Virus record (IMG/VR): IMGVR_UViG_3300010389_000001
Coordinates: 1-64,000 of that record
DNA length: 64,000 nucleotides
Reading direction: 5' to 3' (one strand)
Part shown: positions 1 through 64,000 of the stretch, one piece after another
How positions within the stretch are numbered: position 1 is the stretch's first letter
Layout: every line of letters starts with the position of its first letter
Notes under the pieces: model-generated
What the model was told of the DNA's origin: nothing
Database searches by the model: none
The model's input: the letters and a program-made list of their open reading frames with translations, nothing else
Translations under genes and position numbers: made by a program

Positions 1-44
1 CACGTAAGGAGTCGTCGGCAGCGTCAGATGTGTATAAGAGACAG
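1..44 (+). other. Illumina Nextera i5 adapter/index plus Tn5 mosaic end (sequencing artefact)
   Basis: CAC-GTAAGGAG-TCGTCGGCAGCGTCAGATGTGTATAAGAGACAG is the end of P5, an 8-nt index and the Nextera read-1 adapter. Confidence 0.97.
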
Positions 45-452
45 GTTAAAGATGTTAATTTTGCATTGAAATTAAAAGAAAAATTAACAAAATATAATTT
101 TAATATAATGGGACATCCCAAACCATATAACTATAAGAAACATATTGATGAAGCAAAGCTGGCAAAACTATACATAAGCACCTCTATTTCTGAGACAAAA
201 TCTCAAACTCTTATGGAAAGTTGGGCAAGCGGAGTTCCGTCGGTTACTCACCCAAAAGTTTATCTGCATGGAATAAATTATGAAACCGGAATAATAACAA
301 ACAAGACTATAGAGGATTATGCAGAAGCTATAGCTGAAATAATGGAAAATTCAATTTTGCACAGTCGCCTTTCAAATGGAGCTTATCAGTTTTGCATAAA
401 CAATTTTTCTAAAGATGTCCTCCTGAGGCAATATAGCGATCTAATTAAATAG
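45..452 (+). CDS. Glycosyltransferase family 1 (GT-B) C-terminal part, 5'-truncated
   Basis: SISETKSQTLMESWASGVPSV resembles the GT4 E-x7-E motif, followed by ETGII; the listed ATG lies inside the adapter. Confidence 0.75.
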   Translation, partial: VKDVNFALKLKEKLTKYNFNIMGHPKPYNYKKHIDEAKLAKLYISTSISETKSQTLMESWASGVPSVTHPKVYLHGINYETGIITNKTIEDYAEAIAEIMENSILHSRLSNGAYQFCINNFSKDVLLRQYSDLIK

Positions 453-544
453 TTATATTAATAACTACACAATCTACAGATAGTTTAGTTTGCTACAGCC
501 AAATTGACTGTAAGCATTTTACTTTTTAAAATGTTTGTGCAGTT

Positions 545-772
545 ATGAAAAAAAGATTTTTATTGTTAAGCTCAAAAAGATCAGGTATAGTGAAGTCTGT
601 AATAAAGTTCAAATTAGAGTTTTATGAAAAAGAAAAGCGCAGCGCATGTTGGAATGACTTAAAGAAAAAACTCTTATCGGATCTTAAAGAAGAAGGGCTT
701 GATAGAGAGGAGATAAGAGAAGCTATAAATCTTGCTTATATAGAATGGGGAAGATTATCTAGAATCAGGTAG
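545..772 (+). CDS. Hypothetical protein
   Basis: 75-aa ORF in gene-dense context. Confidence 0.5.
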   Translation: MKKRFLLLSSKRSGIVKSVIKFKLEFYEKEKRSACWNDLKKKLLSDLKEEGLDREEIREAINLAYIEWGRLSRIR

Positions 773-824
773 TCTAACAAAGCATTTAAGCTATTAATAT
801 TTTAGCCTAACCTGAGAGAAGGCT

Positions 825-1169
825 ATGTTTCCAATATTCGTAGAAAATAGCAAGATTCCAGTTATAGCTTCTTATTTTAATTCTATTGATACTTGGGCTA
901 TTTCAATTGGCTTTTTTGTATTTTGTCGGGGTGAAATAAGTGACTTAACGCGCCGGCACGAAACTATTCATTATCACCAGTGGCGGGAGCTTGGATTTGT
1001 TCTCTTCCCTTTGCTGTATGGGCTTTACTACTTTTTTAATATGGCGAAGGGAATGAGCGAAGAAGAAGCTTATTACGCCATTCCGTTTGAAAGAGAAGCT
1101 TACGATCACCAGGAGACAGAGGGCTACCTTGAGTCTAGAAGATTTTTTGCCTGGATCGATCACATTTGA
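825..1169 (+). CDS. Small HExxH zincin-like membrane-associated protein
   Basis: RHETIHYHQ and PFEREAY motifs plus a hydrophobic segment. Confidence 0.65.
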   Translation: MFPIFVENSKIPVIASYFNSIDTWAISIGFFVFCRGEISDLTRRHETIHYHQWRELGFVLFPLLYGLYYFFNMAKGMSEEEAYYAIPFEREAYDHQETEGYLESRRFFAWIDHI

Positions 1170-1385
1170 TTATTTTTGGAGTTATTTAATAATGAATATC
1201 ATCATTAAATTTACATTTTTATGCCTAATTTCCTCAGCCTTTTTTATTCCAGCCTGCTCCAGTGCTGCAAAAAAGAAGCAAAAAGCCAATGCTGCAAAGC
1301 AGGCTGCAGAAGATGAAATTCTGGATATGCTTGAAGAAATAGAATTTGACGAAGATCTCCCCGAAGATACTGGAGCATAAAGATT

Positions 1386-2033
1386 ATGAGAAATAGGCTC
1401 AATAAGCTATCATATTTTTTAAAAATAGCGTCAGAAGATGAAGATCCGATCACATCAAAATCTAGATTAGATCGACTGGATCACCTTCTAAAGCTGGCAA
1501 GCAAATTAGGTCCAGAAAATAAGAGATCCCCCTATAAGGCTATCTTTAAAGTTGCCGGGGAATTTGAAGGGCAATGCAAAATCTACAATGTAGAGGAAGA
1601 CTCTGAAGGCGAAGCCTTGGAGGAAGAGGGCTTAGATTATTACAAGATTCTAGATGATATAGAAAACCTATTCGAGGCTGTTGGAATAAGAATATCTAGA
1701 AACGAAGGATTCTATGAAGCGTGCATAAGCCCAGATAAAAAGGTCATGGGGGCTTCTGTTTTATCTAAAGAAATCTACGACGGAGAGCCAAAGTTAAGAT
1801 TCTCTGTTGCCGTCTCACCAGAAGCTCAGAACAAAGGAATTGGAAGATTTCTTACTGAGAGCATTGTGAATGAGAACAAGGCAGAATGGGCTATTGAAGC
1901 TTGGGTTGTAAATCCAAATATGGCCAAATTATTAGAGAGCCTTGGTTTCGAGGTCCAGGGCGGAGGCGAATGGTCCCAGCATAATCCCATAATGGAATTA
2001 CCAGGATCCGGCAGCTTGGATTGGCTAAATTAG
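1386..2033 (+). CDS. GNAT-family acetyltransferase with leader-like N-terminus
   Basis: VAVSPEAQNKGIGRFL (acetyl-CoA motif A) and LLESLGFE. Confidence 0.75.
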   Translation: MRNRLNKLSYFLKIASEDEDPITSKSRLDRLDHLLKLASKLGPENKRSPYKAIFKVAGEFEGQCKIYNVEEDSEGEALEEEGLDYYKILDDIENLFEAVGIRISRNEGFYEACISPDKKVMGASVLSKEIYDGEPKLRFSVAVSPEAQNKGIGRFLTESIVNENKAEWAIEAWVVNPNMAKLLESLGFEVQGGGEWSQHNPIMELPGSGSLDWLN

Positions 2034-2068
2034 AAAAAATTTTATAAGACTTTATTTAATCATTTTAT

Positions 2069-2102
2069 AAGCAAGGGCCTTATTGATAGCCCTTGCTTTT
2101 TT
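2069..2102 (+). terminator. Rho-independent terminator
   Basis: AAGCAAGGGC/GCCCTTGCTT stem followed by a T-tract. Confidence 0.65.
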
Positions 2103-2436
2103 GATATTTAAAAGCCAAAATTAAATATATAACTTATAAGCAAAAGGGGCAATCCAACTAGGTTTGTCCTAGCCTTTAAATTAGTATCCTTTTTCTTAAT
2201 GATTTTCATCATTATTTTAAAGCTTTCTTAACTTATTCTTAGATAGATGATCCTTATATCCTTAAAAACCCTTGATTATCAATCTTTTTTATTTTATATG
2301 GTTTTATACAAAATTTATAAAGTGGGATAAAGTGGTAGCCCCGTGTGAATAAGTGGGAAAAAGGGGCAAGACAACCCTCGATTTTTATACTAATAAAATG
2401 GCGAGGAATGCAAAGGGAATTTTGAAGGAGTCTGAT

Positions 2437-3108
2437 ATGATGAATAGGTTATCTTATATTTCAAGCTACTTAAAACTGAATGGCTTCGAGGCGGAAGCAA
2501 GTTTGGTTAAGCGCCTGATAAAGCAAGCCAAAGAAGAGAAGCAAGAAATCATAATTAGCTTTATTGAGAACTTTGACAAAAGGCACATAGGAGAAGGAGC
2601 AACCCATTCTCAATTCAATGGAACCAAGGAAGAGTTGGAAGATCTAATTCGAAAAAACCTTCACAGAAGGGTTCCTTCGGGTCAAAGGAAAGATACTTTT
2701 ATCGTGCCCTTACCGCCCGATAATTTTCGCTCGGGCTTGGTAACGGTTGATCCAAATGATCCGGATGTTTATGAGGTAGAGCAACATCAGCTTGATAATC
2801 CCAGATTACCCCTAATAACCACAAGGTATGTAAAGAACAGGGAAAAGCCCCAGGCCAAAATTGCCCAAGCAGTAATAACAATGAATGACCTGCATTATGA
2901 TGAAAGGGAAAATGCCTTCAAGACCCTCGTAACCGTCGTTACCATAATCGCTTCCGATATAGAAAACGAGCCAATGAACCCCCAGGCAATGGAAAGAAAC
3001 AAATCCTATGGCATGGATACCCGATCCGAAGATGATTACCAAGCCGCCCTGGAAGAATCCAAAAAATATTGGGCAAGCAAAGCTTTCCCGGCCCCAAAAG
3101 GGAAATAA
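2437..3108 (+). CDS. Hypothetical protein with shared N-terminal leader
   Basis: AAGGAG RBS before ATG 2437; MMNRLSYISSYLKLNGFEAEASLVKRLIKQA. Confidence 0.7.
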   Translation: MMNRLSYISSYLKLNGFEAEASLVKRLIKQAKEEKQEIIISFIENFDKRHIGEGATHSQFNGTKEELEDLIRKNLHRRVPSGQRKDTFIVPLPPDNFRSGLVTVDPNDPDVYEVEQHQLDNPRLPLITTRYVKNREKPQAKIAQAVITMNDLHYDERENAFKTLVTVVTIIASDIENEPMNPQAMERNKSYGMDTRSEDDYQAALEESKKYWASKAFPAPKGK

Positions 3109-3704
3109 GAGTTGGGAGATTTAATTTCTTTAAAAGATTGGGCGGCCAGGGCCAAAGAAGCCAAAGAAGCCAAAGATCCAAGCAAGCCTCTTTATCCCAT
3201 TCTTTTTTTAACCCCAACCCAATGGGATATCCTTTTGGAAAACCAAACCCTCCCCGCCATTCTTTTTTTAACCGAAGAAGAAATTGATGCCCTGCCCCAA
3301 ACCATCCCCGACCCAAATGAATTAAAGAAAGAAAAAAGAGCCCTTTCCGTGGCCGCGCTTCTTTGGGCCATGACGCCCAAGGGCTAACCCCCAAAAGCAA
3401 TCCAAATTAAATTATCCCGGGTTTAATTTTTTGATAAGAAATAATAAATTCCCCGGTGTAATAAGAAAGGTTAAGATCTAAAGATTCCCCAATACTATAA
3501 GAAATAGAAATCCTCTCTCGCACCAAAGTTATTTCTTATTAAGCATAAGTCTTACCTAACCAAATAAGACGGAGCTTTTATATTAAAGATCTAACCATAT
3601 ACCCATAGATTTCCCTTTAAGCTAAAGAAATGTTTTATTTCTTATGGGTTAGCCATAATGCAAAACCTTAGTCTGTTTATAGTGCAGAATCTTATTAGGG
3701 TAGG

Positions 3705-3832
3705 CTGCAAAGCTTTAATGGATTTAAAAAAACTGCAAAGCTTTATTTGGGATATACTGCAAAGCTTAAAAAAACTGCATAGCTTTATTTAATGCAGAAA
3801 ACTGCAAAGCTTAAAAAAACTGCAAATCTTTT
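3705..3832 (+). repeat. About six direct repeats of CTGCAAAGCTT in AT-rich non-coding DNA
   Basis: Copies or variants at 3705, 3733, 3757, 3775, 3802, 3820. Confidence 0.8.
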
Positions 3833-3893
3833 TTGGTGCAGAAAATGGGGGTGACGGAGGTACCGCGCTGGCGCGCGGTGTCAAGTGGGAATA

Positions 3894-4071
3894 TGTCATA
3901 TAATTGTAAAAATTTGGTCAAATGTTTGTCAAGCAAATGTCAAGAGAATGTCAAGTGTCAAAAGGTTGTCAAGTGTTTGTAAAGTGTTTGTCAAAAGGTT
4001 GTAAAGCAAATGTCAAAAGTATGTCAAAGTTATGTGACGGGCTGTCACACATTTGTCACACGACTGTCACA
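3894..4071 (+). repeat. Array of 17 TGTCA-like pentamers at an 11-bp period (Pho-box-like)
   Basis: Units at 3894, 3905, 3916, 3927, 3938, 3949 / 3956, 3967, 3978, 3989, 4000, 4011, 4022, 4033 / 4043, 4054, 4065. Confidence 0.85.
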
Positions 4072-4078
4072 TAAGAAA

Positions 4079-4107
4079 TTGATCTCATATCCTAGTCCGG
4101 TTATATA
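4079..4107 (+). promoter_or_regulatory. First copy of the conserved phage promoter TTG-N5-TATCC-N6-GGTTATA
   Basis: TTGATC, 17-bp spacer, TATATA; the motif recurs before most early genes (5316, 5887, 6616, 7073, 8587, 9310, 10516, 11314, 12330, 12835, 15362, 15968, 17257 and later variants). Confidence 0.8.
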
Positions 4108-4153
4108 GTTGGCGAGGGGGCAACGCTTCACCCGCCCCGCTCTGGAGGTTCCC

Positions 4154-5074
4154 ATGGCCGTTGCATCCAAGCGTATCGTCGAGAACACCCTGGTCGCGAC
4201 CCTCGCGGCTCGCGGGTGGGCAGCAGGGGGTTCCCCCCTGGCCCAATCGTGGGCCACCGGTTGGGCGGCCCGTTGGGCCGTCGCTATCGAGGCGTCCTCC
4301 GAACGGGGGGAAGGCAAGTACAATTACACCCTGCTCGCCGAGCCCTTCAATTGCGGGCGTGGTATGCAGGTCTGGGATGCTGCATCCCCTAGCGGTCTCC
4401 TGCTGTCTATCAAGGGCAGTGCGAACCCGGACGCCATGCCGGGTACGGTCCACGTTACCACGGGGAAGCCCGTGGAGGGTGTTATCTCGGCGGCGCGCCG
4501 TGGAGCGCGCATCCCCATTGCCTTCGCTCGGGGCTACGTCGCGCCGGGCTCCGTTCCGGCCGGTACGGAGGGGGCTATCCGCCCCGCCGAAGGGGTGCAG
4601 GTCAAGGTGTTTGACCTGGGTCCTGCAATCCGTGCGTGCGCGGATATTCGAGTCCGTCGTGAGCGGGGGCACGGTGATACCGTGTATTTCGGGATCACCA
4701 GCGCGGGATACCGCGTTCTAAAGGTGAACCTGGCGCACCTCCGGCCCCTCACCGGGTGGCTGGACGCCGCCGGCCTGGACGCATGGGCGAGCGACCAGCC
4801 GGTGGGCTGGTCCAGGAAGGACCGGCACGCTGTCGCCCAAAAAGCCGGAGTCCGGTTGTTCACCAACCACCAGGTGCGCGTGGCCGGGCGCCACGTCTGC
4901 ACGCTTCAGCCGGAAGAGGCAGCCCTCCTTCGGCAGCTCCTCGACGCCCCCGAGGGCGAGTACGTCCGCTTCTGCCGAGTGCAGAAGAACAAGCTCGCTA
5001 ACAAGCTGCGCGGGCATGTGTCCATCCAGAGCAAGAGGAAGACTAAGAAGTGCGAAGGGGGCTACTACCTCTAG
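4154..5074 (+). CDS. Hypothetical protein with possible OmpR/PhoB-type winged-helix C-terminus
   Basis: GGAGGT RBS; C-terminal QVRVAGRHVCTLQPEEAALLRQLL...KLANKL...IQSKRK...GGYYL resembles Trans_reg_C, with a shortened central helix. Confidence 0.55.
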   Translation: MAVASKRIVENTLVATLAARGWAAGGSPLAQSWATGWAARWAVAIEASSERGEGKYNYTLLAEPFNCGRGMQVWDAASPSGLLLSIKGSANPDAMPGTVHVTTGKPVEGVISAARRGARIPIAFARGYVAPGSVPAGTEGAIRPAEGVQVKVFDLGPAIRACADIRVRRERGHGDTVYFGITSAGYRVLKVNLAHLRPLTGWLDAAGLDAWASDQPVGWSRKDRHAVAQKAGVRLFTNHQVRVAGRHVCTLQPEEAALLRQLLDAPEGEYVRFCRVQKNKLANKLRGHVSIQSKRKTKKCEGGYYL

Positions 5075-5099
5075 CCCCCGGGCGTCCTCACGCCCATAC

Positions 5100-5137
5100 G
5101 CCCATCGATCCCCCCGGGGGTCGGTGGGCTTTTTTTT
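5100..5137 (+). terminator. Rho-independent terminator
   Basis: GC-rich hairpin and T8 tract after the stop codon. Confidence 0.7.
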
Positions 5138-5366
5138 GTAAACATTTTGCCCCCCCATGGGGGCGTGTGTGCTCGCTCCCTACGGTCGCCGGGCAAACTG
5201 TTTACATAAGCAAGTGTCAAGAAAGGGTCAAGAAAGCTTGACGCTTGTGCGTATGCGGTTAGGGCTCCCTTTCTTTCGTTGGGGCAATCTGTTTACACAA
5301 GCATGTGAGCAAAAATTGATCTCTTATCCTAGTCGGGTTATATGGTAGTGTAAGAAGGAGCAAGCA

Positions 5367-5690
5367 ATGCAGCCTGAAGCCCCCCACACCCTTCCACACC
5401 CGCCTGCAGGCTGGGTGTGGGAATTCGAAACTTTCCCAAGCGGATGGGTCGAGGTAGACGGACTCGTGTCCGCGCTCGATGCCGATGGGCCGCGCGTGTC
5501 CATCTTCGAGCCGGGCGTCGACCCTGCCGAGGACCTCGATTGGGAAATTATCCTTAGCGCTTCGCGCGTGGACGCGGACGAGGAAAACAACCTCGCTCGC
5601 GAAGAGTTCCCCCGGGGGACCCCGCGCGAGGTGGTGCTGGCCTGCGCAGTGGAGCTAGCTCGCTCATTCGTGAGCCTTAGCCAGCCCTGA
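5367..5690 (+). CDS. Hypothetical early protein
   Basis: Conserved promoter at 5316 and AAGGAG RBS. Confidence 0.7.
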   Translation: MQPEAPHTLPHPPAGWVWEFETFPSGWVEVDGLVSALDADGPRVSIFEPGVDPAEDLDWEIILSASRVDADEENNLAREEFPRGTPREVVLACAVELARSFVSLSQP

Positions 5691-5934
5691 CGGCCCCCCC
5701 CGGGTAGCAAGAGCTACCCGGGGGCATTGTTCGCTCTGGAATTGTAAACATTTTGCCCGGGGCATCCAGCCCCCGTGACGGCCTCCGGTGGGCGGCTGGG
5801 CAATCTATTTACATAAGCATGTGATGCTTCGGGCAAAATAGTTACATAGAGTTACACGCGTGCGGGCAAACCATTTACAGAGATTATTGATCTCTTATCC
5901 TAGTCGGGTTATATAGAAGTGTAAGGAGGTTGCC

Positions 5935-6432
5935 ATGCTGAACACCCGAGAAACCCAGCCCACCCTGATTATCGTCAGGGGACTCCCGGGCGCGGGCAAG
6001 AGCACCATCGCCGAGGAATTCGGCGCGCCCGTGCGGGAAGCTGACAAGTTTCCCGGGCTCTACACGTACCACTCCGATGGGCGCGTGGAGTTCCACGGCA
6101 TGAGCCGCATCGAGGGGATGCCGATGATAGCCAGGGCTCACACCTGGTGTCAAAACCAGGTTCGCGAAGACTTGTCTCGGCTGCCGCCTGTGGCGGTCGT
6201 TGCGAATACTTTCACGCAGGGCTGGGAGTTTGCGCCCTACGTGGAGATTGCGAAGGCTGCGGGAGCCCGCATTGTTGTTATCGACGTGTTCGATTCGGGC
6301 TACACCGATGAGGAGTTGGCCGACCGGAACACCCATGGTGTTCCCGAGCACGTTATCGCCCGTATGCGGGCCAATTGGGAGACCGATTGGCGAGCCGCCG
6401 ACCCCCGGCCCCCTTGGGAGAGGGGAGAGTAG
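5935..6432 (+). CDS. P-loop kinase/ATPase (AAA_33-like)
   Basis: Walker A RGLPGAGKST; VVANTF and RNTHGVP motifs. Confidence 0.85.
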   Translation: MLNTRETQPTLIIVRGLPGAGKSTIAEEFGAPVREADKFPGLYTYHSDGRVEFHGMSRIEGMPMIARAHTWCQNQVREDLSRLPPVAVVANTFTQGWEFAPYVEIAKAAGARIVVIDVFDSGYTDEELADRNTHGVPEHVIARMRANWETDWRAADPRPPWERGE

Positions 6433-6663
6433 GAGCCGCCCCTCCGGGGGCAATCCATTTACATAAGTGTGTAAACATTTTGCCCGGGTCTTTGACTGGA
6501 GCTGGCCTCCCGCCGGGCAATCTATTTACATAAGCATGTTATGCTTCGGGCAAAATGGTTACACAAGTTATACAGGGTCTCGGGCAAAATGGTTACAAAA
6601 GCATGTGAGCAATAATTGCTCTCTTATCCTAGTCGGGTTATAGGGTAGTGTAAGGAGGTTACC

Positions 6664-6978
6664 ATGGGAAACAAGGTTGTGGTTAATAGCTGCTACGGCG
6701 GCTTCAATCTGTCCGAGGACGCGAAGCGGCTGTTCAATCAGATCCAGATTGACCGGCACCTGCCGGTCACGGATTGGGATGCGATCTGGGTGGGCGACAT
6801 CCCGAGGCACCACCCGATCCTGGTTCGGGTGGTGGAGCTGCTGGGCGAGAGGGCCGGAGAACGCTACTCCGATCTCCGGGTCGTGGAGATTCCTGGGAAT
6901 CAGTACCTGATTTCCGAGTATGATGGATTTGAGTCGATCCAGACTCCGGAGGGGATGAACTGGACCTTCATTGACTGA
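6664..6978 (+). CDS. Conserved phage hypothetical protein
   Basis: KVVVNSCYGGFNLS, RHHPILVRVVE, EYDGFE; own promoter and RBS. Confidence 0.75.
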   Translation: MGNKVVVNSCYGGFNLSEDAKRLFNQIQIDRHLPVTDWDAIWVGDIPRHHPILVRVVELLGERAGERYSDLRVVEIPGNQYLISEYDGFESIQTPEGMNWTFID

Positions 6979-7123
6979 GGGTCGCCCCTCCGGGGCAATC
7001 TATTTACATAAGTATGTAAACAGTTTGCCCGAGCATTCCTTGGGAGCCCAGGCAATCTATTTACTCAGATTATTGATCTCTTATCCTAGTCGGGTTATAG
7101 GATAGTGTGAAAAGGAGAAGGCA

Positions 7124-7348
7124 ATGCCCTACGCTGACGACGGACAACTCTACCGCGCGCGAATCAGTGAAATCCTCTCGCGCCTGAACGAGATGCGCGA
7201 TGCACAGCTCCAGCGCACGCTGGAGGCCGCTCGCAGCGGCAATATGGTTGATCCGACGGTGATCGAGTATGATCACCAGAGCGCCGTGTACGAGATGCTC
7301 GCGGACGCCATCCAGGTGGTGGTGGAGGTGGCCTACGCTCCCCGGTAG
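7124..7348 (+). CDS. Hypothetical early protein
   Basis: Promoter at 7073 and AGGAG RBS. Confidence 0.7.
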   Translation: MPYADDGQLYRARISEILSRLNEMRDAQLQRTLEAARSGNMVDPTVIEYDHQSAVYEMLADAIQVVVEVAYAPR

Positions 7349-7544
7349 GCCGGCGCTCCGTCTGGAGGCCCCTCGCGGGGCAATCTGTTTACATACTTAT
7401 GTAACTATTTTGCCCGAGGCAGCGTTGTGATATTCGGGCAATCTATTTACATAAGTGCTCTGCCTTGAAAAGCAAAATATTTACAGAGAAATTCATTGAC
7501 TCTCACAGCTCACCTTGTTATGATAATGAAGTAAGGAGGTTTCC

Positions 7545-7898
7545 ATGACTGATTACGCCGACCTTGTTTCTCAGGCCGACCGGGCGCGGGCAGACATCGC
7601 GCACCTTCATCAACTCCATCTTTGGGACGGGGTTGACGTGTCAGCGGCGCTGGCTATGGCAGAGAAGCATCTAGTATGGATTGAGGAGCAGCTCACCGCT
7701 GCTACCATCGAGGTCATTCATGACATCGGCACGGCCCGCTGGAAGGAGCTTCCGGTGCCCGAAGTCTACAGCCCCGAATGGGAGAAATATTCTGCCCTCT
7801 CGCAGAAGCTTGACTCTGCTCGCCGCTACCTCGCCCAGCTCCGGCAGCTCGGCTTCCCGGCAGTACGCTGGTACCACGCTCCCCGCTTCCATGGCTAG
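7545..7898 (+). CDS. Hypothetical early protein
   Basis: TAAGGAGGT RBS; TTGACT-type promoter upstream. Confidence 0.7.
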   Translation: MTDYADLVSQADRARADIAHLHQLHLWDGVDVSAALAMAEKHLVWIEEQLTAATIEVIHDIGTARWKELPVPEVYSPEWEKYSALSQKLDSARRYLAQLRQLGFPAVRWYHAPRFHG

Positions 7899-8073
7899 CG
7901 GGGGGTTTCCCAGAATTGTAAATGATTTGCCCCGGGACTCTGTCCCGGGCCCCGGCTTCCAGCCGGGCAATCTATTTACATAAATGCGCTCCTTTGAAAA
8001 GAAAAATATTTACAGAGAAATCTGTTGCCCCTTTTGGTCAGCTCTGTTATGTAAGTAGAGTAAGGAGGACACT

Positions 8074-8451
8074 ATGTCGGTTCACACTTTTGAATCCTTC
8101 GAACTCTTTCACCACCTTCCGGCGGATGCCCTCGCGGGCCTGCCATTCGCGGTGGCGGAGAAAATGGATTTGGATTTCGTCGAGTGGGGCGGCGTCCATG
8201 GCGAGATCAGCGCGAAGCGCCTCGCGGACGCTGGCATCGAGGATCTCTCTAAGTGGGAGGTTATCGGAGGCAAGCTCATCGACCACAGCGGTTGGTGTGA
8301 CTTCGAGCAGAAAATGGAGTTTCACTATGAGGATCTTCGGATCCTAGTGCGCAAGTCTCATCTCGCGGAAGCCCAGCGGGCTTTCTGCGATGGCCCAGCT
8401 CTGACCCATAATCCTTTTGCGGCCGCTCTCTCGAATCTTCGGGGAGGCTGA
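8074..8451 (+). CDS. Hypothetical early protein
   Basis: TAAGGAGG RBS. Confidence 0.7.
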   Translation: MSVHTFESFELFHHLPADALAGLPFAVAEKMDLDFVEWGGVHGEISAKRLADAGIEDLSKWEVIGGKLIDHSGWCDFEQKMEFHYEDLRILVRKSHLAEAQRAFCDGPALTHNPFAAALSNLRGG

Positions 8452-8639
8452 GGCCTCCGGCCGGGCAAATTATTTACTTAAGTGTGTAAATGGTTTGCCC
8501 GGGTCTTTGGCTAGAGCCGGCCTCCGGCCGGGCAAACCATTTACCGTAATCTGTATGGTGTTCGGGCAATCTATTTACAGAGATTATTGATCCCTTATCC
8601 TAGTCGGGTTATGAGGCAGTGTGAACCCAGGAGGACACC

Positions 8640-8846
8640 ATGGCACGCATCCGCACCACTTACCAGCCCACTCCCGGCGCCAGCGAGGACCAGGTCCTCC
8701 AAATCGCATTTCGGTGCGGCCGGGACCTCGACCCCGACGATCGCCGTGCGCGGTGGATCGATGCCCTCGATGGCGCAGCCTACACGGCTGCGGTGGAGGC
8801 CTACCATGCAGGCCAGGCCGAGGCCTATGAGTGTGAGGGCTGGTAG
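8640..8846 (+). CDS. Hypothetical early protein
   Basis: Promoter at 8587 and AGGAGG RBS. Confidence 0.65.
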   Translation: MARIRTTYQPTPGASEDQVLQIAFRCGRDLDPDDRRARWIDALDGAAYTAAVEAYHAGQAEAYECEGW

Positions 8847-8915
8847 CCACCGGCCCGGCCGGGCAAACTATTTACAGAGTAAACATTTTGTTTTGCAAAT
8901 AGTTTGCCCCGGGGC

Positions 8916-9125
8916 TCAGTCTCCCTTGACGGTGCCCCGACAAGCCTTCCGGCTTTGCTCCTTTCGAGCATCCCCGTGGGATCCGGCCCGTCCAGAGTTC
9001 CCGAGAATCATCCCGAGCACTTCGAGGTTCCGTCGAGCCGGGGCAATTTGTTTACCGTTTTCCATTGCCCTCCGACGGGCGCGAGCCTTCCGAGCCTTCC
9101 GACGTTGCTTGTTTGAGCGCGACAT
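8916..9125 (-). CDS. Small Arg-rich basic protein (inverted module)
   Basis: AGGAGGT RBS on the minus strand; MSRSNKQRRKARKARARRR. Confidence 0.6.
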   Translation of the reverse strand: MSRSNKQRRKARKARARRRAMENGKQIAPARRNLEVLGMILGNSGRAGSHGDARKEQSRKACRGTVKGD

Positions 9126-9362
9126 GGCTACCTCCTAAGGAGGATTAACACGATGAACCGGGAAGGCTAGGAGAAATATCATCCGGGCAAATTATTTACA
9201 AATCCTTATTCGGGTGTCGGGCAAACTATTTACAAAGGCGTGTCAAGGCTTCGGGCAAACTATTTACACAAGTTGCACAGGGCTTCGAACAAAATGTTTA
9301 CATAGAAAATTGATCTCTTATCCTAGTCCGGTTATGTAGTAGTGCCACGAAGGAGAAGTATC

Positions 9363-10265
9363 ATGGCTAAGGCATCGACCCTGATTGAAGAAACCGACGC
9401 CCGTATCGCGGAGGGCATCATCGCGAGCATCGATGACGCGGAAGCCCGTGGCGTCAAGTGGGTCCCCGGGTGGGACCGTTCGGCTGGGTTCCCCTCGAAC
9501 CCGGTTACGGGCCGCCAGTATGGCGGAAACTACAACGGGCTCGTGCTGCTGATTGCAGCATCGCAATTCGGCGACAGCCGGTTCGCTGGCCGTAGCCAGT
9601 GGCGAACCAAGGGGAATGTCATTCCCCGGGACACCATTGGGACGAAAATCTTCTTTCCCCGGTTTGTGTGCGTCAAGTGCAACAAGATCGCGGGATTCGC
9701 GAAGAAGTGCTCCGGTTGTGGAGCCCAATTCAAGCGATACACCGACAAGCGGTGCATCGGCTTTGGCGAGTCTGAGGTTTTCAACAATTTGCAAGGCGAA
9801 ACCCCGTTGCCCGAGGCCGGGTCCGATTGGGAAGTTACGTGCGAGGAAGCTCGCAAGATTGTGGAGAAGGCTGGCGCGGATGTCCGCCACGGCGGTGGGC
9901 GTGCGTTCTACTCCCCGAAGGAGGACCGTATTCAGCTTCCCGAGATGGCTTCCTTTCACGATGAAGCGGCCTACTGGGCCACGAGCTTGCACGAGCATGC
10001 ACACTGGACCGGCCATAAGACGCGGCTCGCCCGTCCTGGCATCGTCAACATGACGGGCTTTGGTTCGGCCGAGTACGCATACGAGGAGCTTGTGGCGGAA
10101 ATTTCCGCGAGCTTCCTGTGCAAGCATGCGGGTGTGCAGCGTGAGGGTCTTGACGACCAGCATGCTGCCTACCTCGCCAGCTGGCGAAAGGCTCTGAGCG
10201 ACGACCCTTCCATCATCCGCAAGGCAGCGGGGGAAGCTGGCAAGGTGCTCCGCTACCTGACCTGA
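9363..10265 (+). CDS. ardC: ArdC-like antirestriction/ssDNA-binding protein (DUF1738 plus zincin domain) with a Zn-ribbon insert
   Basis: NPVTGRQYGG.N, AFYSPKEDRIQLP, LHEHAHWTGH, YAYEELVAE, HAAYLASW; CxxC...CxxC insert. Confidence 0.88.
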   Translation: MAKASTLIEETDARIAEGIIASIDDAEARGVKWVPGWDRSAGFPSNPVTGRQYGGNYNGLVLLIAASQFGDSRFAGRSQWRTKGNVIPRDTIGTKIFFPRFVCVKCNKIAGFAKKCSGCGAQFKRYTDKRCIGFGESEVFNNLQGETPLPEAGSDWEVTCEEARKIVEKAGADVRHGGGRAFYSPKEDRIQLPEMASFHDEAAYWATSLHEHAHWTGHKTRLARPGIVNMTGFGSAEYAYEELVAEISASFLCKHAGVQREGLDDQHAAYLASWRKALSDDPSIIRKAAGEAGKVLRYLT

Positions 10266-10563
10266 TCTGCCCGGCCCCGGGAATTCCCGGGGCCTTTCGC
10301 GCTCGTGTGAATGTAAATATTTTGTTTGCCGGAAATGTAAATGATTTGCCCGGGGTCGTGCCCCGATCCGGCCTGCGGCCGGGGCAAAATGTTTACGTAA
10401 GTGTGTAAAAAGAGGGTAAATTTGTAGGCAAAGTATTTACACAGAGTCACTCACACGCAGGCAAATCATTTACATTCTCTTTGCCTTCCTTCGGGCAATC
10501 TATTTACATAGAAAATTGATCTCTTATCCTAGTTGGGTTATAGGGTAGTGTAGGGAGGTTCCG

Positions 10564-10764
10564 ATGGATTGGCAAAGGTTGATTGCTCTGGCGATGATTG
10601 CAGAGCAGGTTGATGCTTGGCTCACAGCTAAGGTTTGCCTGGCCTTCTTCCAAAAGAATGGCATGGAAATTTCTGAAGATATGTGGCAAGAAGCCGCAAA
10701 GCTGGATATGGAGCTAGAAGGAATGATGATGACGGCCGACGGCTGGATATCCGGGGAAGCGTGA
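10564..10764 (+). CDS. Hypothetical early protein
   Basis: Promoter at 10516 and GGAGGT RBS. Confidence 0.6.
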   Translation: MDWQRLIALAMIAEQVDAWLTAKVCLAFFQKNGMEISEDMWQEAAKLDMELEGMMMTADGWISGEA

Positions 10765-10895
10765 GAAACCTGGGTCGGGGGGAGAGGGTGACTCCCCCCG
10801 GCCTCTCACCGCTCTGTAAATTGTTTGCCCGGGCTTTCCCCATTTTTTATTGCGCTTTTTCTCTGAATCGGTTATCAGTCTTGTAGGAGGTAGCG

Positions 10896-11081
10896 ATGGA
10901 AAAGCATTCCACCCACATCCGGTGCGCGTTCTGCGGCTGGAAAGCACTCAAGTTCCGCAAGCTAAAGTCTGGAAAGACTCGCGGCCCGGATGCAGCCTTT
11001 CAGATGCTGTTTAACCATGCGGCCGCGCATCATCCGGAGCAATTTGACAAGGCTTTTCCCGACCGCTTTGAGGAGGAGTGA
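10896..11081 (+). CDS. Small C2H2-type zinc-binding protein
   Basis: CAFC...HAAAHH; AGGAGGT RBS. Confidence 0.55.
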   Translation: MEKHSTHIRCAFCGWKALKFRKLKSGKTRGPDAAFQMLFNHAAAHHPEQFDKAFPDRFEEE

Positions 11082-11381
11082 GTCGGGGGGTAAATTATTT
11101 ACACAAGCGTGTAAATAGATTGCCTGGATGGCTGATGGATATTGTGGCTTCATTCGGGCAATCTATTTACATAATTAGACCCAACCCTCTGGGCAATCTA
11201 TTTACATTGCCTTCCCATCGTTCGGGCAAAATAGTTACCTAATCCATTTCTCTCCCGGGGCAAACTGTTTACACAATCGCCTTGGTCCCCGGGCAAACTG
11301 TTTACATAGAAAATTGATCTCTTATCCTAGTCGGGTTATATGGTAGCGTGAGGGACGAACCCTCGCAGGAGGTAAACAACA

Positions 11382-11783
11382 ATGGCTAACATCTTCACCA
11401 CCGAGACCACCGAGAGCGCCGTCCAGAACATCAAGGGCACCATGCGCGTGTACCGCGACGACGACGGAGAGGCTTACGTCTCTTTTGCAACGAACAAGGG
11501 GAAGGGCAGCGGTGCCCAGGTTATCCCCGTCGCTGAATTCGCCGATTGCGTTGCAGCCTTGGCGGAAATTTCTTCCAACGGTCTGCCTGAAGTGGAGGAG
11601 GAAATCTCTACCTCCGAGTCGATTCGTCGCACGGCAGCTCTGTCCGATGGGGTTATTTCCTTCCGGGTTCGCTCCGGAAAGGGAGCTAAGCCTGCCAAGG
11701 TTTCCAGCGATGAACTTGCCGACGTGGTAAAGCTTCTCCAGGGAACCGTCAAGGCTGTGGAGAAAGCAGCGAAGGATCTCTAG
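11382..11783 (+). CDS. Tandem-domain GKG protein, paralog 1
   Basis: SFATNKGKGSGAQVIP and SFRVRSGKGAKPAKV internal repeat; paralogs at 17372 and 34141. Confidence 0.8.
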   Translation: MANIFTTETTESAVQNIKGTMRVYRDDDGEAYVSFATNKGKGSGAQVIPVAEFADCVAALAEISSNGLPEVEEEISTSESIRRTAALSDGVISFRVRSGKGAKPAKVSSDELADVVKLLQGTVKAVEKAAKDL

Positions 11784-12377
11784 AGCGAAGGCCCATGGCA
11801 CGCGGGCTAAAGCGTGCCGCCCCTTGGGGCGTATGCCTGAAATGTAAATAAATTGCCCGGGGAGGTGCGCGTGCTTGCAAACGTGCTGGACCTTTCTAAC
11901 GCTCATGTTCCGGGCCCAACTCCAAATTGGGGACGGGTGCGCGTGGTTGAGCATGAATTCGGATGGATTGTCTTTATCTCTGGTGACCTTGGAGATAGGG
12001 AGGCCCGTCGAACGGTTCCCGATTGGATGCTTGGAATTTGGAAGCATGCTGTAAATGAGGGCTGCATCGCTGTCATATTCGACAGAGACGCGGACGTGGA
12101 TGATCGTTTTCTGAAATTCAATTGGTGAGCTAATGGAAGGTCGGCGAAAGCCGAACTTCCTTTCTTTGTTTTCTGTAAACATTTTGCCTGAGCTTCTTTG
12201 TAAATATTTTGCCCGGGCTTGTGTGTTGGTATCCGGAAAGCAAGGGGATATTACTTATCAGGTAATATCCCCGGGCAAAACGTTTACTTAATTGGTGCGC
12301 ACACGCAGGCAAACTGTTTACTCAGAAAATTGCTCTCTTATCCTAGTTGGGTTATAGGGTAGCGTAAGGAGGTTGAG

Positions 12378-12680
12378 ATGAGCAACTTGGTTGGTGCGCC
12401 GGAAGAGGTTTTGGTTGTCCACAGGCTTCTTGTGGAAAACGCTGAGGAAGCAGGGTACGATGCCTCCTTTGTGTATTGTCGCGAAGAGAGGTGCTATCCT
12501 GACTACGAGCCTTCGGGAAATTGGCTCGTCGGGCCAAACATGGAAGGCTTCGGAGGCACCATGGTTCGCACGTCTGCTGGTAATTGGTTTTACCGCGAGG
12601 CATGGAGCGGCGAGGACATCCCGATGAAGGCTGGCTTTGAAGAAGCCAAGTCCGATGCATCATGCTGGTTCACGGGGTGA
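12378..12680 (+). CDS. Hypothetical early protein
   Basis: Promoter at 12330 and RBS. Confidence 0.65.
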   Translation: MSNLVGAPEEVLVVHRLLVENAEEAGYDASFVYCREERCYPDYEPSGNWLVGPNMEGFGGTMVRTSAGNWFYREAWSGEDIPMKAGFEEAKSDASCWFTG

Positions 12681-13034
12681 CCCGCCCCTCCGGGGCAATC
12701 TATTTACAGAGCCTCCGGGCAAAATGTTTGCAAAACAAAATGTTTACCCTGTAAATAGATTGCCCGGTGGCTTTGGCTCAAACAAAATATTTACTTATCT
12801 CTGAGCCAGCAGGGCAAATCATTTACATAGAAAATTGATCTCTTATCCTAGTTCGGTTATATGGTAGCGTAAGGAGGTTGGAATGGAATGGACGGAAATT
12901 TACGTGGCTATCTACAGGGCTACGTGCGATAGGTGCGGGCATGCGGGTCAAGGTTGGTTCTGGATTAAGGGGACCCATGATAGGGGAACCCTCTGCATTG
13001 ACTGTTACCACCGGCAAGGTTAAGGGAGGCTCCT

Positions 13035-14097
13035 ATGGAAGATGAATTGGAATATCACCAATGCGACCGTGATTCGTCTTGGTGGGAAAATGATTATCAG
13101 GGAATTCCCCTTGCGAGGGTTTGCGATAGATGTTATGAAGCTAAGATGGCACGTTTCCGTCCGGAGATTCTCACCGGGTATTCTCAAGGCGACGTTGACG
13201 AGCCAATCGACCCCGATTGGTAATGGGTCGCCTGATTCCTTCTAAAGAATTGGATAAAGCAACACGCACAAGAGGTTTATCATGGCAAACTCAGACGTGA
13301 TCAAGGCATGGGTCCGCGAGGAAGCGTGCAGTTCACAAAACCTTAGCACCGATGGTATTTCTCTTTGGAGTTATCGTCTTAAGATTGGAGATACTATCTG
13401 CGGAAAGAAGGTCGTGTATGACCACACGTCCAATGGTCTAGGGTTTGTTTCCAGAACAACATCTAAGCATGTGGGTCTCGCTAAGTATGAATGCTCCAAG
13501 TAAACCAGGCTGGTATTGGTATAATGATGGTGGAGAATGGGAGGTAGTATTGGTTAGGGGAAATAAATTCCTTTACGTCAAGAGGCTTTCGGGTTATACT
13601 CAGTCGGGCGTGCCACTCTCATGCGTGCGTGGAACTTGGGGCTCTGAAGTTAAGCGAGGTGAATAATGGGCATCACAATCTTTCTAGAAGAAGAATACGG
13701 CTACCGTTACTGGCTGTGGGAAACGGGCATGGACGCGGAAGCGCTCATGTGGTGGTGGTCTAGCCTTTCCTCTGTCGATGAATACTTCTTCGATCCTACA
13801 GGGCTTCCTGGAAAGCTTACGCAGCTGTTTGACTTTACGGACACGCTTGTGGCTAACGTCCTCTCTGAAGATATTGAAGAGGATATTAAGAATAAGAAGC
13901 TAGAAAAGCTGTTTCGCAGTAATCCTATCTGGATTAAGAGCGGAGATATGGGCTATGACCCTCACGCGACCCATGTGGACGTGCCTGGACTAACGGACGG
14001 GTGGACCGCGCACGTCCACATGAACGATGATTCATGGATTAAGCCGCCTGGTAATAAAGAGATATGCCTTGGAGGTAACGATGGTTCGAACCGCTAG
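13035..14097 (+). CDS. Cluster of small hypothetical proteins (13035-13223, 13282-13503, ~13487-13666, 13666-14097)
   Basis: Tightly packed ORFs with RBSs after the promoter at 12835. Confidence 0.55.
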
Positions 14098-14818
14098 AAC
14101 CCTTGGTTACATAATCCTTAGCTTTCTGGATTATGTGGCCGAAAGAAGAGATAGCAGAGTGGGCATTAAAGATGCTGTTCAATCTGCTTTGAGACGCCCG
14201 GTTTAATCCGGGCTTTGTTGTGCCTTTCTTTGGCCTTATTACTTAGCTAAGTAATAAGCTCAGGCAAAATGTTTACTTAAATCTGAGATTCCCTCGGGCA
14301 AAATATTTACATTAAATGTGAGAACTACTTACATTCCATCGGGCAAATTGTTTACTTAACCAGTAAGAGGCCATTACATAACATAGTAAATGGTTTGCCC
14401 GGCGCGCTTTTTGTTTTCTATCTTTTCTGAATAATTAAGACTCAAGTTATTATTTGGGAAATAAATAATAACTTAACTCTACCTTAATAGGGGCTAATGA
14501 TTATTTTTCAAAATCCATTTAATCATCCAAGTCGCGGTAACCAGATGAGGATTCTCTGGATTGTTAATATGAAGGTTTCTTAGAAGCCAGCGAAGATTAG
14601 GATTCGTTAGATTCTTTCTCATTTGGGGAACCGACATTTGATCCAAAACCTTTTGGAGTTCCGCCTTCTGATTGGTCAGATCCTTAACAGACATAATCTA
14701 TAGCCCTCTTTGTTAAAAGATTTCTACTGGTTTGTTTTGTTATTTGACTTGCTTTGTTAGATGCCCCTCGCGCGGGGGGCGAGAAGGGGGCGTGTGCGCG
14801 CGGAAGAACGCGTTAGCT

Positions 14819-15028
14819 TTACGGGCTTTTTTCTCTTTTTGAAGCTCCGGGCGGAGTCGGGCTGATCTTCTTTCGGATCCTTAGCTTTTCTTGAATATCT
14901 AACTCACACATCCCACAACATGATCCAGCTCCGGAAGCTTGAGTTATTTCATGAAGATCCTTTGCTCCCCTGTCAATTAAGGCCTCTACTGCTTTGTCTG
15001 TAATTCCTTTGCAGATGCAGAGTATCAT
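14819..15028 (-). CDS. bfd: Bacterioferritin-associated ferredoxin-like [2Fe-2S] protein
   Basis: MILCICKGIT...GAGSCCGMC matches the BFD CxC...CxxC pattern. Confidence 0.8.
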   Translation of the reverse strand: MILCICKGITDKAVEALIDRGAKDLHEITQASGAGSCCGMCELDIQEKLRIRKKISPTPPGASKREKSP

Positions 15029-15409
15029 TGCTTTGCCTTTTTGGGGAGTCCCCTTGTTAAGTGTATAATAAATTACCAGATTGATTTTGTCAACTATTTT
15101 TTTTAAAAAGTTATTCCGACCATTGCGAGCCCGATGTAATCTATCTTTCTTTGATCTTCTGCCCGGTTATTTGCGGGGCAAAAAAAGTTGTAAAAAAATT
15201 CTTTTGTCTTTTTAATCATTTTCTTTTCGCCTTTCTAATCTTTATTTATTTTGGCTGCGGCTAGCCGCCGGTTGCCCCTGGGGTTTTTATAACCCGTTTT
15301 CCTCATGGCCGCCCCATTTTTTTGGAGCCAACCCTATGGGGCAAAATATTAACAGAAAAAATTGATCTCTTATCCTAGTCGGGTTATATAGAGGTGCAGG
15401 GAGGTTGGA

Positions 15410-15736
15410 ATGGGACTTGACCAATACGCTTTTGCTGTGAAGGACGATGAGCGGATCGAGATTATGTACTGGAGGAAGCATGCCAACCTCGAAGGTTGGA
15501 TGGCTGATCTTTATAAGCAACGCGGTGGAAAGGGGCAGTTTAACTGCGTTGACTTGAAGCTCTTTGAAGATGATATTCTTCGATTGAGAAAAGAGCATCG
15601 TGAGCTTCGCAAGGCTTCCGGGTTCTTTTGGGGTGAATCAAGTCTGGCAAAGGTGGAAAATACTCACGAGTTTATTCAGAAGGCTTTGCAATATCAGAGC
15701 GAAGGCTATGATATTATCTACACCTCCTGGTGGTAG
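15410..15736 (+). CDS. Conserved phage hypothetical protein
   Basis: MGLDQY...YWRKHANLEGWM...GFFWG...YTSWW; promoter at 15362. Confidence 0.75.
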   Translation: MGLDQYAFAVKDDERIEIMYWRKHANLEGWMADLYKQRGGKGQFNCVDLKLFEDDILRLRKEHRELRKASGFFWGESSLAKVENTHEFIQKALQYQSEGYDIIYTSWW

Positions 15737-16427
15737 GGATTGTTAGCAATAAAGCTAGCTACTTTATTGCGGCATAATGGGCGAGAGTTACTCCGGGGTT
15801 CGACTCCCCGGTCGTCAAGAGACGGAATTTGGCCAGTAACCACTCGGTTTCTAAATAAGCGTTGTGGCTAATGCTTATTTAGAGGCGAAGGGAAAGGCGG
15901 GTTATGAAGCCACTTGTAACCCGCCCGACCCTGACCCAGCCGCTGGGCAATCTATTTACCGAAATTATTGCTCTCTTATCCTAGTTCGGTTATAGGGTAG
16001 TGTGGGAGGTGATCGATGGAATGGACGGCTACTTCAATTCTCTCCGGGGTCGAGCGGACCTTGGTTGTCCCTGGCTTGACCGAGGACGCCGTAACCCGTT
16101 GGCAGGCCGGTGAGCTAATCCAGAATGCTATGCCGGATATTGATCCGGAGTGGCGCGAGTTTGTTATGACCGGGATTACTCCCGATGAATGGACCAATCT
16201 TATTGGCGAGGGAGGTGAGTGATGGCCTTTGGAATTCGTCGCCGCAGTCGGAACAGTGATGCTTACGAAGTTTGTATCACCAATATGTATGGAATGGTTC
16301 GACTAGAAGATTTCTGGTCGCCATATAAGGGTGCTACAAAAGAAGAGTGTGAAGAGTATATCGAGCGGATTAAAGCCGCATCAAAAGAGATTGAGAAAGA
16401 TATTCTCGGAAGGAGAAGGAGAGGTGA

Positions 16428-16700
16428 GTGATGGAAGGTAATGCTGATAATGAGCGTCCCTTGTGGAGCCCTTCTCCGCGTCAATCTCCGCCATCATATG
16501 GAGAGGTTCCTCTTCAATTGCTTCGCTGGGGATTGGGGCGCGGAGAGTTTACTAGCCGTCAAGCTTCAGAGGGACTTAATGTTGCTTATCGTGTCGCGGT
16601 TAGAGGGGTAAATAAACTCGCCGATCTTGGATTGGCTGTTGACGTTGGAAAGGATCGGCAAGCCACGCTGTGGACCGTTTCTGTTTCCTGGTCTGATTAA
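16428..16700 (+). CDS. Possible winged-helix DNA-binding protein
   Basis: FTSRQASEGLNVAYRVAVRGVNKLADLGLAV is HTH-like. Confidence 0.45.
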   Translation: MMEGNADNERPLWSPSPRQSPPSYGEVPLQLLRWGLGRGEFTSRQASEGLNVAYRVAVRGVNKLADLGLAVDVGKDRQATLWTVSVSWSD

Positions 16701-16855
16701 CTAATTCCTCCGGGGTAAGATCTTGGCATCTACCCCGCCGGGGCAAACTATTTACAAAGCCCCGGGGCAAAACATTTACAAAACAAAATATTTACATTGT
16801 AAATGTTTTGCCCCGGCCTTGTTACTTCGCGAAGTAACAAGGCCTTTGAGGCTTT

Positions 16856-17140
16856 TTATTCCGCCCTCACAACCTCCCCTGTAAACATCCCATAGACAAC
16901 CTCTAGGAGATTTTCTTTCCCAAGGTCTTCGGGGTTTACATAATTCCCCCATGGCACAGGAGACGTGGTGTAAGTGCCATTCCACTCGCCACCTAGAATC
17001 ATGACAGTTTCCTCATGAGACTTGGGGACAGTTACCATAGTGTCTCCCCTCTTATATGAGACTCCAACACGGGTCAGTTGCATAGCAGACTTCTCAAAGC
17101 CAAGCTTCCGCATCCGGGCAAAAAAGCTACGTCGGGTCAT
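16856..17140 (-). CDS. Hypothetical protein (inverted module)
   Basis: Conserved promoter on the minus strand at 17161-17187 and AGGAGGT RBS. Confidence 0.7.
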   Translation of the reverse strand: MTRRSFFARMRKLGFEKSAMQLTRVGVSYKRGDTMVTVPKSHEETVMILGGEWNGTYTTSPVPWGNYVNPEDLGKENLLEVVYGMFTGEVVRAE

Positions 17141-17371
17141 GGGCTACCTCCTACGCCTCTACATAACCCGACTAGGATAAGAGGCAAATAATTTGGGGCG
17201 GGGCCTCCGGGCAAACTATTTACATAATCCCAGGGGCAAACTGTTTACCGAAATTATTGACCTCTTATCCTAGTTCGGTTATATGGTAGTGTGAGGAGGG
17301 GGAGGCAGAAAAAAGCGAAAAACGCTTGACCCCTCATCGCCAGCCTGTTAATCCACCGTAGGAGGTATCCG

Positions 17372-17803
17372 ATGGCTAACATCTTCAGCAACGACAGCAA
17401 CGAGAGCCCGCTCACCGTTATCCGCCAGACCATGAGCGTTTCGCTCGACGACGGGGGAACCCCGGTTGTCAGCTTTGCCACGAACCGTGGCAAGGGTTCG
17501 GGCGCCCAGACCATGCCGGTCGACCAGTTTGATGCCTATGTGGCTACTCTGGAGGGTTACGTCGCTGATGGCATTCCAGAGGGAACGCCAGAGGAAAACC
17601 TGACTGCTGCGGAGTCTGTGACCCGCACTATCAAGCTGGATGACGGGGTTATCTCGTTCCGTGTCCGGTCTGGTAAGGGCGCGAAGCCCGCGAAGATTCC
17701 TTCCGAGGACTTCGCGGAGACTGTCAAGCTGCTTCGCTCGACTGTTGCGGCCGTTCAGTCTGCGGGGGAGGGCCTTACCTCTTCCGATGACAGCGACGAG
17801 TAA
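17372..17803 (+). CDS. Tandem-domain GKG protein, paralog 2
   Basis: High similarity to 11382-11783. Confidence 0.8.
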   Translation: MANIFSNDSNESPLTVIRQTMSVSLDDGGTPVVSFATNRGKGSGAQTMPVDQFDAYVATLEGYVADGIPEGTPEENLTAAESVTRTIKLDDGVISFRVRSGKGAKPAKIPSEDFAETVKLLRSTVAAVQSAGEGLTSSDDSDE

Positions 17804-17856
17804 ACGCTCGCACACCCGCTGGCACACCGGGTAAAGTGTGCCACGTTTTATTAACC

Positions 17857-17890
17857 GGGGGAGCGCGACTTTTCGCGCTCCCCCTTTTTT
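17857..17890 (+). terminator. Rho-independent terminator
   Basis: GGGGGAGCGCGA/TCGCGCTCCCCC stem and T-tract. Confidence 0.75.
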
Positions 17891-18293
17891 GTGTCCGCGC
17901 GCCAGTTTATGTAAACATTTTGTTTCCCCTTATCTAAGGGTCGACCACATGCGCCCGCGCAAAATATTTACAAAACTTGGGGCAAAATGTTTACAAAGGC
18001 TAAATGAAAATGATTTTCAATTAGATTACTATGTAATATAGAATAAAATGAATTTTTATATTATATATACTATGTAATAGTAATATTTCAGGGGCCTAAG
18101 AATTTTTCTGGTTAGCCCTTTAGTCCGCATCATTCTCAGGGCAATCTGTTTACACAAAGTTCTGATCCACCCTGTAAAGAGATTGTGAAGGCAGCCAGGA
18201 ATTTCTTGCACCATATCCCGGCTCGGTTATATGTAGGCGAGGGTAGCGAAGCACGCCAAACCCTCGCAACATAGAAAGAAGGGATAAGACGTT

Positions 18294-18746
18294 ATGTCCA
18301 AGACTCCTAGTGACCTCTCTCCAGTTGAAGCTATGGCCCTTGCTCAAGCTATCCGTATCTCGGATTGCAATGATGTTTCTGCTTTGCCGGAACAGACCTC
18401 TCAACCCGTGGACTTTACTGTCCATGTAAAGGGGAATGTTACGCGCGGCGTAGGCACTCCCAGGCGGGGCACTAACCGCGCACGTACGAGCGCAAGCATG
18501 ATCATGCTACTTGTGTCCTCTGGCGTTACTCGCAACCACTCTCCACGTCAGATTATCGAGAAGTGGTCAGAGATTGGCACGCTTGATAAGGATGGTTTCA
18601 GCCTTCTCTATGAGTCTCTTTCCGATGAAGAGAGGGCGCTTTATGATGAGTGCATCTCTCTTTTTGAACAAGAGATTGTTGGAAAGCTGCCTCTTATCCC
18701 TGTAAAGGGTGGAGTAAAGTTTAAGGGTAACATTACAAAAGAATAA
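18294..18746 (+). CDS. Hypothetical protein
   Basis: Follows the promoter variant at 18206. Confidence 0.65.
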   Translation: MSKTPSDLSPVEAMALAQAIRISDCNDVSALPEQTSQPVDFTVHVKGNVTRGVGTPRRGTNRARTSASMIMLLVSSGVTRNHSPRQIIEKWSEIGTLDKDGFSLLYESLSDEERALYDECISLFEQEIVGKLPLIPVKGGVKFKGNITKE

Positions 18747-18841
18747 GGTTATGGCGCCCCGTTTGGGGCGCCTTTAACCGGCTCTTAAACTTTATTGCAT
18801 CATATCCAGGCTCGGTTATAGGTAAGTGTAGGGAGGTTACC

Positions 18842-19480
18842 ATGAACTTGACGGAAGCAAAGCTGATTACTGGCCATAAGTCTGGACTCGGAAAGCCCAG
18901 TAAGATGCCCGGTTTCTCTACTGCTATCTCTCCAAAGTCTTGCAAGGTTGGCTCCAAGCTTGCCAAGGTTGAGGGGTCTGTTTGCTCTAAGTGTTACGCT
19001 TTCAAGGGAAACTATACCTTCCCTGGTGTTGTGGCCGCTCATAAGGCGCGAGAGGCCGCGCTCTCTCATCCCCAATGGGTTGAGGCTATGACCCTGCTTA
19101 TCGGTCATTACACCGATGAGTCTGATCCTTACTTCCGGATTCATGATTCCGGAGACTTGCAGGATGAAAACCACCTTATGTTGTGGGTTCAGGTTGCCCG
19201 TAACTTGCCTTGGGTTAACTTCTGGATGCCCACTAAGGAAAGCAGCCTAGTAAAGCAGGTTATGTCAAAGGTTTCTGACTGGCCAGAAAACCTGACTATC
19301 CGCATCTCTGCCCCGATGATTGGGAAGTCTCCTCCGGCTTCTATGGCGGGCTACCTTACCTCGACTGTTCAGGCAGAGGAAGGCGAAGAGTGCCGCGCTT
19401 ACACCCGAGATAACAAGTGCGGTCCCTGCCGCGCCTGTTGGGATAAGCGGGTGCAAAACATCGATTACCATGTGCAGTGA
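18842..19480 (+). CDS. Gp88-like Cys-rich phage protein
   Basis: SKMPG, C..GSKL...CSKCYA, FRIHDSGD, CGPCRACWD. Confidence 0.75.
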   Translation: MNLTEAKLITGHKSGLGKPSKMPGFSTAISPKSCKVGSKLAKVEGSVCSKCYAFKGNYTFPGVVAAHKAREAALSHPQWVEAMTLLIGHYTDESDPYFRIHDSGDLQDENHLMLWVQVARNLPWVNFWMPTKESSLVKQVMSKVSDWPENLTIRISAPMIGKSPPASMAGYLTSTVQAEEGEECRAYTRDNKCGPCRACWDKRVQNIDYHVQ

Positions 19481-19807
19481 TTGGAGGTAACAATGGAATA
19501 TAAGACGCATAATAACGCGCAGATTAACCCCACTGGCACCCACTTGCAGGGTTATCTAAATGCTGGATATAACGAACTAGTAAGGGCCTTTGGGTACCCG
19601 CAAGGTTCAGATGGTTATAAAGTCGATGCAGAGTGGACTATTAAGTTTTCCAGCGGGGAAGTAGCTACTGTTTATAACTGGAAGAATGGCATTAACTATT
19701 GCGGTGCCTCTGGCCTTCATGCGAGCCAGATCACACACTGGCATATTGGCGGGTTTAGCGAAGAGGTTGTCGACCTTGTAAAGTCGGCCCTCGGCCAGGA
19801 TCAATAA
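19481..19807 (+). CDS. Conserved phage hypothetical protein
   Basis: GTHLQG, KVDAEW, ATVYNWK, WHIGG. Confidence 0.65.
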   Translation: MEVTMEYKTHNNAQINPTGTHLQGYLNAGYNELVRAFGYPQGSDGYKVDAEWTIKFSSGEVATVYNWKNGINYCGASGLHASQITHWHIGGFSEEVVDLVKSALGQDQ

Positions 19808-20272
19808 AAAGTAAATAGTTTGCCCGGAGGCCACAATGTCTTATACCGCTATCGTTGCTCGCGGAGATAATTCTTCTTTTTTTGAGTCTTTTCAATTTGA
19901 AAGCTCGCATGATAGGGGCGAGGCTTTCAGCCATGCACGCCTATTGGTAGAGGTGAGGGGAAGTCTGAATGACAACCTAAAGCTTGTAGCCATTGTTCCG
20001 GGCCGACATGAAGCTTGGTCTAATCTAAAGTAATTTAGATAACCAAAAATATAACGAGCCATTACATGCTTCGGAGGCATTCCAAACCCTCCCGTCACTC
20101 CGAAGCATGTAATGGCTTTTGCTTTTTATTGTAAATATTTTGCCCGAAGAACTTTTTTTAAAAAAAGTTCTTGACTTTTATTTATTCGTTCTTATTTACC
20201 CTATTGGCGAGTCAAAATGACCGTCATAAACTCCGCACCTATACAGGGCGGAAGATCAAATAGGAGAAAAAA

Positions 20273-20743
20273 ATGAGATACAAGAAAAGAGCTTTATTTG
20301 AGCCGAGCAAAGCAGAAATTATTACGCCGTTTGACACGCTTATAAATCAAGTAATGAATGATGCTTTTCCGCAATTTAATAAATCATTTGGGGATGACTT
20401 CTTTGCCAAGGGAGCTTATCCGAAAGTAAATGTCTTGGATAAGAAAGATGCCGTGGTTATTGAGGCCGCTGTTCCCGGATTATCCGGAGATGATATTGAT
20501 TTAGAGTTAAAGGAAGATCTGCTCACAATCCGAGGAAAATCAAACCAAGCTGGCCATGGAGATGACGAGTTTGTGAGAAGAGAGATAAAAAGATCTTCTT
20601 TTCAAAGATCTTTTTCTCTCGGCCAAAATTTGGATTCGACAAAAATCTCGGCTTCTTGTTCTAATGGAATTCTAACCATCAGGATTTCAAAGATAGCCGA
20701 GGACAAGCGGCCCGAGGAAGCAAGAAAAATAAAAATTAAATAG
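20273..20743 (+). CDS. Small heat-shock protein (Hsp20/alpha-crystallin)
   Basis: YPKVNV, EAAVPG, FQRSFSL, NGILTIRI. Confidence 0.92.
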   Translation: MRYKKRALFEPSKAEIITPFDTLINQVMNDAFPQFNKSFGDDFFAKGAYPKVNVLDKKDAVVIEAAVPGLSGDDIDLELKEDLLTIRGKSNQAGHGDDEFVRREIKRSSFQRSFSLGQNLDSTKISASCSNGILTIRISKIAEDKRPEEARKIKIK

Positions 20744-20823
20744 CGTCCTTGGTATAATAGTTGAGGGAGCGATAATTCCGCTCGAATAACTAAGAACGAT
20801 TATTAAAATTCATAGGAGATAAT

Positions 20824-21003
20824 ATGAATCAGGTTCAGGAAAAATGGGAAGAGCTTAAGACTCTTGTTGCTTCTTTGGAGGCGGACGTTGAGAAGAATGC
20901 TGCTGGTAACGCTGCTGCCGGTCGACGCGCCCGCAAGGGTCTAAGAGAGCTAAAGACTCAGGCTGCAGATTTAGTTAAGCTAACTCTCGGCAAGGAGGCT
21001 TGA
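20824..21003 (+). CDS. Histone H1-like Hc1-type small protein (59 aa, not in ORF track)
   Basis: Manual translation MNQVQEKWEELKTLVASLEADVEKNAAGNAAAGRRARKGLRELKTQAADLVKLTLGKEA; GNxAAGxRARK motif; AGGAG RBS. Confidence 0.75.
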   Translation: MNQVQEKWEELKTLVASLEADVEKNAAGNAAAGRRARKGLRELKTQAADLVKLTLGKEA

Positions 21004-21007
21004 TCCA

Positions 21008-21556
21008 ATGAGGGCGATTATCTTTTTCTTAATTGCCCTTTTATCCATCGCTTGCACGTCAAGCGGCAGTTCAAGCGATGGCCCCAACCCCCTGCTTGTG
21101 GCCGCCCAATGCAGCCAAAAGCTTGGTTATCATCCTTGCAACTTTACGCTAAAAGATCAGCGAGATAAAAGAGTTTCTCTTTACGATTTTAGGGGAGAAC
21201 CTTTTATTCTTGACTTTAGCACAATGTGGTGCGGTCCATGTATGAATGCGGCCTCAGATGTTCAAATGGTTGCAAATAGATATGGAATTCATTATATAAC
21301 GGTCTTGCTTGAAGATAGATTCTTTATTGATCCAGATTTAGAAGATGCAAAGGCCTGGGCTGATGAATATGGTATCGATGAACCAGTCTTGCAGGGTTCT
21401 TCGGATATGGTTTTTCCTCACCCCGATCTTGGTTGGGAGGTTAATACCCTTCCTACATTTTATCTTATAAATGAAGAGATGAAGCTTGTAGGGATCCAAG
21501 AGGGTTATAACCAAAGGGTTATTGATTCAAGCATTGAATGGCTGCTCGCGCAATAA
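21008..21556 (+). CDS. TlpA-like thioredoxin-fold lipoprotein
   Basis: Lipobox LSIAC; FTLKDQ, LDFSTMWCGPC, LPTFYLIN. Confidence 0.85.
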   Translation: MRAIIFFLIALLSIACTSSGSSSDGPNPLLVAAQCSQKLGYHPCNFTLKDQRDKRVSLYDFRGEPFILDFSTMWCGPCMNAASDVQMVANRYGIHYITVLLEDRFFIDPDLEDAKAWADEYGIDEPVLQGSSDMVFPHPDLGWEVNTLPTFYLINEEMKLVGIQEGYNQRVIDSSIEWLLAQ

Positions 21557-22453
21557 ATTTACATAATAAAATAAAGGAAGGCCAGAGGGTGGTGAATCCC
21601 TCTGGCCTTGATGCAGGAGGTTGGGGTTATTTTTTCGAGCCTTCCCCTTGCTCGGAGGGTCCGTGCCCCTCGCCGGATCTATAACCGGGCCAGGATAAGG
21701 GGGAAATTTTTGGATCCCCGAATGCCGGGCATCGGGCAAAATGTTTACAGAGCGATCTAAAAACTTTTCTTTTTTTCTTGCACCATATCCAGGCCCGGTT
21801 ATATGGAGGTGCAGGGCGGATAAAGCCCTATGAAGCAGGAGGCAGGTCATGGTGACGGTAGCATACAATGGCGATAATTACTACTTTTCCAACGGAAGCT
21901 GGTATGGTTTGAGTCGCGGTAATCGTCGTAATTGTTCTGGCTTCTATCCCGGAGATAACACAAAGGCTCCGCTTTGCGTTTTCCCTGATTTGCGGAAAGT
22001 TGCCATAGAACAAGGTGTTAGCCCTGCTTTGCTTCAGCGTTCTGCACAATCTGATCTAACTGAAGATGATTCGACCGATGAGGCTCCAAAGTCTAGAAAG
22101 ACTCGTCAATCCCGAGCCAAGAAGAACTCTAACTCTATCTCTATCTTTTGAGAGGTGAATTATGATCTCGACAATGACCGAAGAAGAATTGGAGGCAGCT
22201 TTGCAGCAGTTTTTTGCGGACGGAGGTGAGGTTATTCAGCTTCGAGAAGCAACTAAGAGGGACCAGGAAAAGGCGGCTCGTCGCGCTTATCATGAGGATA
22301 AGGCTCTGTGCGGAAATCAGCGAAGCATTGAGATTGTTGAAAGAGAAAGAAAGAAGGAAGCTTCCTTTATCTTTTCTCGGACAGAGCGTGAGCGCGTAAA
22401 CTAATTTGTGCGCCCGCGTGTGGAAAAAGCACGCGGGCCTTGTGAGGGCGGTT

Positions 22454-23041
22454 ATGCCTAACTGGTGTTCTAACACAATGCGGGTAACCGGGCCAAAAGA
22501 AATTTTGGAAGCCTTTGTTCAAAGGGCTAATGGTCCCACTTCATCTTATAATAGTTTTAATGGAGAAAGCTGGGATGCTTTTGATGATGTAAGAATCTCC
22601 GCCATTGTTTCTGGCATGCCGGAGCCTGGTGAGGTATCTGAACTTTCTTTTCATGCTCTGCATCCCGTTCCTGAGCAAATTCAGAAACTTGGTTTCGATG
22701 ATGGAGTTGCCCTAAAAGCAGCTAAAATTGCAGGTGTTGAGTATCCCGGTATGGGCGGCTATGGTTGGCAGTCTGTAAATTGGGGAACGAAATGGGAAGC
22801 CTCCATTGGTTATTGTCAAGCTACTGATAACGAAGCCTTTTATGATTTTGATACAGCTTGGTCTCCACCTATCGCTCTTTATGAGCATATTGCCGCAGAA
22901 TGGCCGCAGCTTACCTTCCATGTGACATGGAGAGAAGAAGGCATGGCATTTGAAGGCGAAGCGGAATATGCCGAAGGTGATGTAGTCTTTTTTGAAGAAA
23001 ATCAAATCGAATGGACCGATGAGGAAGAATACGATGAATAA
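22454..23041 (+). CDS. DUF1281/YubB ferredoxin-like phage protein
   Basis: MPNWCSN, NWGTKW, FDTAWSPP. Confidence 0.8.
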   Translation: MPNWCSNTMRVTGPKEILEAFVQRANGPTSSYNSFNGESWDAFDDVRISAIVSGMPEPGEVSELSFHALHPVPEQIQKLGFDDGVALKAAKIAGVEYPGMGGYGWQSVNWGTKWEASIGYCQATDNEAFYDFDTAWSPPIALYEHIAAEWPQLTFHVTWREEGMAFEGEAEYAEGDVVFFEENQIEWTDEEEYDE

Positions 23042-23813
23042 AGATAACTTTGAAGAATTTATCCTAAAGAAAGCAAGGGAAGAGCCCGAGTTTGCAAATC
23101 AAAACATGGCTCTCCTGAACATGTATAAGAAAGGGCTTGTTGAAGTTTCTTGGAATGAATCTCTTGGAGATTATGATATTCGAGCAACCGTTCTGGGGCA
23201 AGAGTTTTATTACTCTAGTCTGGCGGAAGCATTCGTTCCCGCTGAAGCATAAAAGAACACGCACACACGAGGTATAAAAATGAGCAACCAAAACAATCGT
23301 CATATTTGTTACTTTTACCATCGCACTCCCCGTTATAATGTAACGGTAGCTTATCAGCGCGGAGAGGATAACTCGCTGACTTACGGGGCCGCTTTCTGCC
23401 GGCCAGAAGATCAATTTGTAAAGCGGCGGGGCCGGCAAATCGCACTTGGACGCATGCACACTCAAGAGCATGAGCTAATCGCAGGACCCGCACGCTGGGA
23501 AGCTCATGAGGCTATTCTTACGGATCTTTTGCTAAATCGTGAAGTAGATTGGGTTCCCCATAACTTTCGATCTTAAAAAAAGTTGCACCTTATCCGATCC
23601 GGGTTATAGGTAAGCGTGAGCAGCCAAAAAGGTTGCCAGGGTCCGCCCCCTCCCTTATAATGGGGGCAACCTGGGGGACCGGGGTTGGTCTTTTAATAGC
23701 AATTAAAATAAGTTATAGGTATCTGTGGACGGACCACCTCTGCGTGGTTAAGATGATTTTATAGAAAAAGGTGAAGCGGTTAGCTCAAATACCGCTCATC
23801 GAATAAACTTTAA

Positions 23814-23892
23814 GCGCCCGTGGCCAAATTGGATTAAGGCATTGGATTTCTACTCCAACGATTTGCAGGTTCGAGTCCTGCCGGGCGTGCCA
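23814..23892 (+). tRNA. tRNA-Arg (UCU)
   Basis: Cloverleaf; anticodon arm TTGGA-TTTCTAC-TCCAA; GGTTCGAGTCC; encoded CCA. Confidence 0.9.
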
Positions 23893-24684
23893 TTTTACAA
23901 TAAACTTTAACACTTGGGGCTGTTATCGACGGATAACAGAGTCGGTTGAGGGGTCAGAAGCTCGTAACAAACATTACAATGTTGAGCCTGCACACGCAAT
24001 AGTACATGTAAGAAGAGAAGGTAGCACGGGCTGTGCAATGCTGCTTTCGCCTGACCGTTCTGACCCTCAACCTCCCCTTTCCCTTTTTAATCATGGAGAT
24101 GCGCTATGAGTCTAACCGAAATTCTTGGTCTTCTCTGGGGTATTTACATTCTTTATCATTATTCTAGAAAAGCCCAGCGGCTTGATTCTGCAATCTCTCG
24201 AAGAGATGCTGCTTACCTTTGCATCTCTCTGGCTTTTCTGCTAATGATCTTTTAATAGATTATTGGAGAGAAATCAATGCCATTTACTTTTACAAAAAAG
24301 GATTTCGTTGTAGTCTTTGCCGGTTTAATTAACGCCCTGGTCTTCGCGGCCTTTCTTTTAATCATAGTTGACTATCCAGTTGCTATGGAGTCTTTTTCCA
24401 AAGCCTTTATGGGCGTCGGCTGGACAACCACTATGATGGCCTCTTTTTTTGCCACCTATCTTGTTTGTCATAAGCTGATGTTGAGTGACGGAGGTAACGA
24501 TGACCGAGGTAACCATTCGGCTTGAGTTTATCGAAAACTATAAAGATCCCGAGGAACTTCGCGACGTTGTTTATTGGTATCTAAAGGAATTGATTGAAGA
24601 TAACTCCCTCAACTTCTCTGTTGAGAACTCCAGAGAAGAAGAGGAAGAAGAAATTGTTGGCCATCCAGTCTGACGAGGGTTTCT

Positions 24685-25356
24685 ATGGGCGCGCATGATT
24701 ATACAGTTACTTATCGTTTTTACGAAAAAGATAAGGTCAAAAGCGCGTGGGCACGGCTTTGCGAAGAAGATGCCTATGACTCTGGTTCTGGCGCTTATGC
24801 TGGAAATGCCACGACTATGGGCGGAGCCATTCAATTCTATGATAAAGCCTTTGGCTCTGAAGCCGAGGCTTATCATTGGGTAATGGACAATCACCGGAAG
24901 TGGGGTAGCCCATACGCTTGCTCTTTTTACCTTCCGAAAGAAAACTCTGCTGCAAAGCAAAGGCGAATTGATAATGCTAAGGCAAAGCTGAGGGAAGAGG
25001 AAAAGAAGAAGGTTGATTTTGTAAATGCAGAAATTGATGCTTTCTCGCAAAGAAGTTCGCAGCTCGTTGGGTGTAGTTGTTGCGGCTCAAAGCTGAACAG
25101 AAAGCTGCTGAACAATGCGAGATTTATGTCGCGAGGAAGCCAATCAGTCTATTCTACAGGAAATCATTATACCTCTTATGGCAGGTTGCCACAATGCCCT
25201 CTTTGCTCTGAATCTCTTTTGAGCAAAACTGTAAATAACAAATTGGAGAGGCTAGACAAGAGGGTTGAGAGAGCCAAGGCTCTTTTGGAGGAAGCTCAAA
25301 AGCCTTCTCCATCAAAAGAAATCGGTTGGGTTGTTGGCGGCTGGGCTGCCAATTAG
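24685..25356 (+). CDS. Zinc-finger-containing hypothetical protein
   Basis: CSCCGSK and CPLC. Confidence 0.6.
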   Translation: MGAHDYTVTYRFYEKDKVKSAWARLCEEDAYDSGSGAYAGNATTMGGAIQFYDKAFGSEAEAYHWVMDNHRKWGSPYACSFYLPKENSAAKQRRIDNAKAKLREEEKKKVDFVNAEIDAFSQRSSQLVGCSCCGSKLNRKLLNNARFMSRGSQSVYSTGNHYTSYGRLPQCPLCSESLLSKTVNNKLERLDKRVERAKALLEEAQKPSPSKEIGWVVGGWAAN

Positions 25357-26075
25357 GAGGGTAAAATGCGCGCAACTATTGCAACAAGAAGCGGAAATAA
25401 AGCAACGGGCGATTGCCCTCTTTGTTCAACCGAGGTAAGCGTAAGCCTCGTTGATAGAAATCATAGCTGCAATAATTGCGGGCTTCCATTTGGCGTTAAG
25501 CCTTATTTGAATGGATTCCTTTTTGTTCTAAAGCCTACTTGGGATCCTAATCAGCCGCCCTCTGGAAAGACTATCTCGATTGAAGAGTGGGAGGGTTACT
25601 GATATGTCTCAAAGGCTTCCAAAAAAGATTCTTATCGCAAAGCATGCCCTTGACTCTCAGAACATCAGCGATGAAACAAGAGCCTTTTATAAAGGCCTGA
25701 TTGCTGGATGGGAGTCTGCAAGACCTAAGCCGGAACCCCAAATCTCTCCGGCCCTGAGAAAGACGATGGCCTTTGTTCTTGGGAAAGAAGAGGGCGCTCA
25801 ACTATGCGGAGAAGCTCAAAAAAAGGCTGACCCTAATCCTGATTCGGATAGAATGTATCAGATTTATTCGAAAAATGAATGGGAGGCTTGGGGCTTTAAT
25901 TCTTTTCGGGATTATTGCTGCTGGCTCGGTCGGACAAACGATTAGTCCTCCCGCCCCGCCGGGGCAAATCATTTACTTAGTTCGAAACGCCTTGTTAAAA
26001 AAAGTTGCACCATATCCCAGGCGGGTTATAGGTAAGTGCAGGGAGGAAAGCGGTTAAGCCGGGATGATGGAATAC

Positions 26076-26160
26076 GGGGCTGTGTCGGAATGGTAGACGA
26101 TGAGGATTTAAAATCCTTTGAGCATAGCTCGTGTGGGTTCGAGTCCCACCAGCCCTACCA
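26076..26160 (+). tRNA. tRNA-Leu (UAA)
   Basis: Class II cloverleaf with long variable arm, loop TTTAAAA, encoded CCA. Confidence 0.9.
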
Positions 26161-26189
26161 TTAAAGCTGATGGCAATCCCGAGCTAAAG

Positions 26190-26660
26190 TTAAGAGTAAG
26201 CGCCCTTATTCTTTCCAGCATGGTTAGGAGATTGGGCGTGACAGTTGGGGCAAACAATTCTAAGATTCGTCAAAGAGTTGTTTAAATGATGTCCGTCAAT
26301 GTGATCGAGTTCAAGCGGGATAGGCTTGCCGTTCCACTTATCAAGGTTGCAGACAGAACATTTAGCCTCAAAGTATCCTTCCTTAAGCAAGCGCAGACGC
26401 AAGCGATGGGAGTTAATAGGATGCTTGTTGGATAGGTATTCAGAAAGCTCTCTCTTGGGAGTATACTTGTTGCCTTTGTTCCAGCCCTGTCCTTTGAAGT
26501 GAGAAGTGTCCACATTCCAGTCTTTAACTGCACTGTGAAATGCTCGATAGGCTCCACCGCCTTTAGAGTTTAATCCCAGGCAGATTAGGGTTTGGCGAAT
26601 AGAGTGAGAGTTTGCTACGGCTTTCTTAAACTCTTCTTCGGTAAATTTTCGATTCTTCAT
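26190..26660 (-). CDS. HNH homing endonuclease, antisense within the intron remnant
   Basis: CSVC...LELDHIDG..LNNSLTNLRIVCPNCHAQ; AAGGAG RBS. Confidence 0.9.
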   Translation of the reverse strand: MKNRKFTEEEFKKAVANSHSIRQTLICLGLNSKGGGAYRAFHSAVKDWNVDTSHFKGQGWNKGNKYTPKRELSEYLSNKHPINSHRLRLRLLKEGYFEAKCSVCNLDKWNGKPIPLELDHIDGHHLNNSLTNLRIVCPNCHAQSPNHAGKNKGAYS

Positions 26661-26895
26661 TTGATACTCCTTTTGAAGTTTGGAGACTTAATGGTTGCTG
26701 CCTACGTGCTTGGACGCATAAGGTAAAGAGAAAGTCCAGACCATCAAAGCCTATACCGGATACGAAAGTATTAGTAGGGGTAGCAGCGAAAGCTGTAGTG
26801 GTAAGCAAAATCCCCCGGCTCCCGGTACCACCTTTTAAATTTTATTGCATCATATCCCAGGCGGGTTATAGGTAGGTGCGGGGAGGGTCGAGCGA

Positions 26896-27270
26896 ATGAA
26901 GGTAAGCAATAACATTGTTGAGCTTGCTATCTGTCAGGCCCGCAAGTCTCCAATGCAATATCGGCATGGAGCGGTTCTTTGGAAGGATAATAAGATTCTT
27001 CAGACAGGCTATAACTTTCCGGTTGTAATGCCAAGGGCGAATACAAAGCAATTTTCTATTCATGCAGAGAGAGACTGCCTAAAGGGTTTGCGGGCAGATC
27101 AGATTTACGGATCCTCTTTGCTTTCAGTAAGAATTACTCTTAAAAAGGAATGGCTAACTTCTTCTAGGCCCTGCAAGGGTTGTATGTCTCTTCTGCGAAG
27201 AAAGGGCGTAAATAAAGTTTATTGGTTTGATTCGGAGGGAAACCTCAACAGAGCCTACCTCCAAAAATAA
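26896..27270 (+). CDS. Cytidine/dCMP deaminase-superfamily protein
   Basis: HGAVL, SIHAE, SRPCKGC zinc motif. Confidence 0.85.
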   Translation: MKVSNNIVELAICQARKSPMQYRHGAVLWKDNKILQTGYNFPVVMPRANTKQFSIHAERDCLKGLRADQIYGSSLLSVRITLKKEWLTSSRPCKGCMSLLRRKGVNKVYWFDSEGNLNRAYLQK

Positions 27271-27504
27271 TCAAAAAAATTTGGTGGACTTTTCGGGTCC
27301 GCTGGTTAAGCTGGATGGGCGAGGGGGATTCGATGAAGAAAAGTCTTGAACCGCTTAAGGAAGCATTAGTTGATTTCCTCCATGATCCATTGGGACATTT
27401 TTTAGCGGCATCAGTTTGGATTGTTGTCTTTATTATGGGATGGCTAATCTTTCGAACGATTGCTACTCGCGCACTTCAGATTATTGGAGTAATTTAATTT
27501 TTAT

Positions 27505-27582
27505 GGGGAGATAGCTCAATCTGGTCAGAGCATTCGGCTCATACCCGAACGGTTCTGGGTTCAAATCCCAGTCTCCCTACCA
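27505..27582 (+). tRNA. tRNA with CAU anticodon (Met or Ile2)
   Basis: Cloverleaf; TTCGG-CTCATAC-CCGAA; encoded CCA. Confidence 0.9.
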
Positions 27583-27585
27583 TCT

Positions 27586-27809
27586 TGGGTGCTAACAGCA
27601 ACTTATTATTTGAAGCACAACAAAATGCACCCAGCTTACCAAGGGTAGTTTCAGCAACCTCATATCTTAAGAGGGGCGCGCATTCGTGTGTGCCAATCCA
27701 GTCGGGAAGGCATACTGGCTAATAAATGGTGCCTAAACCCTACCCTGTTTTTTCTTTCATAGGATGCTAACAGCAATCTATACTTACCATTAATTAAGTA
27801 AATGCATCC
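27586..27809 (+). ncRNA. Three tandem stem-loops with a conserved CAGCAA (candidate RNA motif)
   Basis: GGGTGC/GCACCC, GGGTAG/CTACCC and GGATGC/GCATCC stems, each followed 3 nt later by CAGCAA. Confidence 0.55.
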
Positions 27810-27821
27810 AGGAGTAAGAAG

Positions 27822-29270
27822 ATGAATCCGATTGTCCAGTCTATGATGAATGCCTCCACCACTCTCAACGGTGGGGCAACAAACCTTTCTTCCAACAATC
27901 CCGTTGTTGATTTGTTTTTTCAGATCGGCGCTATGCGCGCGTGGTCGGAAGAGGCTATCATCCAGGCGTTTGAGCGTGCCTTCGCGTACAATCAAGCTCA
28001 AGCTCTAAAGGTTCTTTTCTGGGCGCGTGATATTCGCCAGGGCTCCGGTGAGCGCCGCACTTTCCGGGTTGTCTGCCGGCATCTCGCCCAGAATCATACC
28101 GAACTAATGAACGGCCTTATGCGGCTTATTCCCGAGTATGGCCGATGGGATGATTTGCTTTGCTTCATCAATCCAGAGGCCGAGAAGGCTCCATGTGAGG
28201 AGCAGGCTCTCTTTCTCATTGCTGATGCGCTTTACTCCGGTAACGCCCTGGCCGCGAAGTGGTGCCCGCGTGAACGCTCGTCTAAGCGCGCTCTCGCACG
28301 CAAGATTCGTAAGCATATGAGGCTATGTCCAAGGGAATACCGAAAGCTCCTTAGCTCTACGACTAAGGTTGTTGAGTCGCAGATGTGCGCGGGTGAATGG
28401 GATTCCATTAACTATGGGCATGTGCCTTCGCAGGCTATGTCTATTTATAAGAATGCCTTTGGTCGCCACTCCGAAGAGCGCTGGGCCGAATATCTAAAGG
28501 GACTTGCAAGCGGAACCGAAAAGGTTAATGCTGGAGCCATTTACCCGCATGAGATTATCGGAAAGTATATTTCCCAATATGAAAAGCGTCAGATCCCCGC
28601 TGTTTCGGAAGCTCAGTGGGCTGCTATGCCGAACTGGATGGAGAATAATCCTTACCGGATTCTGCCTGTTGTAGATACTTCTGGGTCAATGTATGGCAGC
28701 TACGCCGAATCCTCTTCCCTAAAGCCCATTCAAGTCTCTGTTGCTCTTGGTCTTTACATTGCTGAGCGTAACGAAGGTCCTTTCAAGGATTGCTTTGTTA
28801 CATTCTCTGAGAATCCGGCAATGCAATATGTGTATGGCGATAACCTAACGGACCGTGTAAATTCGGTATCGTCTGCCGATTGGGGCATGAATACAGATCT
28901 TTACCGCACTTTTGATGCTATCTTGAGCCATGCTCAGCGTGTACGCGCAGCGCATTATGACATGCCAAATGTTGTGCTCATTCTTTCGGATATGGAATTC
29001 GATGTGGGCGTGAGTGTAAACAAGACTGCCATGGAGCAAGCTCGGGAGCTATGGGCTCGTTCGGGCTATGAGTTTCCAAAGATTGTTTTCTGGAACCTCA
29101 ATGCGCGAGGAGGCAATGTTCCGGTTCTCTTCCGCGAAGATGGAACCGCTCTCGTCTCTGGCTTCTCCCCGGCAATTATGAAGTCTCTTCTTTCTGGAGA
29201 GAACTTTACTCCCGAAGGGATTATGCTTCAAACAATTGAGGGAGAGCGATACTCTCAAGTTTCTCTATAA
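27822..29270 (+). CDS. TROVE/Ro60-like protein with vWA domain (DUF2828-like)
   Basis: LFWARDIRQGSGER, EYGRWDDL, AAKWCPR, MIDAS-like VVDTSGSM, ILSDMEFD, IVFWNL, LVSGFSP. Confidence 0.85.
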   Translation: MNPIVQSMMNASTTLNGGATNLSSNNPVVDLFFQIGAMRAWSEEAIIQAFERAFAYNQAQALKVLFWARDIRQGSGERRTFRVVCRHLAQNHTELMNGLMRLIPEYGRWDDLLCFINPEAEKAPCEEQALFLIADALYSGNALAAKWCPRERSSKRALARKIRKHMRLCPREYRKLLSSTTKVVESQMCAGEWDSINYGHVPSQAMSIYKNAFGRHSEERWAEYLKGLASGTEKVNAGAIYPHEIIGKYISQYEKRQIPAVSEAQWAAMPNWMENNPYRILPVVDTSGSMYGSYAESSSLKPIQVSVALGLYIAERNEGPFKDCFVTFSENPAMQYVYGDNLTDRVNSVSSADWGMNTDLYRTFDAILSHAQRVRAAHYDMPNVVLILSDMEFDVGVSVNKTAMEQARELWARSGYEFPKIVFWNLNARGGNVPVLFREDGTALVSGFSPAIMKSLLSGENFTPEGIMLQTIEGERYSQVSL

Positions 29271-29347
29271 AAAGATGCCAAGTCCTCCCGGGTGGCTATA
29301 GGGTTAATTGCACCCATCCACCGCCGGATTTTTCAAAAGGAGTTAAA

Positions 29348-29881
29348 ATGACCGCCGTTGATAATAAAGCTTGGTATGCTGTTCGAGTTCTTTCCGGAAC
29401 CGAGAATAAAGTAAAGTCCGCCATTTCTGTTGCGGCTGGACTAAAGGGTTTGGATAATCTCTTTGATGATATTCTTGTGGTTAATAAGGTCATTAAAACA
29501 TCGAAGAACAAGGAAACTACCGTAAATCTATATCCCGGATATATCTTTGTTAATGCTGACCTCAACAGCGAGGCAAGGCATGTTGTTTCTTCGACGAGAG
29601 GCGTTGTTGGGTTTGTTGGAAACCGAAGGAACCCTCCTCCAATGTCTCAGGCTGAAGTTGCGCGACTTCTAAAGGACGTTGGGATTCCAGATAGCAGCAA
29701 GCCGGCTGTTCCCACTTCTCTTTTCTCCGAAGGAGATTATGTCCGCGTCATTGGAACTGGGCTAGAGGGCCATGTAAAGAGACTTTCTAGCTCTGGAGAA
29801 AAGCTTGTTGTTACAACAAATCTTTTCGATCGCCCCGTGGATACCGAAGTTTCTCCGGACCAGATTCAGAAGATTTCATAG
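29348..29881 (+). CDS. nusG: Transcription elongation/antitermination factor NusG
   Basis: WYAVRVLSGTENKV, LYPGYIFV, GVVGFVG, C-terminal KOW. Confidence 0.9.
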   Translation: MTAVDNKAWYAVRVLSGTENKVKSAISVAAGLKGLDNLFDDILVVNKVIKTSKNKETTVNLYPGYIFVNADLNSEARHVVSSTRGVVGFVGNRRNPPPMSQAEVARLLKDVGIPDSSKPAVPTSLFSEGDYVRVIGTGLEGHVKRLSSSGEKLVVTTNLFDRPVDTEVSPDQIQKIS

Positions 29882-29974
29882 TTCTTTTAAAAAAGTTGCA
29901 CCATATCCCAGTCCGGTTATAGGTAGGTAGGGAGCGGGGCGTCAGATAAAACAATTTTTCATTCCGTATCCTTC

Positions 29975-30047
29975 GGGCCTATAGCTCAATTGGCAGAGCA
30001 CCGGACTCTTAATCTGTAGGTTCCAGGTTCAAGCCCTGGTGGGCCCA
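29975..30047 (+). tRNA. tRNA-Lys (CUU), CCA not encoded
   Basis: Cloverleaf; loop CTCTTAA; GGTTCAAGCCC. Confidence 0.85.
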
Positions 30048-30633
30048 CTCCCCTCACTCAAGCGTACCTATCTCTATTAGCAAACTGGCTGGAGATTAAT
30101 TACCTTCTGCAAGGTTCGAATCCTCGCTGTGAAAAAGATAGGTTGAGGCTATAATATTTAAGACTATAAAATGGAAAAGTAAGGTGAGCCTGGGAAGGCT
30201 CTATCCAGCCTGAAAAATGCCATACAAATGGTCGCCTTTTAGATTATAGAAAAGCGTATGCTCACCACCAACATAGGGTCCGGACTACAGAGAGTGGCTT
30301 TCTCATAAGCCACTCTCTGTAAGACACCCGTGAGCGGGTCGCGCTAATGATGTTGGAAACTAGAGGGAAGTAGGGACTTCGTGCGCCCGAATAACAATAG
30401 ACGTTACTGCCTCGCTTAAATCCAGTACCTCTTATGGTGAAACAATCGGTTCCAGCTATAGCTGGCGTGAAATCTGGAGAGCGGTTATTGATCTTGGGAC
30501 CGCACCCCGCTGGCACACCGGGTAAAGTGTGCCAACCCAAAAATATGATAGTCATTCCTATTTTTTTGCGTATAATGTTTTTGCATTAATCTTGATGCCC
30601 CTTAGCTCAGCTTTGGTTAGAGCAGCGGACTGT

Positions 30634-31477
30634 CGCGAAAATGGCAGCTTTAAGGAGAAACTCTTAAAGAAAACCAATCAAATTCGGGGAACCCTTTAAA
30701 ATGGCAATCCCGAGCCAAGCCTCAAAAGAGGAAGGTGTAGAGACTATTTTCTAAATAATTAAAACCTCATCTAGAATGAAGGAAGGAACAATGACAACTA
30801 AACGAGCAAAAAGTCTTTTGTTAGCTATGTCTATCGGTGATGGGTCTGTCCGTAAAGATAGACCAGAGCTTCAAATTGGGCATAGTATAAAGCAAAAAGA
30901 TTTTTGTGAAGAAAAAGCAAAATTGCTTGGAGAATGTTTGGAGCGAAACATTAATACCCGCATAAAAACATATGGCGGATATGATTGTATTCGGTTTAGC
31001 GTTACTCATCCATATTTGAAATTTGTTAGAAAGTGGTTATATAAAAATAATCAAAAAACTCTTAACATTAAAGTGTTGAGAAGACTAACAGATGAAGCAA
31101 TTGCTATTTGGTATATGGACGATGGAAGTCTTTATACTAAAAAAAGAAATGGAATACCTCACGCATTTGAGCTTGTTATTTCAACTTGCTGTCCTACAGT
31201 AGAAGAAGCGCAAACAATTTGTGACTTCTTTTATGAAAGATATGAAGTTAAAATGACGATCAAGAAAATGAAAGGAAGATTTTCCGTTCGCTGTGGAACG
31301 CAAAATGCTCGTAAGTTGATACCTATTCTAGAACCTTATTGTATGTCTGGAATGGAATATAAGTTCAAACCAATTTTAGAAAACTAGACGGTTGGCACCT
31401 AAACAGATAAAGCTGTAGGTGATGGGATAGTCCAGACCACAAACAATTTAATTGGCAGTGAAAACTGTAGTGGTAAG
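30634..31477 (+). mobile_element. Group I intron
   Basis: P1 CTGTC/GGCAG with a U.G pair at the 5' splice site; core AAATTCGGGGAA, GGCAATCCCGAGCC, GAGACT...ATAGTCC; terminal G. Confidence 0.85.
30776..31387 (+). CDS. Intron-encoded LAGLIDADG homing endonuclease (two motifs)
   Basis: LLAMSIGDGSV and IAIWYMDDGSL. Confidence 0.88.
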   Translation: MKEGTMTTKRAKSLLLAMSIGDGSVRKDRPELQIGHSIKQKDFCEEKAKLLGECLERNINTRIKTYGGYDCIRFSVTHPYLKFVRKWLYKNNQKTLNIKVLRRLTDEAIAIWYMDDGSLYTKKRNGIPHAFELVISTCCPTVEEAQTICDFFYERYEVKMTIKKMKGRFSVRCGTQNARKLIPILEPYCMSGMEYKFKPILEN

Positions 31478-32076
31478 TAATCCGCGTGTCCTCGGTTCGA
31501 GTCCGAGAGGGGCAGCCATCTATTTAGCGGGCTTACTCAGAGAGGAACAAAATGTATGTTGTCGATATTTGGGACTCGAAGAACCGAGCCGAAGCCGGCC
31601 CGCACTGGGTTACCGGAAAAGATCTAAGTTTGAAGGAAGCGCTTAATAAAGCAAAGAAGTGGGTTGAGGAATCTGATACCCCGGCTATTTATGAGGTTAT
31701 GTACCGAATTGTTGGATGCCTCTAGGAGAAGTTTTGAGTGAAGAACCTCCCACTTATTGGGAATCTTTAATTGCCGGACTAACAATGACCAAGGAAGATT
31801 GGAAGGCCATTCGAAGTTTGGTGCTAATTATTTTATTTGTTTTAACAATGATTTTCTTTGTTTAAATGATTGGAGGCTTAAATGGGTCTTGACTTTTTTC
31901 AGACTAGAATGGGGCTCACTCTATTTGAGCGAGACGTTCCAGAATTCCTAAGGTTGCTAGAAAGAATTGCCGACGAGCTTAAGCGCAGCAATGATCTAAA
32001 GGAAGAGGGGATGGAAACTGGAACCAAGCGTTCCTTTCGCGGAACCCTTACTGGCGTTGATTATTAACAAAGCTTT

Positions 32077-32149
32077 CTGGACGTAGAACAGGGGATGATT
32101 CGCCGCTTTTGGGAAGCGGAGCACGCAAGTTCGATTCTTGCCGTTCAGA
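32077..32149 (+). tRNA. tRNA-Pro (UGG)
   Basis: CTGGACG/CGTTCAG acceptor; CCGCT-TTTGGGA-AGCGG; GTTCGATTC. Confidence 0.8.
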
Positions 32150-32378
32150 TCATTCTATTGATAGGTTGCTTTATGACCAATCTTTTAAAAGAAACTTTAT
32201 TCTTATCCGATGGCGATACAATTAAGTATAAGCCAACGGGACAGATTGGTATTATAATAAGAGAGCATAATCCTGGCGACTCTGCCGAATCTAGCTATGA
32301 GCTAAAGTTATTGGATCCAGACAAAAAGATTTGGGCTTCCGAGTGCGATATTGAGCTTTTATTTGCCGTGGGCTGATT

Positions 32379-32912
32379 ATGCTAACCTTAGATTCCTTAA
32401 ATCCAGATAAGCCTCTCTCTGTTTTTCTTGCAATTGGCTTTGCAGAGAAAGCCTTCCCGGTTTGGGAAAAAGAATATCCTGAGGATATGAGGCCGAGAAG
32501 GGCAATCGAAGCAGCTAAGGAGTGGCTAAAGAATCCCTCTGCTGCTGCTGCTAATGATGCTCGTGCTGCTTCTGCTGCTTCTGCTGCTTCTGCTTCTGCT
32601 GCTGATGCTGCTGATGCTGCTAATGCTGCTTATGATGCTGCTGCTTATGCTGCTTATGCTGCTGATGCTGCTGCTTATGCTGCTGCTTCTGCTGCTTCTG
32701 CTGCTAATGCTGCTTATGCTGCTGCTTATGCTGCTGCTTTAGTAGTAGATAAAGAAATCTTAATCCACGAAGTAATCTTAGAAAACCTAGACTGGATTCT
32801 GCAATATAAAATAGAGAATGAACAAAGCTTTGCTCAACCAGAGTTGGTCTTTGATTACTTAACCGAAGAACAAAAGCAGAGTTTTCTGTTTAATTTAGAT
32901 GCGGTGGCCTAA
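32379..32912 (+). CDS. Imm5-like protein with Ala-rich repeat, paralog 1
   Basis: WEKEYPEDMRPRRAIEAAKEW, (GCT)n-rich tract, C-terminal FLFNLD. Confidence 0.7.
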   Translation: MLTLDSLNPDKPLSVFLAIGFAEKAFPVWEKEYPEDMRPRRAIEAAKEWLKNPSAAAANDARAASAASAASASAADAADAANAAYDAAAYAAYAADAAAYAAASAASAANAAYAAAYAAALVVDKEILIHEVILENLDWILQYKIENEQSFAQPELVFDYLTEEQKQSFLFNLDAVA

Positions 32913-33282
32913 TTCTAATAATAAAACCATTCGGGGTAGAGGTAATTATGGATCAGGTCATAGGATATATACTAGTTGTTGGTTTCTCATTAGCTTTATC
33001 TACAAGTTTTCTTCTTCATGTTTTTGGTTATCTATACGAAAAGCATAAGGATTATACCAGCGGGCACGTTGAGGAGAGAAAGAACTTTAAGTTGCTTCAG
33101 GGTGGCGTTCGCACTCCACGCGAGGTTGCCGAAGCCAGTTGCGATTCATGTTCCTGCGGCAAGCATAAATAATGACGATGAATCTCATTATTTGAGAGAG
33201 CCCCCCGACGGGCAAAATATTTACATTCATTTCTGCTAATAATTTAAGGCTATTTTGAATAACCACTTTTAGGGAGAATAAA

Positions 33283-34053
33283 ATGCTAAAAGATTTAATT
33301 AAAGTATCCAACTCCTTGGATTCAAAGGGCTTCCGGAAAGAAGCTGATGAGTTAGATAGAATTATAAGAAAGCTTGCTCAGGACGTTGGCTACCCCGGCG
33401 GACTGAATATGGAGAACCGATTTGTAGAAATGCCCACTCTTGAGATTGCTACACCTCCAAAGGGAATGTTCCTAATACCTGGTGATAAGACTTATGGCTA
33501 TGTAATGGATGAGGGAAATGCATCTTATACTGCTTATAAGCTGCCAAGAACGAATATAAATGAGACCAATAGATATATAAAGCTTAAGTCAGGGCTTACT
33601 GCAAATCTGGAAGATAGAGTTCTTCCGGCGGCCGGCATTACGACCCCCATGAAAGAGCACCCAGGGAATGTCGACGAGATACCCATGACAAGGTCGGATG
33701 AGGAAGAGGCATCAACTCCTGAGGTTGATGATCCTTATCTTGCATCAAAGCTTAGACCACTCCTAGAGGCAGTCGAGGCTCAGTATGGCGATGCTCTCAG
33801 GATCCCCGAGGATAATAAAAACGTTAAACAAATTGCAGCCCTTCTAGGCAAGGAGCGCCTTGATATATGGAGAGGAATCTCTACTGCTAAGCTAAAGAGA
33901 ATTGTTGAAAAAGCTATCCGCAAAGCCGAAAAGAGCAATGCTTCAGACGATGCTCTTTTCGCCGAAGCTTCAAGAAAAGAAAAGAGAATCTCCAAGATTG
34001 CTTCTCTTCTATCCGGCGAGTTTAATGGATTGGCAAAGTCTGTAAGGCGATAA
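33283..34053 (+). CDS. Leader-family protein
   Basis: MLKDLIKVSNSLDSKGFRKEADELDRIIRKLA. Confidence 0.8.
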   Translation: MLKDLIKVSNSLDSKGFRKEADELDRIIRKLAQDVGYPGGLNMENRFVEMPTLEIATPPKGMFLIPGDKTYGYVMDEGNASYTAYKLPRTNINETNRYIKLKSGLTANLEDRVLPAAGITTPMKEHPGNVDEIPMTRSDEEEASTPEVDDPYLASKLRPLLEAVEAQYGDALRIPEDNKNVKQIAALLGKERLDIWRGISTAKLKRIVEKAIRKAEKSNASDDALFAEASRKEKRISKIASLLSGEFNGLAKSVRR

Positions 34054-34140
34054 TCCGGGCAAAATATTTACATTTCTAAATAAAGGTTCCCCTCTCAGCA
34101 GATTACTGAGAGGGGTTTTCTTTTGTTACCCCGACTTATA

Positions 34141-34569
34141 TCAGTCTTCGTCAGACTCCTCCGGAGCAACAGAAGCTCCAGCCGATTGAACTGCCTCAAC
34201 CGTAGAAGCAAGAAGAGAAATAACTTCCTCAAAAGCATCCAGCGGAATTCGAGCGGGCTTAGCTCCCTTGCCACTACGCACCCGGAATGAAACCACTCCG
34301 CCCTCACAGCCAATCGTAGAGCGGATTGTATCGGTCACAGAGGGTTCGGTAGCCTCAGACTCAAAGCCGGCCTCCACGAAGCTCTGAAGGCATTCAACAG
34401 CTTCAGCAAATTGGGAAACAGGAATAACTTGAGCGCCAGTCCCCTTGCCACGATTCGTAGCAAAAGAAACAACAGGCTGACCCGAATCATCGAGAGAAAC
34501 AGACATAGTGGAGCGAACAACCTGAATGGGAGACTCAGTGTTATCGGAACCAAAGATTGCGGTAGACAT
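34141..34569 (-). CDS. Tandem-domain GKG protein, paralog 3
   Basis: Similar to 11382 and 17372; conserved promoter on the minus strand at ~34613-34639. Confidence 0.8.
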   Translation of the reverse strand: MSTAIFGSDNTESPIQVVRSTMSVSLDDSGQPVVSFATNRGKGTGAQVIPVSQFAEAVECLQSFVEAGFESEATEPSVTDTIRSTIGCEGGVVSFRVRSGKGAKPARIPLDAFEEVISLLASTVEAVQSAGASVAPEESDED

Positions 34570-34945
34570 ATTTTCTTTCCTTTTTAGGGGGGCGGGACCA
34601 TCCCACACCACCCCATAACCGAGCTAGGATATAGGGCAAGAAATTTTTTATTTTCATTAGAGAAGGATCTGACAGCTCATTACTCCGCCCAAGGAATCAA
34701 AGGAATTATAATAAAAATAATTTTTATTATAATTCCCGCAGACCGGGCACCCCGGGGCAAAATGTTTACTTAGCCATCAAAAACTTCTTTAACTTTTTTT
34801 ACGAACTTATTACTCAGCCTTCTGCTAATAATTTATAATATCATGAGATTCAAGGAGTCTCCTTCAGGCTAACTTGGCCGAAGGCAAACTATTTACAAAG
34901 GAAATCATTCAGCCCCCCGTTAGCTGTCTGTAGGAGAAAACAAAA

Positions 34946-35488
34946 ATGATTAAAGATCTAATTCGTTTAGCTAACCATCTAGACTCTATTGGACTTCATA
35001 AAGAAGCCGATACTTTAGATAAAGTTGCAATTACACTTCAGCCGGATGAGGATTATAATGATGAAATAACAAATGCCGATCCGATAATAGATGCCGCAGA
35101 GAACCTTATAGCCAGGGTAGAGAGGGGCGCAGAAAATGATCCTGCCATCCTCGAAGATGAAAGAGCAAGAGAATCGGCTGGAGATCATCGTCTATATGCG
35201 AAACTATATGAGGAGCTAGAGAGCGGGATATTTAATCTGGCAAAGCATATGGTTGATTCTGGAGGGACAATAGAAGATGTAGCTAGCCAGCTAGAAGATT
35301 CAAAAGAAGGAAGCTTTGGTTATTATTTAGAAAAAGAAATAGTCGAAGAATATGTGCAGGCTCTTATAGATATTGCAAACAAACTCTTTAGAGAAGAGCT
35401 TCCCCCCTTCGAGCTTAAACCAGAGGTCCTAATATCAAAGGCGAATGAAGCTCTAATGTCCGAGCCTTTACCGGAAGCACCCTTCTAG
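34946..35488 (+). CDS. Leader-family protein
   Basis: MIKDLIRLANHLDSIGLHKEADTLDKVA. Confidence 0.8.
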   Translation: MIKDLIRLANHLDSIGLHKEADTLDKVAITLQPDEDYNDEITNADPIIDAAENLIARVERGAENDPAILEDERARESAGDHRLYAKLYEELESGIFNLAKHMVDSGGTIEDVASQLEDSKEGSFGYYLEKEIVEEYVQALIDIANKLFREELPPFELKPEVLISKANEALMSEPLPEAPF

Positions 35489-35737
35489 AAATAATCCCAA
35501 CCCCCAGGGCAATTTATTTACAAAAGAACCAACCCCCCATTAAAGAAGGATCTAAACCATCCTTCTTTTTTTCTTGCATCTTATCCCCGCCGGGTTAGGG
35601 GAGGGCGAGGCCCCCGTTAGATGCAACAGTAATAGCACTTAACTGACCATTCTAATGGAAGAAATTCAAACAAACTAAAGATAATCCGATAAAGACTTAT
35701 CTGGTATTATTTAACCAAAAGAAAAGGAGCCCAAGTT

Positions 35738-36277
35738 ATGTCAGACCAAACGAGCCAAAGGTTATTCTATCTTCACAAGGTAGCACCCAACCTCTATTCT
35801 CTTTATTCTCTAAAAACAGACCATCGCATTTTATCCGGAGTGACTCTAGAAGTCGCTTCGGATTTTTTGTTTTTAAATGAGCCGACCCACCCGGCTCTAA
35901 CTCACGAATGGATTTCTCAAAAGCTTAATGGAAAGTCCGACAAAGATACCGCTCACCTAACCTTCTCTATCAATAGCCTTCCAAACCCAGATCAAAATGA
36001 TCTTTCCATTATTCCCAGCAATCCTTTTTTCAATCCGCCCGGTTTAGATCTTTGTTCAGACTTAAAAGATTACCATCTTCTAAAGATGGACCCCCTCTAT
36101 AACTCTATAAGAACATACAGCAATCATCCCTTAGAGGAAACTTCAATGGAGTCTATGCTTTATAGATTCCTCCAAGAAGAGTTAGAGGCAGATAAGACAA
36201 AAAGCTCTCCCCCCACTAGGGAAGAAGCAAAAGTTATTTCAATGAAGGATTGGAAGACCTTAGACGTAGAAGACTAA
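35738..36277 (+). CDS. Hypothetical protein
   Basis: AAGGAG RBS; promoter variant at 35574. Confidence 0.6.
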   Translation: MSDQTSQRLFYLHKVAPNLYSLYSLKTDHRILSGVTLEVASDFLFLNEPTHPALTHEWISQKLNGKSDKDTAHLTFSINSLPNPDQNDLSIIPSNPFFNPPGLDLCSDLKDYHLLKMDPLYNSIRTYSNHPLEETSMESMLYRFLQEELEADKTKSSPPTREEAKVISMKDWKTLDVED

Positions 36278-36856
36278 GACAACTTTTTCTAATTTATTAA
36301 GGACCCCTTTTCTCCCAGGAGCGAAGGGGTCTTTTTTTTGGGGCAAAGAGGGCCTTTTTTTTGAGAATTAGAAGGCCTTTTTTTCTGAGGATCAGAGGGC
36401 TATATAATTCTGGAATAATTCTTGGGGTTTTTAGGGAAATTGGGGAAAGCCACGCAGCGCAGTTTTTCGCTTTTCCCAATTTTCCCCAAATTCCATATAA
36501 GTTTTTCCGGACCCACTAATCCGGAAAGAGCCTGACCCAAAAAATTTTCTATATATTTTTTTTGGATTTTTCATATAAGCCTATAAGCGCACGCGCGTGC
36601 GGACGCGCGATAGGGGCGGCCATGGGGCCTGCACGCCGGAAACCGAGGAAAGAAAGCCGGGACCAAAAAAGCCTCTGAGATAATGGGGCCCAGGGCTTTT
36701 TGATTTTTGATTTGCCGAGGTCTTTGTCCGGAAAAGATAAGAGCCAAACCGCCTGGTCCCCCCGGTCGGTGAGGATATACTAATTAAGTTTTATTTGATG
36801 TTATGTGGGTTTGGGCATAATGAACAATAACTTATTAGGATAAAGGGAAGCTAAAA

Positions 36857-36991
36857 ATGTTAAAAGACTTAATTAGTTTAGCCAATGCCTTAGGTGAAAA
36901 TGGCTTAAGAGCAGAAGCAGATTACTTAGATAAGATTATAGTCTTTCTTTCCGATCATGGGTTTGAGGCCATTGAGCAACTGGGCTATTAA
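36857..36991 (+). CDS. Leader-only mini-protein (44 aa, not in ORF track)
   Basis: Manual translation MLKDLISLANALGENGLRAEADYLDKIIVFLSDHGFEAIEQLGY. Confidence 0.6.
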   Translation: MLKDLISLANALGENGLRAEADYLDKIIVFLSDHGFEAIEQLGY

Positions 36992-37017
36992 CCCAATACT
37001 TAGTACAAGGGGATAAG

Positions 37018-38115
37018 GTGTTTAACAAGTTAATCAATTTAAAAAAGACTCTATTATCTCTTAACCTTAAGGCTGGAGCCCAAGAGGTTGAGAGGCTAAT
37101 TAAATTAGCTGTGCCGATAGAGGCTGTAATATCTCCCGGGGAAACATCCATAAGATATAACGAAGAAGATGAAGATGAGGAACCCGAATGGAAAGATGAA
37201 GAGCCCAGAGTAGAACCTCCTTATGTTTCCGCTTATCCGACGCGGAGATGGTACGGTTCTTTATCCGCTCTCGGAAACTCTGTTATACTTATTCCAATGT
37301 CTTTTTCATTATTAGAAGAAGATGATATATGGGCTTTATCCAATATCTTTGGACTGGACTATGAATCTGATTCCGCTTCTCTTTTAGAAAAGATAAATGC
37401 TTTTTCTGCTTTTTCATATAAGGCCAAAAATAAGCTTGGAGACAGACATACTCTTAAAGAGCATTATCCAAATCTATGGAAAGCAATATCGGAAATCTTA
37501 GCGAAAAAGGGCTTAAGAGAAGAAGAGGTTATTTATTTAATCTTCGATGAAGATGAGTCTCCAGATCCAAGAATACTTTTGGACCCCGAGTTTTTTGCTC
37601 ACGACATTGGACATATAGATGCAGAGCTTGGCCTTCGTGGCGAAGGATATGAGGTAATGGATCTTTATCATTCTATATGGGGCTTCTTATTCGAAGCATC
37701 TAGATTATATAAATCTGAAGACGGCGATTCTTTGGCTATTGCCTTAAGCGATGATGAAGATGGGGAGCATTATGATTATGATGATATCAACGAGATGACC
37801 CGAAAGTTCTTTCCTCAAAATGTTTTCAGTGGCGACTACGGCGGTGATCCAAGCGATGAAGTTAACGATGTAATCTCGGCAGCATTAGCGGGAGAGTTAA
37901 AGGCAGAAATTCCGGAAACGATAACTTTTGAGGACGAGAAATATCATCTAGAAGAATCTAGAAGAGATGATTTGCTCAAACTAATATCTAACTTTAAAGA
38001 CCAGTTTATGAAGCTAATTAAAACCAAAGGCTCTGAAGATAAATGGGGTTATAAGGGACCGCTGGGCGAAGCCCGAGGTCATGTTATTGTTTACTCTGTT
38101 AACTCTGTTAACTAA
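37018..38115 (+). CDS. Acidic leader-family protein
   Basis: Divergent leader ending ERLIKLA; AHDIGH zincin-like motif. Confidence 0.7.
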   Translation: MFNKLINLKKTLLSLNLKAGAQEVERLIKLAVPIEAVISPGETSIRYNEEDEDEEPEWKDEEPRVEPPYVSAYPTRRWYGSLSALGNSVILIPMSFSLLEEDDIWALSNIFGLDYESDSASLLEKINAFSAFSYKAKNKLGDRHTLKEHYPNLWKAISEILAKKGLREEEVIYLIFDEDESPDPRILLDPEFFAHDIGHIDAELGLRGEGYEVMDLYHSIWGFLFEASRLYKSEDGDSLAIALSDDEDGEHYDYDDINEMTRKFFPQNVFSGDYGGDPSDEVNDVISAALAGELKAEIPETITFEDEKYHLEESRRDDLLKLISNFKDQFMKLIKTKGSEDKWGYKGPLGEARGHVIVYSVNSVN

Positions 38116-38241
38116 GTTTTTATAATTATTCCTTGATCTTAACCAAACCGGCTTGCGCAAGATCAAAGTCTCTATTAATTTTTAAAAATAAGTTATATCA
38201 TTTATTATGATGAACTTTTATTACCTTAGGAGAATTTAAAA

Positions 38242-38862
38242 ATGCTAAAAGAATTAGTAAGGCTAGCTAATGCTTTAGACCAGAGAGGCTTGCAGAAAGA
38301 AGCCGATGCTTTGGACTCAATAATTCAGAAGTCTGCGGCTTCTTGGCCAACAGACGATTATGATTTTTTTGATTTTATAGATGAAACGCGAGATTTTAAA
38401 GGGGATGAGTCTTGGCATCCATCGGATGCCAATAGGGATGAGGCTAAAGAAATATTAGAATTCGACCCTGCAGCTTTCTTTATATATAGATTGCACAAAA
38501 GCTACCCAGATTTGGGCGAGAAAGCTGTACACAAAATAAAGCCGGGATTCTTTTTTTCCCGAAGACTCGATAAAGATTATCCGGACTTAGCCCAGGAATT
38601 TGCAACAAAACTTGCTGAATACCCGGGCTATAAAAGGGAATACTTTGACTTAGGTCTGCATGAAAGAGAAGAGTTCGCGGAAGTCACAAAGAAGGCCGCA
38701 ATAAGTTGGGCCGAGCATACAATGAATCCGGAAAGAGCATTAAACAGAATGGAAAAGTGGTTTCCCACTACGGTCAAAGCTATCAGAGATAACCTAGCGG
38801 ATAGCCCGGAACTGCTAGAGAAAAAGCCATTCCGCAGACGTAAACGGCAATCCTTAGGATAA
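38242..38862 (+). CDS. Leader-family protein
   Basis: MLKELVRLANALDQRGLQKEADALDSIIQKSA. Confidence 0.8.
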   Translation: MLKELVRLANALDQRGLQKEADALDSIIQKSAASWPTDDYDFFDFIDETRDFKGDESWHPSDANRDEAKEILEFDPAAFFIYRLHKSYPDLGEKAVHKIKPGFFFSRRLDKDYPDLAQEFATKLAEYPGYKREYFDLGLHEREEFAEVTKKAAISWAEHTMNPERALNRMEKWFPTTVKAIRDNLADSPELLEKKPFRRRKRQSLG

Positions 38863-38940
38863 AGAAACTGCAGACAAGGCAGGCAGATTAAAAAATTTTC
38901 GCGCCTGAATACAAACTAGACAAACTTACTAGAGAATAAA

Positions 38941-39609
38941 ATGCTTAAAGATTTAATAAAGTTAGCAAATGATTTAGACTCAAAGGGCTTAAGAAAAGAA
39001 GCCGACTATCTAGATAAGGTTATAAGGAAGCTTTCATCAGACTTAGATCTAGAAAACCCATGGGATTTAGATTATGTGCCAGAGGTAGAGCCGAGGCTTT
39101 CGCCCGAGAGTCTTGAGTCTATAGACCCCAAAATTCCTCTTCAGCATTTCCGTGATTCAAAAGATAACTATATTCGGAACATCAGTCGGGTGTTAGGAGA
39201 ACTTAAGGAGGTATGGGGTGATGCGCTTATGAAACCTTGGGCGAAGACGCTGGGCGGGCCTCTATGGTTCTCTGAAGAACCCGGCGAGCAAGGCATCATA
39301 TGGGATGAGGTCAAACGCTTCATGGAAAAGATTAAGAATGGACCGGAAGGAGTTGATACTGAACTAACTTACGATTTTGTTATAGGGACACTTGAAGATA
39401 AAGAGCAAGAGAAATTAGGCGAAGCTATAGAAAATCTTTTTAAACAAATCAATAGAGCGAAAGAGGCGGCCAAGACAGCGAGGAAAGAAAGTCTTAAAGC
39501 CAAAATTAGGCAGCATAAAGAAGGATATGACGATGGTCCTCAGGAGACTTTCGAAAAGGAGATGATTGTTCCATCGGGCGCTCCAGACATTGACCATCCC
39601 ACTTACTAA
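38941..39609 (+). CDS. Leader-family protein
   Basis: MLKDLIKLANDLDSKGLRKEADYLDKVIRKLS. Confidence 0.8.
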   Translation: MLKDLIKLANDLDSKGLRKEADYLDKVIRKLSSDLDLENPWDLDYVPEVEPRLSPESLESIDPKIPLQHFRDSKDNYIRNISRVLGELKEVWGDALMKPWAKTLGGPLWFSEEPGEQGIIWDEVKRFMEKIKNGPEGVDTELTYDFVIGTLEDKEQEKLGEAIENLFKQINRAKEAAKTARKESLKAKIRQHKEGYDDGPQETFEKEMIVPSGAPDIDHPTY

Positions 39610-39724
39610 TTGTCGCATTACCTCATGAGAGGGAATGGTGATTCATTCGAGTAGCCCGAGCTTTCCTAAAACATAATGTTTAGACTCCCCGGAGGGGGTA
39701 AAAAAAAATCGTTGCGAAAAACAA

Positions 39725-40723
39725 ATGGACAAACAACTTACAACATTGGCAAAGGCTCTTGAATCTATTGGGTTTCGTAAAGAAGCAAGTAGAATTAGAA
39801 AACTGTCTTCCTTGGCCTCCGAAGAGGGCGGTTCACAAGATTATGGATGGCTTAACTATGGGATTACCGAAGAGATAAAGGCGAGAGTCGGAGAGGCCGC
39901 GTTCAACGAATTTATAAGATTAAACAGCGACAAGTTTAATGAGTGGTCGCCAAAGAGGTACTTGGGCTCTGGAAAAGTTGGAACTGCCTGGGAAATCGAA
40001 GGAAGATGGGGGAAGCGGGTCTTAAAGATATTTGATGCTGGCGCTTCTTTAAACGATTTTGAAAAATATAAAGCTATCCAAGATGGCTTATGGAGGGGTG
40101 AGGGGCATTCATCTATGCCAATGGTTTATGGTCTTGGCAAATTAAAGGTTCCTGCCCAGTTCTATAATATTAAATCTCCATCTGAGCATAACAGGCGTTA
40201 CCCCCAGTTAGCTTGGGTAATTATGGAAAGAGTGAATACGCCTCAGACAATCGCCGAAGATTATGTTGAACATAATCCCCATTTAATGAACAAAGATGAT
40301 GGTGATCATAAAATAAATAAAATTCCAATAGAAGATGTGCCTATTCCTCTGTGGAATTCTTACGAAAAAGATCCTTATGATTCTTTTTTGACTAAATTTG
40401 TTACTTATATGACTACCCATATAGTATGGGATATGGTCAAGACTTATGATAAGGCCGTAGCTCTCGCAAGAGCCGATGAGGAAGACCCTGAAGATCCCGA
40501 TGTTTTAGAAGAAATCAAATGGTCTATGGAGAAAGATATAGAGTGGAGCGAATCTTACGGAGAAGAATCTCTTGGAGCTTTTGAGACGGTGCTTGGGCTC
40601 AAGCAAGGATGGGAAGAGGAATGGGCCGAAGCTATTATAGCTAACCTAAAAGCGGAACGAGGAGATTTGCACGGATTGAACGTGGGGCTAAGAGGCGGGA
40701 AGCCGGTATTCTTTGATGGTTAA
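39725..40723 (+). CDS. Protein-kinase-like protein with leader
   Basis: LGSGKVGTAW, VLKIF, VIMERV, GDLHGLNV, FFDG. Confidence 0.75.
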   Translation: MDKQLTTLAKALESIGFRKEASRIRKLSSLASEEGGSQDYGWLNYGITEEIKARVGEAAFNEFIRLNSDKFNEWSPKRYLGSGKVGTAWEIEGRWGKRVLKIFDAGASLNDFEKYKAIQDGLWRGEGHSSMPMVYGLGKLKVPAQFYNIKSPSEHNRRYPQLAWVIMERVNTPQTIAEDYVEHNPHLMNKDDGDHKINKIPIEDVPIPLWNSYEKDPYDSFLTKFVTYMTTHIVWDMVKTYDKAVALARADEEDPEDPDVLEEIKWSMEKDIEWSESYGEESLGAFETVLGLKQGWEEEWAEAIIANLKAERGDLHGLNVGLRGGKPVFFDG

Positions 40724-40805
40724 GTAGTCGCTGATTATATTATCTTGAATATGCTAATTAATTTATATTCTATGTCATAGACGAAACTAGTAAAAGGAAA
40801 TCGAG

Positions 40806-41351
40806 ATGATCAAAGAATTAATTCATTTAGCTAATGCATTAGACTCAAGAGGTCTGCAGAAACAGGCTAATGCCCTGGACTCTATAATAAGAAAGGTTGC
40901 CGAAGAAGAGGGCGAAAGATTTATAAAGGATATGGCAAGACTAGGCGGCGCTCTTAAAGAGGAGAGTGAAGGTGGCTCTGTGGTCAACTGGTTTCTCAAT
41001 GGCGCCGATGCTCCATTTGGCGACGAAGAAGCGATGAGTGAGTATAAACTTAATAATCATATTGGAAAGGCAGAAAAAGATTCTGGCGACAACTGGACTG
41101 TAACTGTCTGGAATCCTGAGTTAGAGTATCCAGTCGAAAGAAGCTATTCTGGAGAAGAGGCCAAAACTTTGGCTGAAGTTGGAATGACTCAAGATATTTT
41201 AGAGATGGAACCACTAAAGATGGTTCCAGAAGGCTATGAGTTTTCTGACCAAGAAGTTCCTGCCTATGAATCCGGAAGTCTTGATTCGCCAGAAGAGGTG
41301 GAAGAGCCTGACTTGGGCGTTCCGCCTTACATTAGCGATTTAGGGCTATAA
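40806..41351 (+). CDS. Leader-family protein
   Basis: MIKELIHLANALDSRGLQKQANALDSIIRKVA. Confidence 0.8.
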   Translation: MIKELIHLANALDSRGLQKQANALDSIIRKVAEEEGERFIKDMARLGGALKEESEGGSVVNWFLNGADAPFGDEEAMSEYKLNNHIGKAEKDSGDNWTVTVWNPELEYPVERSYSGEEAKTLAEVGMTQDILEMEPLKMVPEGYEFSDQEVPAYESGSLDSPEEVEEPDLGVPPYISDLGL

Positions 41352-41353
41352 CT

Positions 41354-41899
41354 TTAGTAGCCTAGATCTTTTGCCAATTTATAAACATCATCTGGAGTTG
41401 GATCAAAACTAACTCCAATTAAGCCCAACCCCGTCTCTCTTGCGTATAAAGTAACCGCCCCAATCCTCTCAAGCCATCTGTTGAATTTTGCAATCTCCTC
41501 ATAGGTTGAAAGATCGGACAGACCATGAAGTCGTATAGACTTCTTTTCAGACGCCTCTATTGGATTGCTCTCTTTATCATATAATCTCTTTAATTTATCT
41601 GCGATTGTTTTAAGCTCTCCCTTAGGAACTTTGCTGGGATCTTTTATATAATATATCTCAGACCTCTCCATAAATATTGTTATGCCGTTCATAGGAATCC
41701 AGTCTCCCTCTTTATTTAAATGAGGTGTTCCGGTTCCGGTTGATCTATAAAAAACCTTTGGACTTCCATCTGACAGCCTTACTGCAAGTAATATTCTTCC
41801 TTCGTCGTCTGACCATATTTCGTCTGATGCAAGAAGAATATCTCCTATTTTTTTACCGCTATAAGGCTTAAATATATTTTTAAATTTGCTGAATATCAA
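41354..41899 (-). CDS. Hypothetical protein
   Basis: 181-aa ORF; FYRSTGTG...GDWIP. Confidence 0.6.
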   Translation of the reverse strand: MIFSKFKNIFKPYSGKKIGDILLASDEIWSDDEGRILLAVRLSDGSPKVFYRSTGTGTPHLNKEGDWIPMNGITIFMERSEIYYIKDPSKVPKGELKTIADKLKRLYDKESNPIEASEKKSIRLHGLSDLSTYEEIAKFNRWLERIGAVTLYARETGLGLIGVSFDPTPDDVYKLAKDLGY

Positions 41900-42012
41900 A
41901 ATAATTTACTTATCCAATAAAATAAAATATATTAGCAAATATAATGCTTATAATCAACTAATATTAAAGGAATAATGACCGGCAGATAAAATGCCTCCTG
42001 GAGAATAAAGAA

Positions 42013-42327
42013 ATGATTAAAGAATTAGTTAAACTGGCAAATCACCTTGATGCAAAAGGATTAAAGAAAGAGGCTGACTTTTTGGACTCCGTTATAGAGA
42101 AGGCCGCCCAAGCAATGGCTGAGCCGAAGAAGGTTCAATACAAAGTATGCCCTGGTGAATCATGGTCCAGCATATGGGAAGATGCAACAAGGGGCACGGG
42201 CAAGTCTGTCGAGGATAACGTAGCTCTCAATGAAGGTATGGATCTAAGTACGGTACTACAGCCTGGTGATATGCTGACTGTATGGGCAAGACCGGAAGTC
42301 GAGGATACTGCTCAGAAGAGGTGCTAA
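42013..42327 (+). CDS. Leader-family protein with LysM domain
   Basis: Leader plus YKVCPGESWSSI...ALN...LQPGDMLTV. Confidence 0.8.
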   Translation: MIKELVKLANHLDAKGLKKEADFLDSVIEKAAQAMAEPKKVQYKVCPGESWSSIWEDATRGTGKSVEDNVALNEGMDLSTVLQPGDMLTVWARPEVEDTAQKRC

Positions 42328-42354
42328 AAAAATTATTAATGTAGAGAGGAAGTT

Positions 42355-42792
42355 ATGTCTTTAGTTTTGTTTTTATTTGGTCACGTCTTATCGTCACTCC
42401 TGGTTTATCTTAATCATAGATTTGTTTTGCATGGCAAACTTGGAAAGCTACCTCTTCTAAAAGATTTTAGGCAGTTGCATATCGCTCACCACAGACATGC
42501 TTATGATGACGAAAGGAATCTTCACTTTGAGCCTCTATGGCTCACTGGCTCGTTATTCTTTATAATAGGAGGAATAGGTATTCTTGTCAATGGGTATCTG
42601 GCACTTGGCATGGCTTCCTTTGCTGGACTATATGCCTACAGACATAAGAGAATCCACAATAAAGATGAGTCCTCCTACTTCTCCAAGCACCATAGATATC
42701 ACCATACCAGAAACGGCAGAGTGAATTTTTCTGGAATTTACCCTTGGATAGACAAACTGTTTGGAACCTTTGTAGACTCTAGTTGCCTGTAA
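42355..42792 (+). CDS. Fatty acid hydroxylase/sterol desaturase-family membrane protein
   Basis: His boxes HRFVLH, HIAHH, HKRIH, HRYHH; NFSG...DKLFGT. Confidence 0.85.
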   Translation: MSLVLFLFGHVLSSLLVYLNHRFVLHGKLGKLPLLKDFRQLHIAHHRHAYDDERNLHFEPLWLTGSLFFIIGGIGILVNGYLALGMASFAGLYAYRHKRIHNKDESSYFSKHHRYHHTRNGRVNFSGIYPWIDKLFGTFVDSSCL

Positions 42793-43526
42793 CCCTTGTT
42801 AAGTATATATAGCTCACGAAAAATTATCTGTCAATTTTTTTTAAAACAAAATGGCTGTGCTATCAATAAAAAGAGATAAGATAAGAGCTTCACACATGTC
42901 ATATGAGCATAAATTTAGAATAACTATTGACTGGCTAAATCGGGTTGGCCTCACCAAAGAGGCGTCCGATTTGACAGCACTCATGCTGGATTGTCGGAAC
43001 CACTCCGAGTTGCTGGAGAAAATAAGATCCCTAAAGATTGAGCGAGCCAGAATGGCGATGCTAAATCGAGCTATGTTGAATAAGGCTTGCTGAAAGCCGT
43101 GAACTCTATTGTTATGATTGCGGCTTTATGGAGCTTATGAATAATTTTAAAGGTTCTGTTGCCCATCGTGGTGGGGCTGGTTACCCTGATGTGGGGCAAG
43201 GTTTTCCTGCCCCCATTCGATATTCTTAAAAAGTAAAGGGAAATTTCGGCCGCATTATTTGCTGCAACAAATAATATCGCAAGCTAATTATTTCTTGATA
43301 GCTGAGAGCGAAGCATGGCCAACTTAAAAAATTTCATAAAGTCCTTGGCGAAATCAAACCTGTCTTTCTTAGCCGGCCTGATATACGGCTCGATTGTAGT
43401 TGCGATTACTTCCTATATAATCCTGGGTCCGGTAGCTTTGGATGAAGAGAATCTATCAGATGTGGATAGATTAAAAGAATGCATCTTTGAAGATGGCGAG
43501 TGATTTGGTAGAATATTCTTTATAAT

Positions 43527-43610
43527 GCTAGGGTGGCCGAGAGGTTGAAGGCACTAGATTTGTAATCTAGTTAGGAGACTACATCGCAGGTTCGAATCCT
43601 GTCCCTAGCT
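43527..43610 (+). tRNA. tRNA-Thr (UGU) with long variable arm
   Basis: GCTAGGG/CCCTAGC acceptor; CTAGA-TTTGTAA-TCTAG; ~15-nt variable region. Confidence 0.8.
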
Positions 43611-44418
43611 CTTTTTAAAACACTAAAGCTTGGTTGCTGTAATGCTCGATAAAGTTAATTGCAGAGAGTGCGGCGAAGAATACAATCCAAAGAGAGCGGC
43701 TCTTGGATACGCCACCTGCCTTAGTTGCGGTGATGCTAGCGCAAGAGAATTGGCAAGGCATCGCTCTCGCTGTTCTGCTCCAGCTTTCAATAAGGGTGCC
43801 TACCAACCTGTTATGAGCAAAGATGACGCAAAGTGGGTAGGGAAGTGACCGCAATAGATAAAGATCCAAATATTGCGTTGATGCAACTTGATAAAATAGA
43901 AGAAAAGATCAATATTCAGAAGAAATTGATTTCTTCTATAAGAAGCCAAATCCTACTTAAAAGAGATTTCGGTGTTTGCGTAAGCCAGATCGCTGGGCAG
44001 AAAAGAATGTTTAAAAAACAAATTGGATCTAGAAACTTATCTAAAACTGGATATGCCTTAATTCTTTTGAAGTGCGGAAAAGAAGTGAGGGTTCCAGATA
44101 GCCTGTTGGAATGGAATAATGAGTGAATCAACAAAGGAAATGATCGGCCTTATGCTAATGTCCTTTATGCTTTATTCTTTTAGCTTTGCTTATTTGTATT
44201 TTTACTGAGTGATCTATGGATATTGTCGGCGTTAAATTTAGGTTGCCTGGCATTTGGAGAATTAGAGATTTAGATATTCCGGTTACTATAGTTCAATATC
44301 TAGGCCCGAAAGACGGCGAAGACTGGTTTCTAATAGAATCAAAAGACGGCGAAGTTACTGGAGCACCAGCATCACAGTTGTTTGTAGATAAGTTTCCTCT
44401 ATCGGGAATAGAAAGCAA

Positions 44419-44901
44419 ATGCTAACCTTAGAGTCACTAAATCCAGATAAGCCTCTCTCTGTTTTTCTTGCGATTGGATTTTCAGAGAAGGCACTCCCGG
44501 TTTGGGAAAAAGAATATCCGAAGGATATGAGGCCGAGAAAAGCAATCGAAGCAGCTAAGGAATGGCTAAGCAATCCCTCTGCTGCTGCTGCTGCTGCTGC
44601 TAGGGCTGCTTATGCTGCTGCTTATGCTGCTGCTTCTGCTGCTGCTAATGATGCTGCTTATGCTGCTTATGCTGCTGCTAGGGCTGCTTCTGCTGCTGCT
44701 TATGCTGCTGTTTATGCTGCTAGGGCTTTAAAGGCAGATAAGGAAAGCTTAATCCACGAAGTAATCTTAGAAAACCTAGATTGGATTCTGCAATATAAGA
44801 TTGAGAATGGACAGAGTTTTGGAGATCCAGAGTTAATTTTTGATTACTTAACCGAAGAACAAAAGCAAAGATTTCTGTTTAATTTAGATGCGGTGGCCTA
44901 A
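44419..44901 (+). CDS. Imm5-like protein with Ala-rich repeat, paralog 2
   Basis: Flanks near-identical to 32379-32912, different repeat tract. Confidence 0.75.
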   Translation: MLTLESLNPDKPLSVFLAIGFSEKALPVWEKEYPKDMRPRKAIEAAKEWLSNPSAAAAAAARAAYAAAYAAASAAANDAAYAAYAAARAASAAAYAAVYAARALKADKESLIHEVILENLDWILQYKIENGQSFGDPELIFDYLTEEQKQRFLFNLDAVA

Positions 44902-45501
44902 AGGGGGCGGAGGAGATATGTCCGGAATATATGATTCTAATGGCAATCTGATTATTGAAAGAAAATCTGTAACGATAAAGCTATCTGATGATGAGGCAGA
45001 GGAGTTATTGGTTGGTCTTGCGACTAATGTAGCCAGACTTCATAGGCTGGGAAGATATAAGTGGTCTCAAGGCATTAGTGAATCTATTGGCTATGGGAAA
45101 AGGCTATCTAGAATATTTGAAGAAGCATGTGACGCAGACCCCCTGTGGTTTGAGGGAATTATTAAAACAATAGACAACAGGGAATTATCCGGAAAAAAAT
45201 CTTTATTTTCCACATATAATATTTAATTTAAAATGAAAGACTTTAAGATTAAAGAAATTGTTGTTGTAAAACAAAAGGCTTCTGATTCAGGCTGGCCTCG
45301 TCCGCCTAAATATTATCTTGATGAAGAGTCTGCAAAAGATGCCGGCGAGACAAGCTGGGAGAAGGTTGCCGTTCTTTACTGGAAAGATGGATTTAGAGAA
45401 AGGTTTTTTACTCTCACGGAATTGATAGAAAAAGTAAAGCATTAATTTGGTCTTCTGTTTAATTCTATTAATTTATAGAAGTATATTGATTGGAACAATC
45501 T

Positions 45502-45573
45502 GGGGTTATGGTGAAACTGGGATCACGCTAGCCTTGCAAGCTGGAATTCAGGGTTCGAGTCCCTGTAACTCCA
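45502..45573 (+). tRNA. tRNA-Ala (UGC)
   Basis: G3:U70 pair; CTAGC-CTTGCAA-GCTGG. Confidence 0.85.
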
Positions 45574-46230
45574 TATTGTTCCAATATTAACCGCCTTGTG
45601 CAAGATAATGGTTTTCTTGCAGGCAGGTTGCCGCCAGGTTTTAGCTGGCTTTAAGCCTAACCCATAGATGCCTATTTACCTTTTGTGGACAGGATAATAA
45701 TCGTGCCTATCCTGTAAAAAAGGTGAACCGCTATAATGTGTGGCAACCTGGGAGGCTTGCATGGTTTTTCACCTTTCCATCAAAAGCCTGTTTGCTTTAT
45801 TTATTTTCGCGAGGTGAAACCTCTTGATCTCAGTCGAGGGTTAGTAACCGCATCGTAGGGTGGACTGCATGAGTTTGGTGACCAAAAAATATCAAACAGA
45901 GTGTGCAGGAGATTTTGTGCTTTCTGAAAAAGAAGCAGAGCATTTTCGTAGATTTAGCGCAGAGAACTACATTCTGCAATCAAACTTTGGTCTGATTCCA
46001 TTTGATCTATGGCACGAGAAAACGAAGAACAAAGAAGACCCGTTTGATGGAATGCCTGAAGAAGAGGCTCTTGCTGCCAGAAGAAAGTTTAGGAAGCTAA
46101 AAAAAATATTGGCAGCTATTCACGAGGTTCCATATAAAAGAGTATCATTCTCTGGGGTTCTTAGAAATTTTTGGATTTCTCGCACGAACTCTTACTTGAG
46201 AGATAAAGCGGGTCTATAAGAAGTTAATTA

Positions 46231-46307
46231 GCGGAAGTATCCCCTCGGCCTCCTAAGCTGTTGAAAGGGTAACTGGACACATGCGGGTTCGACTCCCGCC
46301 TTCCGCA
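46231..46307 (+). tRNA. Non-canonical tRNA-Arg(CCU)-like RNA lacking a D arm
   Basis: Perfect GCGGAAG/CTTCCGC acceptor, GCGGG-TTCGACT-CCCGC T arm, CGGC-CTCCTAA-GCTG arm; only ~8 nt between acceptor and anticodon arm. Confidence 0.6.
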
Positions 46308-46597
46308 CTCTAAAACAATAGAAGAAAACTAAAAGCATTGGAGCATAAAATGAAGGTGAGTATAGGCGCTAAGCTTTATTTGAGTAAGCTTGGGGCTTAC
46401 GGGTTTCACTATCCTAATAACGAGAAGCCTTTAACGGTAACAGCTACCTTCTCTGCAAAGGAGGTTTCCTGGGTCGGAAGTAAGTTTTACTCTGCCATTA
46501 TACCGGATGATCAGGCGACTGCTGTGGATTCAGATGGTAACTTTTATCGAATCAACTACCCGGTCTGGGTTGAAAATTCGTAAAATCTAAATTGATC

Positions 46598-47167
46598 ATG
46601 CTGACGTTAAACGCCATACTGCCTGATGCGAAGCTATCCACCTTTCTTGCAATAGAGTTTGCGAAAGAGGCTCTGCCAATCTGGGAGGGGGCGAACAAGC
46701 ATGACGATAGGCCTCAAAGATCGCTGGATACTGTAAGCGAAATTTATGGAGACTTATCCGCCGCTGGAGGCTACGATAGAGCTTATGATGCATACAACTC
46801 AGCGGTACAGGCAACTTTTTCCGCCAAGTCTAAGGCCTCACTATCCAGTGCATATTCAGTAGCTTATGCTGCTTATACTGCGGCACATGCTGCCGCCCAT
46901 GAGCGAGATAAGCTTTTCGGCAGCACAAACGTTAATGCTAGATATAATCTTTCAATAAACTTGAGAACTTCCGCAGATTTTGCATCAGAAGCATTATTTG
47001 AAGTTAGCTATAAGTTTGTAGATAGGATAATAAAAAAAAGCTTAGACCATATTCTTGATTATAATATTGCTAATTCAAGAGGCTTTGGTGATTCAGAAAA
47101 AGTTCTTGAATCATTAAGCGATTTGCAGAAAGAAAAGTTCTTATTCAATATCGAGGTGCTAAGATGA
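46598..47167 (+). CDS. Imm5-like protein, divergent paralog 3
   Basis: MLTLN..., DDRPQRSL, C-terminal FLFNIE. Confidence 0.65.
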   Translation: MLTLNAILPDAKLSTFLAIEFAKEALPIWEGANKHDDRPQRSLDTVSEIYGDLSAAGGYDRAYDAYNSAVQATFSAKSKASLSSAYSVAYAAYTAAHAAAHERDKLFGSTNVNARYNLSINLRTSADFASEALFEVSYKFVDRIIKKSLDHILDYNIANSRGFGDSEKVLESLSDLQKEKFLFNIEVLR

Positions 47168-47307
47168 AATTCAATTATTATTGTCGCCATTGTGGTTGTG
47201 GATCTCACGGACCCCTTTGGTTTTTCGGAAGATGCCCAAAGTGCGGAGCGTCTACTTTGCCGAAGGAATGGCTGGATAGCTTAGAATCTTAGAGCTGGTG
47301 ATGTAAG

Positions 47308-48588
47308 ATGATTTTTAGATATGTTGACTTGGACGAAGGGGCAGAAATCGCTCTGTCAGCAAGAGTGGTTGGTTTCCGCAGAATGGGCAATGTCTCGTTC
47401 GGGCATATACAAGATGCTACAGGAAGAATTCAGTTTTGTATAAAGAAGAACTCTCTGCATAGTCCGTCTGAATACAAAGAGCTTGTAAAGTCTATAACAA
47501 ATGGCTGCTTCCTCTCCTTGGAGGGAAACATATGGTTTTCAAAGACTGGCGAGAAGACGGTCCTTGTAACCTCTGGAGCTATGCTTTCTAGGCCGGTTAC
47601 ACCAATGCCCTCTAAGTTCTATGGCATAGCGGACGAAGAGAGCCTAATTAGAAAGCGATACCTTCACACGGCGCTAGATGCTGATGCGGCATCGACCTTT
47701 CTTATCCGGTCAAAGGTAATAAGTATTATAAGAGAGTTCTTAACTTCGTCGGACTTTCTTGAGGTCGAGACTCCAATCTTATCTGCTCAGGCATCTGGAG
47801 CTATTGCCAGGCCCTTCATAACTCATCACAATGCATTGGATAAGGATTTTTACCTAAGGATTGCGCCAGAGACTTATCTAAAGATGATGACTGCAGGAGG
47901 ATTCAATAAAGTATTTGAGATTGGCAAGTCCTTTAGAAATGAAGGATTAGATCGGTCTCACGTTCAAGAGTTTACTTCTCTTGAGTGGTATTATGCTTTT
48001 GCTGATTACCAAAAGAATAAGCATTTATTTTCATCACTTATAGGCAGAGTGTTGAATGTCCTAGGTTTCGACGGAGGCTTAGTTCAGCGTGGCGACGTAA
48101 AGCTGGATTTTTCAAATATAGAAACGAAGAAGTATAGGGAATTGTTTGAGGAGTATGGTCTAAATGGCCCGGACTCCTATTCTTCGCAGGAAGCAGATGA
48201 TTTGTTCAAGAAGGTTATTAGGCCGAACATTATACAGCCTCTTTTTGTTGAAGATTATCCGGCTCATATGTCGCCTATGGCTGCAAGAAAGCCTAATGAT
48301 GAATCAACGGTAGAGCAGTGGCAGCTAATAGTGGACGGCTGGGAAATAGCCAAGTGTTATACCGAGCTTATTGATCCAGTCCTGCAGAGAAAACTCCTCG
48401 AAGATCAAATGCAACAAAGGGCCGAAGGAGATGAGGAGGCTATGATGATTGACGAAGCCTTCCTTGAGGCAATGGAATATGGTATGCCTCCACAGTCTGG
48501 TCTGGGCCTTGGCATAGATAGATTAGTTTGCTTGCTTGCAGATAAGCAAACCCTTAGGGATGTTATATATTTTCCGCTAACTAGGTGA
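47308..48588 (+). CDS. lysS: Class II lysyl-tRNA synthetase
   Basis: OB fold; FLEVETPIL, YLRIAPETYLK, FRNEG, YGMPPQSGLGLGIDRL. Confidence 0.93.
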   Translation: MIFRYVDLDEGAEIALSARVVGFRRMGNVSFGHIQDATGRIQFCIKKNSLHSPSEYKELVKSITNGCFLSLEGNIWFSKTGEKTVLVTSGAMLSRPVTPMPSKFYGIADEESLIRKRYLHTALDADAASTFLIRSKVISIIREFLTSSDFLEVETPILSAQASGAIARPFITHHNALDKDFYLRIAPETYLKMMTAGGFNKVFEIGKSFRNEGLDRSHVQEFTSLEWYYAFADYQKNKHLFSSLIGRVLNVLGFDGGLVQRGDVKLDFSNIETKKYRELFEEYGLNGPDSYSSQEADDLFKKVIRPNIIQPLFVEDYPAHMSPMAARKPNDESTVEQWQLIVDGWEIAKCYTELIDPVLQRKLLEDQMQQRAEGDEEAMMIDEAFLEAMEYGMPPQSGLGLGIDRLVCLLADKQTLRDVIYFPLTR

Positions 48589-48817
48589 TCGTTTTGAAAA
48601 ATGAAGATTTGCATAATATCGGAATCGTTTTAAATAAAGATAAAATTACGTTGTGCAATGATATGGGCGTTCCAGATTATCTCGGGATTGCCCTTAGCTG
48701 GCTTAATTTATCCAATGAAACTGGAGAAAAGGTTGCCAAAAGAAATTACCAATATTATATTGGTGTCGCCGAAGAATTTGGAATGTGCGAACGAGTAGGA
48801 TCTCCAGCCATTAAGGA

Positions 48818-49372
48818 GTGATTGTGAAGCATAAAGAAATAGAATATAAGTATTGGGCAGGCGAGTTATCTAAAGAGGATTTCCTTTTTCGATTAAAGTC
48901 GATAGACGAAATAGATGTTCCAGAGGCCCTTTACGTTGTATCATGTGATGATTATTATATTAAGAAATGCGAAGATCATGCTGACTTTATTAGATTTAGA
49001 AAGGGCGGCAGTGTTTATGAGCTGACAATAAAGGTCAAAGAGGATAAAAATGTTGTAAGAAAAGAGGTGAATCTAAACGTAACAGATAACGATGATTCTT
49101 CGGTAGTGGAGTTCATAAAGCTAACTGGATATAAGAAGGAATTTCAAGTCTATAAGGAAGCTTGGATCTGGCACTTTGAAGACTGCGATGTTTCGTATTA
49201 CACGCTATCCGATGGAAGAAGTGTGGTTGAACTTGAGGCGGTCAGACCAAATACGGTAGAGGATGGGGTAAGGGCAATCTCGTGGTGGGAAAAGTCTCTA
49301 AACCTATCTTCTCTCCAGAAGGAATCCCGATCGCTGTACGAAATCTTTACTGAAGAAAGATCCGTAGAGTAG
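48818..49372 (+). CDS. CYTH-domain (triphosphate tunnel) protein
   Basis: EIEYKY, RFRK, ELTIK, RKEVNL, VELE. Confidence 0.75.
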   Translation: MIVKHKEIEYKYWAGELSKEDFLFRLKSIDEIDVPEALYVVSCDDYYIKKCEDHADFIRFRKGGSVYELTIKVKEDKNVVRKEVNLNVTDNDDSSVVEFIKLTGYKKEFQVYKEAWIWHFEDCDVSYYTLSDGRSVVELEAVRPNTVEDGVRAISWWEKSLNLSSLQKESRSLYEIFTEERSVE

Positions 49373-50252
49373 AGGCGGTAGTAGGCTTTGCGGCTGGGAA
49401 GAAAGGCAGATTTCCTTGTCAATATTAAAAATATTGCATCTTATCCCAGGCGGGTTACGGTCTAGTGCAGGAGTAGTTCTTACAATGATGCTTGCATTCT
49501 GCGAGGCGCCACATGGCTCCTATGAAGAGGTTATCTGCGTAGCCAGAAAGAGGCTAGATTCAATGGATGATAGCCTTTTGAGAGATGCCGTAGCAGATGG
49601 ACTACTCGATGATGATTACTCAAAATATGAGCTTAAGGAGTCAGATCTATACAATCTGGACAACCCTTTGGCCATGTATCTGAGAGCCCAAGTAATGGAG
49701 GCTGTAGATATTGTTCTTATATCAATGGATACAAGCCTGCATGTTACCACCAGAATTCTAGATAATAAAAGCTGGGCATTTACTGGCGGGCAAACTCTTG
49801 AGGAATTTCCCTCTGATATATTTAGAAATATACTGATAATAGAGTACTTTAACTTATTCAGGGACATGGGCTCTAAGGACTTTGATTATGAAGATTGCAA
49901 TTCCTGGTAATCAGTGGTTCCTAAAAATTATTCAATAAACCAATACCCAAGGGAGGTTTTCCTTGGGCATTGGTGTTTGTGGGTGTTGCGGTGAGCATTG
50001 TAAACGGCGTCATTATCTTTCTGCTTGGACTAGTGATCGGTATTTATTCCGGGTATAGGATTGCAGGCTTTTTTGCGGTACTAGCCATGCAGACTTTCGA
50101 TTTCAAAAAGATGAAGTGGGAAGAGAGCATCTTTGCTTATCGCCCAAAAAGATTCTCTGATAATCTAAGGCCGGGAGATGTAATTTCATTTACGCTAACA
50201 CCGGACCTTGCAAATATATTTAATGGCATTGCAAGGTTAAAGGAAAAGAATA

Positions 50253-51380
50253 ATGAAGTTTGATACGCTATATGGAAGGTCCACCTCTGGAAAGATCAAG
50301 CAGTGGACGGTATCAGTTTTAAAGCTTGCAGATGGAACATGCTATGTAGAGACGGAGCATGGATATATCGACGGCAAGAAGCAACTAGACCAAAGGTTGG
50401 TAGACTCTGGAAAGAATATTGGCCGAGCAAACGAGACAACTGTATATGAACAGGCCTGTTCCGAGGCTCAGTCGGCTTATAACAAGAAGGTAGACGAGGG
50501 TTACTACACATCTCCATCTGATATTCCAAAGGAATCAGAAGGGATGTTTCTGCCGATGCTGGCCCACAGGTACGATAAGCACTATAAAAAGATCAAATAC
50601 CCCTGCCTGGTTCAGCCAAAGTTAGATGGCTGCAGAATGATCGCAAAGAAAGAGGGCGGCAATGTTCTGATGTGGACTAGAAAGGGCAAGCCGATAGAAC
50701 TCTTGGATAAGATTCAGGACCAGCTTTCCAATATTTTAAGAGAAGGTCAAGCAGTCGATGGAGAAGTGTATGTTCACGGCTGGACCTTTCAAAGAATTAT
50801 CTCTGCGGTAAAAAAGAAGTCGGATGATACTGATCTTCTAGAGTATCATATCTATGATGCTCCACATGAAGAATTGCCATTCGAAGAGCGTATGCCACAG
50901 ATTAGTGAGGAATCTAGAGTTTTCCCGGAATATTGTAAGGGCTGGGAAGATCATGGCTCAAATATTGTATTCGTTGAAACCCTAAGGTCCATGTCAAAAG
51001 AAATCTTTGACACCCAAGAGCTTCTATTTACAACAGAAGGCTATGAGGGCATGATGGTGAGAAACGAGAGTAGTCTTTATAAATACAAGCATCGTTCATT
51101 TGACTTGCAAAAGGTGAAGAGGTTTGTTGATGATGAGTTTGAAATCATTGGAGGCAAAGACGGTTCCGGCAGAGAGTCTGGACTAATTATCTTTAGGTGC
51201 AAAACAAAGTCTGGGCTGGAGTTTGATGTAAGGCCAAGGGGCTCTCAAGAGTCTAGGAGGGAGATCTTTGACAACCTCCAATCTTACATTGGAAAAGAAC
51301 TAACGGTAAGGTACCAAGAGCTTACAGATGATGGAGTGCCAAGATTCCCCGTTGGAATTGCAGTGAGAGATTATGAGTGA
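50253..51380 (+). CDS. ATP-dependent DNA ligase
   Basis: QPKLDGCR, DGEVY, EGMMVR, LQKVK, PRFPV. Confidence 0.93.
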   Translation: MKFDTLYGRSTSGKIKQWTVSVLKLADGTCYVETEHGYIDGKKQLDQRLVDSGKNIGRANETTVYEQACSEAQSAYNKKVDEGYYTSPSDIPKESEGMFLPMLAHRYDKHYKKIKYPCLVQPKLDGCRMIAKKEGGNVLMWTRKGKPIELLDKIQDQLSNILREGQAVDGEVYVHGWTFQRIISAVKKKSDDTDLLEYHIYDAPHEELPFEERMPQISEESRVFPEYCKGWEDHGSNIVFVETLRSMSKEIFDTQELLFTTEGYEGMMVRNESSLYKYKHRSFDLQKVKRFVDDEFEIIGGKDGSGRESGLIIFRCKTKSGLEFDVRPRGSQESRREIFDNLQSYIGKELTVRYQELTDDGVPRFPVGIAVRDYE

Positions 51381-51466
51381 TTTGCCAAAGAGTTCGTAGC
51401 GATGATATAATTTAAGGTTATTTTGCGCAAACAATATAATAAAAAAAACATGGAGAAGATTAGAGT

Positions 51467-52321
51467 ATGTCAACTGCAAGTGTAATTGATTCTGTAATTA
51501 AAAGTAATCCAGTTCTATCTCATCAGGAGCAAGTAGATCTAGTAAACGACTGGCAGCGCAACTCAAACAAACTAAGCTTAGACAAGCTAGTTCTATCAAA
51601 TATGAAGCTAATCAATAAGGAGGCTTTCTCCGCGAAGAAGAAGAACGGCCATCTTTCTTACGATGATCTGGTACAGGAAGGAATTGCTGGCTTGCTAAAG
51701 GCCGCAAATATGTTTGATTCATCTCATGAGGTGAAGTTCATAACTTATGCTATGCTATGGGTCAAGGCTAATATGCGGGCTCATGTTATGAGCAATCGAT
51801 CAATAGTTAAGATGGGAACTACTCGTGATGACAGAGTTCTATTTAACAATTTGTCAAAGGTATCGAGGGAGGCCGACCTCTCTGGGGTCGAGGGAGAGGC
51901 GAAGGTAGAGTATATCTCAAAGCGCTTAGGTGTTGGGAAAGGTTCTGTTAGAAAGATGCTTTGCTCAACCAGGGGATACGACACAAGGCTTGATGCCCCA
52001 GTAAAGTCGGATGATGGCTCAGAGACTCTTCGAGTTACTCTGCTTGAAGATGAGGGTTCTGGCGAAGCCCAGACTATCTTGGACGTAGCGAGTGAGAAGA
52101 AGGTGGCGATACTAGAGGCGACAATTTCATCGCTGCCTGAATCTGAGTCAAAGATTATCCGAGACCGCTATCTTGCTGATAACCCAAAGACCCTTAGGGA
52201 GCTAGAGAAGGAAATGTCTATCTCGCGCGAATGGATTAGAAAGCTTGAGATGCGTGCTTTGAATCGAGTCAAGAAGCGCCTAAAGACAGAGTATGGAATC
52301 TCTGATATGCTAGATATCTAA
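51467..52321 (+). CDS. Sigma-70 family RNA polymerase sigma factor, RpoH-like
   Basis: DLVQEGIAGLLKA, FITYAMLW, RpoH-box-like VKMGTT...LFNNL, TLREL...SREWIRKLE. Confidence 0.88.
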   Translation: MSTASVIDSVIKSNPVLSHQEQVDLVNDWQRNSNKLSLDKLVLSNMKLINKEAFSAKKKNGHLSYDDLVQEGIAGLLKAANMFDSSHEVKFITYAMLWVKANMRAHVMSNRSIVKMGTTRDDRVLFNNLSKVSREADLSGVEGEAKVEYISKRLGVGKGSVRKMLCSTRGYDTRLDAPVKSDDGSETLRVTLLEDEGSGEAQTILDVASEKKVAILEATISSLPESESKIIRDRYLADNPKTLRELEKEMSISREWIRKLEMRALNRVKKRLKTEYGISDMLDI

Positions 52322-52649
52322 AATATTTTTTAGTATAATTTTTTTATGGGCGCTAACGAAGATTACAAAAAATATAAATACATTATATGGAGCCAAGAAG
52401 AAGGCCTCTTTTCTATAGACTCTATATCAGATGATGATCTAAAGTCAATATCAACAGCCTTAAATATAGAGTTGACCAAAAGGGTTGAGGAAGATACCTC
52501 GGCTAAGTTTAAAAAGCTAAAAGACTGCTGATTAATCAGTCATTTCTTCGACGGCTTTTGGGCGATTTTATCACCATACTTATAAAACACAAGAATTTTG
52601 TTGCACATTATTCTGCCTGGGTTATAAGAAGTGGGACAGCTTTTATTAT

Positions 52650-53026
52650 GGGGGTGAATAGGTTTCGACGTGGCAATGAGCCTGGATAGTGCAAGCGGTC
52701 TGCGGCAACAAAAGACCTAAATAGTGTTGCAAAACTAATAATTGCCAACAACAATTATCACTACAACTCTGTCGCTCTAGCGGCTTAGTCGTCGGGGCTT
52801 CTAGTCGCCTTGTAACCAAAGGCTAGATAACAGGTAGATCCCTGCGAAAATAAAAAATCAAAATGGCTACCCTCGTTGTATGAGGTGGAGCGCAATAGGG
52901 CAGTGAGCGCTGGTTGGAAAATCTGTCTATCTTTGCTGATTTGTGATAGTAAATCGGACAAGCTTGTGAACGACTTGAATGGTTATTTGTTGCGGACGCG
53001 AGTTTCGATTCTCGCCACCTCCACCA
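52650..53026 (+). ncRNA. ssrA: tmRNA; tag peptide ANNNYHYNSVALAA (52744-52788)
   Basis: GGGGGTG...GGTTTCGAC 5' end, G3:U70 acceptor, TTCGATT T-loop, CCA, tag ending in ALAA. Confidence 0.93.
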
Positions 53027-53053
53027 CTTTTCAAAAAAGTTAGAGGAGTAGAG

Positions 53054-53992
53054 ATGATTAGGAAAGAGAAAAATCATGTCATAAACTCTATTGTTAGAAA
53101 TTGCTGCATACCAGCGTGGCTTAAAGACTTGGACCCGATCTTGGCAGGGGGTTCGATTCTTTATTTCTACCTGATGTTTGGGGACGAAAATTCTTTTGCA
53201 TCAAAGAAGGTCATGGCAAAGATCAAGATGGTAGATAGATTCAGCGGCAACAAGGAGATCAGAAAGTATCTTTTGAATAAATCAGATGGCATTACCGATT
53301 ACCCTGGCGATGTTGACGTTTGGTTTGCTTCAGAAGAAGCTCTGGCTTCAGCGATGGCTTCTGTTCCTTCCTCAAATGCAATAAAAACATCGAATTGGGC
53401 AAATACCTTTCTCTTGAGAAATAGAGTCTTCCCAAGAATGAGGTCCCTGCAGGTTGTGAAGAAGGTTCAAGAATCCCCAGAGTCTCTCATCGAAAGCTTT
53501 GATCTTGCTAACTGCATGATTGCCTGGAGGGATGACACTCTTTATATTGATGATAGGCTGGATGCGGCGTTTGCTTCCGGTGCCCTTGAGTACGTAAACA
53601 ACCCATATGAAGGCGATTTGACATTTGCCTCAAAGCTATACAATGCTCTGAGGTTATTTAAGTATGCGGATAGGTATTCTTTATCTTTTTCAGATGAAAT
53701 TCACTCTATCATACTTAGTCTATTCCTAGAGGCGGACGATGCTGACTTAAAAGAATATGCCGAGAAAACCAGCTTTCAGAATATCCATTATGGAAAGGTG
53801 TATGCTTCGGAAAATACGGTAAGATCCATGATGCAAAACTTGGCATATAGCATCTCGATCTGGTATGGTATGGAAAATTTCAGAGAAGAAAACCTGGCCT
53901 TCCTCATAGGCCTTAAGTCTAAGGAGCTTTTGGTGACCCAGGAATTCGTTAAATCAGCCTTCGGAGAAGGCGCTAGATCACCTGGATGGTAA
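53054..53992 (+). CDS. Nucleotidyltransferase-like protein (PolA/CCA head-like)
   Basis: LAGGSI, DVDVWF, FDLANC, RLFKY. Confidence 0.6.
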   Translation: MIRKEKNHVINSIVRNCCIPAWLKDLDPILAGGSILYFYLMFGDENSFASKKVMAKIKMVDRFSGNKEIRKYLLNKSDGITDYPGDVDVWFASEEALASAMASVPSSNAIKTSNWANTFLLRNRVFPRMRSLQVVKKVQESPESLIESFDLANCMIAWRDDTLYIDDRLDAAFASGALEYVNNPYEGDLTFASKLYNALRLFKYADRYSLSFSDEIHSIILSLFLEADDADLKEYAEKTSFQNIHYGKVYASENTVRSMMQNLAYSISIWYGMENFREENLAFLIGLKSKELLVTQEFVKSAFGEGARSPGW

Positions 53993-54008
53993 AGCCTTTG
54001 GAGGCATT

Positions 54009-54944
54009 ATGCAAAACTTAGGATACGCCTGCATTAACATGACTCTATCAAATGTGTCGCCAAAGAAAAAGGTGACGACTAACAGGAGTATGATCAAAAG
54101 AACTTTCGAGAAAAAAGGATCTCTCTACGCCGGAGAGCTTGCTCTTCAAAATGTTAGGGATTTAACGAAAATCTTGAGATGGAATAACGATAAGAATATT
54201 AAGTTTTTTCGTATATCATCAGAAGTTTTTCCATGGGCGTCAGAGTATTCTATCGCGAGCTTGAGCAATTATTCATCCATCCTTCTGGCGGCACAGGCAG
54301 CAGGAAGGGTTGCTAGTAATTATGGTATGAGGCTGACGGCTCACCCTGGGCCTTTTAACAAGCTGTGCTCTCCGAAGGAGCATGTTGTTAAAAATACAAT
54401 AAGAGACTTAGAGATTCACGGAGAGTTCTTCGATATGCTGGGCCTATCAAGAACTCCATACAACAAAATCAATATTCATGTTGGCGCAGCATATGACTCA
54501 AAGCAAGTCGCACTTGATACGTTCTGTCGCAATTTCGAGAGGCTTCCAGATTCAGTTCGAACAAGACTTACGGTAGAGAACGATGACCGGCCTTCTTTAT
54601 ACTCAACTCACGAACTTTACGATGGAATCTACAAGAGGCTTGGAATTCCAATAGTCTTTGACTATCATCATCATAAGTTTAGAAATGATGGAGAGTCAGA
54701 GGAAGAGGCCTTAAGGCTTGCTGCATCAACATGGGGTGATGTAACTCCTGTTGTTCATTACTCGGAGTCAAGGTCGGAAGAGTACGGCGATCCGAAGATT
54801 AAGGATAATGCTCATTCGGATTATATCTACAATCGCATTGATGACTATGGTTTAGATATTGATATTATGATTGAGGCAAAGGCGAAAGAGTTAGCTCTCC
54901 TAAAGTATAGGGAGGAAAATTGTGGCATACTTGAACCTGAATAA
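54009..54944 (+). CDS. uvsE: UV damage endonuclease
   Basis: LGYACIN, FFRISS, HPGPF, INIHVG, VENDD, FDYHHH, HYSES, MIEAKAKE. Confidence 0.93.
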   Translation: MQNLGYACINMTLSNVSPKKKVTTNRSMIKRTFEKKGSLYAGELALQNVRDLTKILRWNNDKNIKFFRISSEVFPWASEYSIASLSNYSSILLAAQAAGRVASNYGMRLTAHPGPFNKLCSPKEHVVKNTIRDLEIHGEFFDMLGLSRTPYNKINIHVGAAYDSKQVALDTFCRNFERLPDSVRTRLTVENDDRPSLYSTHELYDGIYKRLGIPIVFDYHHHKFRNDGESEEEALRLAASTWGDVTPVVHYSESRSEEYGDPKIKDNAHSDYIYNRIDDYGLDIDIMIEAKAKELALLKYREENCGILEPE

Positions 54945-55521
54945 TCTGTGTTCGCCATATCCAGATCCAGCCTTGTCCCTGAAGGTTGGGCTTCACTTTT
55001 TGGAGTCTGCTGTTCCGGCAGAGTATCGTGTGTCGTGCGCAGCGATTGATCTGGCAAAGAACTATGTATACGGCGATCAGAGTGATCTATCTGCAGATAA
55101 TGCCTCTACGGTATATCATCAGGGTGAGCTTTTCGCTAGGCGGGCCTGTGAGTTGGCTATCAAAAAGCACTTTCAAAGATCTTTTTCATATAGAGCGACG
55201 GCGCGGTTTTGCTGCGCAGTTTCTAGGCTGCACGACAAGCGGCTGGCTAGCAGATACACATTTTATTCCTATGTAAAGTCTTCGATTAGAGCGGCTGCAG
55301 CAGCGCGATATTATTCGAGCAATAATCCTGAAGTAATGAAAGAAGATTCTAATGAAAATCGAGAAATAATTCACGATTATATGGTCTCTATACTTCCTGA
55401 GATAATTGATCACGTTATAGGCAGCCGCTCGGTACTGCTTGATCCAGGTATGATTATGGGCCTCATTAAAGACGAAGAGGTTATGGACAAGTTTCTTTTT
55501 AACTTAGACTCATTGAGGTAA
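54922..55521 (+). CDS. Divergent paralog 4 of the Imm5-like family
   Basis: LNLNNL...PDPALS N-terminus and FLFNLDSLR C-terminus. Confidence 0.55.
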   Translation: MAYLNLNNLCSPYPDPALSLKVGLHFLESAVPAEYRVSCAAIDLAKNYVYGDQSDLSADNASTVYHQGELFARRACELAIKKHFQRSFSYRATARFCCAVSRLHDKRLASRYTFYSYVKSSIRAAAAARYYSSNNPEVMKEDSNENREIIHDYMVSILPEIIDHVIGSRSVLLDPGMIMGLIKDEEVMDKFLFNLDSLR

Positions 55522-55523
55522 TC

Positions 55524-56318
55524 GTGAAGGCAAGTGCAAAGCAGAAGAAAATTTTTGATTCTTTTTTTCTTCATATGAAAAAAAATATCGAAGTAATTAG
55601 AAAGCGTTGGGCAATCAATCTTAAAAATAAAGATTCTGTAATTGACTTTTGGGATTCTCTCAGCAAGGCCGACAAGAAGCGACTTGTCTCGCATCCTAGC
55701 TTTAAACATTATCCCTCATGCAGTTGGTCTAGAACCTCAAGAAAGCCATACGGAGAAGCCATAGGCCATCTTGTATCTAAAAGAATTATGCTGTCTCCAT
55801 CCGACAGGCAGCTTCTAGTGAAAAATGCCGTAGGTGTTTTTGCTGTTTATGCCTTCGATCAGGCAGAGGCTTATGAAAAAATAGCTATGTCGAAAAGACT
55901 CTTTTATTCTACCGATAAGCGAGTTAGGGGCAGGTCGCTAACCTATGCTCCACTCCCAATGATTAAGAGAGAAATGATCTCTGTAATTAGCAGGGGCGAT
56001 TGGAGTCTGACTAATAAGCTTGTAAAAAGAGTTGGATTTATAAACTGCTATAGGCTATTTATTCCGGATAATCTAGAGCGGCTCTCTAATAAGAGATTCT
56101 CTTACAACTATTACTGGTGGACGCGAAAAGCCCTGGAGTTTGCATCAAGGTCGGAAGTAAAGCATTTGGATGATCAGATAGATAGCTGCAATAGCGATTT
56201 AGTCAAGTCAATCCTTATTAGCAAGATGCCTGCAAGCAAGATGTTATTTTATATGAATAATACATCAAAAGGTATGCGTACCGCAGAAGTCCTGCAGCGC
56301 AAACTGGAGATTATTTAA
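55524..56318 (+). CDS. Hypothetical basic protein
   Basis: 264-aa ORF within an operon. Confidence 0.6.
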   Translation: MKASAKQKKIFDSFFLHMKKNIEVIRKRWAINLKNKDSVIDFWDSLSKADKKRLVSHPSFKHYPSCSWSRTSRKPYGEAIGHLVSKRIMLSPSDRQLLVKNAVGVFAVYAFDQAEAYEKIAMSKRLFYSTDKRVRGRSLTYAPLPMIKREMISVISRGDWSLTNKLVKRVGFINCYRLFIPDNLERLSNKRFSYNYYWWTRKALEFASRSEVKHLDDQIDSCNSDLVKSILISKMPASKMLFYMNNTSKGMRTAEVLQRKLEII

Positions 56319-57971
56319 ATGTGTGGTTTTTCGGCTTATTATGGCGAAGCGCCAGAACGCTTTGCAGAAGATGGTTTGTCAGTTAGGTATCGAGGCCCAG
56401 ATAATTCGGCGTTCAGAGAGGTGTCGAATAAAGTTGGTATGCTTTTTCATAGGCTTGCCATAGTGGGGCTAGATGAATCTGGAAATCAGCCGCTACATCA
56501 CAATGGTATATACCTAGTCTGCAATGGCGAGATATATAATCATAAGGAACTAATTGAAGCAGAATCCTTTCCAGTAGACACAACATCAGACTGCGAAGTT
56601 ATAATCCACCTGTATGAAAAGTACGGAATATCAGAGTGTCTCAATAAGCTGGATGGCGTGTTTGCCTTTTTCCTATATGATTCCGACAGAGATATAGCTT
56701 ACGCAGCAAGAGATAGGTTTGGCGTTAGGCCGGCATTCTTCGGCATAAGCAATGGAACTCTTTGTGTATCATCAGAAGCAAAGGCAATTGCCAATTTTGT
56801 CGATACCGTATTTCACCTTGAGCCTGGCAGGTACATAGATTCAGTTTCGTTAAGCCAGATAAGCTATTACAGTCTTCCGATTGGGCACACGATTATTGCT
56901 CCAGATATCGCCAGATACACTGAGGGTGTAAAGCGAGAGGTAAGATGGCGTCTCGTTAAGGCGGTCGAGAAGAGGATGATGTCAGACAGAGAGGTTTGTT
57001 GCCTCCTTTCTGGAGGGCTAGATAGCAGCCTGATAGCATCGATTGTATCGATGATGGTAAATGGTTATAGGCTGGTCAGATACGCCGAAAGAGACTCCTG
57101 GGAGTTCTTCGAGGATAAGAAGCTTGATTATAAGTTAAAAACATTTTCAATAGGGATGGATGGCAGCCCTGACCTTGATTATGCAGATATTGCAGCAAGA
57201 TGGATTGACTCTGACCACCATCGAATCGAGCTAACCGAAGAGGAATTCTTATCTAACATTGAGCGAACTATATACGTTACGGAATCGTATGATACAACTA
57301 CGGTTAGAGCCAGTGTTGGCAACTATTTAGTATCTAAGTATATCTCAGATAATACTGATTGCAAAGTAGTATTTAATGGCGATGGAAGTGATGAGGTATG
57401 TTGTGGTTACATATATAACGCTAATGCTCCATCTCCATATGCTTTGCACAAAGAGTCGATGAGACTTGTAAATGAGATTTACTTATTTGATGTACTGAGG
57501 TCAGACAGATCAATAAGCTCTAATGGGCTTGAGGCTAGAACGCCATTTCTGGATAAGGACTTTGTGCAATACTATATGTCCATTGACCCCAGCCTAAAGA
57601 TGTTTGGCTCGAACTATAAGATAGAAAAAGAGCTTCTGAGATCGTCATTTAGGAATGATGGCTTGTTGCCAATGGAGATACTTTGGCGACATAAGTGTGC
57701 TTTTTCCGATGGGGTATCGGCAAAGGAGAAGTCTTGGCATAAGACTCTGCAGGCTCATATAGATTCAGAGATAACCGATGATGAGTTTGAGCAAGAAAGG
57801 ATTTCTATAAAAAATTGTACGCCAGAGCTAAAAGAAAGCCTATACTACAGAAGGGTGCATAGAAAGCTTTTCCCGGAATCCATGGATGATATTATCCCGC
57901 ACTTCTGGATGCCAAAGTGGACTAATGTAAAAGACCCATCTGCAAGAGAACTAGACTCAAACAAGGAATAG
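56319..57971 (+). CDS. asnB: Asparagine synthetase B (glutamine-hydrolysing)
   Basis: MCG N-terminus, RGPD, NGEIYNH, RDRFGVRP, LLSGGLDSS, GDGSDE, EARTPFLD. Confidence 0.95.
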   Translation: MCGFSAYYGEAPERFAEDGLSVRYRGPDNSAFREVSNKVGMLFHRLAIVGLDESGNQPLHHNGIYLVCNGEIYNHKELIEAESFPVDTTSDCEVIIHLYEKYGISECLNKLDGVFAFFLYDSDRDIAYAARDRFGVRPAFFGISNGTLCVSSEAKAIANFVDTVFHLEPGRYIDSVSLSQISYYSLPIGHTIIAPDIARYTEGVKREVRWRLVKAVEKRMMSDREVCCLLSGGLDSSLIASIVSMMVNGYRLVRYAERDSWEFFEDKKLDYKLKTFSIGMDGSPDLDYADIAARWIDSDHHRIELTEEEFLSNIERTIYVTESYDTTTVRASVGNYLVSKYISDNTDCKVVFNGDGSDEVCCGYIYNANAPSPYALHKESMRLVNEIYLFDVLRSDRSISSNGLEARTPFLDKDFVQYYMSIDPSLKMFGSNYKIEKELLRSSFRNDGLLPMEILWRHKCAFSDGVSAKEKSWHKTLQAHIDSEITDDEFEQERISIKNCTPELKESLYYRRVHRKLFPESMDDIIPHFWMPKWTNVKDPSARELDSNKE

Positions 57972-58937
57972 GCACAAGATCTTTTTTTAGTGATGCCTTT
58001 AATATATAGGGGTTATTATGAAGAAAAAGATCTATGGCTATAAGATAAGAAACAAAAAGACGGGCAAGTATTTAGCTTCATCTGGAAACTGGACAAGCAT
58101 TGGTAAGGTCTGGGCAAGAAAGGGCGGAGCTATAAAGAAGCTAAATGACCTTCTAAAAAGAGCGTCAAATGCAGAAAAAAGATGGCATGGCGGGCGAAAG
58201 CCTGATTGGCTAAAAACAAAAGAAGATCTATTGGAAGAGATTTTACAATGCGAAGTAGTAGAATTATCTGAGTCTAACTCATACCCAATAACTTTTGAGA
58301 TAGACAAGATAAAGGTTTAATATATGTCTTTTGCCATTCCATCGGAGAAAGAAACTCCACAAACCCTCTGGAAAAGCCAGAGGGAAATGGGCGGGAGAAT
58401 TCTGCTAAAGATACCTTTTGATTCTACCGAAGCTGATATGCAGGGATTCATATCTACTATGGGGTCGAAAGATAGCGGTCTTCCCGTCCTTACGGTATGC
58501 GTCGCGAAGCCGACAGGTGGTGCCATAGTTTCAACTATAGTCTTCCCGTCATCCGAGAAATACATGGATTTTATTTCTCTAGCCTCTTCGGACTCTCTTC
58601 TTCATTTTTTTGAAGACCAAGCTGTTTGACGTAGATCGGGCGATAGAATCCGCCGTAGTCCAAATTCATGCTTAGATTAACGTAAGGACTAATGCTTTCG
58701 GGAATGATTCTGTTTTCAGCACTTAGGGTTTCAGATATATTCCCATAAGTTTTATCTGATCCATATATTTCTGCAATAAAAAATAAAGATATTACAATAA
58801 TAATCAATGATTTATTTTTCATGATCTAATCTCTTGCCCTCTTTTATACCCAGTTTTCAATTATTAGTATAATCGGGAGGAATTTTTTTGCACTTTATCC
58901 CGGCCCGGTTATAGCCCCTATGGAGGAGTGCGCCTTT

Positions 58938-59627
58938 ATGATTAAGATGTTAGGCAGGGTCGATAGAGACTTTATTCTTACCCTATCAGGCGGTGTAGAC
59001 AGCATGGTTGCGCTGGACTTTTTGGCCAAGCGCAATCGAAATGTTTTGGCCCTACATTTCGATCACGGTACGGAGTACGGAGCCAGAGCAAGATCTTTTG
59101 TAGAAGAGGTATGTCTTCTAAACAATATTCCACTGGTAGTTGGTTCTATTAGTCGAGAGAGAGATGCGGGCGAATCAAAGGAGGCTTATTGGAGAGAGCA
59201 AAGGTATAGCTTTTTTGATTCATGGGATGATGAGAGGCACAGCAGAGTAGTTGACTTTGATAATCAATTTTTTAAGAGATCAAAGATTGTTACCTGCCAC
59301 CATTTAGATGACGCCGTAGAAACTTATCTCTTCTCTTCTATCCGTGGAAATGCAAAGCTTATTCCTTATGCTAGGCAGAATTATATTCGCCCATTTTTGC
59401 TGACAAAGAAAAGCGAGATTATCGAATATGCGAATAGGCAGGGGGTTCAATGGCTTGACGATCCTTCTAATGCGAATCAGGACTTTGCAAGAAACTTCAT
59501 TAGGCACACACTTCTTCCAAATGCCCTGCAAGTGAACCCAGGACTTCATAAGACGGTAAAAAAGAAGATTCTGGCTCAATACGAGGCGCAGCAAGATTTT
59601 GAATATCAAATCGATAATTTTTGCTAG
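58938..59627 (+). CDS. tilS: tRNA(Ile)-lysidine synthetase (short form)
   Basis: SGGVDS PP-loop, HFDHG, HHLDDAVET, IRPFL, DPSN...RNFIRH. Confidence 0.9.
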   Translation: MIKMLGRVDRDFILTLSGGVDSMVALDFLAKRNRNVLALHFDHGTEYGARARSFVEEVCLLNNIPLVVGSISRERDAGESKEAYWREQRYSFFDSWDDERHSRVVDFDNQFFKRSKIVTCHHLDDAVETYLFSSIRGNAKLIPYARQNYIRPFLLTKKSEIIEYANRQGVQWLDDPSNANQDFARNFIRHTLLPNALQVNPGLHKTVKKKILAQYEAQQDFEYQIDNFC

Positions 59628-60663
59628 TTTCGATAGACTTCTTCTAACGGGTGACTAGCATGTCGTTGTGGGCCGGATGGTTGGCTTGCACAAAAGCCCA
59701 AGATTATAACGCGGGCATTGAATTTCTAGACAGGAAGTTATAATGACTTTTGAAAGAGTCCGAGGCCCAGCCTCAGACCGATACGATTGCTTTAATATTC
59801 GAGACTTTCGAAAGAATGACTCGATTATCGTTCTTGTAGAACGTGGCACACGCCGCCTACGAGGCGTTGTTACTTACGTAGATGAAGAAACAAATATGAT
59901 CTCATTCGTTACAAATGAGGGGGATTATATGACTGACATTAATTCTATCGTTTTCTTGGGAGACCCCAAGGGTGGCTGGCTTGAAAGAGCAGACTCCTAG
60001 TTCCCTGGCCTGGTCAGAGGTTCTGGATCTGCTGGATAAGTATCAGTTATCTGCCGATGATGTAATGGCTATCGCAGAAGTTCTTTATGATATGGCTCAA
60101 GACTATCTTGAGGAAGATACACTAAAAAAGAGCGATGCCAATTTGAGCAATCCCTCTAGGGCAATATCAATAAAGTCTAGCGCAAGAAATCCGGCATTTG
60201 ATAGATTCCCTCTCTTTAAACAAAGGTGGGGTCTAGATCCCTCCCTTATTTACGAAGACAACTAGCGTGGAAGGTAATATGGCAAAAGAAACTGCGGAGA
60301 CCAGCAAGAAGGCTCCCAAGAAGAAAAAGATTATGATATTTGATCAAGATAAAAAAGGAGAATAACATGAGCACGAAGCCAATCAATAAGACCAAGTCAA
60401 CTAAGTCTGTTCGCCTACGACTAAGCTTGAATCAGCCATCAAAGCGCGCTGGATGCAATCAGCTTAGCATTACCGTGCCTTCAAGCGACTGGCGCATTCC
60501 AAACCAGAGCCTAAGTTTGAGCGTTCGAGATGCCGAGGTTATTCGTCGTTTTCTAAATGAGTACCTTGGCGACTGATAAGTAGTCTCTTAGAGGGGGCCG
60601 GCAGCGAATAGTCGCTGCCGGCTTTATTGCGTTAGTTAAACAAAGTTTTAGACGAGCGGGTAA

Positions 60664-61509
60664 ATGGCAGATAAAGTTCTGATTGTAGATGGTTATAATA
60701 TGATTCACCGCTGCCGCTTTCAGTGGGGTGGGGGATTGGCGAAGGGTGATAATCAAATTGTATATAACTTCTTTAGAACTTTCAAGGCAACTGTTACCCA
60801 GTTTCAGCCAGACGTGGTGTACTTTCCGCTCGACGGCACCCCAAAGGTAAGGCTTGATCTGGATTCGGAGTATAAGGCAAACCGAAAGATTGACGAGTCT
60901 GATCCCGAAGTAGTAGCTTACTGGAAATACTTTAGGGAGCAAAAAAGAGAGATTATTAGATCTCTGCGAGAAAATTATCCAGTTCGGGTAGTTTATCATC
61001 CGGAAAATGAGTGTGACGACTTGATTTATTATCTAGTTAAGCATCACCACTATAATGATGATGTTACAATTGTTTCTTCAGATACTGATTTTATTCAGAT
61101 TTTAAATGAATTTTCAGACAATGTAAAGCTATACAATCCGGTTGCAAAAAAGTATAGAGAAAATACTCCGTATGATTACGTTGCCTGGAAAGCTATGGTT
61201 GGTGACAAGGCGGATAATATTCCTGGAGTTAGAGGCGTAGGCAAGATTGGTGCAGAAAAGATCCTTCTAAAGAAGGGCGGGCTTCAGGAAAAGCTACTCT
61301 CAGATAAGTTTAGAGAGTCCTACGAGAGTTCTTATAAACTTATCAAGTTCCTTGATTTGAAGGAAGAAGAAAGTAATATAATGATAACAAGTTCTGATCT
61401 TGATATCAATGCAATCGAAAGCGATTTTGAAATGATGAACTTTAATTCAATGCTCAAAGCAGATTACCTAGAATCTTATGAGCAAGAATTCAGCAGACTA
61501 AAGAGGTAA
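60664..61509 (+). CDS. 5'-3' exonuclease/flap endonuclease (T4 RNase H-like)
   Basis: LIVDGYN, YKANR, ECDD, SSDTDF, GDKADNIPGVRGVG. Confidence 0.92.
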   Translation: MADKVLIVDGYNMIHRCRFQWGGGLAKGDNQIVYNFFRTFKATVTQFQPDVVYFPLDGTPKVRLDLDSEYKANRKIDESDPEVVAYWKYFREQKREIIRSLRENYPVRVVYHPENECDDLIYYLVKHHHYNDDVTIVSSDTDFIQILNEFSDNVKLYNPVAKKYRENTPYDYVAWKAMVGDKADNIPGVRGVGKIGAEKILLKKGGLQEKLLSDKFRESYESSYKLIKFLDLKEEESNIMITSSDLDINAIESDFEMMNFNSMLKADYLESYEQEFSRLKR

Positions 61510-61510
61510 C

Positions 61511-62560
61511 ATGAAAACTACGATACTTAAGTGCGAATACATCTGGCTTGACGGAAACAAGACCCAGACTCTACGATCCAAGACAAGAGTTCTTTCGCTT
61601 AGAAGCGAAGAGGAGAACTGGAATTTATCACTAAAAGATATTCCGATGTGGTCTTTTGATGGATCAAGCACCAATCAGGCCGAAACAACTGCTTCAGACC
61701 TAGTTCTTAGGCCAGTATTTGCTTGCGTTGATTCGAATAGGGAGAACGGCGTTGTCGTCCTGTGCGATGTTCTTAATCCAGATATGACTCCGCATGAATC
61801 AAATCATAGAGCAAAGCTTATAGATCAGCTTCTGGAGCACAGAGATTCCGACCCGTTCGTGGGGTTTGAGCAAGAGTATTTCCTCTATGACAATAATGGC
61901 GTCATGGGCTGGGAGGAAGATCCGGAGGCTATGAGGCCGCAGGGTCCATACTATTGTGGAGTAGGCACAGATAATGTAGCCGGGAGAAACTTGGTCGAGT
62001 TGCATCTAACCTCCTGCATTAACTCTGGCTTATCTATCGTCGGTGTGAACGCTGAGGTTGCAAAGGGTCAGTGGGAGTATCAGGTTGGTGGTCCCGGAGT
62101 CAATGTTGTTGCTGCCTGTGATCATCTTTGGGTTTCAAGATTCCTTCTTCAGAGGGTGTGTGAGCTTCAGGGTGTTTCGGTATCATTTGATCCAAAGCCA
62201 GTGACCGGAGATTGGAACGGAAGCGGAATGCATACAAACTTCTCAACGAGATCCATGAGAGAAGCTGGTGGCATTAACGCTATCAATAAGGCGTGCGAGC
62301 TACTCGGGGAGGAGTCTGCGCTTATGGCGGCCAGAGCCAATTACGGAGAGGGCCTTGAAAGAAGGCTTACTGGGAAGCATGAGACTGCAAATATCGATGA
62401 GTATTCTTTTGGTGTTGCCGATAGGTCTGCGTCAGTAAGAATTCCTCTTCACGTTTCTAGAGATGGACAAGGCTATCTTGAAGATAGGCGCCCAAACTCA
62501 AACGCTGACCCCTACCGTGTTACTGCGGTACTGGTATCTAGCCTTGGAGGCTTAGGCTAG
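61511..62560 (+). CDS. glnII: Glutamine synthetase type II
   Basis: EYIWLDG, WSFDGSST, QGPYYCG, NAEVAKGQWEYQVG, DWNGSGMHTNFST, YLEDRRP. Confidence 0.93.
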   Translation: MKTTILKCEYIWLDGNKTQTLRSKTRVLSLRSEEENWNLSLKDIPMWSFDGSSTNQAETTASDLVLRPVFACVDSNRENGVVVLCDVLNPDMTPHESNHRAKLIDQLLEHRDSDPFVGFEQEYFLYDNNGVMGWEEDPEAMRPQGPYYCGVGTDNVAGRNLVELHLTSCINSGLSIVGVNAEVAKGQWEYQVGGPGVNVVAACDHLWVSRFLLQRVCELQGVSVSFDPKPVTGDWNGSGMHTNFSTRSMREAGGINAINKACELLGEESALMAARANYGEGLERRLTGKHETANIDEYSFGVADRSASVRIPLHVSRDGQGYLEDRRPNSNADPYRVTAVLVSSLGGLG

Positions 62561-62965
62561 TCGTGGGCAGAAAAATCGACAAATACTATAAATACCTTGA
62601 GGTTGATCAGGGTAATGGTATTACGGCTTTTGGGTGGACCGATGCTGATTCTATAGATAAGAATCAAGATTATGTATTAAGCTATCCGTCTAGATCAAAG
62701 AAAACTTCAGAAGAAGATCTGGAGTGGTCAAGCAAAGAAGGCTGTAGCGCAACTGCGCTTGTCGATTACGCAACTTACGTTGAGAGGCTAACTGGGGAAT
62801 CTCCGCAGGGCTTCTTCGATGAGTGGGAAGAAAAAATAGACTTATACGATGAATCTAAAGAAAGCTGGAGAGAGGGATCTGCGGAGTTTATATTAAATCT
62901 ATGCAGACTAATCTTGGGAGAGAAAGCTAGCTTCACACAATTTGGAAGAGTTTATAAAAGAGTCA

Positions 62966-63532
62966 ATGTCGAAAGCTAAAAAGATCTATTATAGCAATCC
63001 TGTTAATCCGCACAATTTTCGAGATAGAACCAGGCGACAAAGATATGAAACAAAAAAGTCTAATTCCAACGACTTAAATCTATCAATAGCAACGATAAAC
63101 TTCTCTAATGATGAGAACTTGGCCTTCACGATTAGGGGTGCTGCTTGTTTCGGAGTAAGAGACATTTACATTATAGGTTCTGTGCCGCCCAGATCTTTTC
63201 TAAATTCCAGGTCTGGGTCACTGTACGATTACGTAAACATTAAGTCTTTCTCAAGGCCCTCAACTTTTCTGAGATTCTGCAGAGATAATGAGATCGACTT
63301 ATTTAGTTTAGATATTACGGATGACTCACGGTCAATATATGATGTGGAGTTTTCTGCAGAAAAAAAGTCTGCAATCGTCCTGGGGCATGAAACAATGGGC
63401 ATTCCTGCAGAGATCTTGTTTAACAGCAAACATATTCATATTCCGATGCCAGGAGTTGGATACTGTTTAAATGTAAGTCAAGCCGGCACAGTTGCCATGA
63501 GCGAGTTCTTTAGAAAGACACTAACACGATAG
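62966..63532 (+). CDS. TrmH/SpoU-family RNA methyltransferase
   Basis: NLAFTIRGAACFG, VLGHETMGIP, IPMPG...LNVSQA. Confidence 0.85.
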   Translation: MSKAKKIYYSNPVNPHNFRDRTRRQRYETKKSNSNDLNLSIATINFSNDENLAFTIRGAACFGVRDIYIIGSVPPRSFLNSRSGSLYDYVNIKSFSRPSTFLRFCRDNEIDLFSLDITDDSRSIYDVEFSAEKKSAIVLGHETMGIPAEILFNSKHIHIPMPGVGYCLNVSQAGTVAMSEFFRKTLTR

Positions 63533-64000
63533 GGAGCAAAAATGAGCGAAGAAAGAGAAGACTTTATTTACTTTACCTACGACAATCGAACTTCAGGAAA
63601 TGCTGAAGGGCAAGGCGGGAGTGATGAGCGCCGTAAAGTGCAGGTCTCTAGAGAGACATGGGAGAGGGGTTGGCTCAATTACTGGAAGCATGTTGAGCGA
63701 ACTATGGCTACAGAGCTGCCCTCAGAAGAGTAGGTCGAAAAGCCCTGTTACCCTTGGCCCACAGCCTCTTTTGCTAGGCTGTGGATTTTCTCTTTTATGG
63801 GACTCCAATGCTTTTCGGATAGATGCTCTGAGGCAAGCTCTATCCCCAAGAGTCCAAATATTTGGAATAGGAAATCTCCGATGCCAAAGATAACGGCCGC
63901 AATCTTTGTTAGCACTGGTTCGGGGGCAGCAAGTAAAGCTAAGCTGATTGTATCAAGTATCAGTGCGATACCGTTTGTAATAGAGAATACTAGGTCTAGC

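What the first reader, a model, noticed from the sequence alone, without database searches (positions are those of the whole stretch)
26058..26830. Nested tRNA locus: intact tRNA-Leu(UAA) inside a decayed intron-split tRNA-Leu(CAA) whose intron holds an antisense HNH
Seen: an orphan 5' tRNA start (26058-26073) and matching 3' acceptor plus CCA (26820-26830). Between them lie a full tRNA-Leu(UAA), intron-core words shared with the Asn intron (ATGGCAATCCCGAGC, GAGACT, AGTCCAGACCA, CTGTAGTGGTAAG) and an intact HNH on the opposite strand. The intron end is followed by CAAAATCC, implying a CAA anticodon. The intron 5' part and T arm are lost. Inference: replacement of an intron-parasitised tRNA, leaving the endonuclease free-standing.
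Basis: partly seen in the sequence, partly recalled or inferred. Interest (0 to 1): 0.65.

Follow-up and report, generated by a model that had tools for sequence, protein, structure and literature searches.

The report
Overwritten intron-split phage tRNA-Leu gene
In this large phage, a leucine tRNA gene once split by a self-splicing intron was partly overwritten by an intact leucine tRNA from a related phage, which killed the old gene and its ribozyme but left the intron's DNA-cutting enzyme gene whole.

Summary
Window 26058-26830 is the wreck of a tRNA-Leu(CAA) gene that was split between U33 and C34 by a group I intron. That intron carries a 156-aa HNH endonuclease gene on the opposite strand, inside stem P6.

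Two metagenomic relatives, L082 (95% identical over 26162-26819) and L083 (88%), carry the same intron and HNH inside complete exons. Joined in silico, those exons give tRNA-Leu(CAA).

The window copy differs in three ways:
- **Patch:** 26066-26162 is a 97-nt piece (10-nt leader plus intronless tRNA-Leu(UAA)), 96/97 identical to one in a related phage (L087). It replaced everything from the D loop of exon 1 to the 5' strand of P5.
- **Deletion:** 28 nt are missing at 26819/26820, which removes the variable and T arms.
- **Core changes:** the conserved J6/7 word GTGTAGAG reads GTTTGGAG.

The HNH frame is full length, with 9 synonymous and 3 replacement changes on this lineage. It is now free-standing in effect.

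Relatives of this HNH sit beside or inside tRNA-Leu genes in many phage contigs, some with similar orphan tRNA pieces. No read or contig spans the junctions, so the assembly is not independently confirmed. I rate it a new variant of a known kind, of moderate interest.

The parts
26005..26046 (+). Promoter-like repeat (TTGCAC...TATAGGTAAGTGC) upstream of the locus, the likely driver of tRNA transcription
   Evidence: A 24-nt core occurs exactly at 26011 and 26851, and with 2 mismatches at 29902 before tRNA-Lys. Zero matches are expected by chance. Function is inferred.
26058..26075 (+). Orphan 5' end of the outer tRNA-Leu: acceptor 5' strand 26058-26064, then U8 G9 and the start of the D arm
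   Evidence: The first 17 nt are identical to the start of the L049 tRNA-Leu(UAA). It pairs with 26820-26826. 13 of 17 nt match exon 1 of L083.
26066..26162 (+). Imported patch: a 10-nt leader, an intronless tRNA-Leu(UAA) and 2 further nt
   Evidence: 96/97 identical to L087 4306-4402. Logan contigs of two salt-marsh runs match exactly 26066-26162 and have other flanks.
26076..26160 (+). Intact tRNA-Leu(UAA) with encoded CCA, the only tRNA-Leu found in the 232-kb record
   Evidence: ARAGORN and RF00005 at 55.1 bits; whole-record ARAGORN scan.
26163..26199 (+). Surviving 3' strands of intron stems P5 (26166-26173) and P4 (26176-26183), and the 5' strand of P6 (26184-26199)
   Evidence: Alignment to L082 and L083. 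Stem assignment was transferred from the RF00028 alignment of the ORF-less family member L079.
26190..26660 (-). HNH endonuclease gene, 156 aa, antisense to the intron and lying in the P6 loop. The RBS AAGGAG is the complement of the P6 3' strand.
   Evidence: PHROG 10822 at E 5e-45. In one 90% cluster with the L082 and L083 proteins. Lineage-specific changes are 9 synonymous and 3 replacement. The Cys pairs and the DH...N...H motif are present in the translation.
26664..26805 (+). Intron 3' domain: P6 3' strand, J6/7 (26678-26685, mutated), P7 5' strand, P3 3' strand (26690-26698), P8, J8/7 and P7 3' strand (26728-26738), P9, and the terminal G at 26805
   Evidence: 95% identical to L082 with no indels. 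Changes unique to the window lie at 26680, 26682, 26695, 26700 and 26744.
26806..26819 (+). Start of exon 2: C34 A35 A36 (anticodon CAA), A37 A38, the 3' strand of the anticodon stem (TCCCC), and the first 4 nt of the variable arm
   Evidence: Identical to exon 2 of L082 over these 14 nt.
26820..26830 (+). Acceptor 3' strand, discriminator A and CCA of the outer tRNA. The junction 26819/26820 marks a deletion of about 28 nt covering the variable arm and T arm.
   Evidence: L082 and L083 carry the variable arm and T arm between these points.

Best explanation
The locus is a scar from conflict between mobile elements at a phage tRNA-Leu gene.

**Ancestral state.** This state is shown in relatives; that it once existed at this site is inferred. 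It was a tRNA-Leu(CAA) gene split between U33 and C34 by a group I intron of the tRNA-intron type. The intron's P6 loop holds an HNH homing-endonuclease gene on the opposite strand.

**What happened in this phage.**
- A 97-nt piece from a related phage replaced the stretch from the D loop of exon 1 to the 5' strand of P5. The piece is a leader plus an intronless tRNA-Leu(UAA).
- The left crossover lies in a short homology, (GA)TGGAAT(A). The right join has only 1-3 nt of homology.
- That replacement removed the 5' splice site and the 5' strands of P1-P5.
- A further 28-nt deletion removed the T arm, and the conserved J6/7 region picked up two changes.
- So neither the ribozyme nor the outer tRNA can work.

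**How it works now (inferred).**
- The upstream promoter-like repeat drives a transcript from which tRNA-Leu(UAA) is processed. That tRNA can read UUA and UUG, so it covers the lost CAA isoacceptor.
- The HNH gene is expressed from the other strand through its own strong RBS and acts as a free-standing homing endonuclease.
- It would cut intron-less tRNA-Leu(CAA) genes of co-infecting relatives near the anticodon stem-loop, so that repair copies this locus.
- The resident tRNA-Leu(UAA) differs at 5 of the 17 stem-loop positions and is probably not cut.
For: - **Intact relatives.** L082 (95%) and L083 (88%) hold the same intron and HNH between complete exons that join to tRNA-Leu(CAA).
- **Sharp boundaries.** Similarity to L082 runs exactly from 26162 to 26819. 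Beyond those points the relative's contig continues with the missing intron 5' strands and T arm.
- **Real splice-site shift.** In the CAA type the internal guide GGTC pairs with exon GACU(33). In the UAA type GAGY pairs with ACUU(34).
- **Group I family.** ORF-less members reach or come close to the Rfam RF00028 cutoff of 50 bits: L076 63 bits, L079 60.5 bits, L071 49.6 bits.
- **Patch source.** The patch is 96/97 identical to L087, whose flanking genes match window 44-51 kb at 73-82% nucleotide identity.
- **HNH conserved.** It is full length, with 9 synonymous and 3 replacement changes on this lineage.
- **Ribozyme decay.** J6/7 is GTGTAGAG in every intact relative and in the window's own Asn intron, but GTTTGGAG here.
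- **tRNA-Leu association.** This HNH family lies next to or inside tRNA-Leu genes in about half of the first 30 related loci. Orphan Leu fragments occur in L087, L086 and L014.
- **No other Leu tRNA.** None is found in the 232-kb record.
Against: - No read or contig independently spans the three junctions.
- An intact intron at this exact site in an ancestor of this phage is inferred, not seen. No syntenic relative was found through the flanking proteins.
- HNH activity, target and expression are untested, and no promoter for it was recognised.
- The ratio of 9 synonymous to 3 replacement changes has little statistical power.
- The record is only 68% complete by CheckV, so a tRNA-Leu(CAA) could lie in the missing part.
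Confidence: 0.68

Rival explanations
1. One-step mosaic repair. A resident intron-less tRNA-Leu gene (acceptor GCCGGGA/TCCCGGT) was cut by a homing endonuclease during mixed infection. It was then repaired by template switching that stitched in a 97-nt piece from an L087-like phage and a 658-nt piece from an L082-like intron. On this view no working intron ever existed at this site.
For: Both inner segments have sharp borders with only microhomology at the joins: 26065/66, 26161/62 and 26819/20. The flanks of L082 and L083 are unrelated to the window. Orphan tRNA-Leu pieces around HNH cassettes recur in L087 and L014.
Against: It needs three illegitimate joins in one event. The intron part differs from L082 by 5%, and its window-unique changes include two in the conserved J6/7. 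That fits time spent as a relic just as well. The data cannot separate this rival from the main model.
Confidence: 0.2
2. Metagenome assembly chimera. Reads of an L087-like phage and of a phage with the intact intron gene were joined wrongly.
For: L087-like contigs with the same 97 nt are present in the same kind of sample (salt marsh runs X3 and X4). No contig spans the junctions.
Against: - Shared sequence at the joins is 10 nt or less, too short for k-mer assemblers to cross.
- The 97-nt piece is flanked on both sides by sequence of one 232-kb contig.
- The separate 28-nt deletion and the point changes cannot come from chimerism.
- Contig 20 of run X4 (26814-26920, no differences) starts 6 nt left of the deletion junction and reads the deleted form. 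This is weak support.
Confidence: 0.05
3. Tandem genes followed by deletion. An intronless tRNA-Leu(UAA) lay just upstream of the intron-split tRNA-Leu(CAA), and a deletion fused the end of the first to P5 of the second.
For: Tandem Leu(UAA) and Leu(CAA) genes flanking an HNH gene exist in L004.
Against: It does not explain an orphan tRNA 5' end upstream of the UAA gene that pairs with the acceptor strand downstream of the intron. It also does not explain why the 10-nt leader is identical to that of L087, where the gene sits at another genomic site.
Confidence: 0.05
4. The arrangement is functional as it stands, for example as a trans-spliced or permuted tRNA, or as a ribozyme that uses the inner tRNA as a structural part.
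For: The CCA end of the inner tRNA can form a 4-bp P5-like stem with 26170-26173. GCCGGGAT could pair with the P4 3' strand.
Against: - There are no P1, P2 or P3 5' strands.
- The only P4 5' strand word in the whole record belongs to the Asn intron.
- J6/7 is mutated.
- The outer tRNA lacks its T arm and the 5' half of its anticodon stem.
- Rfam gives no hit.
Confidence: 0.02

Closest known systems
[quoted passage not shown]
   Same: A group I intron in the anticodon loop of a tRNA-Leu gene. The more distant phage relatives found here (L002, L003, L005, L006, L066, L071, L079) use the classical U34|A35 site.
   Different: The window's lineage sits in tRNA-Leu(CAA), one base upstream (U33|C34), with a matching change of the internal guide. 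It lies in phage genomes, carries an HNH gene, and is broken in the window.
Phage T4 mobE and the defunct I-TevIII intron endonuclease (PMC2790892)
   Same: A free-standing HNH endonuclease and a group I intron that depend on each other for spread. One partner is defunct while the other stays active.
   Different: In T4 the intron's own endonuclease is dead and the ribozyme works. Here the ribozyme and the host gene are dead and the endonuclease gene is intact.
Phage T4 SegB, a homing endonuclease in the tRNA gene cluster (PMC2330249)
   Same: A free-standing homing endonuclease gene among phage tRNA genes that promotes inheritance of the neighbouring tRNA region in mixed infection.
   Different: SegB is a GIY-YIG enzyme with no intron link. 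Here the enzyme is an HNH that came from inside an intron and is tied to tRNA-Leu.
Antisense homing endonuclease genes in nuclear rDNA group I introns (PMC9548176)
   Same: The endonuclease gene is encoded on the strand opposite to the ribozyme.
   Different: Those are His-Cys box genes in eukaryotic rDNA. Here it is an HNH gene in phage tRNA introns, with the P6 3' strand doubling as the complement of the gene's ribosome binding site.
Azoarcus tRNA-Ile intron, subgroup IC3 (sequence recalled from memory, not tested here)
   Same: The core words CAAAUUCGG, AUGGCAA-CCGAGC and GUGUAGAGACU resemble what I recall of that intron.
   Different: A different host tRNA and insertion site, no ORF, and a bacterial rather than phage setting.

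Membership tests
Group I intron (Rfam RF00028) | Match to the covariance model | tested here: not met
   There is no hit in 25900-27000 at E<=10. L082 and L083 give no hit either, because of the 470-nt ORF in P6. ORF-less family members do hit: L076 63 bits, L079 60.5 bits, L071 49.6 bits, against a cutoff of 50.
Group I intron (Rfam RF00028) | Complete catalytic core: both strands of P3, P4, P5, P6, P7 and P8, and a conserved J6/7 | tested here: not met
   Only the 3' strands of P5, P4 and P3 are present, together with P6, P7, P8 and P9. The 5' strands of P3, P4 and P5 are replaced by the tRNA patch, and J6/7 has 2 changes.
Group I intron (Rfam RF00028) | Splice sites: U before the 5' site paired to a G of the guide in P1, and a terminal G before the 3' site | tested here: inconclusive
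   The terminal G at 26805 is kept, but the 5' splice site and P1 are absent in the window. Both are present in L082 and L083 (exon GACU with guide GGUC).
Group I intron (Rfam RF00028) | Descent from a group I intron (homology) | tested here: met
   95% identity over 658 nt to the intron of L082, and 88% to that of L083.
tRNA (RF00005): inner gene 26076-26160 | Cloverleaf with anticodon UAA and a long variable arm | tested here: met
   55.1 bits against a cutoff of 29; ARAGORN calls Leu(taa).
tRNA (RF00005): outer gene 26058-26830 | A complete set of arms after removal of the insert | tested here: not met
   The D arm is cut after about 17 nt, the 5' strand of the anticodon stem is absent, and the variable arm and T arm are deleted.
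HNH endonuclease | Match to a family profile and presence of the HNH motif | tested here: met
   PHROG 10822 at E 5e-45. Pfam HNH_3 gives E 0.0015, below its cutoff. ELDHI...NN...CPNCH and two Cys pairs are visible in the translation. No relative with a solved structure was found by sequence.
Homing endonuclease | Cuts the allele that lacks it and is copied into the break | not testable with these tools
   The evidence is indirect only. The same intron and HNH sit at 95% identity in phage backbones with unrelated flanks, and family members lie at tRNA-Leu genes in many contigs.

The most novel reading that the evidence does not exclude
HNH genes of this family, together with a linked resistant tRNA-Leu gene, form homing cassettes. 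Such a cassette overwrites a resident tRNA-Leu gene and delivers its replacement in the same event, so the disruption costs the phage nothing. On this reading the window records a collision in which one cassette (L087 type: tRNA-Leu(UAA) plus HNH) partly overwrote another mobile element (the CAA intron with its antisense HNH). This would be a way for tRNA repertoires of large phages to be reshuffled by endonuclease warfare.
Probability: 0.3. Interest if true: 0.75.

Novelty: new variant of a known kind. Interest (0 to 1): 0.58.

Why it matters
A 2014 review stated that every group I intron then known in phages lay in a protein-coding gene, despite the many phage tRNA genes (PMC3984707). My searches of the held library found no later report of one in a phage tRNA gene. 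The library is limited, so a later report may exist.

Here a whole family of phage tRNA-Leu introns appears, with several notable features:
- The endonuclease gene lies on the antisense strand.
- The insertion site moved by one base when the anticodon changed from UAA to CAA, which kept the U needed at the splice site.
- In the window, the usual order of decay is reversed. The ribozyme and host gene are dead, but the endonuclease survives because a foreign tRNA patch took over the tRNA's job.

Together these give a dated, sequence-level snapshot of how an intron-borne endonuclease can become free-standing. They also show how tRNA sets of large phages change through recombination at endonuclease targets.

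Tried and rejected
- **Rfam on the locus** at E<=10 found only the inner tRNA.
- **Synteny search** through the two flanking proteins in IMG/VR found nothing.
- **Pattern scans for more CAA-type introns** gave nothing useful. TAGTGGTAAGCAAAATC in IMG/VR gave 2 chance hits in coding DNA. GGGGACTCAAAYATGGGTC in IMG/VR gave none. GTGGTAAGCAAAATCCCC in GTDB genomes gave 9 chance hits with no intron core words.
- **BLAST against named phages** found only tRNA-Leu genes at 76-85% identity.
- **PDB sequence search** with the HNH protein found nothing.
- **Sigma-70 promoter scan** gave no credible promoter for the HNH gene.
- **A family-specific covariance model** was not built.
- **P4-like pairing of 26058-26065 with 26176-26184** was considered and rejected. 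The same 17 nt are the exact start of a real tRNA-Leu.
- **Reads:** only Logan contigs were on hand, and none bridges a junction.

Full report
**Setting.** The window is the first 64 kb of a 232,533-bp IMG/VR virus record that CheckV rates 68% complete. It carries seven tRNA genes that ARAGORN calls, a tmRNA and an intron-split tRNA-Asn.

**Check of the observation.**
- ARAGORN and Rfam agree on tRNA-Leu(UAA) at 26076-26160 (55.1 bits).
- Directly upstream, 26058-26075 reads like the first 18 nt of a tRNA-Leu: a 7-nt acceptor strand, then TG, then the start of the D arm.
- Its first 17 nt are identical to the start of a genuine intronless phage tRNA-Leu(UAA) in L049. The other six database matches to that 17-mer were random coding DNA.
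- 26820-26830 is the matching acceptor 3' strand, then A and CCA.
- Between the two pieces lie intron words shared with the window's Asn intron.
- Also between them is an open 156-aa frame on the minus strand. It matches PHROG 10822 'HNH endonuclease' at E 5e-45. Its Pfam HNH_3 match is below the cutoff.
- Rfam's group I model does not hit the locus even at E<=10.

**Relatives of the HNH.**
- A scan of IMG/VR with the HNH protein gave 43 loci, and most of the first 30, which I scanned for tRNAs, lie in phage tRNA arrays.
- In L004, L008, L012-L018, L022 and L025 the gene ends a few bases upstream of a tRNA-Leu on the same strand.
- The closest IMG/VR relatives (L002, L003 and L006, 50-55% identity) have the gene antisense inside an intact intron. 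That intron splits tRNA-Leu(UAA) at the classical U34|A35 site.
- L005 has a sense-strand homologue in the P1/P2 region of such an intron.
- A word search for the P5/P4 strand found 28 more loci. They include ORF-less tRNA-Leu(UAA) introns, three of which reach or nearly reach the RF00028 cutoff of 50 bits: L076 63, L079 60.5 and L071 49.6.
- So the family is a group I intron family of phage tRNA-Leu genes. All in-silico joined exons are called tRNA-Leu by ARAGORN.

**The intact counterpart of the window's locus.**
- Laying Logan contigs on 25700-27300 showed a 4737-nt contig of a compost run that matches 26162-26819 with 31 substitutions and no indels. It then runs on unlike the window on both sides.
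- Upstream, that contig has the P3, P4 and P5 5' strands. Downstream, it has a variable arm and a T arm.
- The window's HNH protein shares a 90% cluster with two others. Their contigs were fetched as L082 (that compost contig), L083 and L084.
- L082 and L083 have complete genes. Exon 1 ends ...AGGGGACT, the intron is 711-712 nt and ends ...GTGGTAAG, and exon 2 begins CAAAATCCCC and continues through variable arm, T arm and acceptor.
- Joined, the exons are tRNA-Leu(CAA).
- The intron sits between U33 and C34, one base upstream of the UAA-type site. The internal guide differs to match: GGTC pairs with GACU in the CAA type, and GAGY pairs with ACUU in the UAA type. The shift is therefore functional, not an alignment artefact.
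- In both types P6 closes around the antisense ORF. The P6 3' strand is the complement of the gene's AAGGAG ribosome binding site.

**What is broken in the window.**
1. Everything from the D loop of exon 1 to the 5' strand of P5 is gone. In its place is 26066-26162.
2. About 28 nt are missing at 26819/26820, namely the rest of the variable arm and the T arm.
3. The window has unique substitutions at 26193 (P6), 26680 and 26682 (J6/7), 26695 (P3 3' strand), 26700 (P8) and 26744. At all of these L082 and L083 agree with each other.
   - J6/7 reads GTGTAGAG in all intact relatives and in the Asn intron, but GTTTGGAG here.
   - By eye, several of the other changes turn a Watson-Crick pair into a G.U pair. 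That is an inference.

**Origin of the patch.**
- A metagenome scan with the inner tRNA's first 24 nt found five contigs.
- L087 matches window 26066-26162 at 96 of 97 positions, including the 10-nt leader and 2 nt after CCA. Two salt-marsh runs hold contigs that match the window over exactly that interval with different flanks.
- L087 is a relative of this phage. Its flanking genes match window 44-51 kb at 73-82% nucleotide identity. The window has no tRNA-Leu at that syntenic spot, where the gap at 46584-46591 is only 8 nt.
- L087 is itself nested. An orphan tRNA-Leu 5' piece, the tRNA-Leu(UAA), a same-strand HNH gene and an orphan T arm plus acceptor piece follow one another, and the two orphan halves pair. 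Its HNH is 48% identical to the window's over the catalytic domain, with the small helical domain moved to the other end.
- L086 has the orphan 5' piece and the same tRNA-Leu(UAA)-plus-HNH arrangement, up to where the contig ends. L014 has an orphan Leu 5' piece upstream of its HNH gene.
- Partial tRNA-Leu duplicates are thus a recurring mark of this endonuclease family.

**State of the endonuclease gene.** All three cluster members are 156 aa. With L083 as the outgroup, the window lineage has 12 unique changes, 9 synonymous and 3 replacement (K5, S43, H124). L082 has 4 unique changes. The Cys pairs and the HNH motif are present. This fits continued constraint, but the counts are small.

**Mechanism.** I conclude that an intron-split tRNA-Leu(CAA) was overwritten by an imported intronless tRNA-Leu(UAA), probably during repair of a break in mixed infection.
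- The left crossover lies in the short homology (GA)TGGAAT(A), shared by the D arm of the resident gene and the donor's leader. The right join is illegitimate.
- The tRNA-Leu(UAA) now supplies leucine decoding. It is the only tRNA-Leu in the record.
- The HNH gene remains as a free-standing homing endonuclease in effect.
- Its likely target is the anticodon stem-loop DNA of intron-less tRNA-Leu(CAA) genes. The resident UAA gene differs at 5 of those 17 positions.
- These functional statements are inferences. Nothing here tests cleavage, expression or splicing.

**Rivals.**
- A one-step mosaic repair, with no intact intron ever at this site, cannot be told apart from decay in place with the present data.
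- An assembly chimera is unlikely. The joins share at most 10 nt, and the deletion and point changes are independent of any join. It is not formally excluded, since no contig bridges a junction.
- A tandem-gene deletion does not explain the orphan 5' end.
- A working ribozyme or split tRNA is excluded by the missing strands. The only other P4 5' strand word in the record belongs to the Asn intron.

**Comparison with what is known.**
- The tRNA-Leu(UAA) intron of cyanobacteria and plastids is the nearest classical system.
- The T4 pair mobE and I-TevIII (PMC2790892) and T4 SegB in the tRNA cluster (PMC2330249) are the nearest phage precedents for endonuclease-driven inheritance.
- Antisense endonuclease genes are known in nuclear rDNA introns (PMC9548176).
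- A 2014 review said that all phage group I introns then known lay in protein-coding genes (PMC3984707). My library searches found no later report of phage tRNA introns. The library is limited, so I rate the finding as a new variant of a known kind rather than something new in category.

Noticed in passing
window 30596-31521: tRNA-Asn(GUU) is split between U35 and U36 by an 844-nt group I intron (RF00028 40.6 bits, below the cutoff of 50). The intron carries a sense-strand LAGLIDADG gene at 30791-31387 (Pfam LAGLIDADG_2, E 1.4e-23). The ORF appears to sit between the P7 5' strand and the P3 3' strand, with the word ACTA repeated at both ends of the insert. That is an unusual place for an ORF.
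   Followed up: partly
window 46231-46307: A weak tRNA hit (RF00005 30.3 bits, cutoff 29) that ARAGORN does not call. It lies where the relative L087 has a normal tRNA-Arg(CCU). The window copy keeps the acceptor, T arm and a CCT loop, but the D-arm region looks abnormal and there is a long extra arm. It may be a decayed or atypical tRNA.
   Followed up: no
L087 3570-4452 (minus strand): A second nested locus. An orphan tRNA-Leu 5' piece, an intact tRNA-Leu(UAA), a 228-aa HNH gene on the same strand, and an orphan T arm plus acceptor piece follow one another. The two orphan halves pair with each other. The cassette appears to have replaced the anticodon and variable arms of a resident tRNA-Leu.
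   Followed up: partly
L005 2840-3700: A tRNA-Leu(UAA) intron in which a 44%-identical HNH gene lies on the sense strand in the P1/P2 region instead of antisense in P6. The same endonuclease family has therefore entered the same intron type in two places and both orientations.
   Followed up: partly
window 26011-26034, 26851-26874, 29902-29925: A repeated 24-nt promoter-like motif (CATATCCCAGGCGGGTTATAGGTA) precedes the Leu locus, a deaminase-like ORF and tRNA-Lys. It does not fit the sigma-70 consensus scan, which suggests a phage-specific promoter.
   Followed up: partly
window 52650-53026: A phage-encoded tmRNA (RF00023, 110 bits) with tag peptide ANNNYHYNSVALAA.
   Followed up: no
window 27822-29270: A 482-aa protein with DUF2828 and DUF7788 domains lies next to the tRNA genes. 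From memory it resembles the TROVE/Ro-like plus vWA class of RNA-binding proteins. This was not tested.
   Followed up: no
window 44419-44901 and about 32380-32902: Two paralogous genes in the window both match one L087 gene (L087 3102-3555) at 72-76% nucleotide identity, which points to a small repeated gene family in this phage group.
   Followed up: no

What the first reader, a model, noticed from the sequence alone, without database searches (positions are those of the whole stretch)
30596..31518. tRNA-Asn(GUU) interrupted within the anticodon by a group I intron encoding a LAGLIDADG endonuclease
Seen: splice sites fall between anticodon positions 35 and 36 (GT|T). The ORF is looped out by a TTTTCTAAA/TTTAGAAAA stem next to P7. 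Known: classic bacterial tRNA group I introns are in Leu, fMet, Ile and Arg tRNAs, and phage introns mostly carry GIY-YIG or HNH. An Asn site with LAGLIDADG in a phage is uncommon and missed by standard tRNA scans.
Basis: partly seen in the sequence, partly recalled or inferred. Interest (0 to 1): 0.6.

Follow-up and report, generated by a model that had tools for sequence, protein, structure and literature searches.

The report
Phage tRNA-Asn split by mobile intron
A large phage genome carries its only asparagine tRNA gene split inside the anticodon by a self-splicing-type (group I) intron that holds a homing-endonuclease gene. The mechanism is ordinary, but the tRNA, the site and the viral setting do not appear in the literature I could search.

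Summary
ARAGORN in intron mode calls tRNA-Asn(GUU) at 30596-31518, with an 844-nt intron (30634-31477) between anticodon positions 35 and 36.

- **Splice sites:** exon 1 ends in U, paired to G in a P1 helix (CUGU|C with GGCAG). The intron ends in G.
- **Ribozyme:** Rfam's group I model hits the 5' half at 40.6 bits, below its cut-off of 50 because a 640-nt ORF module splits the ribozyme.
- **ORF-less twin:** metagenome contig L490 carries the same tRNA-Asn and intron without the module. It differs at 2 loop bases, is 204 nt long and scores 68.6 bits.
- **ORF module:** it occupies 30747-31386, between the P7 5' strand and the P3 3' strand. A 9-bp stem closes it and ACTA flanks it on both sides.
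- **Protein:** it encodes an intact I-SceI-like LAGLIDADG protein (Pfam E 1.5e-23; model pLDDT 96; TM-score 0.77 to I-SceI and I-WcaI).
- **Family:** related introns occur in more than 100 IMG/VR viral contigs. They sit after a U at anticodon-loop positions 33/34, 34/35 or 35/36 of tRNA-Leu, CAU, Arg, Lys and Asn genes. Five other viral contigs carry the Asn site.

Splicing and cleavage are inferred, not shown. I rate it a new variant of a known kind, of moderate interest.

The parts
30549..30576 (+). Promoter-like site (TAGTCA, 16-nt spacer, TATAAT) about 20 nt upstream of the tRNA 5' end
   Evidence: Consensus scan, 10 of 12 matches. This is a pattern match only.
30596..30633 (+). tRNA-Asn exon 1: acceptor 5' strand, D arm, anticodon-stem 5' strand GCGGA (30625-30629), and loop C32 U33 G34 U35
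   Evidence: ARAGORN intron mode. L490 exon 1 aligns with it; the only differences are D-loop changes and one base that keeps the anticodon stem paired.
30634..31477 (+). Group I intron, 844 nt, ending in the terminal G (omega-G) at 31477
30630..30647 (+). P1: exon CUGU plus intron CG (30630-30635) pairs with the internal guide UGGCAG (30642-30647). U30633 pairs with G30644 as the U.G wobble at the 5' splice site.
   Evidence: Direct pairing check. Across the family the guide sequence tracks the exon end: CUGU goes with GCAG, ACUU with GAGU/C, GACU with GGUC, GCCU with GGGC.
30648..30746 (+). Ribozyme 5' half: P2 (30648-30669), P3 5' strand (30674-30679), P4 (30684-30689 with 30708-30713), P5, P6/P6a (30714-30736), and P7 5' strand G30740 plus GACUA 30742-30746 with A30741 bulged
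   Evidence: Rfam alignment, pairing check, family covariation
30747..31386 (+). 640-nt ORF module, absent from allele L490. ACTA lies on both sides (30743-30746 and 31383-31386), so the boundary is ambiguous by 4 nt.
   Evidence: Alignment A2 of both window pieces to L490. A contig in run X5 has a joint from 30742 to 31383.
30747..30755 (+). 5' arm of the 9-bp stem (UUUUCUAAA) that closes the ORF loop. Its partner is 31375-31383 (UUUAGAAAA), which also encodes the last residues of the ORF.
   Evidence: Homologous ORFs in L006, L008, L011 and L013 are closed by stems of different sequence at the same place.
30791..31387 (+). LAGLIDADG homing-endonuclease gene, 198 aa (203 aa if read from the ATG at 30776). 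A Shine-Dalgarno-like AAGGAAGG lies at 30779-30786. The stop codon UAG (31385-31387) overlaps the core sequence CUAGAC.
   Evidence: Pfam PF03161 E 1.5e-23; PHROG 11023; I-SceI sequence hit; AlphaFold2 model pLDDT 96.1; Foldseek I-WcaI and I-SceI TM-score 0.77; GD and IAIWYMDDG motifs invariant in 20 homologues
31387..31477 (+). Ribozyme 3' half: P3 3' strand GGUUGG (31390-31395), P8/P8a (31396-31421), P7 3' strand UAGUCC (31428-31433), P9.0 (31436-31440 with 31470-31474), P9a, P9b with a GAAA loop (31455-31468), omega-G 31477
31478..31518 (+). tRNA-Asn exon 2: U36 A37 A38, anticodon-stem 3' strand UCCGC (31481-31485), T arm, acceptor 3' strand, discriminator G31515, encoded CCA
   Evidence: ARAGORN. 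The best full-length matches of exon 2 alone in GenBank phages are annotated tRNA-Asn genes.

Best explanation
The phage's only tRNA-Asn(GUU) gene is transcribed as a precursor of about 920 nt.

**Splicing (inferred)**
1. The intron folds into a compact group I ribozyme (P1 to P9). The 640-nt ORF module is held out of the core by a 9-bp stem between P7 and P3.
2. An external guanosine attacks after U35, which is the U.G wobble in P1.
3. The terminal G31477 then docks, and the exons are ligated. They are held together by the anticodon stem.
4. This restores the loop CUGUUAA and a working tRNA-Asn.

**Mobility (inferred)**
- The intron RNA also serves as mRNA for a monomeric, I-SceI-like, two-motif LAGLIDADG endonuclease.
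- During co-infection the enzyme most likely cuts related phage DNA that lacks the element, and repair copies the element in (homing).
- The ORF module is a separable unit. A nearly identical intron exists without it, so the endonuclease gene was gained by, or lost from, an intron already resident in tRNA-Asn.

**Shown versus inferred**
- Shown: the sequences, the pairings, family covariation, the protein fold and the ORF-less allele.
- Inferred: actual splicing, translation, cleavage and the enzyme's target.
For: **tRNA**
- Cloverleaf with anticodon GUU, 7-bp acceptor stem, discriminator G and CCA.
- Exon 2 alone best matches annotated phage tRNA-Asn genes.
- No other tRNA-Asn was found in the 232.5-kb record.

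**Ribozyme**
- RF00028 scores 40.6 bits, E 1e-8, on the interrupted copy.
- It scores 68.6 bits (cut-off 50), E 5e-17, on the ORF-less allele L490. L490 differs from the window's ribozyme at 2 loop bases.
- All helices pair in the window.
- On 35 ORF-less family members, 82.8% of cells pair against 67.7% when shuffled. The covariation score is 0.414 against 0.154 shuffled (0 of 500 shuffles reach it) and at most 0.131 when partners are slid.
- P3 has compensatory changes at all 6 pairs. P4 is 100% paired.
- The internal guide covaries with the exon end across host tRNAs.
- MFE folding of L490 gives z = -3.7 and recovers the tRNA arms plus P2, P3, P4, P6a, P8 and P9b.

**Endonuclease**
- Pfam, PHROG, PDB sequence and fold matches.
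- The protein is full length, and every family-invariant residue is present, including the acidic residues of both motifs.

**Independent assemblies**
- Contigs of run X1 cross both ends of the ORF module at about 99% identity.
Against: - There is no experimental or read-level evidence of splicing. The only RNA-library contig (run X15, 31228-31437, identical to the window) lies inside the intron and could be DNA carry-over.
- The window's own intron is below Rfam's curated cut-off, which the insertion explains.
- P5 is only 2 bp plus a mismatch.
- No convincing P10 pairing exists. The anticodon stem is assumed to replace it, as reported for the Anabaena tRNA-Leu intron (my recollection of Zaug et al. 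1993, which is in the reference list of PMC3984707).
- An alternative 12-bp extension of the ORF stem (CUAUUUUCUAAA with UUUAGAAAA-C-UAG) would compete with P7.
- The ORF's last codons and stop lie in the closing stem and core, so translation and folding may interfere with each other.
- No intronless tRNA-Asn allele from a close relative was found, so the homing site is unknown.
Confidence: 0.85

Rival explanations
1. The endonuclease does not home to an intronless tRNA-Asn gene. Instead it targets the conserved ribozyme DNA at the P7/J7-3 junction of ORF-less introns. It would then spread from intron to intron, whatever the host gene, rather than moving the whole intron.
For: - The window and L490 share an almost identical intron and differ by presence or absence of the ORF module alone.
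- All eight homologues whose flanks were examined (L006 and seven of L007-L015; 33-46% identity to the window's protein) sit at the same spot, directly after the P7 5' strand. Their hosts include tRNA-Leu, and for most the host gene was not identified.
- The flanking core DNA is invariant across the family.
- The module is flanked by a 4-nt repeat, ACTA. From general knowledge, LAGLIDADG enzymes leave 4-nt 3' overhangs.
Against: - Presence versus absence is equally explained by precise loss through the 4-nt repeat, or by the usual gain, decay and loss cycle of homing endonuclease genes.
- A shared position can reflect common descent of intron plus ORF.
- The ORF insertion site and the exon junction share only GACT (my comparison), so there is no Loizos-type resemblance.
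- L006 shows no clean duplication.
Confidence: 0.2
2. The LAGLIDADG protein is mainly a maturase (splicing helper) or an inactive remnant, not an active homing endonuclease.
For: LAGLIDADG maturases and bifunctional enzymes exist; bI3 and I-AniI appear among the fold matches. The ORF splits the catalytic core, where a protein clamp could help folding.
Against: - Both catalytic acidic residues and all family-invariant positions are kept.
- The closest folds are pure endonucleases, I-WcaI and I-SceI.
- The ORF-less allele keeps an identical ribozyme, which argues that no protein is needed.
Confidence: 0.1
3. The gene is a dead tRNA: the intron no longer splices and the locus is decaying.
For: There is no direct evidence of splicing. 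P5 is short. The copy scores below Rfam's cut-off.
Against: - All core helices are intact.
- There are only 2 loop differences from an allele in another metagenome.
- tRNA stem changes between the two alleles keep pairing.
- The ORF is intact.
- It is the only tRNA-Asn found in the record.
Confidence: 0.05
4. The ORF insertion is an assembly chimera.
For: The source is a single metagenomic contig.
Against: Logan contigs of run X1 span both insertion junctions (30732-31063 and 31082-31525) with 4 to 5 differences. However, X1 may be the source sample or one near it.
Confidence: 0.02

Closest known systems
Bacterial tRNA group I introns: cyanobacterial and plastid tRNA-Leu(UAA), Azoarcus tRNA-Ile(CAU), Agrobacterium tRNA-Arg(CCU), Beggiatoa/Thiomargarita tRNA-Arg(UCU)
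   Same: - A small group I ribozyme in the anticodon loop, inserted after a U.
- P1 is built from the anticodon loop and stem, and the anticodon stem holds the exons together.
- From memory, the core run GGUGUAGAGACUAGACGG is the same as in the Azoarcus intron.
- Family members in viral contigs use the classic Leu 34/35 site.
   Different: - The host is tRNA-Asn(GUU) and the site is 35/36. Neither appears in the papers I could search.
- The genome is viral.
- The intron carries an ORF.
Synechocystis tRNA-fMet intron encoding I-Ssp6803I (Bonocora and Shub 2001, cited in PMC3984707)
   Same: [quoted passage not shown]
   Different: From memory, that enzyme is of the PD-(D/E)XK type. Here it is LAGLIDADG, the host is a phage, and the ORF sits between P7 and P3.
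I-SceI and I-WcaI (monomeric two-motif LAGLIDADG enzymes of fungal mitochondrial rRNA introns)
   Same: Pfam LAGLIDADG_2; the best fold matches (TM-score 0.77); two motifs, each with an acidic residue.
   Different: Only about 17% identity; 198 aa against 235; encoded in a phage tRNA intron.
Phage group I introns such as T4 td, nrdB and nrdD, and those of SPO1, Twort and Bastillevirinae
   Same: Self-splicing introns with homing-endonuclease ORFs looped out of the ribozyme; spread by co-infection.
   Different: Those interrupt protein-coding genes and mostly carry GIY-YIG or HNH enzymes (PMC3984707, PMC11878797). This one interrupts a tRNA gene.
Endonuclease-gene invasion of introns (Loizos et al. 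1994; Bonocora and Shub 2009; both from memory)
   Same: A natural pair of near-identical introns, one with and one without the endonuclease ORF (window versus L490).
   Different: No resemblance was found between the ORF insertion site and the exon junction. The direction of the event (gain or loss) is unknown.

Membership tests
Group I intron (Rfam RF00028) | Score at or above the curated cut-off of 50 bits | tested here: inconclusive
   The window copy scores 40.6 bits because 640 nt split the core. The ORF-less allele, with the same ribozyme, scores 68.6 bits.
Group I intron | U at the end of the 5' exon, paired to G in P1 with an internal guide sequence | tested here: met
   U30633 pairs with G30644. 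P1 is 6 bp. The guide covaries with the exon end across the family.
Group I intron | Terminal G (omega-G) at the 3' splice site | tested here: met
   G31477 precedes exon 2. G is invariant at this column in 35 relatives.
Group I intron | Conserved core P3-P8, with P7 forming a pseudoknot, supported by covariation | tested here: met
   P3, P4, P6, P6a and P8 covary; P7 is invariant and fully paired. All helices pair in the window.
Group I intron | Self-splicing with a guanosine cofactor | not testable with these tools
   No junction-spanning RNA reads were available.
Subgroup IC3 (Azoarcus/Anabaena type) | Compact core without P5abc or a P2.1 extension, as defined by Michel and Westhof | not tested
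   The resemblance to the Azoarcus core sequence is from memory. No subgroup-specific model is on hand.
LAGLIDADG homing endonuclease | Pfam LAGLIDADG_2 above its cut-off | tested here: met
   84 bits against a cut-off of 25.
LAGLIDADG homing endonuclease | Two LAGLIDADG helices, each ending in a catalytic acidic residue, within two alpha-beta-beta-alpha-beta-beta-alpha halves | tested here: met
   Motifs LAMSIGDG and IAIWYMDDG. Model secondary structure and fold matches.
LAGLIDADG homing endonuclease | Site-specific double-strand cleavage and homing | not testable with these tools
tRNA-Asn | Cloverleaf with anticodon GUU once the intron is removed | tested here: met
   ARAGORN intron mode on the unjoined DNA. 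The spliced sequence itself was not built or searched.
tRNA-Asn | Bacterial Asn identity elements: G34 U35 U36 and discriminator G73 (from memory) | tested here: met
   G30632, U30633, U31478 and discriminator G31515. All five other Asn alleles whose 3' ends were printed have G before the encoded or expected CCA.

The most novel reading that the evidence does not exclude
This LAGLIDADG lineage may recognise the invariant P7/J7-3 DNA of the ribozyme itself. It would insert at its own 4-nt staggered cut, leaving the ACTA repeat, and so hop between ORF-less introns in unrelated tRNA and protein genes. If so, the large and so far undescribed population of group I introns in phage tRNA genes would be a shared landing pad for endonuclease genes. 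The window/L490 pair would be a before-and-after snapshot of one such event.
Probability: 0.15. Interest if true: 0.75.

Novelty: new variant of a known kind. Interest (0 to 1): 0.55.

Why it matters
- **A gap in the record.** A 2014 review (PMC3984707) states that all phage introns then known lie in protein-coding genes, despite the many phage tRNA genes. This locus and its relatives show that phage tRNA genes are a frequent home for group I introns. Hosts include Leu, CAU, Arg, Lys and Asn tRNAs.
- **Undercounted tRNAs.** Standard tRNA finders skip these genes, so phage tRNA repertoires are undercounted. Here the only tRNA-Asn in the record would be missed. In cultured Klebsiella jumbo phages a tRNA(CAU) is unannotated.
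- **Wider site range.** The Asn site at 35/36 widens the known range of insertion sites. It also shows how the internal guide sequence adapts to each anticodon.
- **A testable pair.** The ORF-plus and ORF-minus alleles form a clean natural system for testing how endonuclease genes enter or leave introns.
- **A new specificity.** A compact 198-aa I-SceI-like enzyme with a new target may interest meganuclease engineers.

Tried and rejected
- **Close relatives of the phage.** Megablast of 24 kb against GenBank phages gave no match. The NusG-like neighbour found no relatives in IMG/VR. The DUF2828 neighbour found two distant phages. One has an intronless tRNA-Asn, but it is too different to serve as a homing-site model.
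- **Whole-genome RF00028 search.** It missed the real intron and returned two 11-bit hits, taken as noise.
- **Pattern CGGACTGT..TGGCAG in IMG/VR.** None of the intron-tRNA calls ARAGORN made in those loci was a tRNA-Asn intron, so I took the hits for chance matches.
- **3' junction pattern in bacterial genomes.** The scan was cut at 120 rows. After filtering, four rows kept the core motif: one clear tRNA intron (tRNA-Leu, in a Kuenenia MAG contig) and three with exons unlike a tRNA.
- **Exon 1 matches.** Exon 1 best matches phage tRNA-Met/CAU genes. I considered that the Asn gene was remoulded from a CAU tRNA, but exon 2 matches tRNA-Asn and the data do not decide. The unannotated Aeromonas phage CC2 hit is an ordinary tRNA-Met.
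- **Tree of ribozymes.** Asn-hosted introns fall in three places, but an AU test does not reject a single clade (p 0.355). I make no claim about repeated invasion.
- **Exact protein look-up.** It returned only the source contig.
- **Not used.** The large protein searches were not used, because Pfam and the fold search settled the protein.
- The spliced tRNA was not assembled, searched or folded. The exons were searched separately by reference, and the cloverleaf comes from ARAGORN's intron mode on the unjoined DNA.
Full report
**Where the window lies.** The window is the first 64 kb of an IMG/VR virus record of 232,533 bp (JGI 3300010389, Ga0136549_10000001). CheckV rates it 68% complete. All eight tRNA genes and a tmRNA of the record lie in the window. 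Several large ORFs match PHROG phage families. No close relative exists among GenBank phages.

**The observation.** Default ARAGORN and Rfam's tRNA model find nothing between 30049 and 32075. With introns allowed, ARAGORN reports tRNA-Asn(GUU) at 30596-31518 with an 844-nt intron...ACTGT|...|TAATC.... I ran this on the unjoined sequence.

The boundaries are fixed by the group I rules. Exon 1 ends in U30633 and the intron ends in G31477. The loop then reads CUGU|UAA, which is a split between anticodon positions 35 and 36.

The tRNA has a 7-bp acceptor stem, normal D and T arms, a 5-bp anticodon stem, discriminator G and an encoded CCA. Searched alone by reference, exon 2 best matches annotated phage tRNA-Asn genes over its full length. 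Exon 1 best matches phage tRNA-Met/CAU genes.

The exons were handled one by one.

**The ribozyme.** Rfam RF00028 matches 30623-30866 at 40.6 bits (E 1e-8). That is below the cut-off of 50, and the alignment breaks after P7.

A 22-mer across the 5' splice site found one JGI metagenome contig, L490. L490 carries the same tRNA-Asn and the same intron without the ORF: exon 1 at 907-872, intron at 871-668 (204 nt), exon 2 at 667-627, on the minus strand. This allele scores 68.6 bits (E 5e-17).

The window's two ribozyme pieces align to L490 with two differences, both in hairpin loops (P6a and P8). Both pieces end or begin on the same ACTA.

The ORF module is therefore 640 nt (30747-31386, or equivalently 30743-31382). 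It lies between the P7 5' strand (G30740, GACUA 30742-30746) and the P3 3' strand (GGUUGG 31390-31395).

Every helix I assigned pairs in the window: P1, P2, P3, P4, P5 (2 bp plus a mismatch), P6, P6a, P7, P8, P8a, P9.0, P9a and P9b. MFE folding of L490 recovers the tRNA arms and most helices, with z = -3.7.

**Covariation.** I aligned 35 non-redundant ORF-less members (A3) and counted pairs for my structure:

| Measure | Observed | Control |
|---|---|---|
| Cells paired | 82.8% | 67.7% shuffled |
| Covariation score | 0.414 | 0.154 shuffled (0 of 500 reach it); at most 0.131 slid |
| P3 | compensatory changes at all 6 pairs | |
| P4 | 100% paired | |
| P7 and P9.0 | invariant | |

The alignment is poor in P1, so I tested P1 separately. 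The internal guide tracks the exon end: ACUU with GAGU/C, GACU with GGUC, CUGU with GCAG, GCCU with GGGC. In the window, GGCAG matches CUGU|C.

**The family and its hosts.** I corrected ARAGORN's intron placement using the U...G rule. The unique sequences then fall into these classes:

| Host tRNA | Site | Unique sequences |
|---|---|---|
| Leu(UAA) | 34/35 | 46 |
| Leu(UAA) | 33/34 | 12 |
| CAU | 33/34 | 11 |
| Arg(UCU) | 33/34 or 34/35 | 6 |
| Lys(UUU) | 33/34 | 2 |
| Asn(GUU) | 35/36 | L247, L278, L328, L339, L310, plus L490 and the window |

One further Lys(UUU) intron, at 35/36 (L335), was read by eye and is not in this tally.

All the other Asn introns are ORF-less, at 197-216 nt by ARAGORN's placement.

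In a tree of the ribozymes the Asn introns fall in three places. An AU test does not reject one clade (p 0.355), so I draw no conclusion about repeated invasion.

In the first rows of a bacterial genome scan, only a tRNA-Leu example survived filtering.

Among cultured phages, Klebsiella jumbo phages of the genus Alcyoneusvirus (for example Muenster) have an unannotated tRNA(CAU) with a 231-nt intron at 36/37. It scores 104 bits on RF00028. Related ribozymes split the capsid gene of Pelagibacter phage HTVC120P and lie beside the tape-measure gene of Shewanella phage 1/4.

**The protein.**
- The ORF (ATG 30791, preceded by AAGGAAGG; an upstream ATG lies at 30776) encodes 198 aa.
- It matches LAGLIDADG_2 (E 1.5e-23), PHROG 11023 and I-SceI by sequence.
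- In an alignment with 19 viral homologues, the GD of motif 1 and IAIWYMDDG of motif 2 are invariant, and the protein is full length.
- The AlphaFold2 model is confident (pLDDT 96.1, pTM 0.91) and shows two alpha-beta-beta-alpha-beta-beta-alpha halves.
- Foldseek ranks I-WcaI and I-SceI first, at TM-score 0.77.
- It is the only LAGLIDADG_2 gene in the record.

**Position of the ORF.** The closing stem UUUUCUAAA/UUUAGAAAA is exact, and its 3' arm encodes the last residues. The stop codon UAG overlaps the core sequence CUAGAC.

The nearest homologue (46% identity, L006) lies in a tRNA-Leu(UAA) intron at the same place. Homologues in L007-L015 (33-41% identity to the window's protein) also follow directly on ...ACGACUA or ...GAGACUA, and are closed by stems of unrelated sequence.

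Other ORFs in the tRNA-intron family are HNH or unknown.

**Reads.** Contigs of a lagoon metagenome (X1) cover the ORF form across both insertion junctions at about 99% identity. A marine-sediment contig (X5) joins 30742 to 31383, so it lacks this module; what lies between is not reported. Many other contigs match only the conserved core. An RNA-library contig (X15) equals 31228-31437 exactly. That is not proof of transcription and says nothing about splicing.

**How it most likely works.** Transcription probably starts from the promoter-like site at 30549-30576. The intron then removes itself by the standard two-step guanosine-initiated pathway. The anticodon stem, not a P10 helix, holds the exons. 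This yields tRNA-Asn(GUU).

The LAGLIDADG enzyme, translated from the precursor or the excised intron, cuts element-free alleles in co-infecting relatives, and repair copies the element in. These steps are inferred from the anatomy and from established knowledge of group I introns and LAGLIDADG enzymes.

The window/L490 pair shows that the endonuclease gene is a separable unit. Whether it was gained or lost, and whether the enzyme's target is the exon junction or the ribozyme's own P7/J7-3 DNA, remains open. The 4-nt ACTA repeat and the constant ORF position give the second idea some support, at roughly 15 to 20%.

**Literature.** Nine full-text searches found no report of a tRNA-Asn group I intron or of a group I intron in a phage tRNA gene.
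- PMC3984707 (2014) says all phage introns then known lie in protein-coding genes.
- Known bacterial hosts in the papers I read are fMet and Ile2(CAU) (PMC8450103), and Arg(UCU) and Leu(UAA) (PMC4853749). Arg(CCU) is from memory.
- The library holds open-access papers only, so an earlier description cannot be excluded.

**Verdict.** It is a conventional mechanism in a setting not yet described: a new host tRNA, a new site, a viral genome, and a LAGLIDADG ORF inside the core junction. It belongs to a large, overlooked family of phage tRNA introns. I rate it a new variant of a known kind, with interest 0.55.

Noticed in passing
L001 2500-2810 (Klebsiella phage Muenster MT708547.1, about 302826-303136); the same in phiKp_21, KP13-7 and RCIP0023: An unannotated tRNA(CAU) gene is split at 36/37 by a 231-nt ORF-less group I intron (RF00028, 104 bits). 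Its exon 1 is 92% identical to the window's exon 1. These are cultured phages in which splicing could be tested.
   Followed up: partly
L490:627-907 (minus strand), JGI contig Ga0181579_10177116: An ORF-less allele of the same tRNA-Asn intron. tRNA-Pro(UGG) follows 5 nt downstream, then tRNA-Val. In the window, about 557 nt of small ORFs separate tRNA-Asn from tRNA-Pro (32076-32151).
   Followed up: partly
IMG/VR loci L203-L367: A large family of group I introns sits in viral tRNA genes (Leu UAA, CAU, Arg UCU, Lys UUU, Asn GUU), at 33/34, 34/35 or 35/36 and always after a U. ARAGORN often shifts the intron by 1-3 nt and then misnames the tRNA, for example as 'Tyr(ata)', 'Stop(tta)' or 'SeC'.
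   Followed up: partly
window 52650-53026: A phage-encoded tmRNA (Rfam 110 bits; tag peptide ANNNYHYNSVALAA). A 337-aa ORF (52979-53992) overlaps its 3' end.
   Followed up: no
window 46231-46307 and 32076-32151: The two tRNA finders disagree. Rfam alone calls a weak tRNA at 46231-46307 (30.3 bits, cut-off 29). ARAGORN alone calls tRNA-Pro(UGG) at 32076-32151.
   Followed up: no
window 27822-29881 and 32379-32912: Next to the tRNA cluster lie a DUF2828/DUF7788 protein (482 aa), a NusG-like protein (177 aa) and an alanine-rich Imm5-like protein (177 aa).
   Followed up: no
L016:3001-3567 and L029:3001-3615: LAGLIDADG homologues in gut-type viral contigs have in-frame stops (1 and 7). They are either decaying genes or phages with a reassigned stop codon.
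   Followed up: no
L494 (Pelagibacter phage HTVC120P MH598807.1, 19433-20607): A ribozyme related to this family lies between two CDS that are both annotated 'capsid protein'. The capsid gene is probably split by an unannotated group I intron.
   Followed up: no
L001 2898-2981: The annotated tRNA-Asn of Klebsiella phage Muenster is 84 nt long and has a long extra arm, which is unusual for tRNA-Asn.
   Followed up: no
window 30743-30755 with 31375-31387: The ORF-closing stem could extend to 12 bp (CUAUUUUCUAAA with UUUAGAAAA-C-UAG, one bulged C). It would use the CUA of P7, giving a possible alternative fold that competes with the catalytic core.
   Followed up: no

Follow-up and report, generated by a model that had tools for sequence, protein, structure and literature searches.

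We find that positions 46231-46307 (+) of a giant marine phage contain a 77-base gene that most probably specifies a functional tRNA-Arg with anticodon CCU, reading AGG, in which the strands of the D arm are reconnected around the anticodon arm. We assign this reading a probability of about 0.75, since the secondary structure, the family to which the element belongs and the identity-linked positions are supported by comparative data, while the equivalence in three dimensions, aminoacylation and use on the ribosome are inferred. The element belongs to a large class of phage-borne Ile and Arg tRNAs that is almost entirely unannotated and is missed by standard tRNA finders. An earlier note, made from the sequence alone, had proposed a rewired tRNA fold in which the linker pairs with the region 3′ of the anticodon arm and a D loop with its GG, and hence the elbow contact, is supplied from the 3′ side, and this inference is supported by covariation and conservation across the family.

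Structure and genomic setting of the element

The window, i.e. the whole stretch of 64,000 nucleotides that was analysed, is the first 64 kb of a 232.5-kb IMG/VR virus record judged 68% complete, with a GC content of about 42%. Numbering of the element below is n = window coordinate - 46230. It has a perfect 7-bp acceptor stem, a canonical T arm and an anticodon hairpin, but between the acceptor and the anticodon stem there are only 8 nt, TATCCCCT (8-15), and the anticodon hairpin is followed by a 22-nt stretch (31-52) containing AGGG-TA and then AACTGGA. ARAGORN finds seven tRNAs and a tmRNA in the window, but does not report this gene, and the Rfam tRNA model (RF00005) matches it only marginally, at 30.3 bits against a gathering score of 29, by treating the D arm as deleted and 18 nt as an insertion; no other Rfam family matches. 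Taken on its own, the fold is unremarkable (MFE -26.7 kcal/mol, z = -1.5), and a linker/variable-region match of 3-4 bp would be unconvincing, so that the case rests on the comparative evidence. The features of the element and of its surroundings are listed in the table.

Table. Coordinates of the rewired tRNA, its parts and neighbouring features in the window
Feature	Coordinates	Strand	Observations
Acceptor stem, 5′ strand, GCGGAAG (nt 1-7)	46231-46237	+	Pairs 7/7 with 46300-46306; all 7 pairs show compensatory changes in the family
U8 A9 U10 connector	46238-46240	+	U8 and A9 invariant in 89/89 members, U10 in 88/89; U8 inferred to pair with A41, the A14 equivalent
C11 C12 C13, 5′ strand of the D-stem-like helix (geometric equivalent of canonical 23-25)	46241-46243	+	Pairs with G39, G38, G37
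C14 U15, 5′ side of the 2x6 internal loop (inferred equivalents of 26 and 27)	46244-46245	+	C14 invariant in 89/89, U15 in 86/89; U15 faces U31 (U·U in 191 of 207)
Anticodon arm, 4-bp stem CGGC/GCTG and 7-nt loop CTCCTAA (nt 16-30)	46246-46260 (anticodon CCT at 46252-46254)	+	C32 U33 NNN A37 kept across the family; all four stem pairs covary
U31 U32 G33 A34 A35 A36, 3′ side of the internal loop	46261-46266	+	GAAA invariant in 89/89 when left unconstrained; inferred equivalent of the variable-loop nucleotides that dock on the D stem
G37 G38 G39, 3′ strand of the D-stem-like helix (geometric equivalent of canonical 10-12)	46267-46269	+	Same covariation as for 46241-46243
D-loop equivalent and link to the T stem, UAACUGGACACAU (nt 40-52)	46270-46282	+	U40, A41 (=A14), A42 (=R15), C43, U44, G45 G46 (=G18 G19), A47 (=A20), C48, A49, C50, A51, U52 (=Y48); U40, A41, G45, G46, C50 and A51 invariant
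T arm, stem GCGGG/CCCGC and loop TTCGACT (nt 53-69)	46283-46299	+	Canonical GGTTCRANYCC; three of the five stem pairs covary, two are invariant G-C
Acceptor stem, 3′ strand, CTTCCGC, and discriminator A77	46300-46307	+	No CCA encoded (next bases are CTC)
Block with GC of 0.53-0.61	4001-12000		Genome otherwise near 0.40-0.45; first 4 kb have 0.36-0.38
tRNA-Lys(CUU)	29975-30048
tRNA with threonine anticodon UGU, 85 nt	43527-43611	+	Long variable arm, GGCCGAGAGGTTGAAGGC-type D arm, discriminator U; Rfam 61.5 bits
Tandem genes for Imm5-like "immunity" proteins	44419-44901		Also at L001:836-1921 in the TARA relative
Class II lysyl-tRNA synthetase	47308-48588	+	Homologues of 50-76% identity
tmRNA	52650-53026	+	Tag peptide ANNNYHYNSVALAA; Rfam 110 bits

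The element lies on the coding strand, 11 nt after the stop codon of an ORF and 43 nt before the first ATG of the next ORF, and the window also carries dispersed tRNAs, a DNA ligase and a sigma factor. The lysyl-tRNA synthetase, which scores just under the NCBIfam cut-offs, has hundreds of homologues on contigs of 250-460 kb, i.e. it is widespread in huge phages, and the Imm5-like genes lie just upstream of the tRNA/LysRS region both in this phage and in its TARA relative. The tRNA at 43527 is called tRNA-Thr by ARAGORN although its body is that of a class II tRNA, a mismatch between body type and anticodon that is unexplained, while the high-GC block may be a foreign insert or an assembly join.

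Conservation, covariation and distribution of the family

Initial searches for relatives gave little: an exact 24-mer of the T arm and 3′ acceptor had no hit in viral contigs, back-translated searches with the two flanking small ORFs yielded no relatives, and megablast of 3 kb against GenBank phages gave no match. However, a TARA scaffold (L001), in which the synthetase is 75% identical and the neighbouring proteins overall are only about 58-76% identical, carries the element (L001:2249-2325) with 75/77 identity, the two changes being in unpaired positions 32 and 43, while blastn aligns nothing else in 1.9 kb and the neighbouring ORF is 58% identical in protein. A closer strain contig in a marine run has 17 substitutions in 873 nt, none of them inside the element, although the two metatranscriptome runs of the same study gave no contig over it, which may not be informative given that standard RNA-seq rarely captures tRNAs. 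The same marine run holds an abundant contig with a different acceptor stem (CCGCGAG/CTCGCGG), a different anticodon stem (CAAG/CTTG) and anticodon UAU, but the same linker, and this showed that the element is a family rather than a single oddity. In contrast, in a sister lineage (loci L005:2815-2841 and L006:1727-1753) the 5′ 50 nt have been lost and only the 3′ 25-27 nt survive, comprising the T arm and the 3′ acceptor strand, next to the same downstream flank as in L001 and with an upstream ORF 52% identical to window 45860-46219, so that the tRNA is dispensable there.

A scan with the core pattern found 116 stretches, where about two would be expected by a rough estimate, and gave 86 distinct sequences, counting the element and its TARA relative. 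Two further scans, in which position 12 or 13 was forced to differ from C while its presumed partner was left as N, found 119 and 32 stretches, respectively, and position-11 variants were recovered from paralogues and from Streptomyces phages. Together these give 207 distinct sequences with at least 6/7 acceptor, 3/4 anticodon-stem and 4/5 T-stem pairs, with the Ile-type anticodons UAU (135), GAU (31) and CAU (5), the Arg anticodons UCU (17), CCU (10), UCG (5) and ACG (3), and a single UAC. Positions 11-14 and 36-39 occur in the combinations CCCC/AGGG (84), CUCC/AGAG (67), CCGC/ACGG (16), CGCC/AGCG (9), CCUC/AAGG (8), ACCC/AGGU (6), CCAC/AUGG (6), CACC/AGUG (5), CUCC/AGGG (4) and AGAC/AUCU (1), with one non-pairing outlier. 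As the partner base was unconstrained, this is a fair test, and it proves the pairs 11-39, 12-38 and 13-37, with eight compensatory variants and compensatory changes at all three pairs; the register is not the C12-G39...U15-A36 register of the single-sequence MFE fold. On an alignment of 150 sequences, this helix is paired in 450 of 450 cells, and the whole structure is 98.4% paired, compared with 65.8% in shuffles and 36-46% when partners are slid; the acceptor, anticodon-stem and T-stem percentages are inflated by the filter, but the helix 11-13/37-39 and the pair 42-52 were not filtered. RNAalifold returns the same structure unaided. It should be noted that the family was collected with patterns derived from the element itself, so that parts of its apparent invariance are by design, with only the tests brought forward here as evidence being free of this, and that the sequences are related, so that the counts overstate the number of independent events.

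The stretch 3′ of the helix behaves as a D loop. R42, two bases after the helix, covaries with Y52, just before the T stem (A-U 154, G-C 45, other 8 of 207), with both states occurring in several helix classes, which is the pattern of the canonical 15-48 Levitt pair. In an additional scan, anchored only on the UAU anticodon loop, the D-loop-like motif and the T loop, with positions 1-19 and 27-40 left free, 89 of 90 distinct hits had the whole architecture, providing the invariance counts out of 89 given in the table. The base after the GG is A in all 35 Arg-anticodon members and U in 170 of 171 Ile members, and it shows the strongest non-helical covariation in the molecule, with anticodon position 35 (MI between 23 and 47 is 0.61). 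The discriminator is A in all Ile members and A or G in 30/35 Arg members. This matches the published arginine identity set of A20, C35, U/G36 and A/G73, with A20 contacted directly by ArgRS (PMC9976931), and, since Arg and Ile types coexist in seven helix classes, it is not one inherited event. The anticodons are single-base neighbours of one another (UAU-UCU-CCU/UCG, UAU-GAU/CAU), which fits a lineage that spread by anticodon shifts plus the switch at 20, although this last point is inference.

Moreover, CCA lies directly after the discriminator in 40 of 205 members, against about three expected (binomial p = 3e-31), and occurs at offsets +1, +2 and +3 only 1, 1 and 0 times. Ordinary tRNAs are present nearby in 234 of 262 loci, and in the crAss-like Bacteroides phage Kehishuvirus tikkala the element fills a 90-nt gap between annotated tRNA-Trp and tRNA-Met. 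In the phage studied here, AGG makes up 24% of Arg codons (12.2 per 1000) and AGA 46%, while the record has a canonical tRNA-Arg(UCU) but no other CCU tRNA. A family model (R1) scores the element at 92.1 bits (E = 3.5e-23) and ordinary tRNAs of the same genome at 26.6 or less, and finds no second member in the record; in 100 loci its hits score 74-98 bits, and nothing else passes E ≤ 1e-6.

Members are seldom recognised: ARAGORN misses 274 of 278 copies, and the Rfam tRNA model reports 1 of 12 tested at E ≤ 0.01. One pattern scan of 185,579 species genomes gave 35 stretches, of which 27 are true members, almost all on MAG contigs; the eight loci inspected hold between 1 and 23 other tRNA genes, five of them 15 or more, and one has a tmRNA. 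As in the window, a tmRNA sits in the tRNA array that includes a rewired tRNA-Arg(CCG) in Achromobacter anxifer LMG 26857. Cultured carriers, in addition to K. tikkala, comprise about 77 Streptomyces BE-cluster phages with an Ile-GAU copy near 75 kb, a subset of which (e.g. Yaboi, Stanimal, TomSawyer) also have an Arg-CCU copy near 91 kb. Their records leave the gene blank, label the Ile-GAU member tRNA-Leu (UUA), as in phage EGole (MK494112 75265-75341; L128:295-371 in our set of loci), or, as in TomSawyer, JimJam and Enygma (MN369750, ON970590, PP358745, near 92-94 kb), annotate protein genes (HNH endonuclease, endonuclease VII) over the Arg-type member. Phage tRNA repertoires are therefore undercounted, especially for AUA and AGR decoders, and studies of codon-usage matching are affected. 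Some phages carry two rewired tRNAs side by side, for example GAU + UAU or ACG + UCG (loci L270:4447-4606, L219:2687-2845, L211:5154-5318 and L107:3788-4041), so that the class has diversified by local duplication.

Inferred topology and alternative readings

We infer that the D/anticodon domain is circularly permuted while the canonical tertiary core is kept. The strand after U8-A9 (U10 to C14) would run straight down into the anticodon stem, as canonical 22-26 does, and the strand leaving the anticodon stem would return, after the GAAA bulge, as G37 G38 G39 U40, pairing with C13 C12 C11 (U10) as canonical 10-13 does, before continuing into a normal D-loop sequence (A14, R15, Y16, G18 G19, N20) and reaching the T stem through C-A-Y48. 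The covalent links 9→10, 21→22 and 44→45 are thus replaced by 9→22, 44→10 and 21→48, which is reachable in principle by tandem duplication and loss of the ends. The helix 11-13/37-39 would stack coaxially on the anticodon stem, and the stack up to the U8·A14 level still has ten layers: four Watson-Crick pairs, U15·U31, the C14 layer, three Watson-Crick pairs, and U10·U40. The GAAA bulges out exactly where nucleotides 45-48 leave the stack in a normal tRNA, and may replace their groove contacts. The mapping is not perfect, as the 11-24-equivalent pair is R-Y (G38-C12), whereas bacterial elongator tRNAs usually have Y11-R24, and an alternative mapping exists (C strand = 10-13); in addition, the anticodon stem has only four Watson-Crick pairs, topped by U·U. 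The partners of the tertiary pairs U8·A14, R15·Y48, and G18/G19 with the T loop are all present, and the molecule should therefore still form an L, be matured at both ends, receive CCA, be charged by ArgRS (A20, C35, U36, A73) and decode AGG. The suggestion in the earlier note of a functional AGG decoder is supported indirectly, by the identity elements, the in-register CCA of relatives, codon usage and the absence of a canonical CCU tRNA, and function as a charged decoder is likely but unproven.

Alternative readings account for the data less well. Decay into a pseudogene, or an attP-type fragment, could be suspected from the ARAGORN and Rfam results and from the true remnant in the sister lineage, but is refuted by the 97% conservation against diverged flanks, by more than 200 relatives with compensatory changes in every helix, and by the two perfectly paired acceptor strands, in agreement with the argument of the earlier note that intact stems speak against simple decay; a class II variable arm is likewise rejected, as no hairpin can form in 31-52. 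It is unlikely that the element is a tRNA mimic not used in translation, such as a decoy soaking up host anticodon nucleases or other tRNA-binding defence proteins, or a regulatory or processing element. Its architecture departs from every tRNA known to work on bacterial ribosomes, it is dispensable in one lineage, no expression or charging data exist, and phage tRNA arrays are probably arenas of defence and counter-defence; yet a decoy would not need A20 to switch with C35, a discriminator that follows the amino-acid class, or an in-register CCA, and the anticodon set is restricted to codons the phages use heavily, with the elements occupying isoacceptor slots in tRNA arrays.

Equally doubtful is a floppy D-armless molecule of the mitochondrial kind, with a long anticodon helix, a single-stranded connector and no canonical core, in which the resemblance of 41-52 to a D loop reflects only synthetase contacts. 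D-armless tRNAs do function in mitochondria (PMC7609411), and the Y11-R24 rule is not met under the permutation mapping, but those tRNAs have lost G18/G19 and the conserved T loop, whereas here G45, G46, GGTTCRA, U8 and A41 are conserved, R42-Y52 covaries as a Levitt pair does, and the ten-layer stack length is preserved exactly. Cutting and re-ligation of a precursor into a canonical tRNA would predict the same helix and Levitt covariation, and some phages may encode RNA ligases, but this is very improbable, as swapping two adjacent internal segments needs three cuts and three ligations, which circularisation plus one cut, the known route, cannot achieve. No bulge-helix-bulge motifs are present, and within ±3 kb of 206 elements no universal protein partner was found: the largest cluster is an HNH endonuclease near 47 elements, and the others have no Pfam match or are unrelated (Cpn10-like, ThyX). 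The rewiring might represent an adaptation in the phage-host conflict over tRNAs, which would keep these molecules usable by synthetases, EF-Tu and ribosomes but invisible to host tRNA-cleaving defence or toxin nucleases, or to the phage's own host-tRNA-degrading enzymes, giving the phage a private supply of decoders for AUA, AGA and AGG, the codons it depends on most. This possibility, in line with the nuclease resistance suggested in the earlier note, is not excluded, but remains speculation and is considered unlikely.

Comparison with known systems

No description of this architecture was found in the open literature searched, including the main review and the main survey of non-canonical tRNAs, although an earlier description elsewhere cannot be excluded. 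tRNA architecture is among the most conserved in biology, and outside mitochondria the known natural exceptions change stem lengths or add arms, not connectivity; if the class proves functional, it would show that the L-shape tolerates a different chain topology. With canonical class I bacterial and phage tRNAs (RF00005), e.g. tRNA-Arg(CCU), the element shares the 7-bp acceptor stem, the 5-bp T stem with GGTTCRANYCC, the 7-nt anticodon loop with U33 and A37, U8, A14, R15/Y48, G18 G19, A20 for Arg, a discriminator, a length of about 77 nt and location in phage tRNA arrays. It differs in having no D hairpin between positions 9 and 26 and no 44-48 variable loop leading to the T stem, in that the two D-stem strands flank the anticodon arm and the D loop lies 3′ of it, and in its anticodon stem of four Watson-Crick pairs plus U·U.

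D-armless mitochondrial tRNAs, such as mammalian mt-tRNA-Ser(AGY) and nematode mt-tRNA-Ser (PMC7609411, PMC4013460), also lack a D hairpin in the usual place, have a short connector joining the acceptor and anticodon stems and, by coincidence, read AGN codons, but they have lost the D-loop/T-loop elbow nucleotides and are flexible, while the phage family keeps a D-stem-like helix, a full D-loop sequence and a canonical T loop, and occurs in phages of bacteria with standard translation machinery. The circularly permuted tRNA genes of Cyanidioschyzon merolae and relatives (PMC3978253) share a permutation of tRNA segments at the gene level, but there the whole gene is permuted, with the 3′ half before the 5′ half, and processing through a circular intermediate restores a canonical mature tRNA, whereas here the acceptor strands are in the normal order, only the internal 10-44 domain is permuted, and the permutation is expected to persist in the mature RNA. 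Finally, the allo-tRNAs and the (8/4) and (9/3) tRNAs from metagenomes and phages (Mukai et al. 2017, PMC5389517) are likewise non-canonical tRNAs found in bacteria and phages by sequence mining, with UAU as one of the predominant anticodons there as well; they change the lengths of the acceptor and T stems and carry long variable arms but keep the D arm in its normal place, while the family described here keeps the 7/5 arrangement and rewires the D domain.
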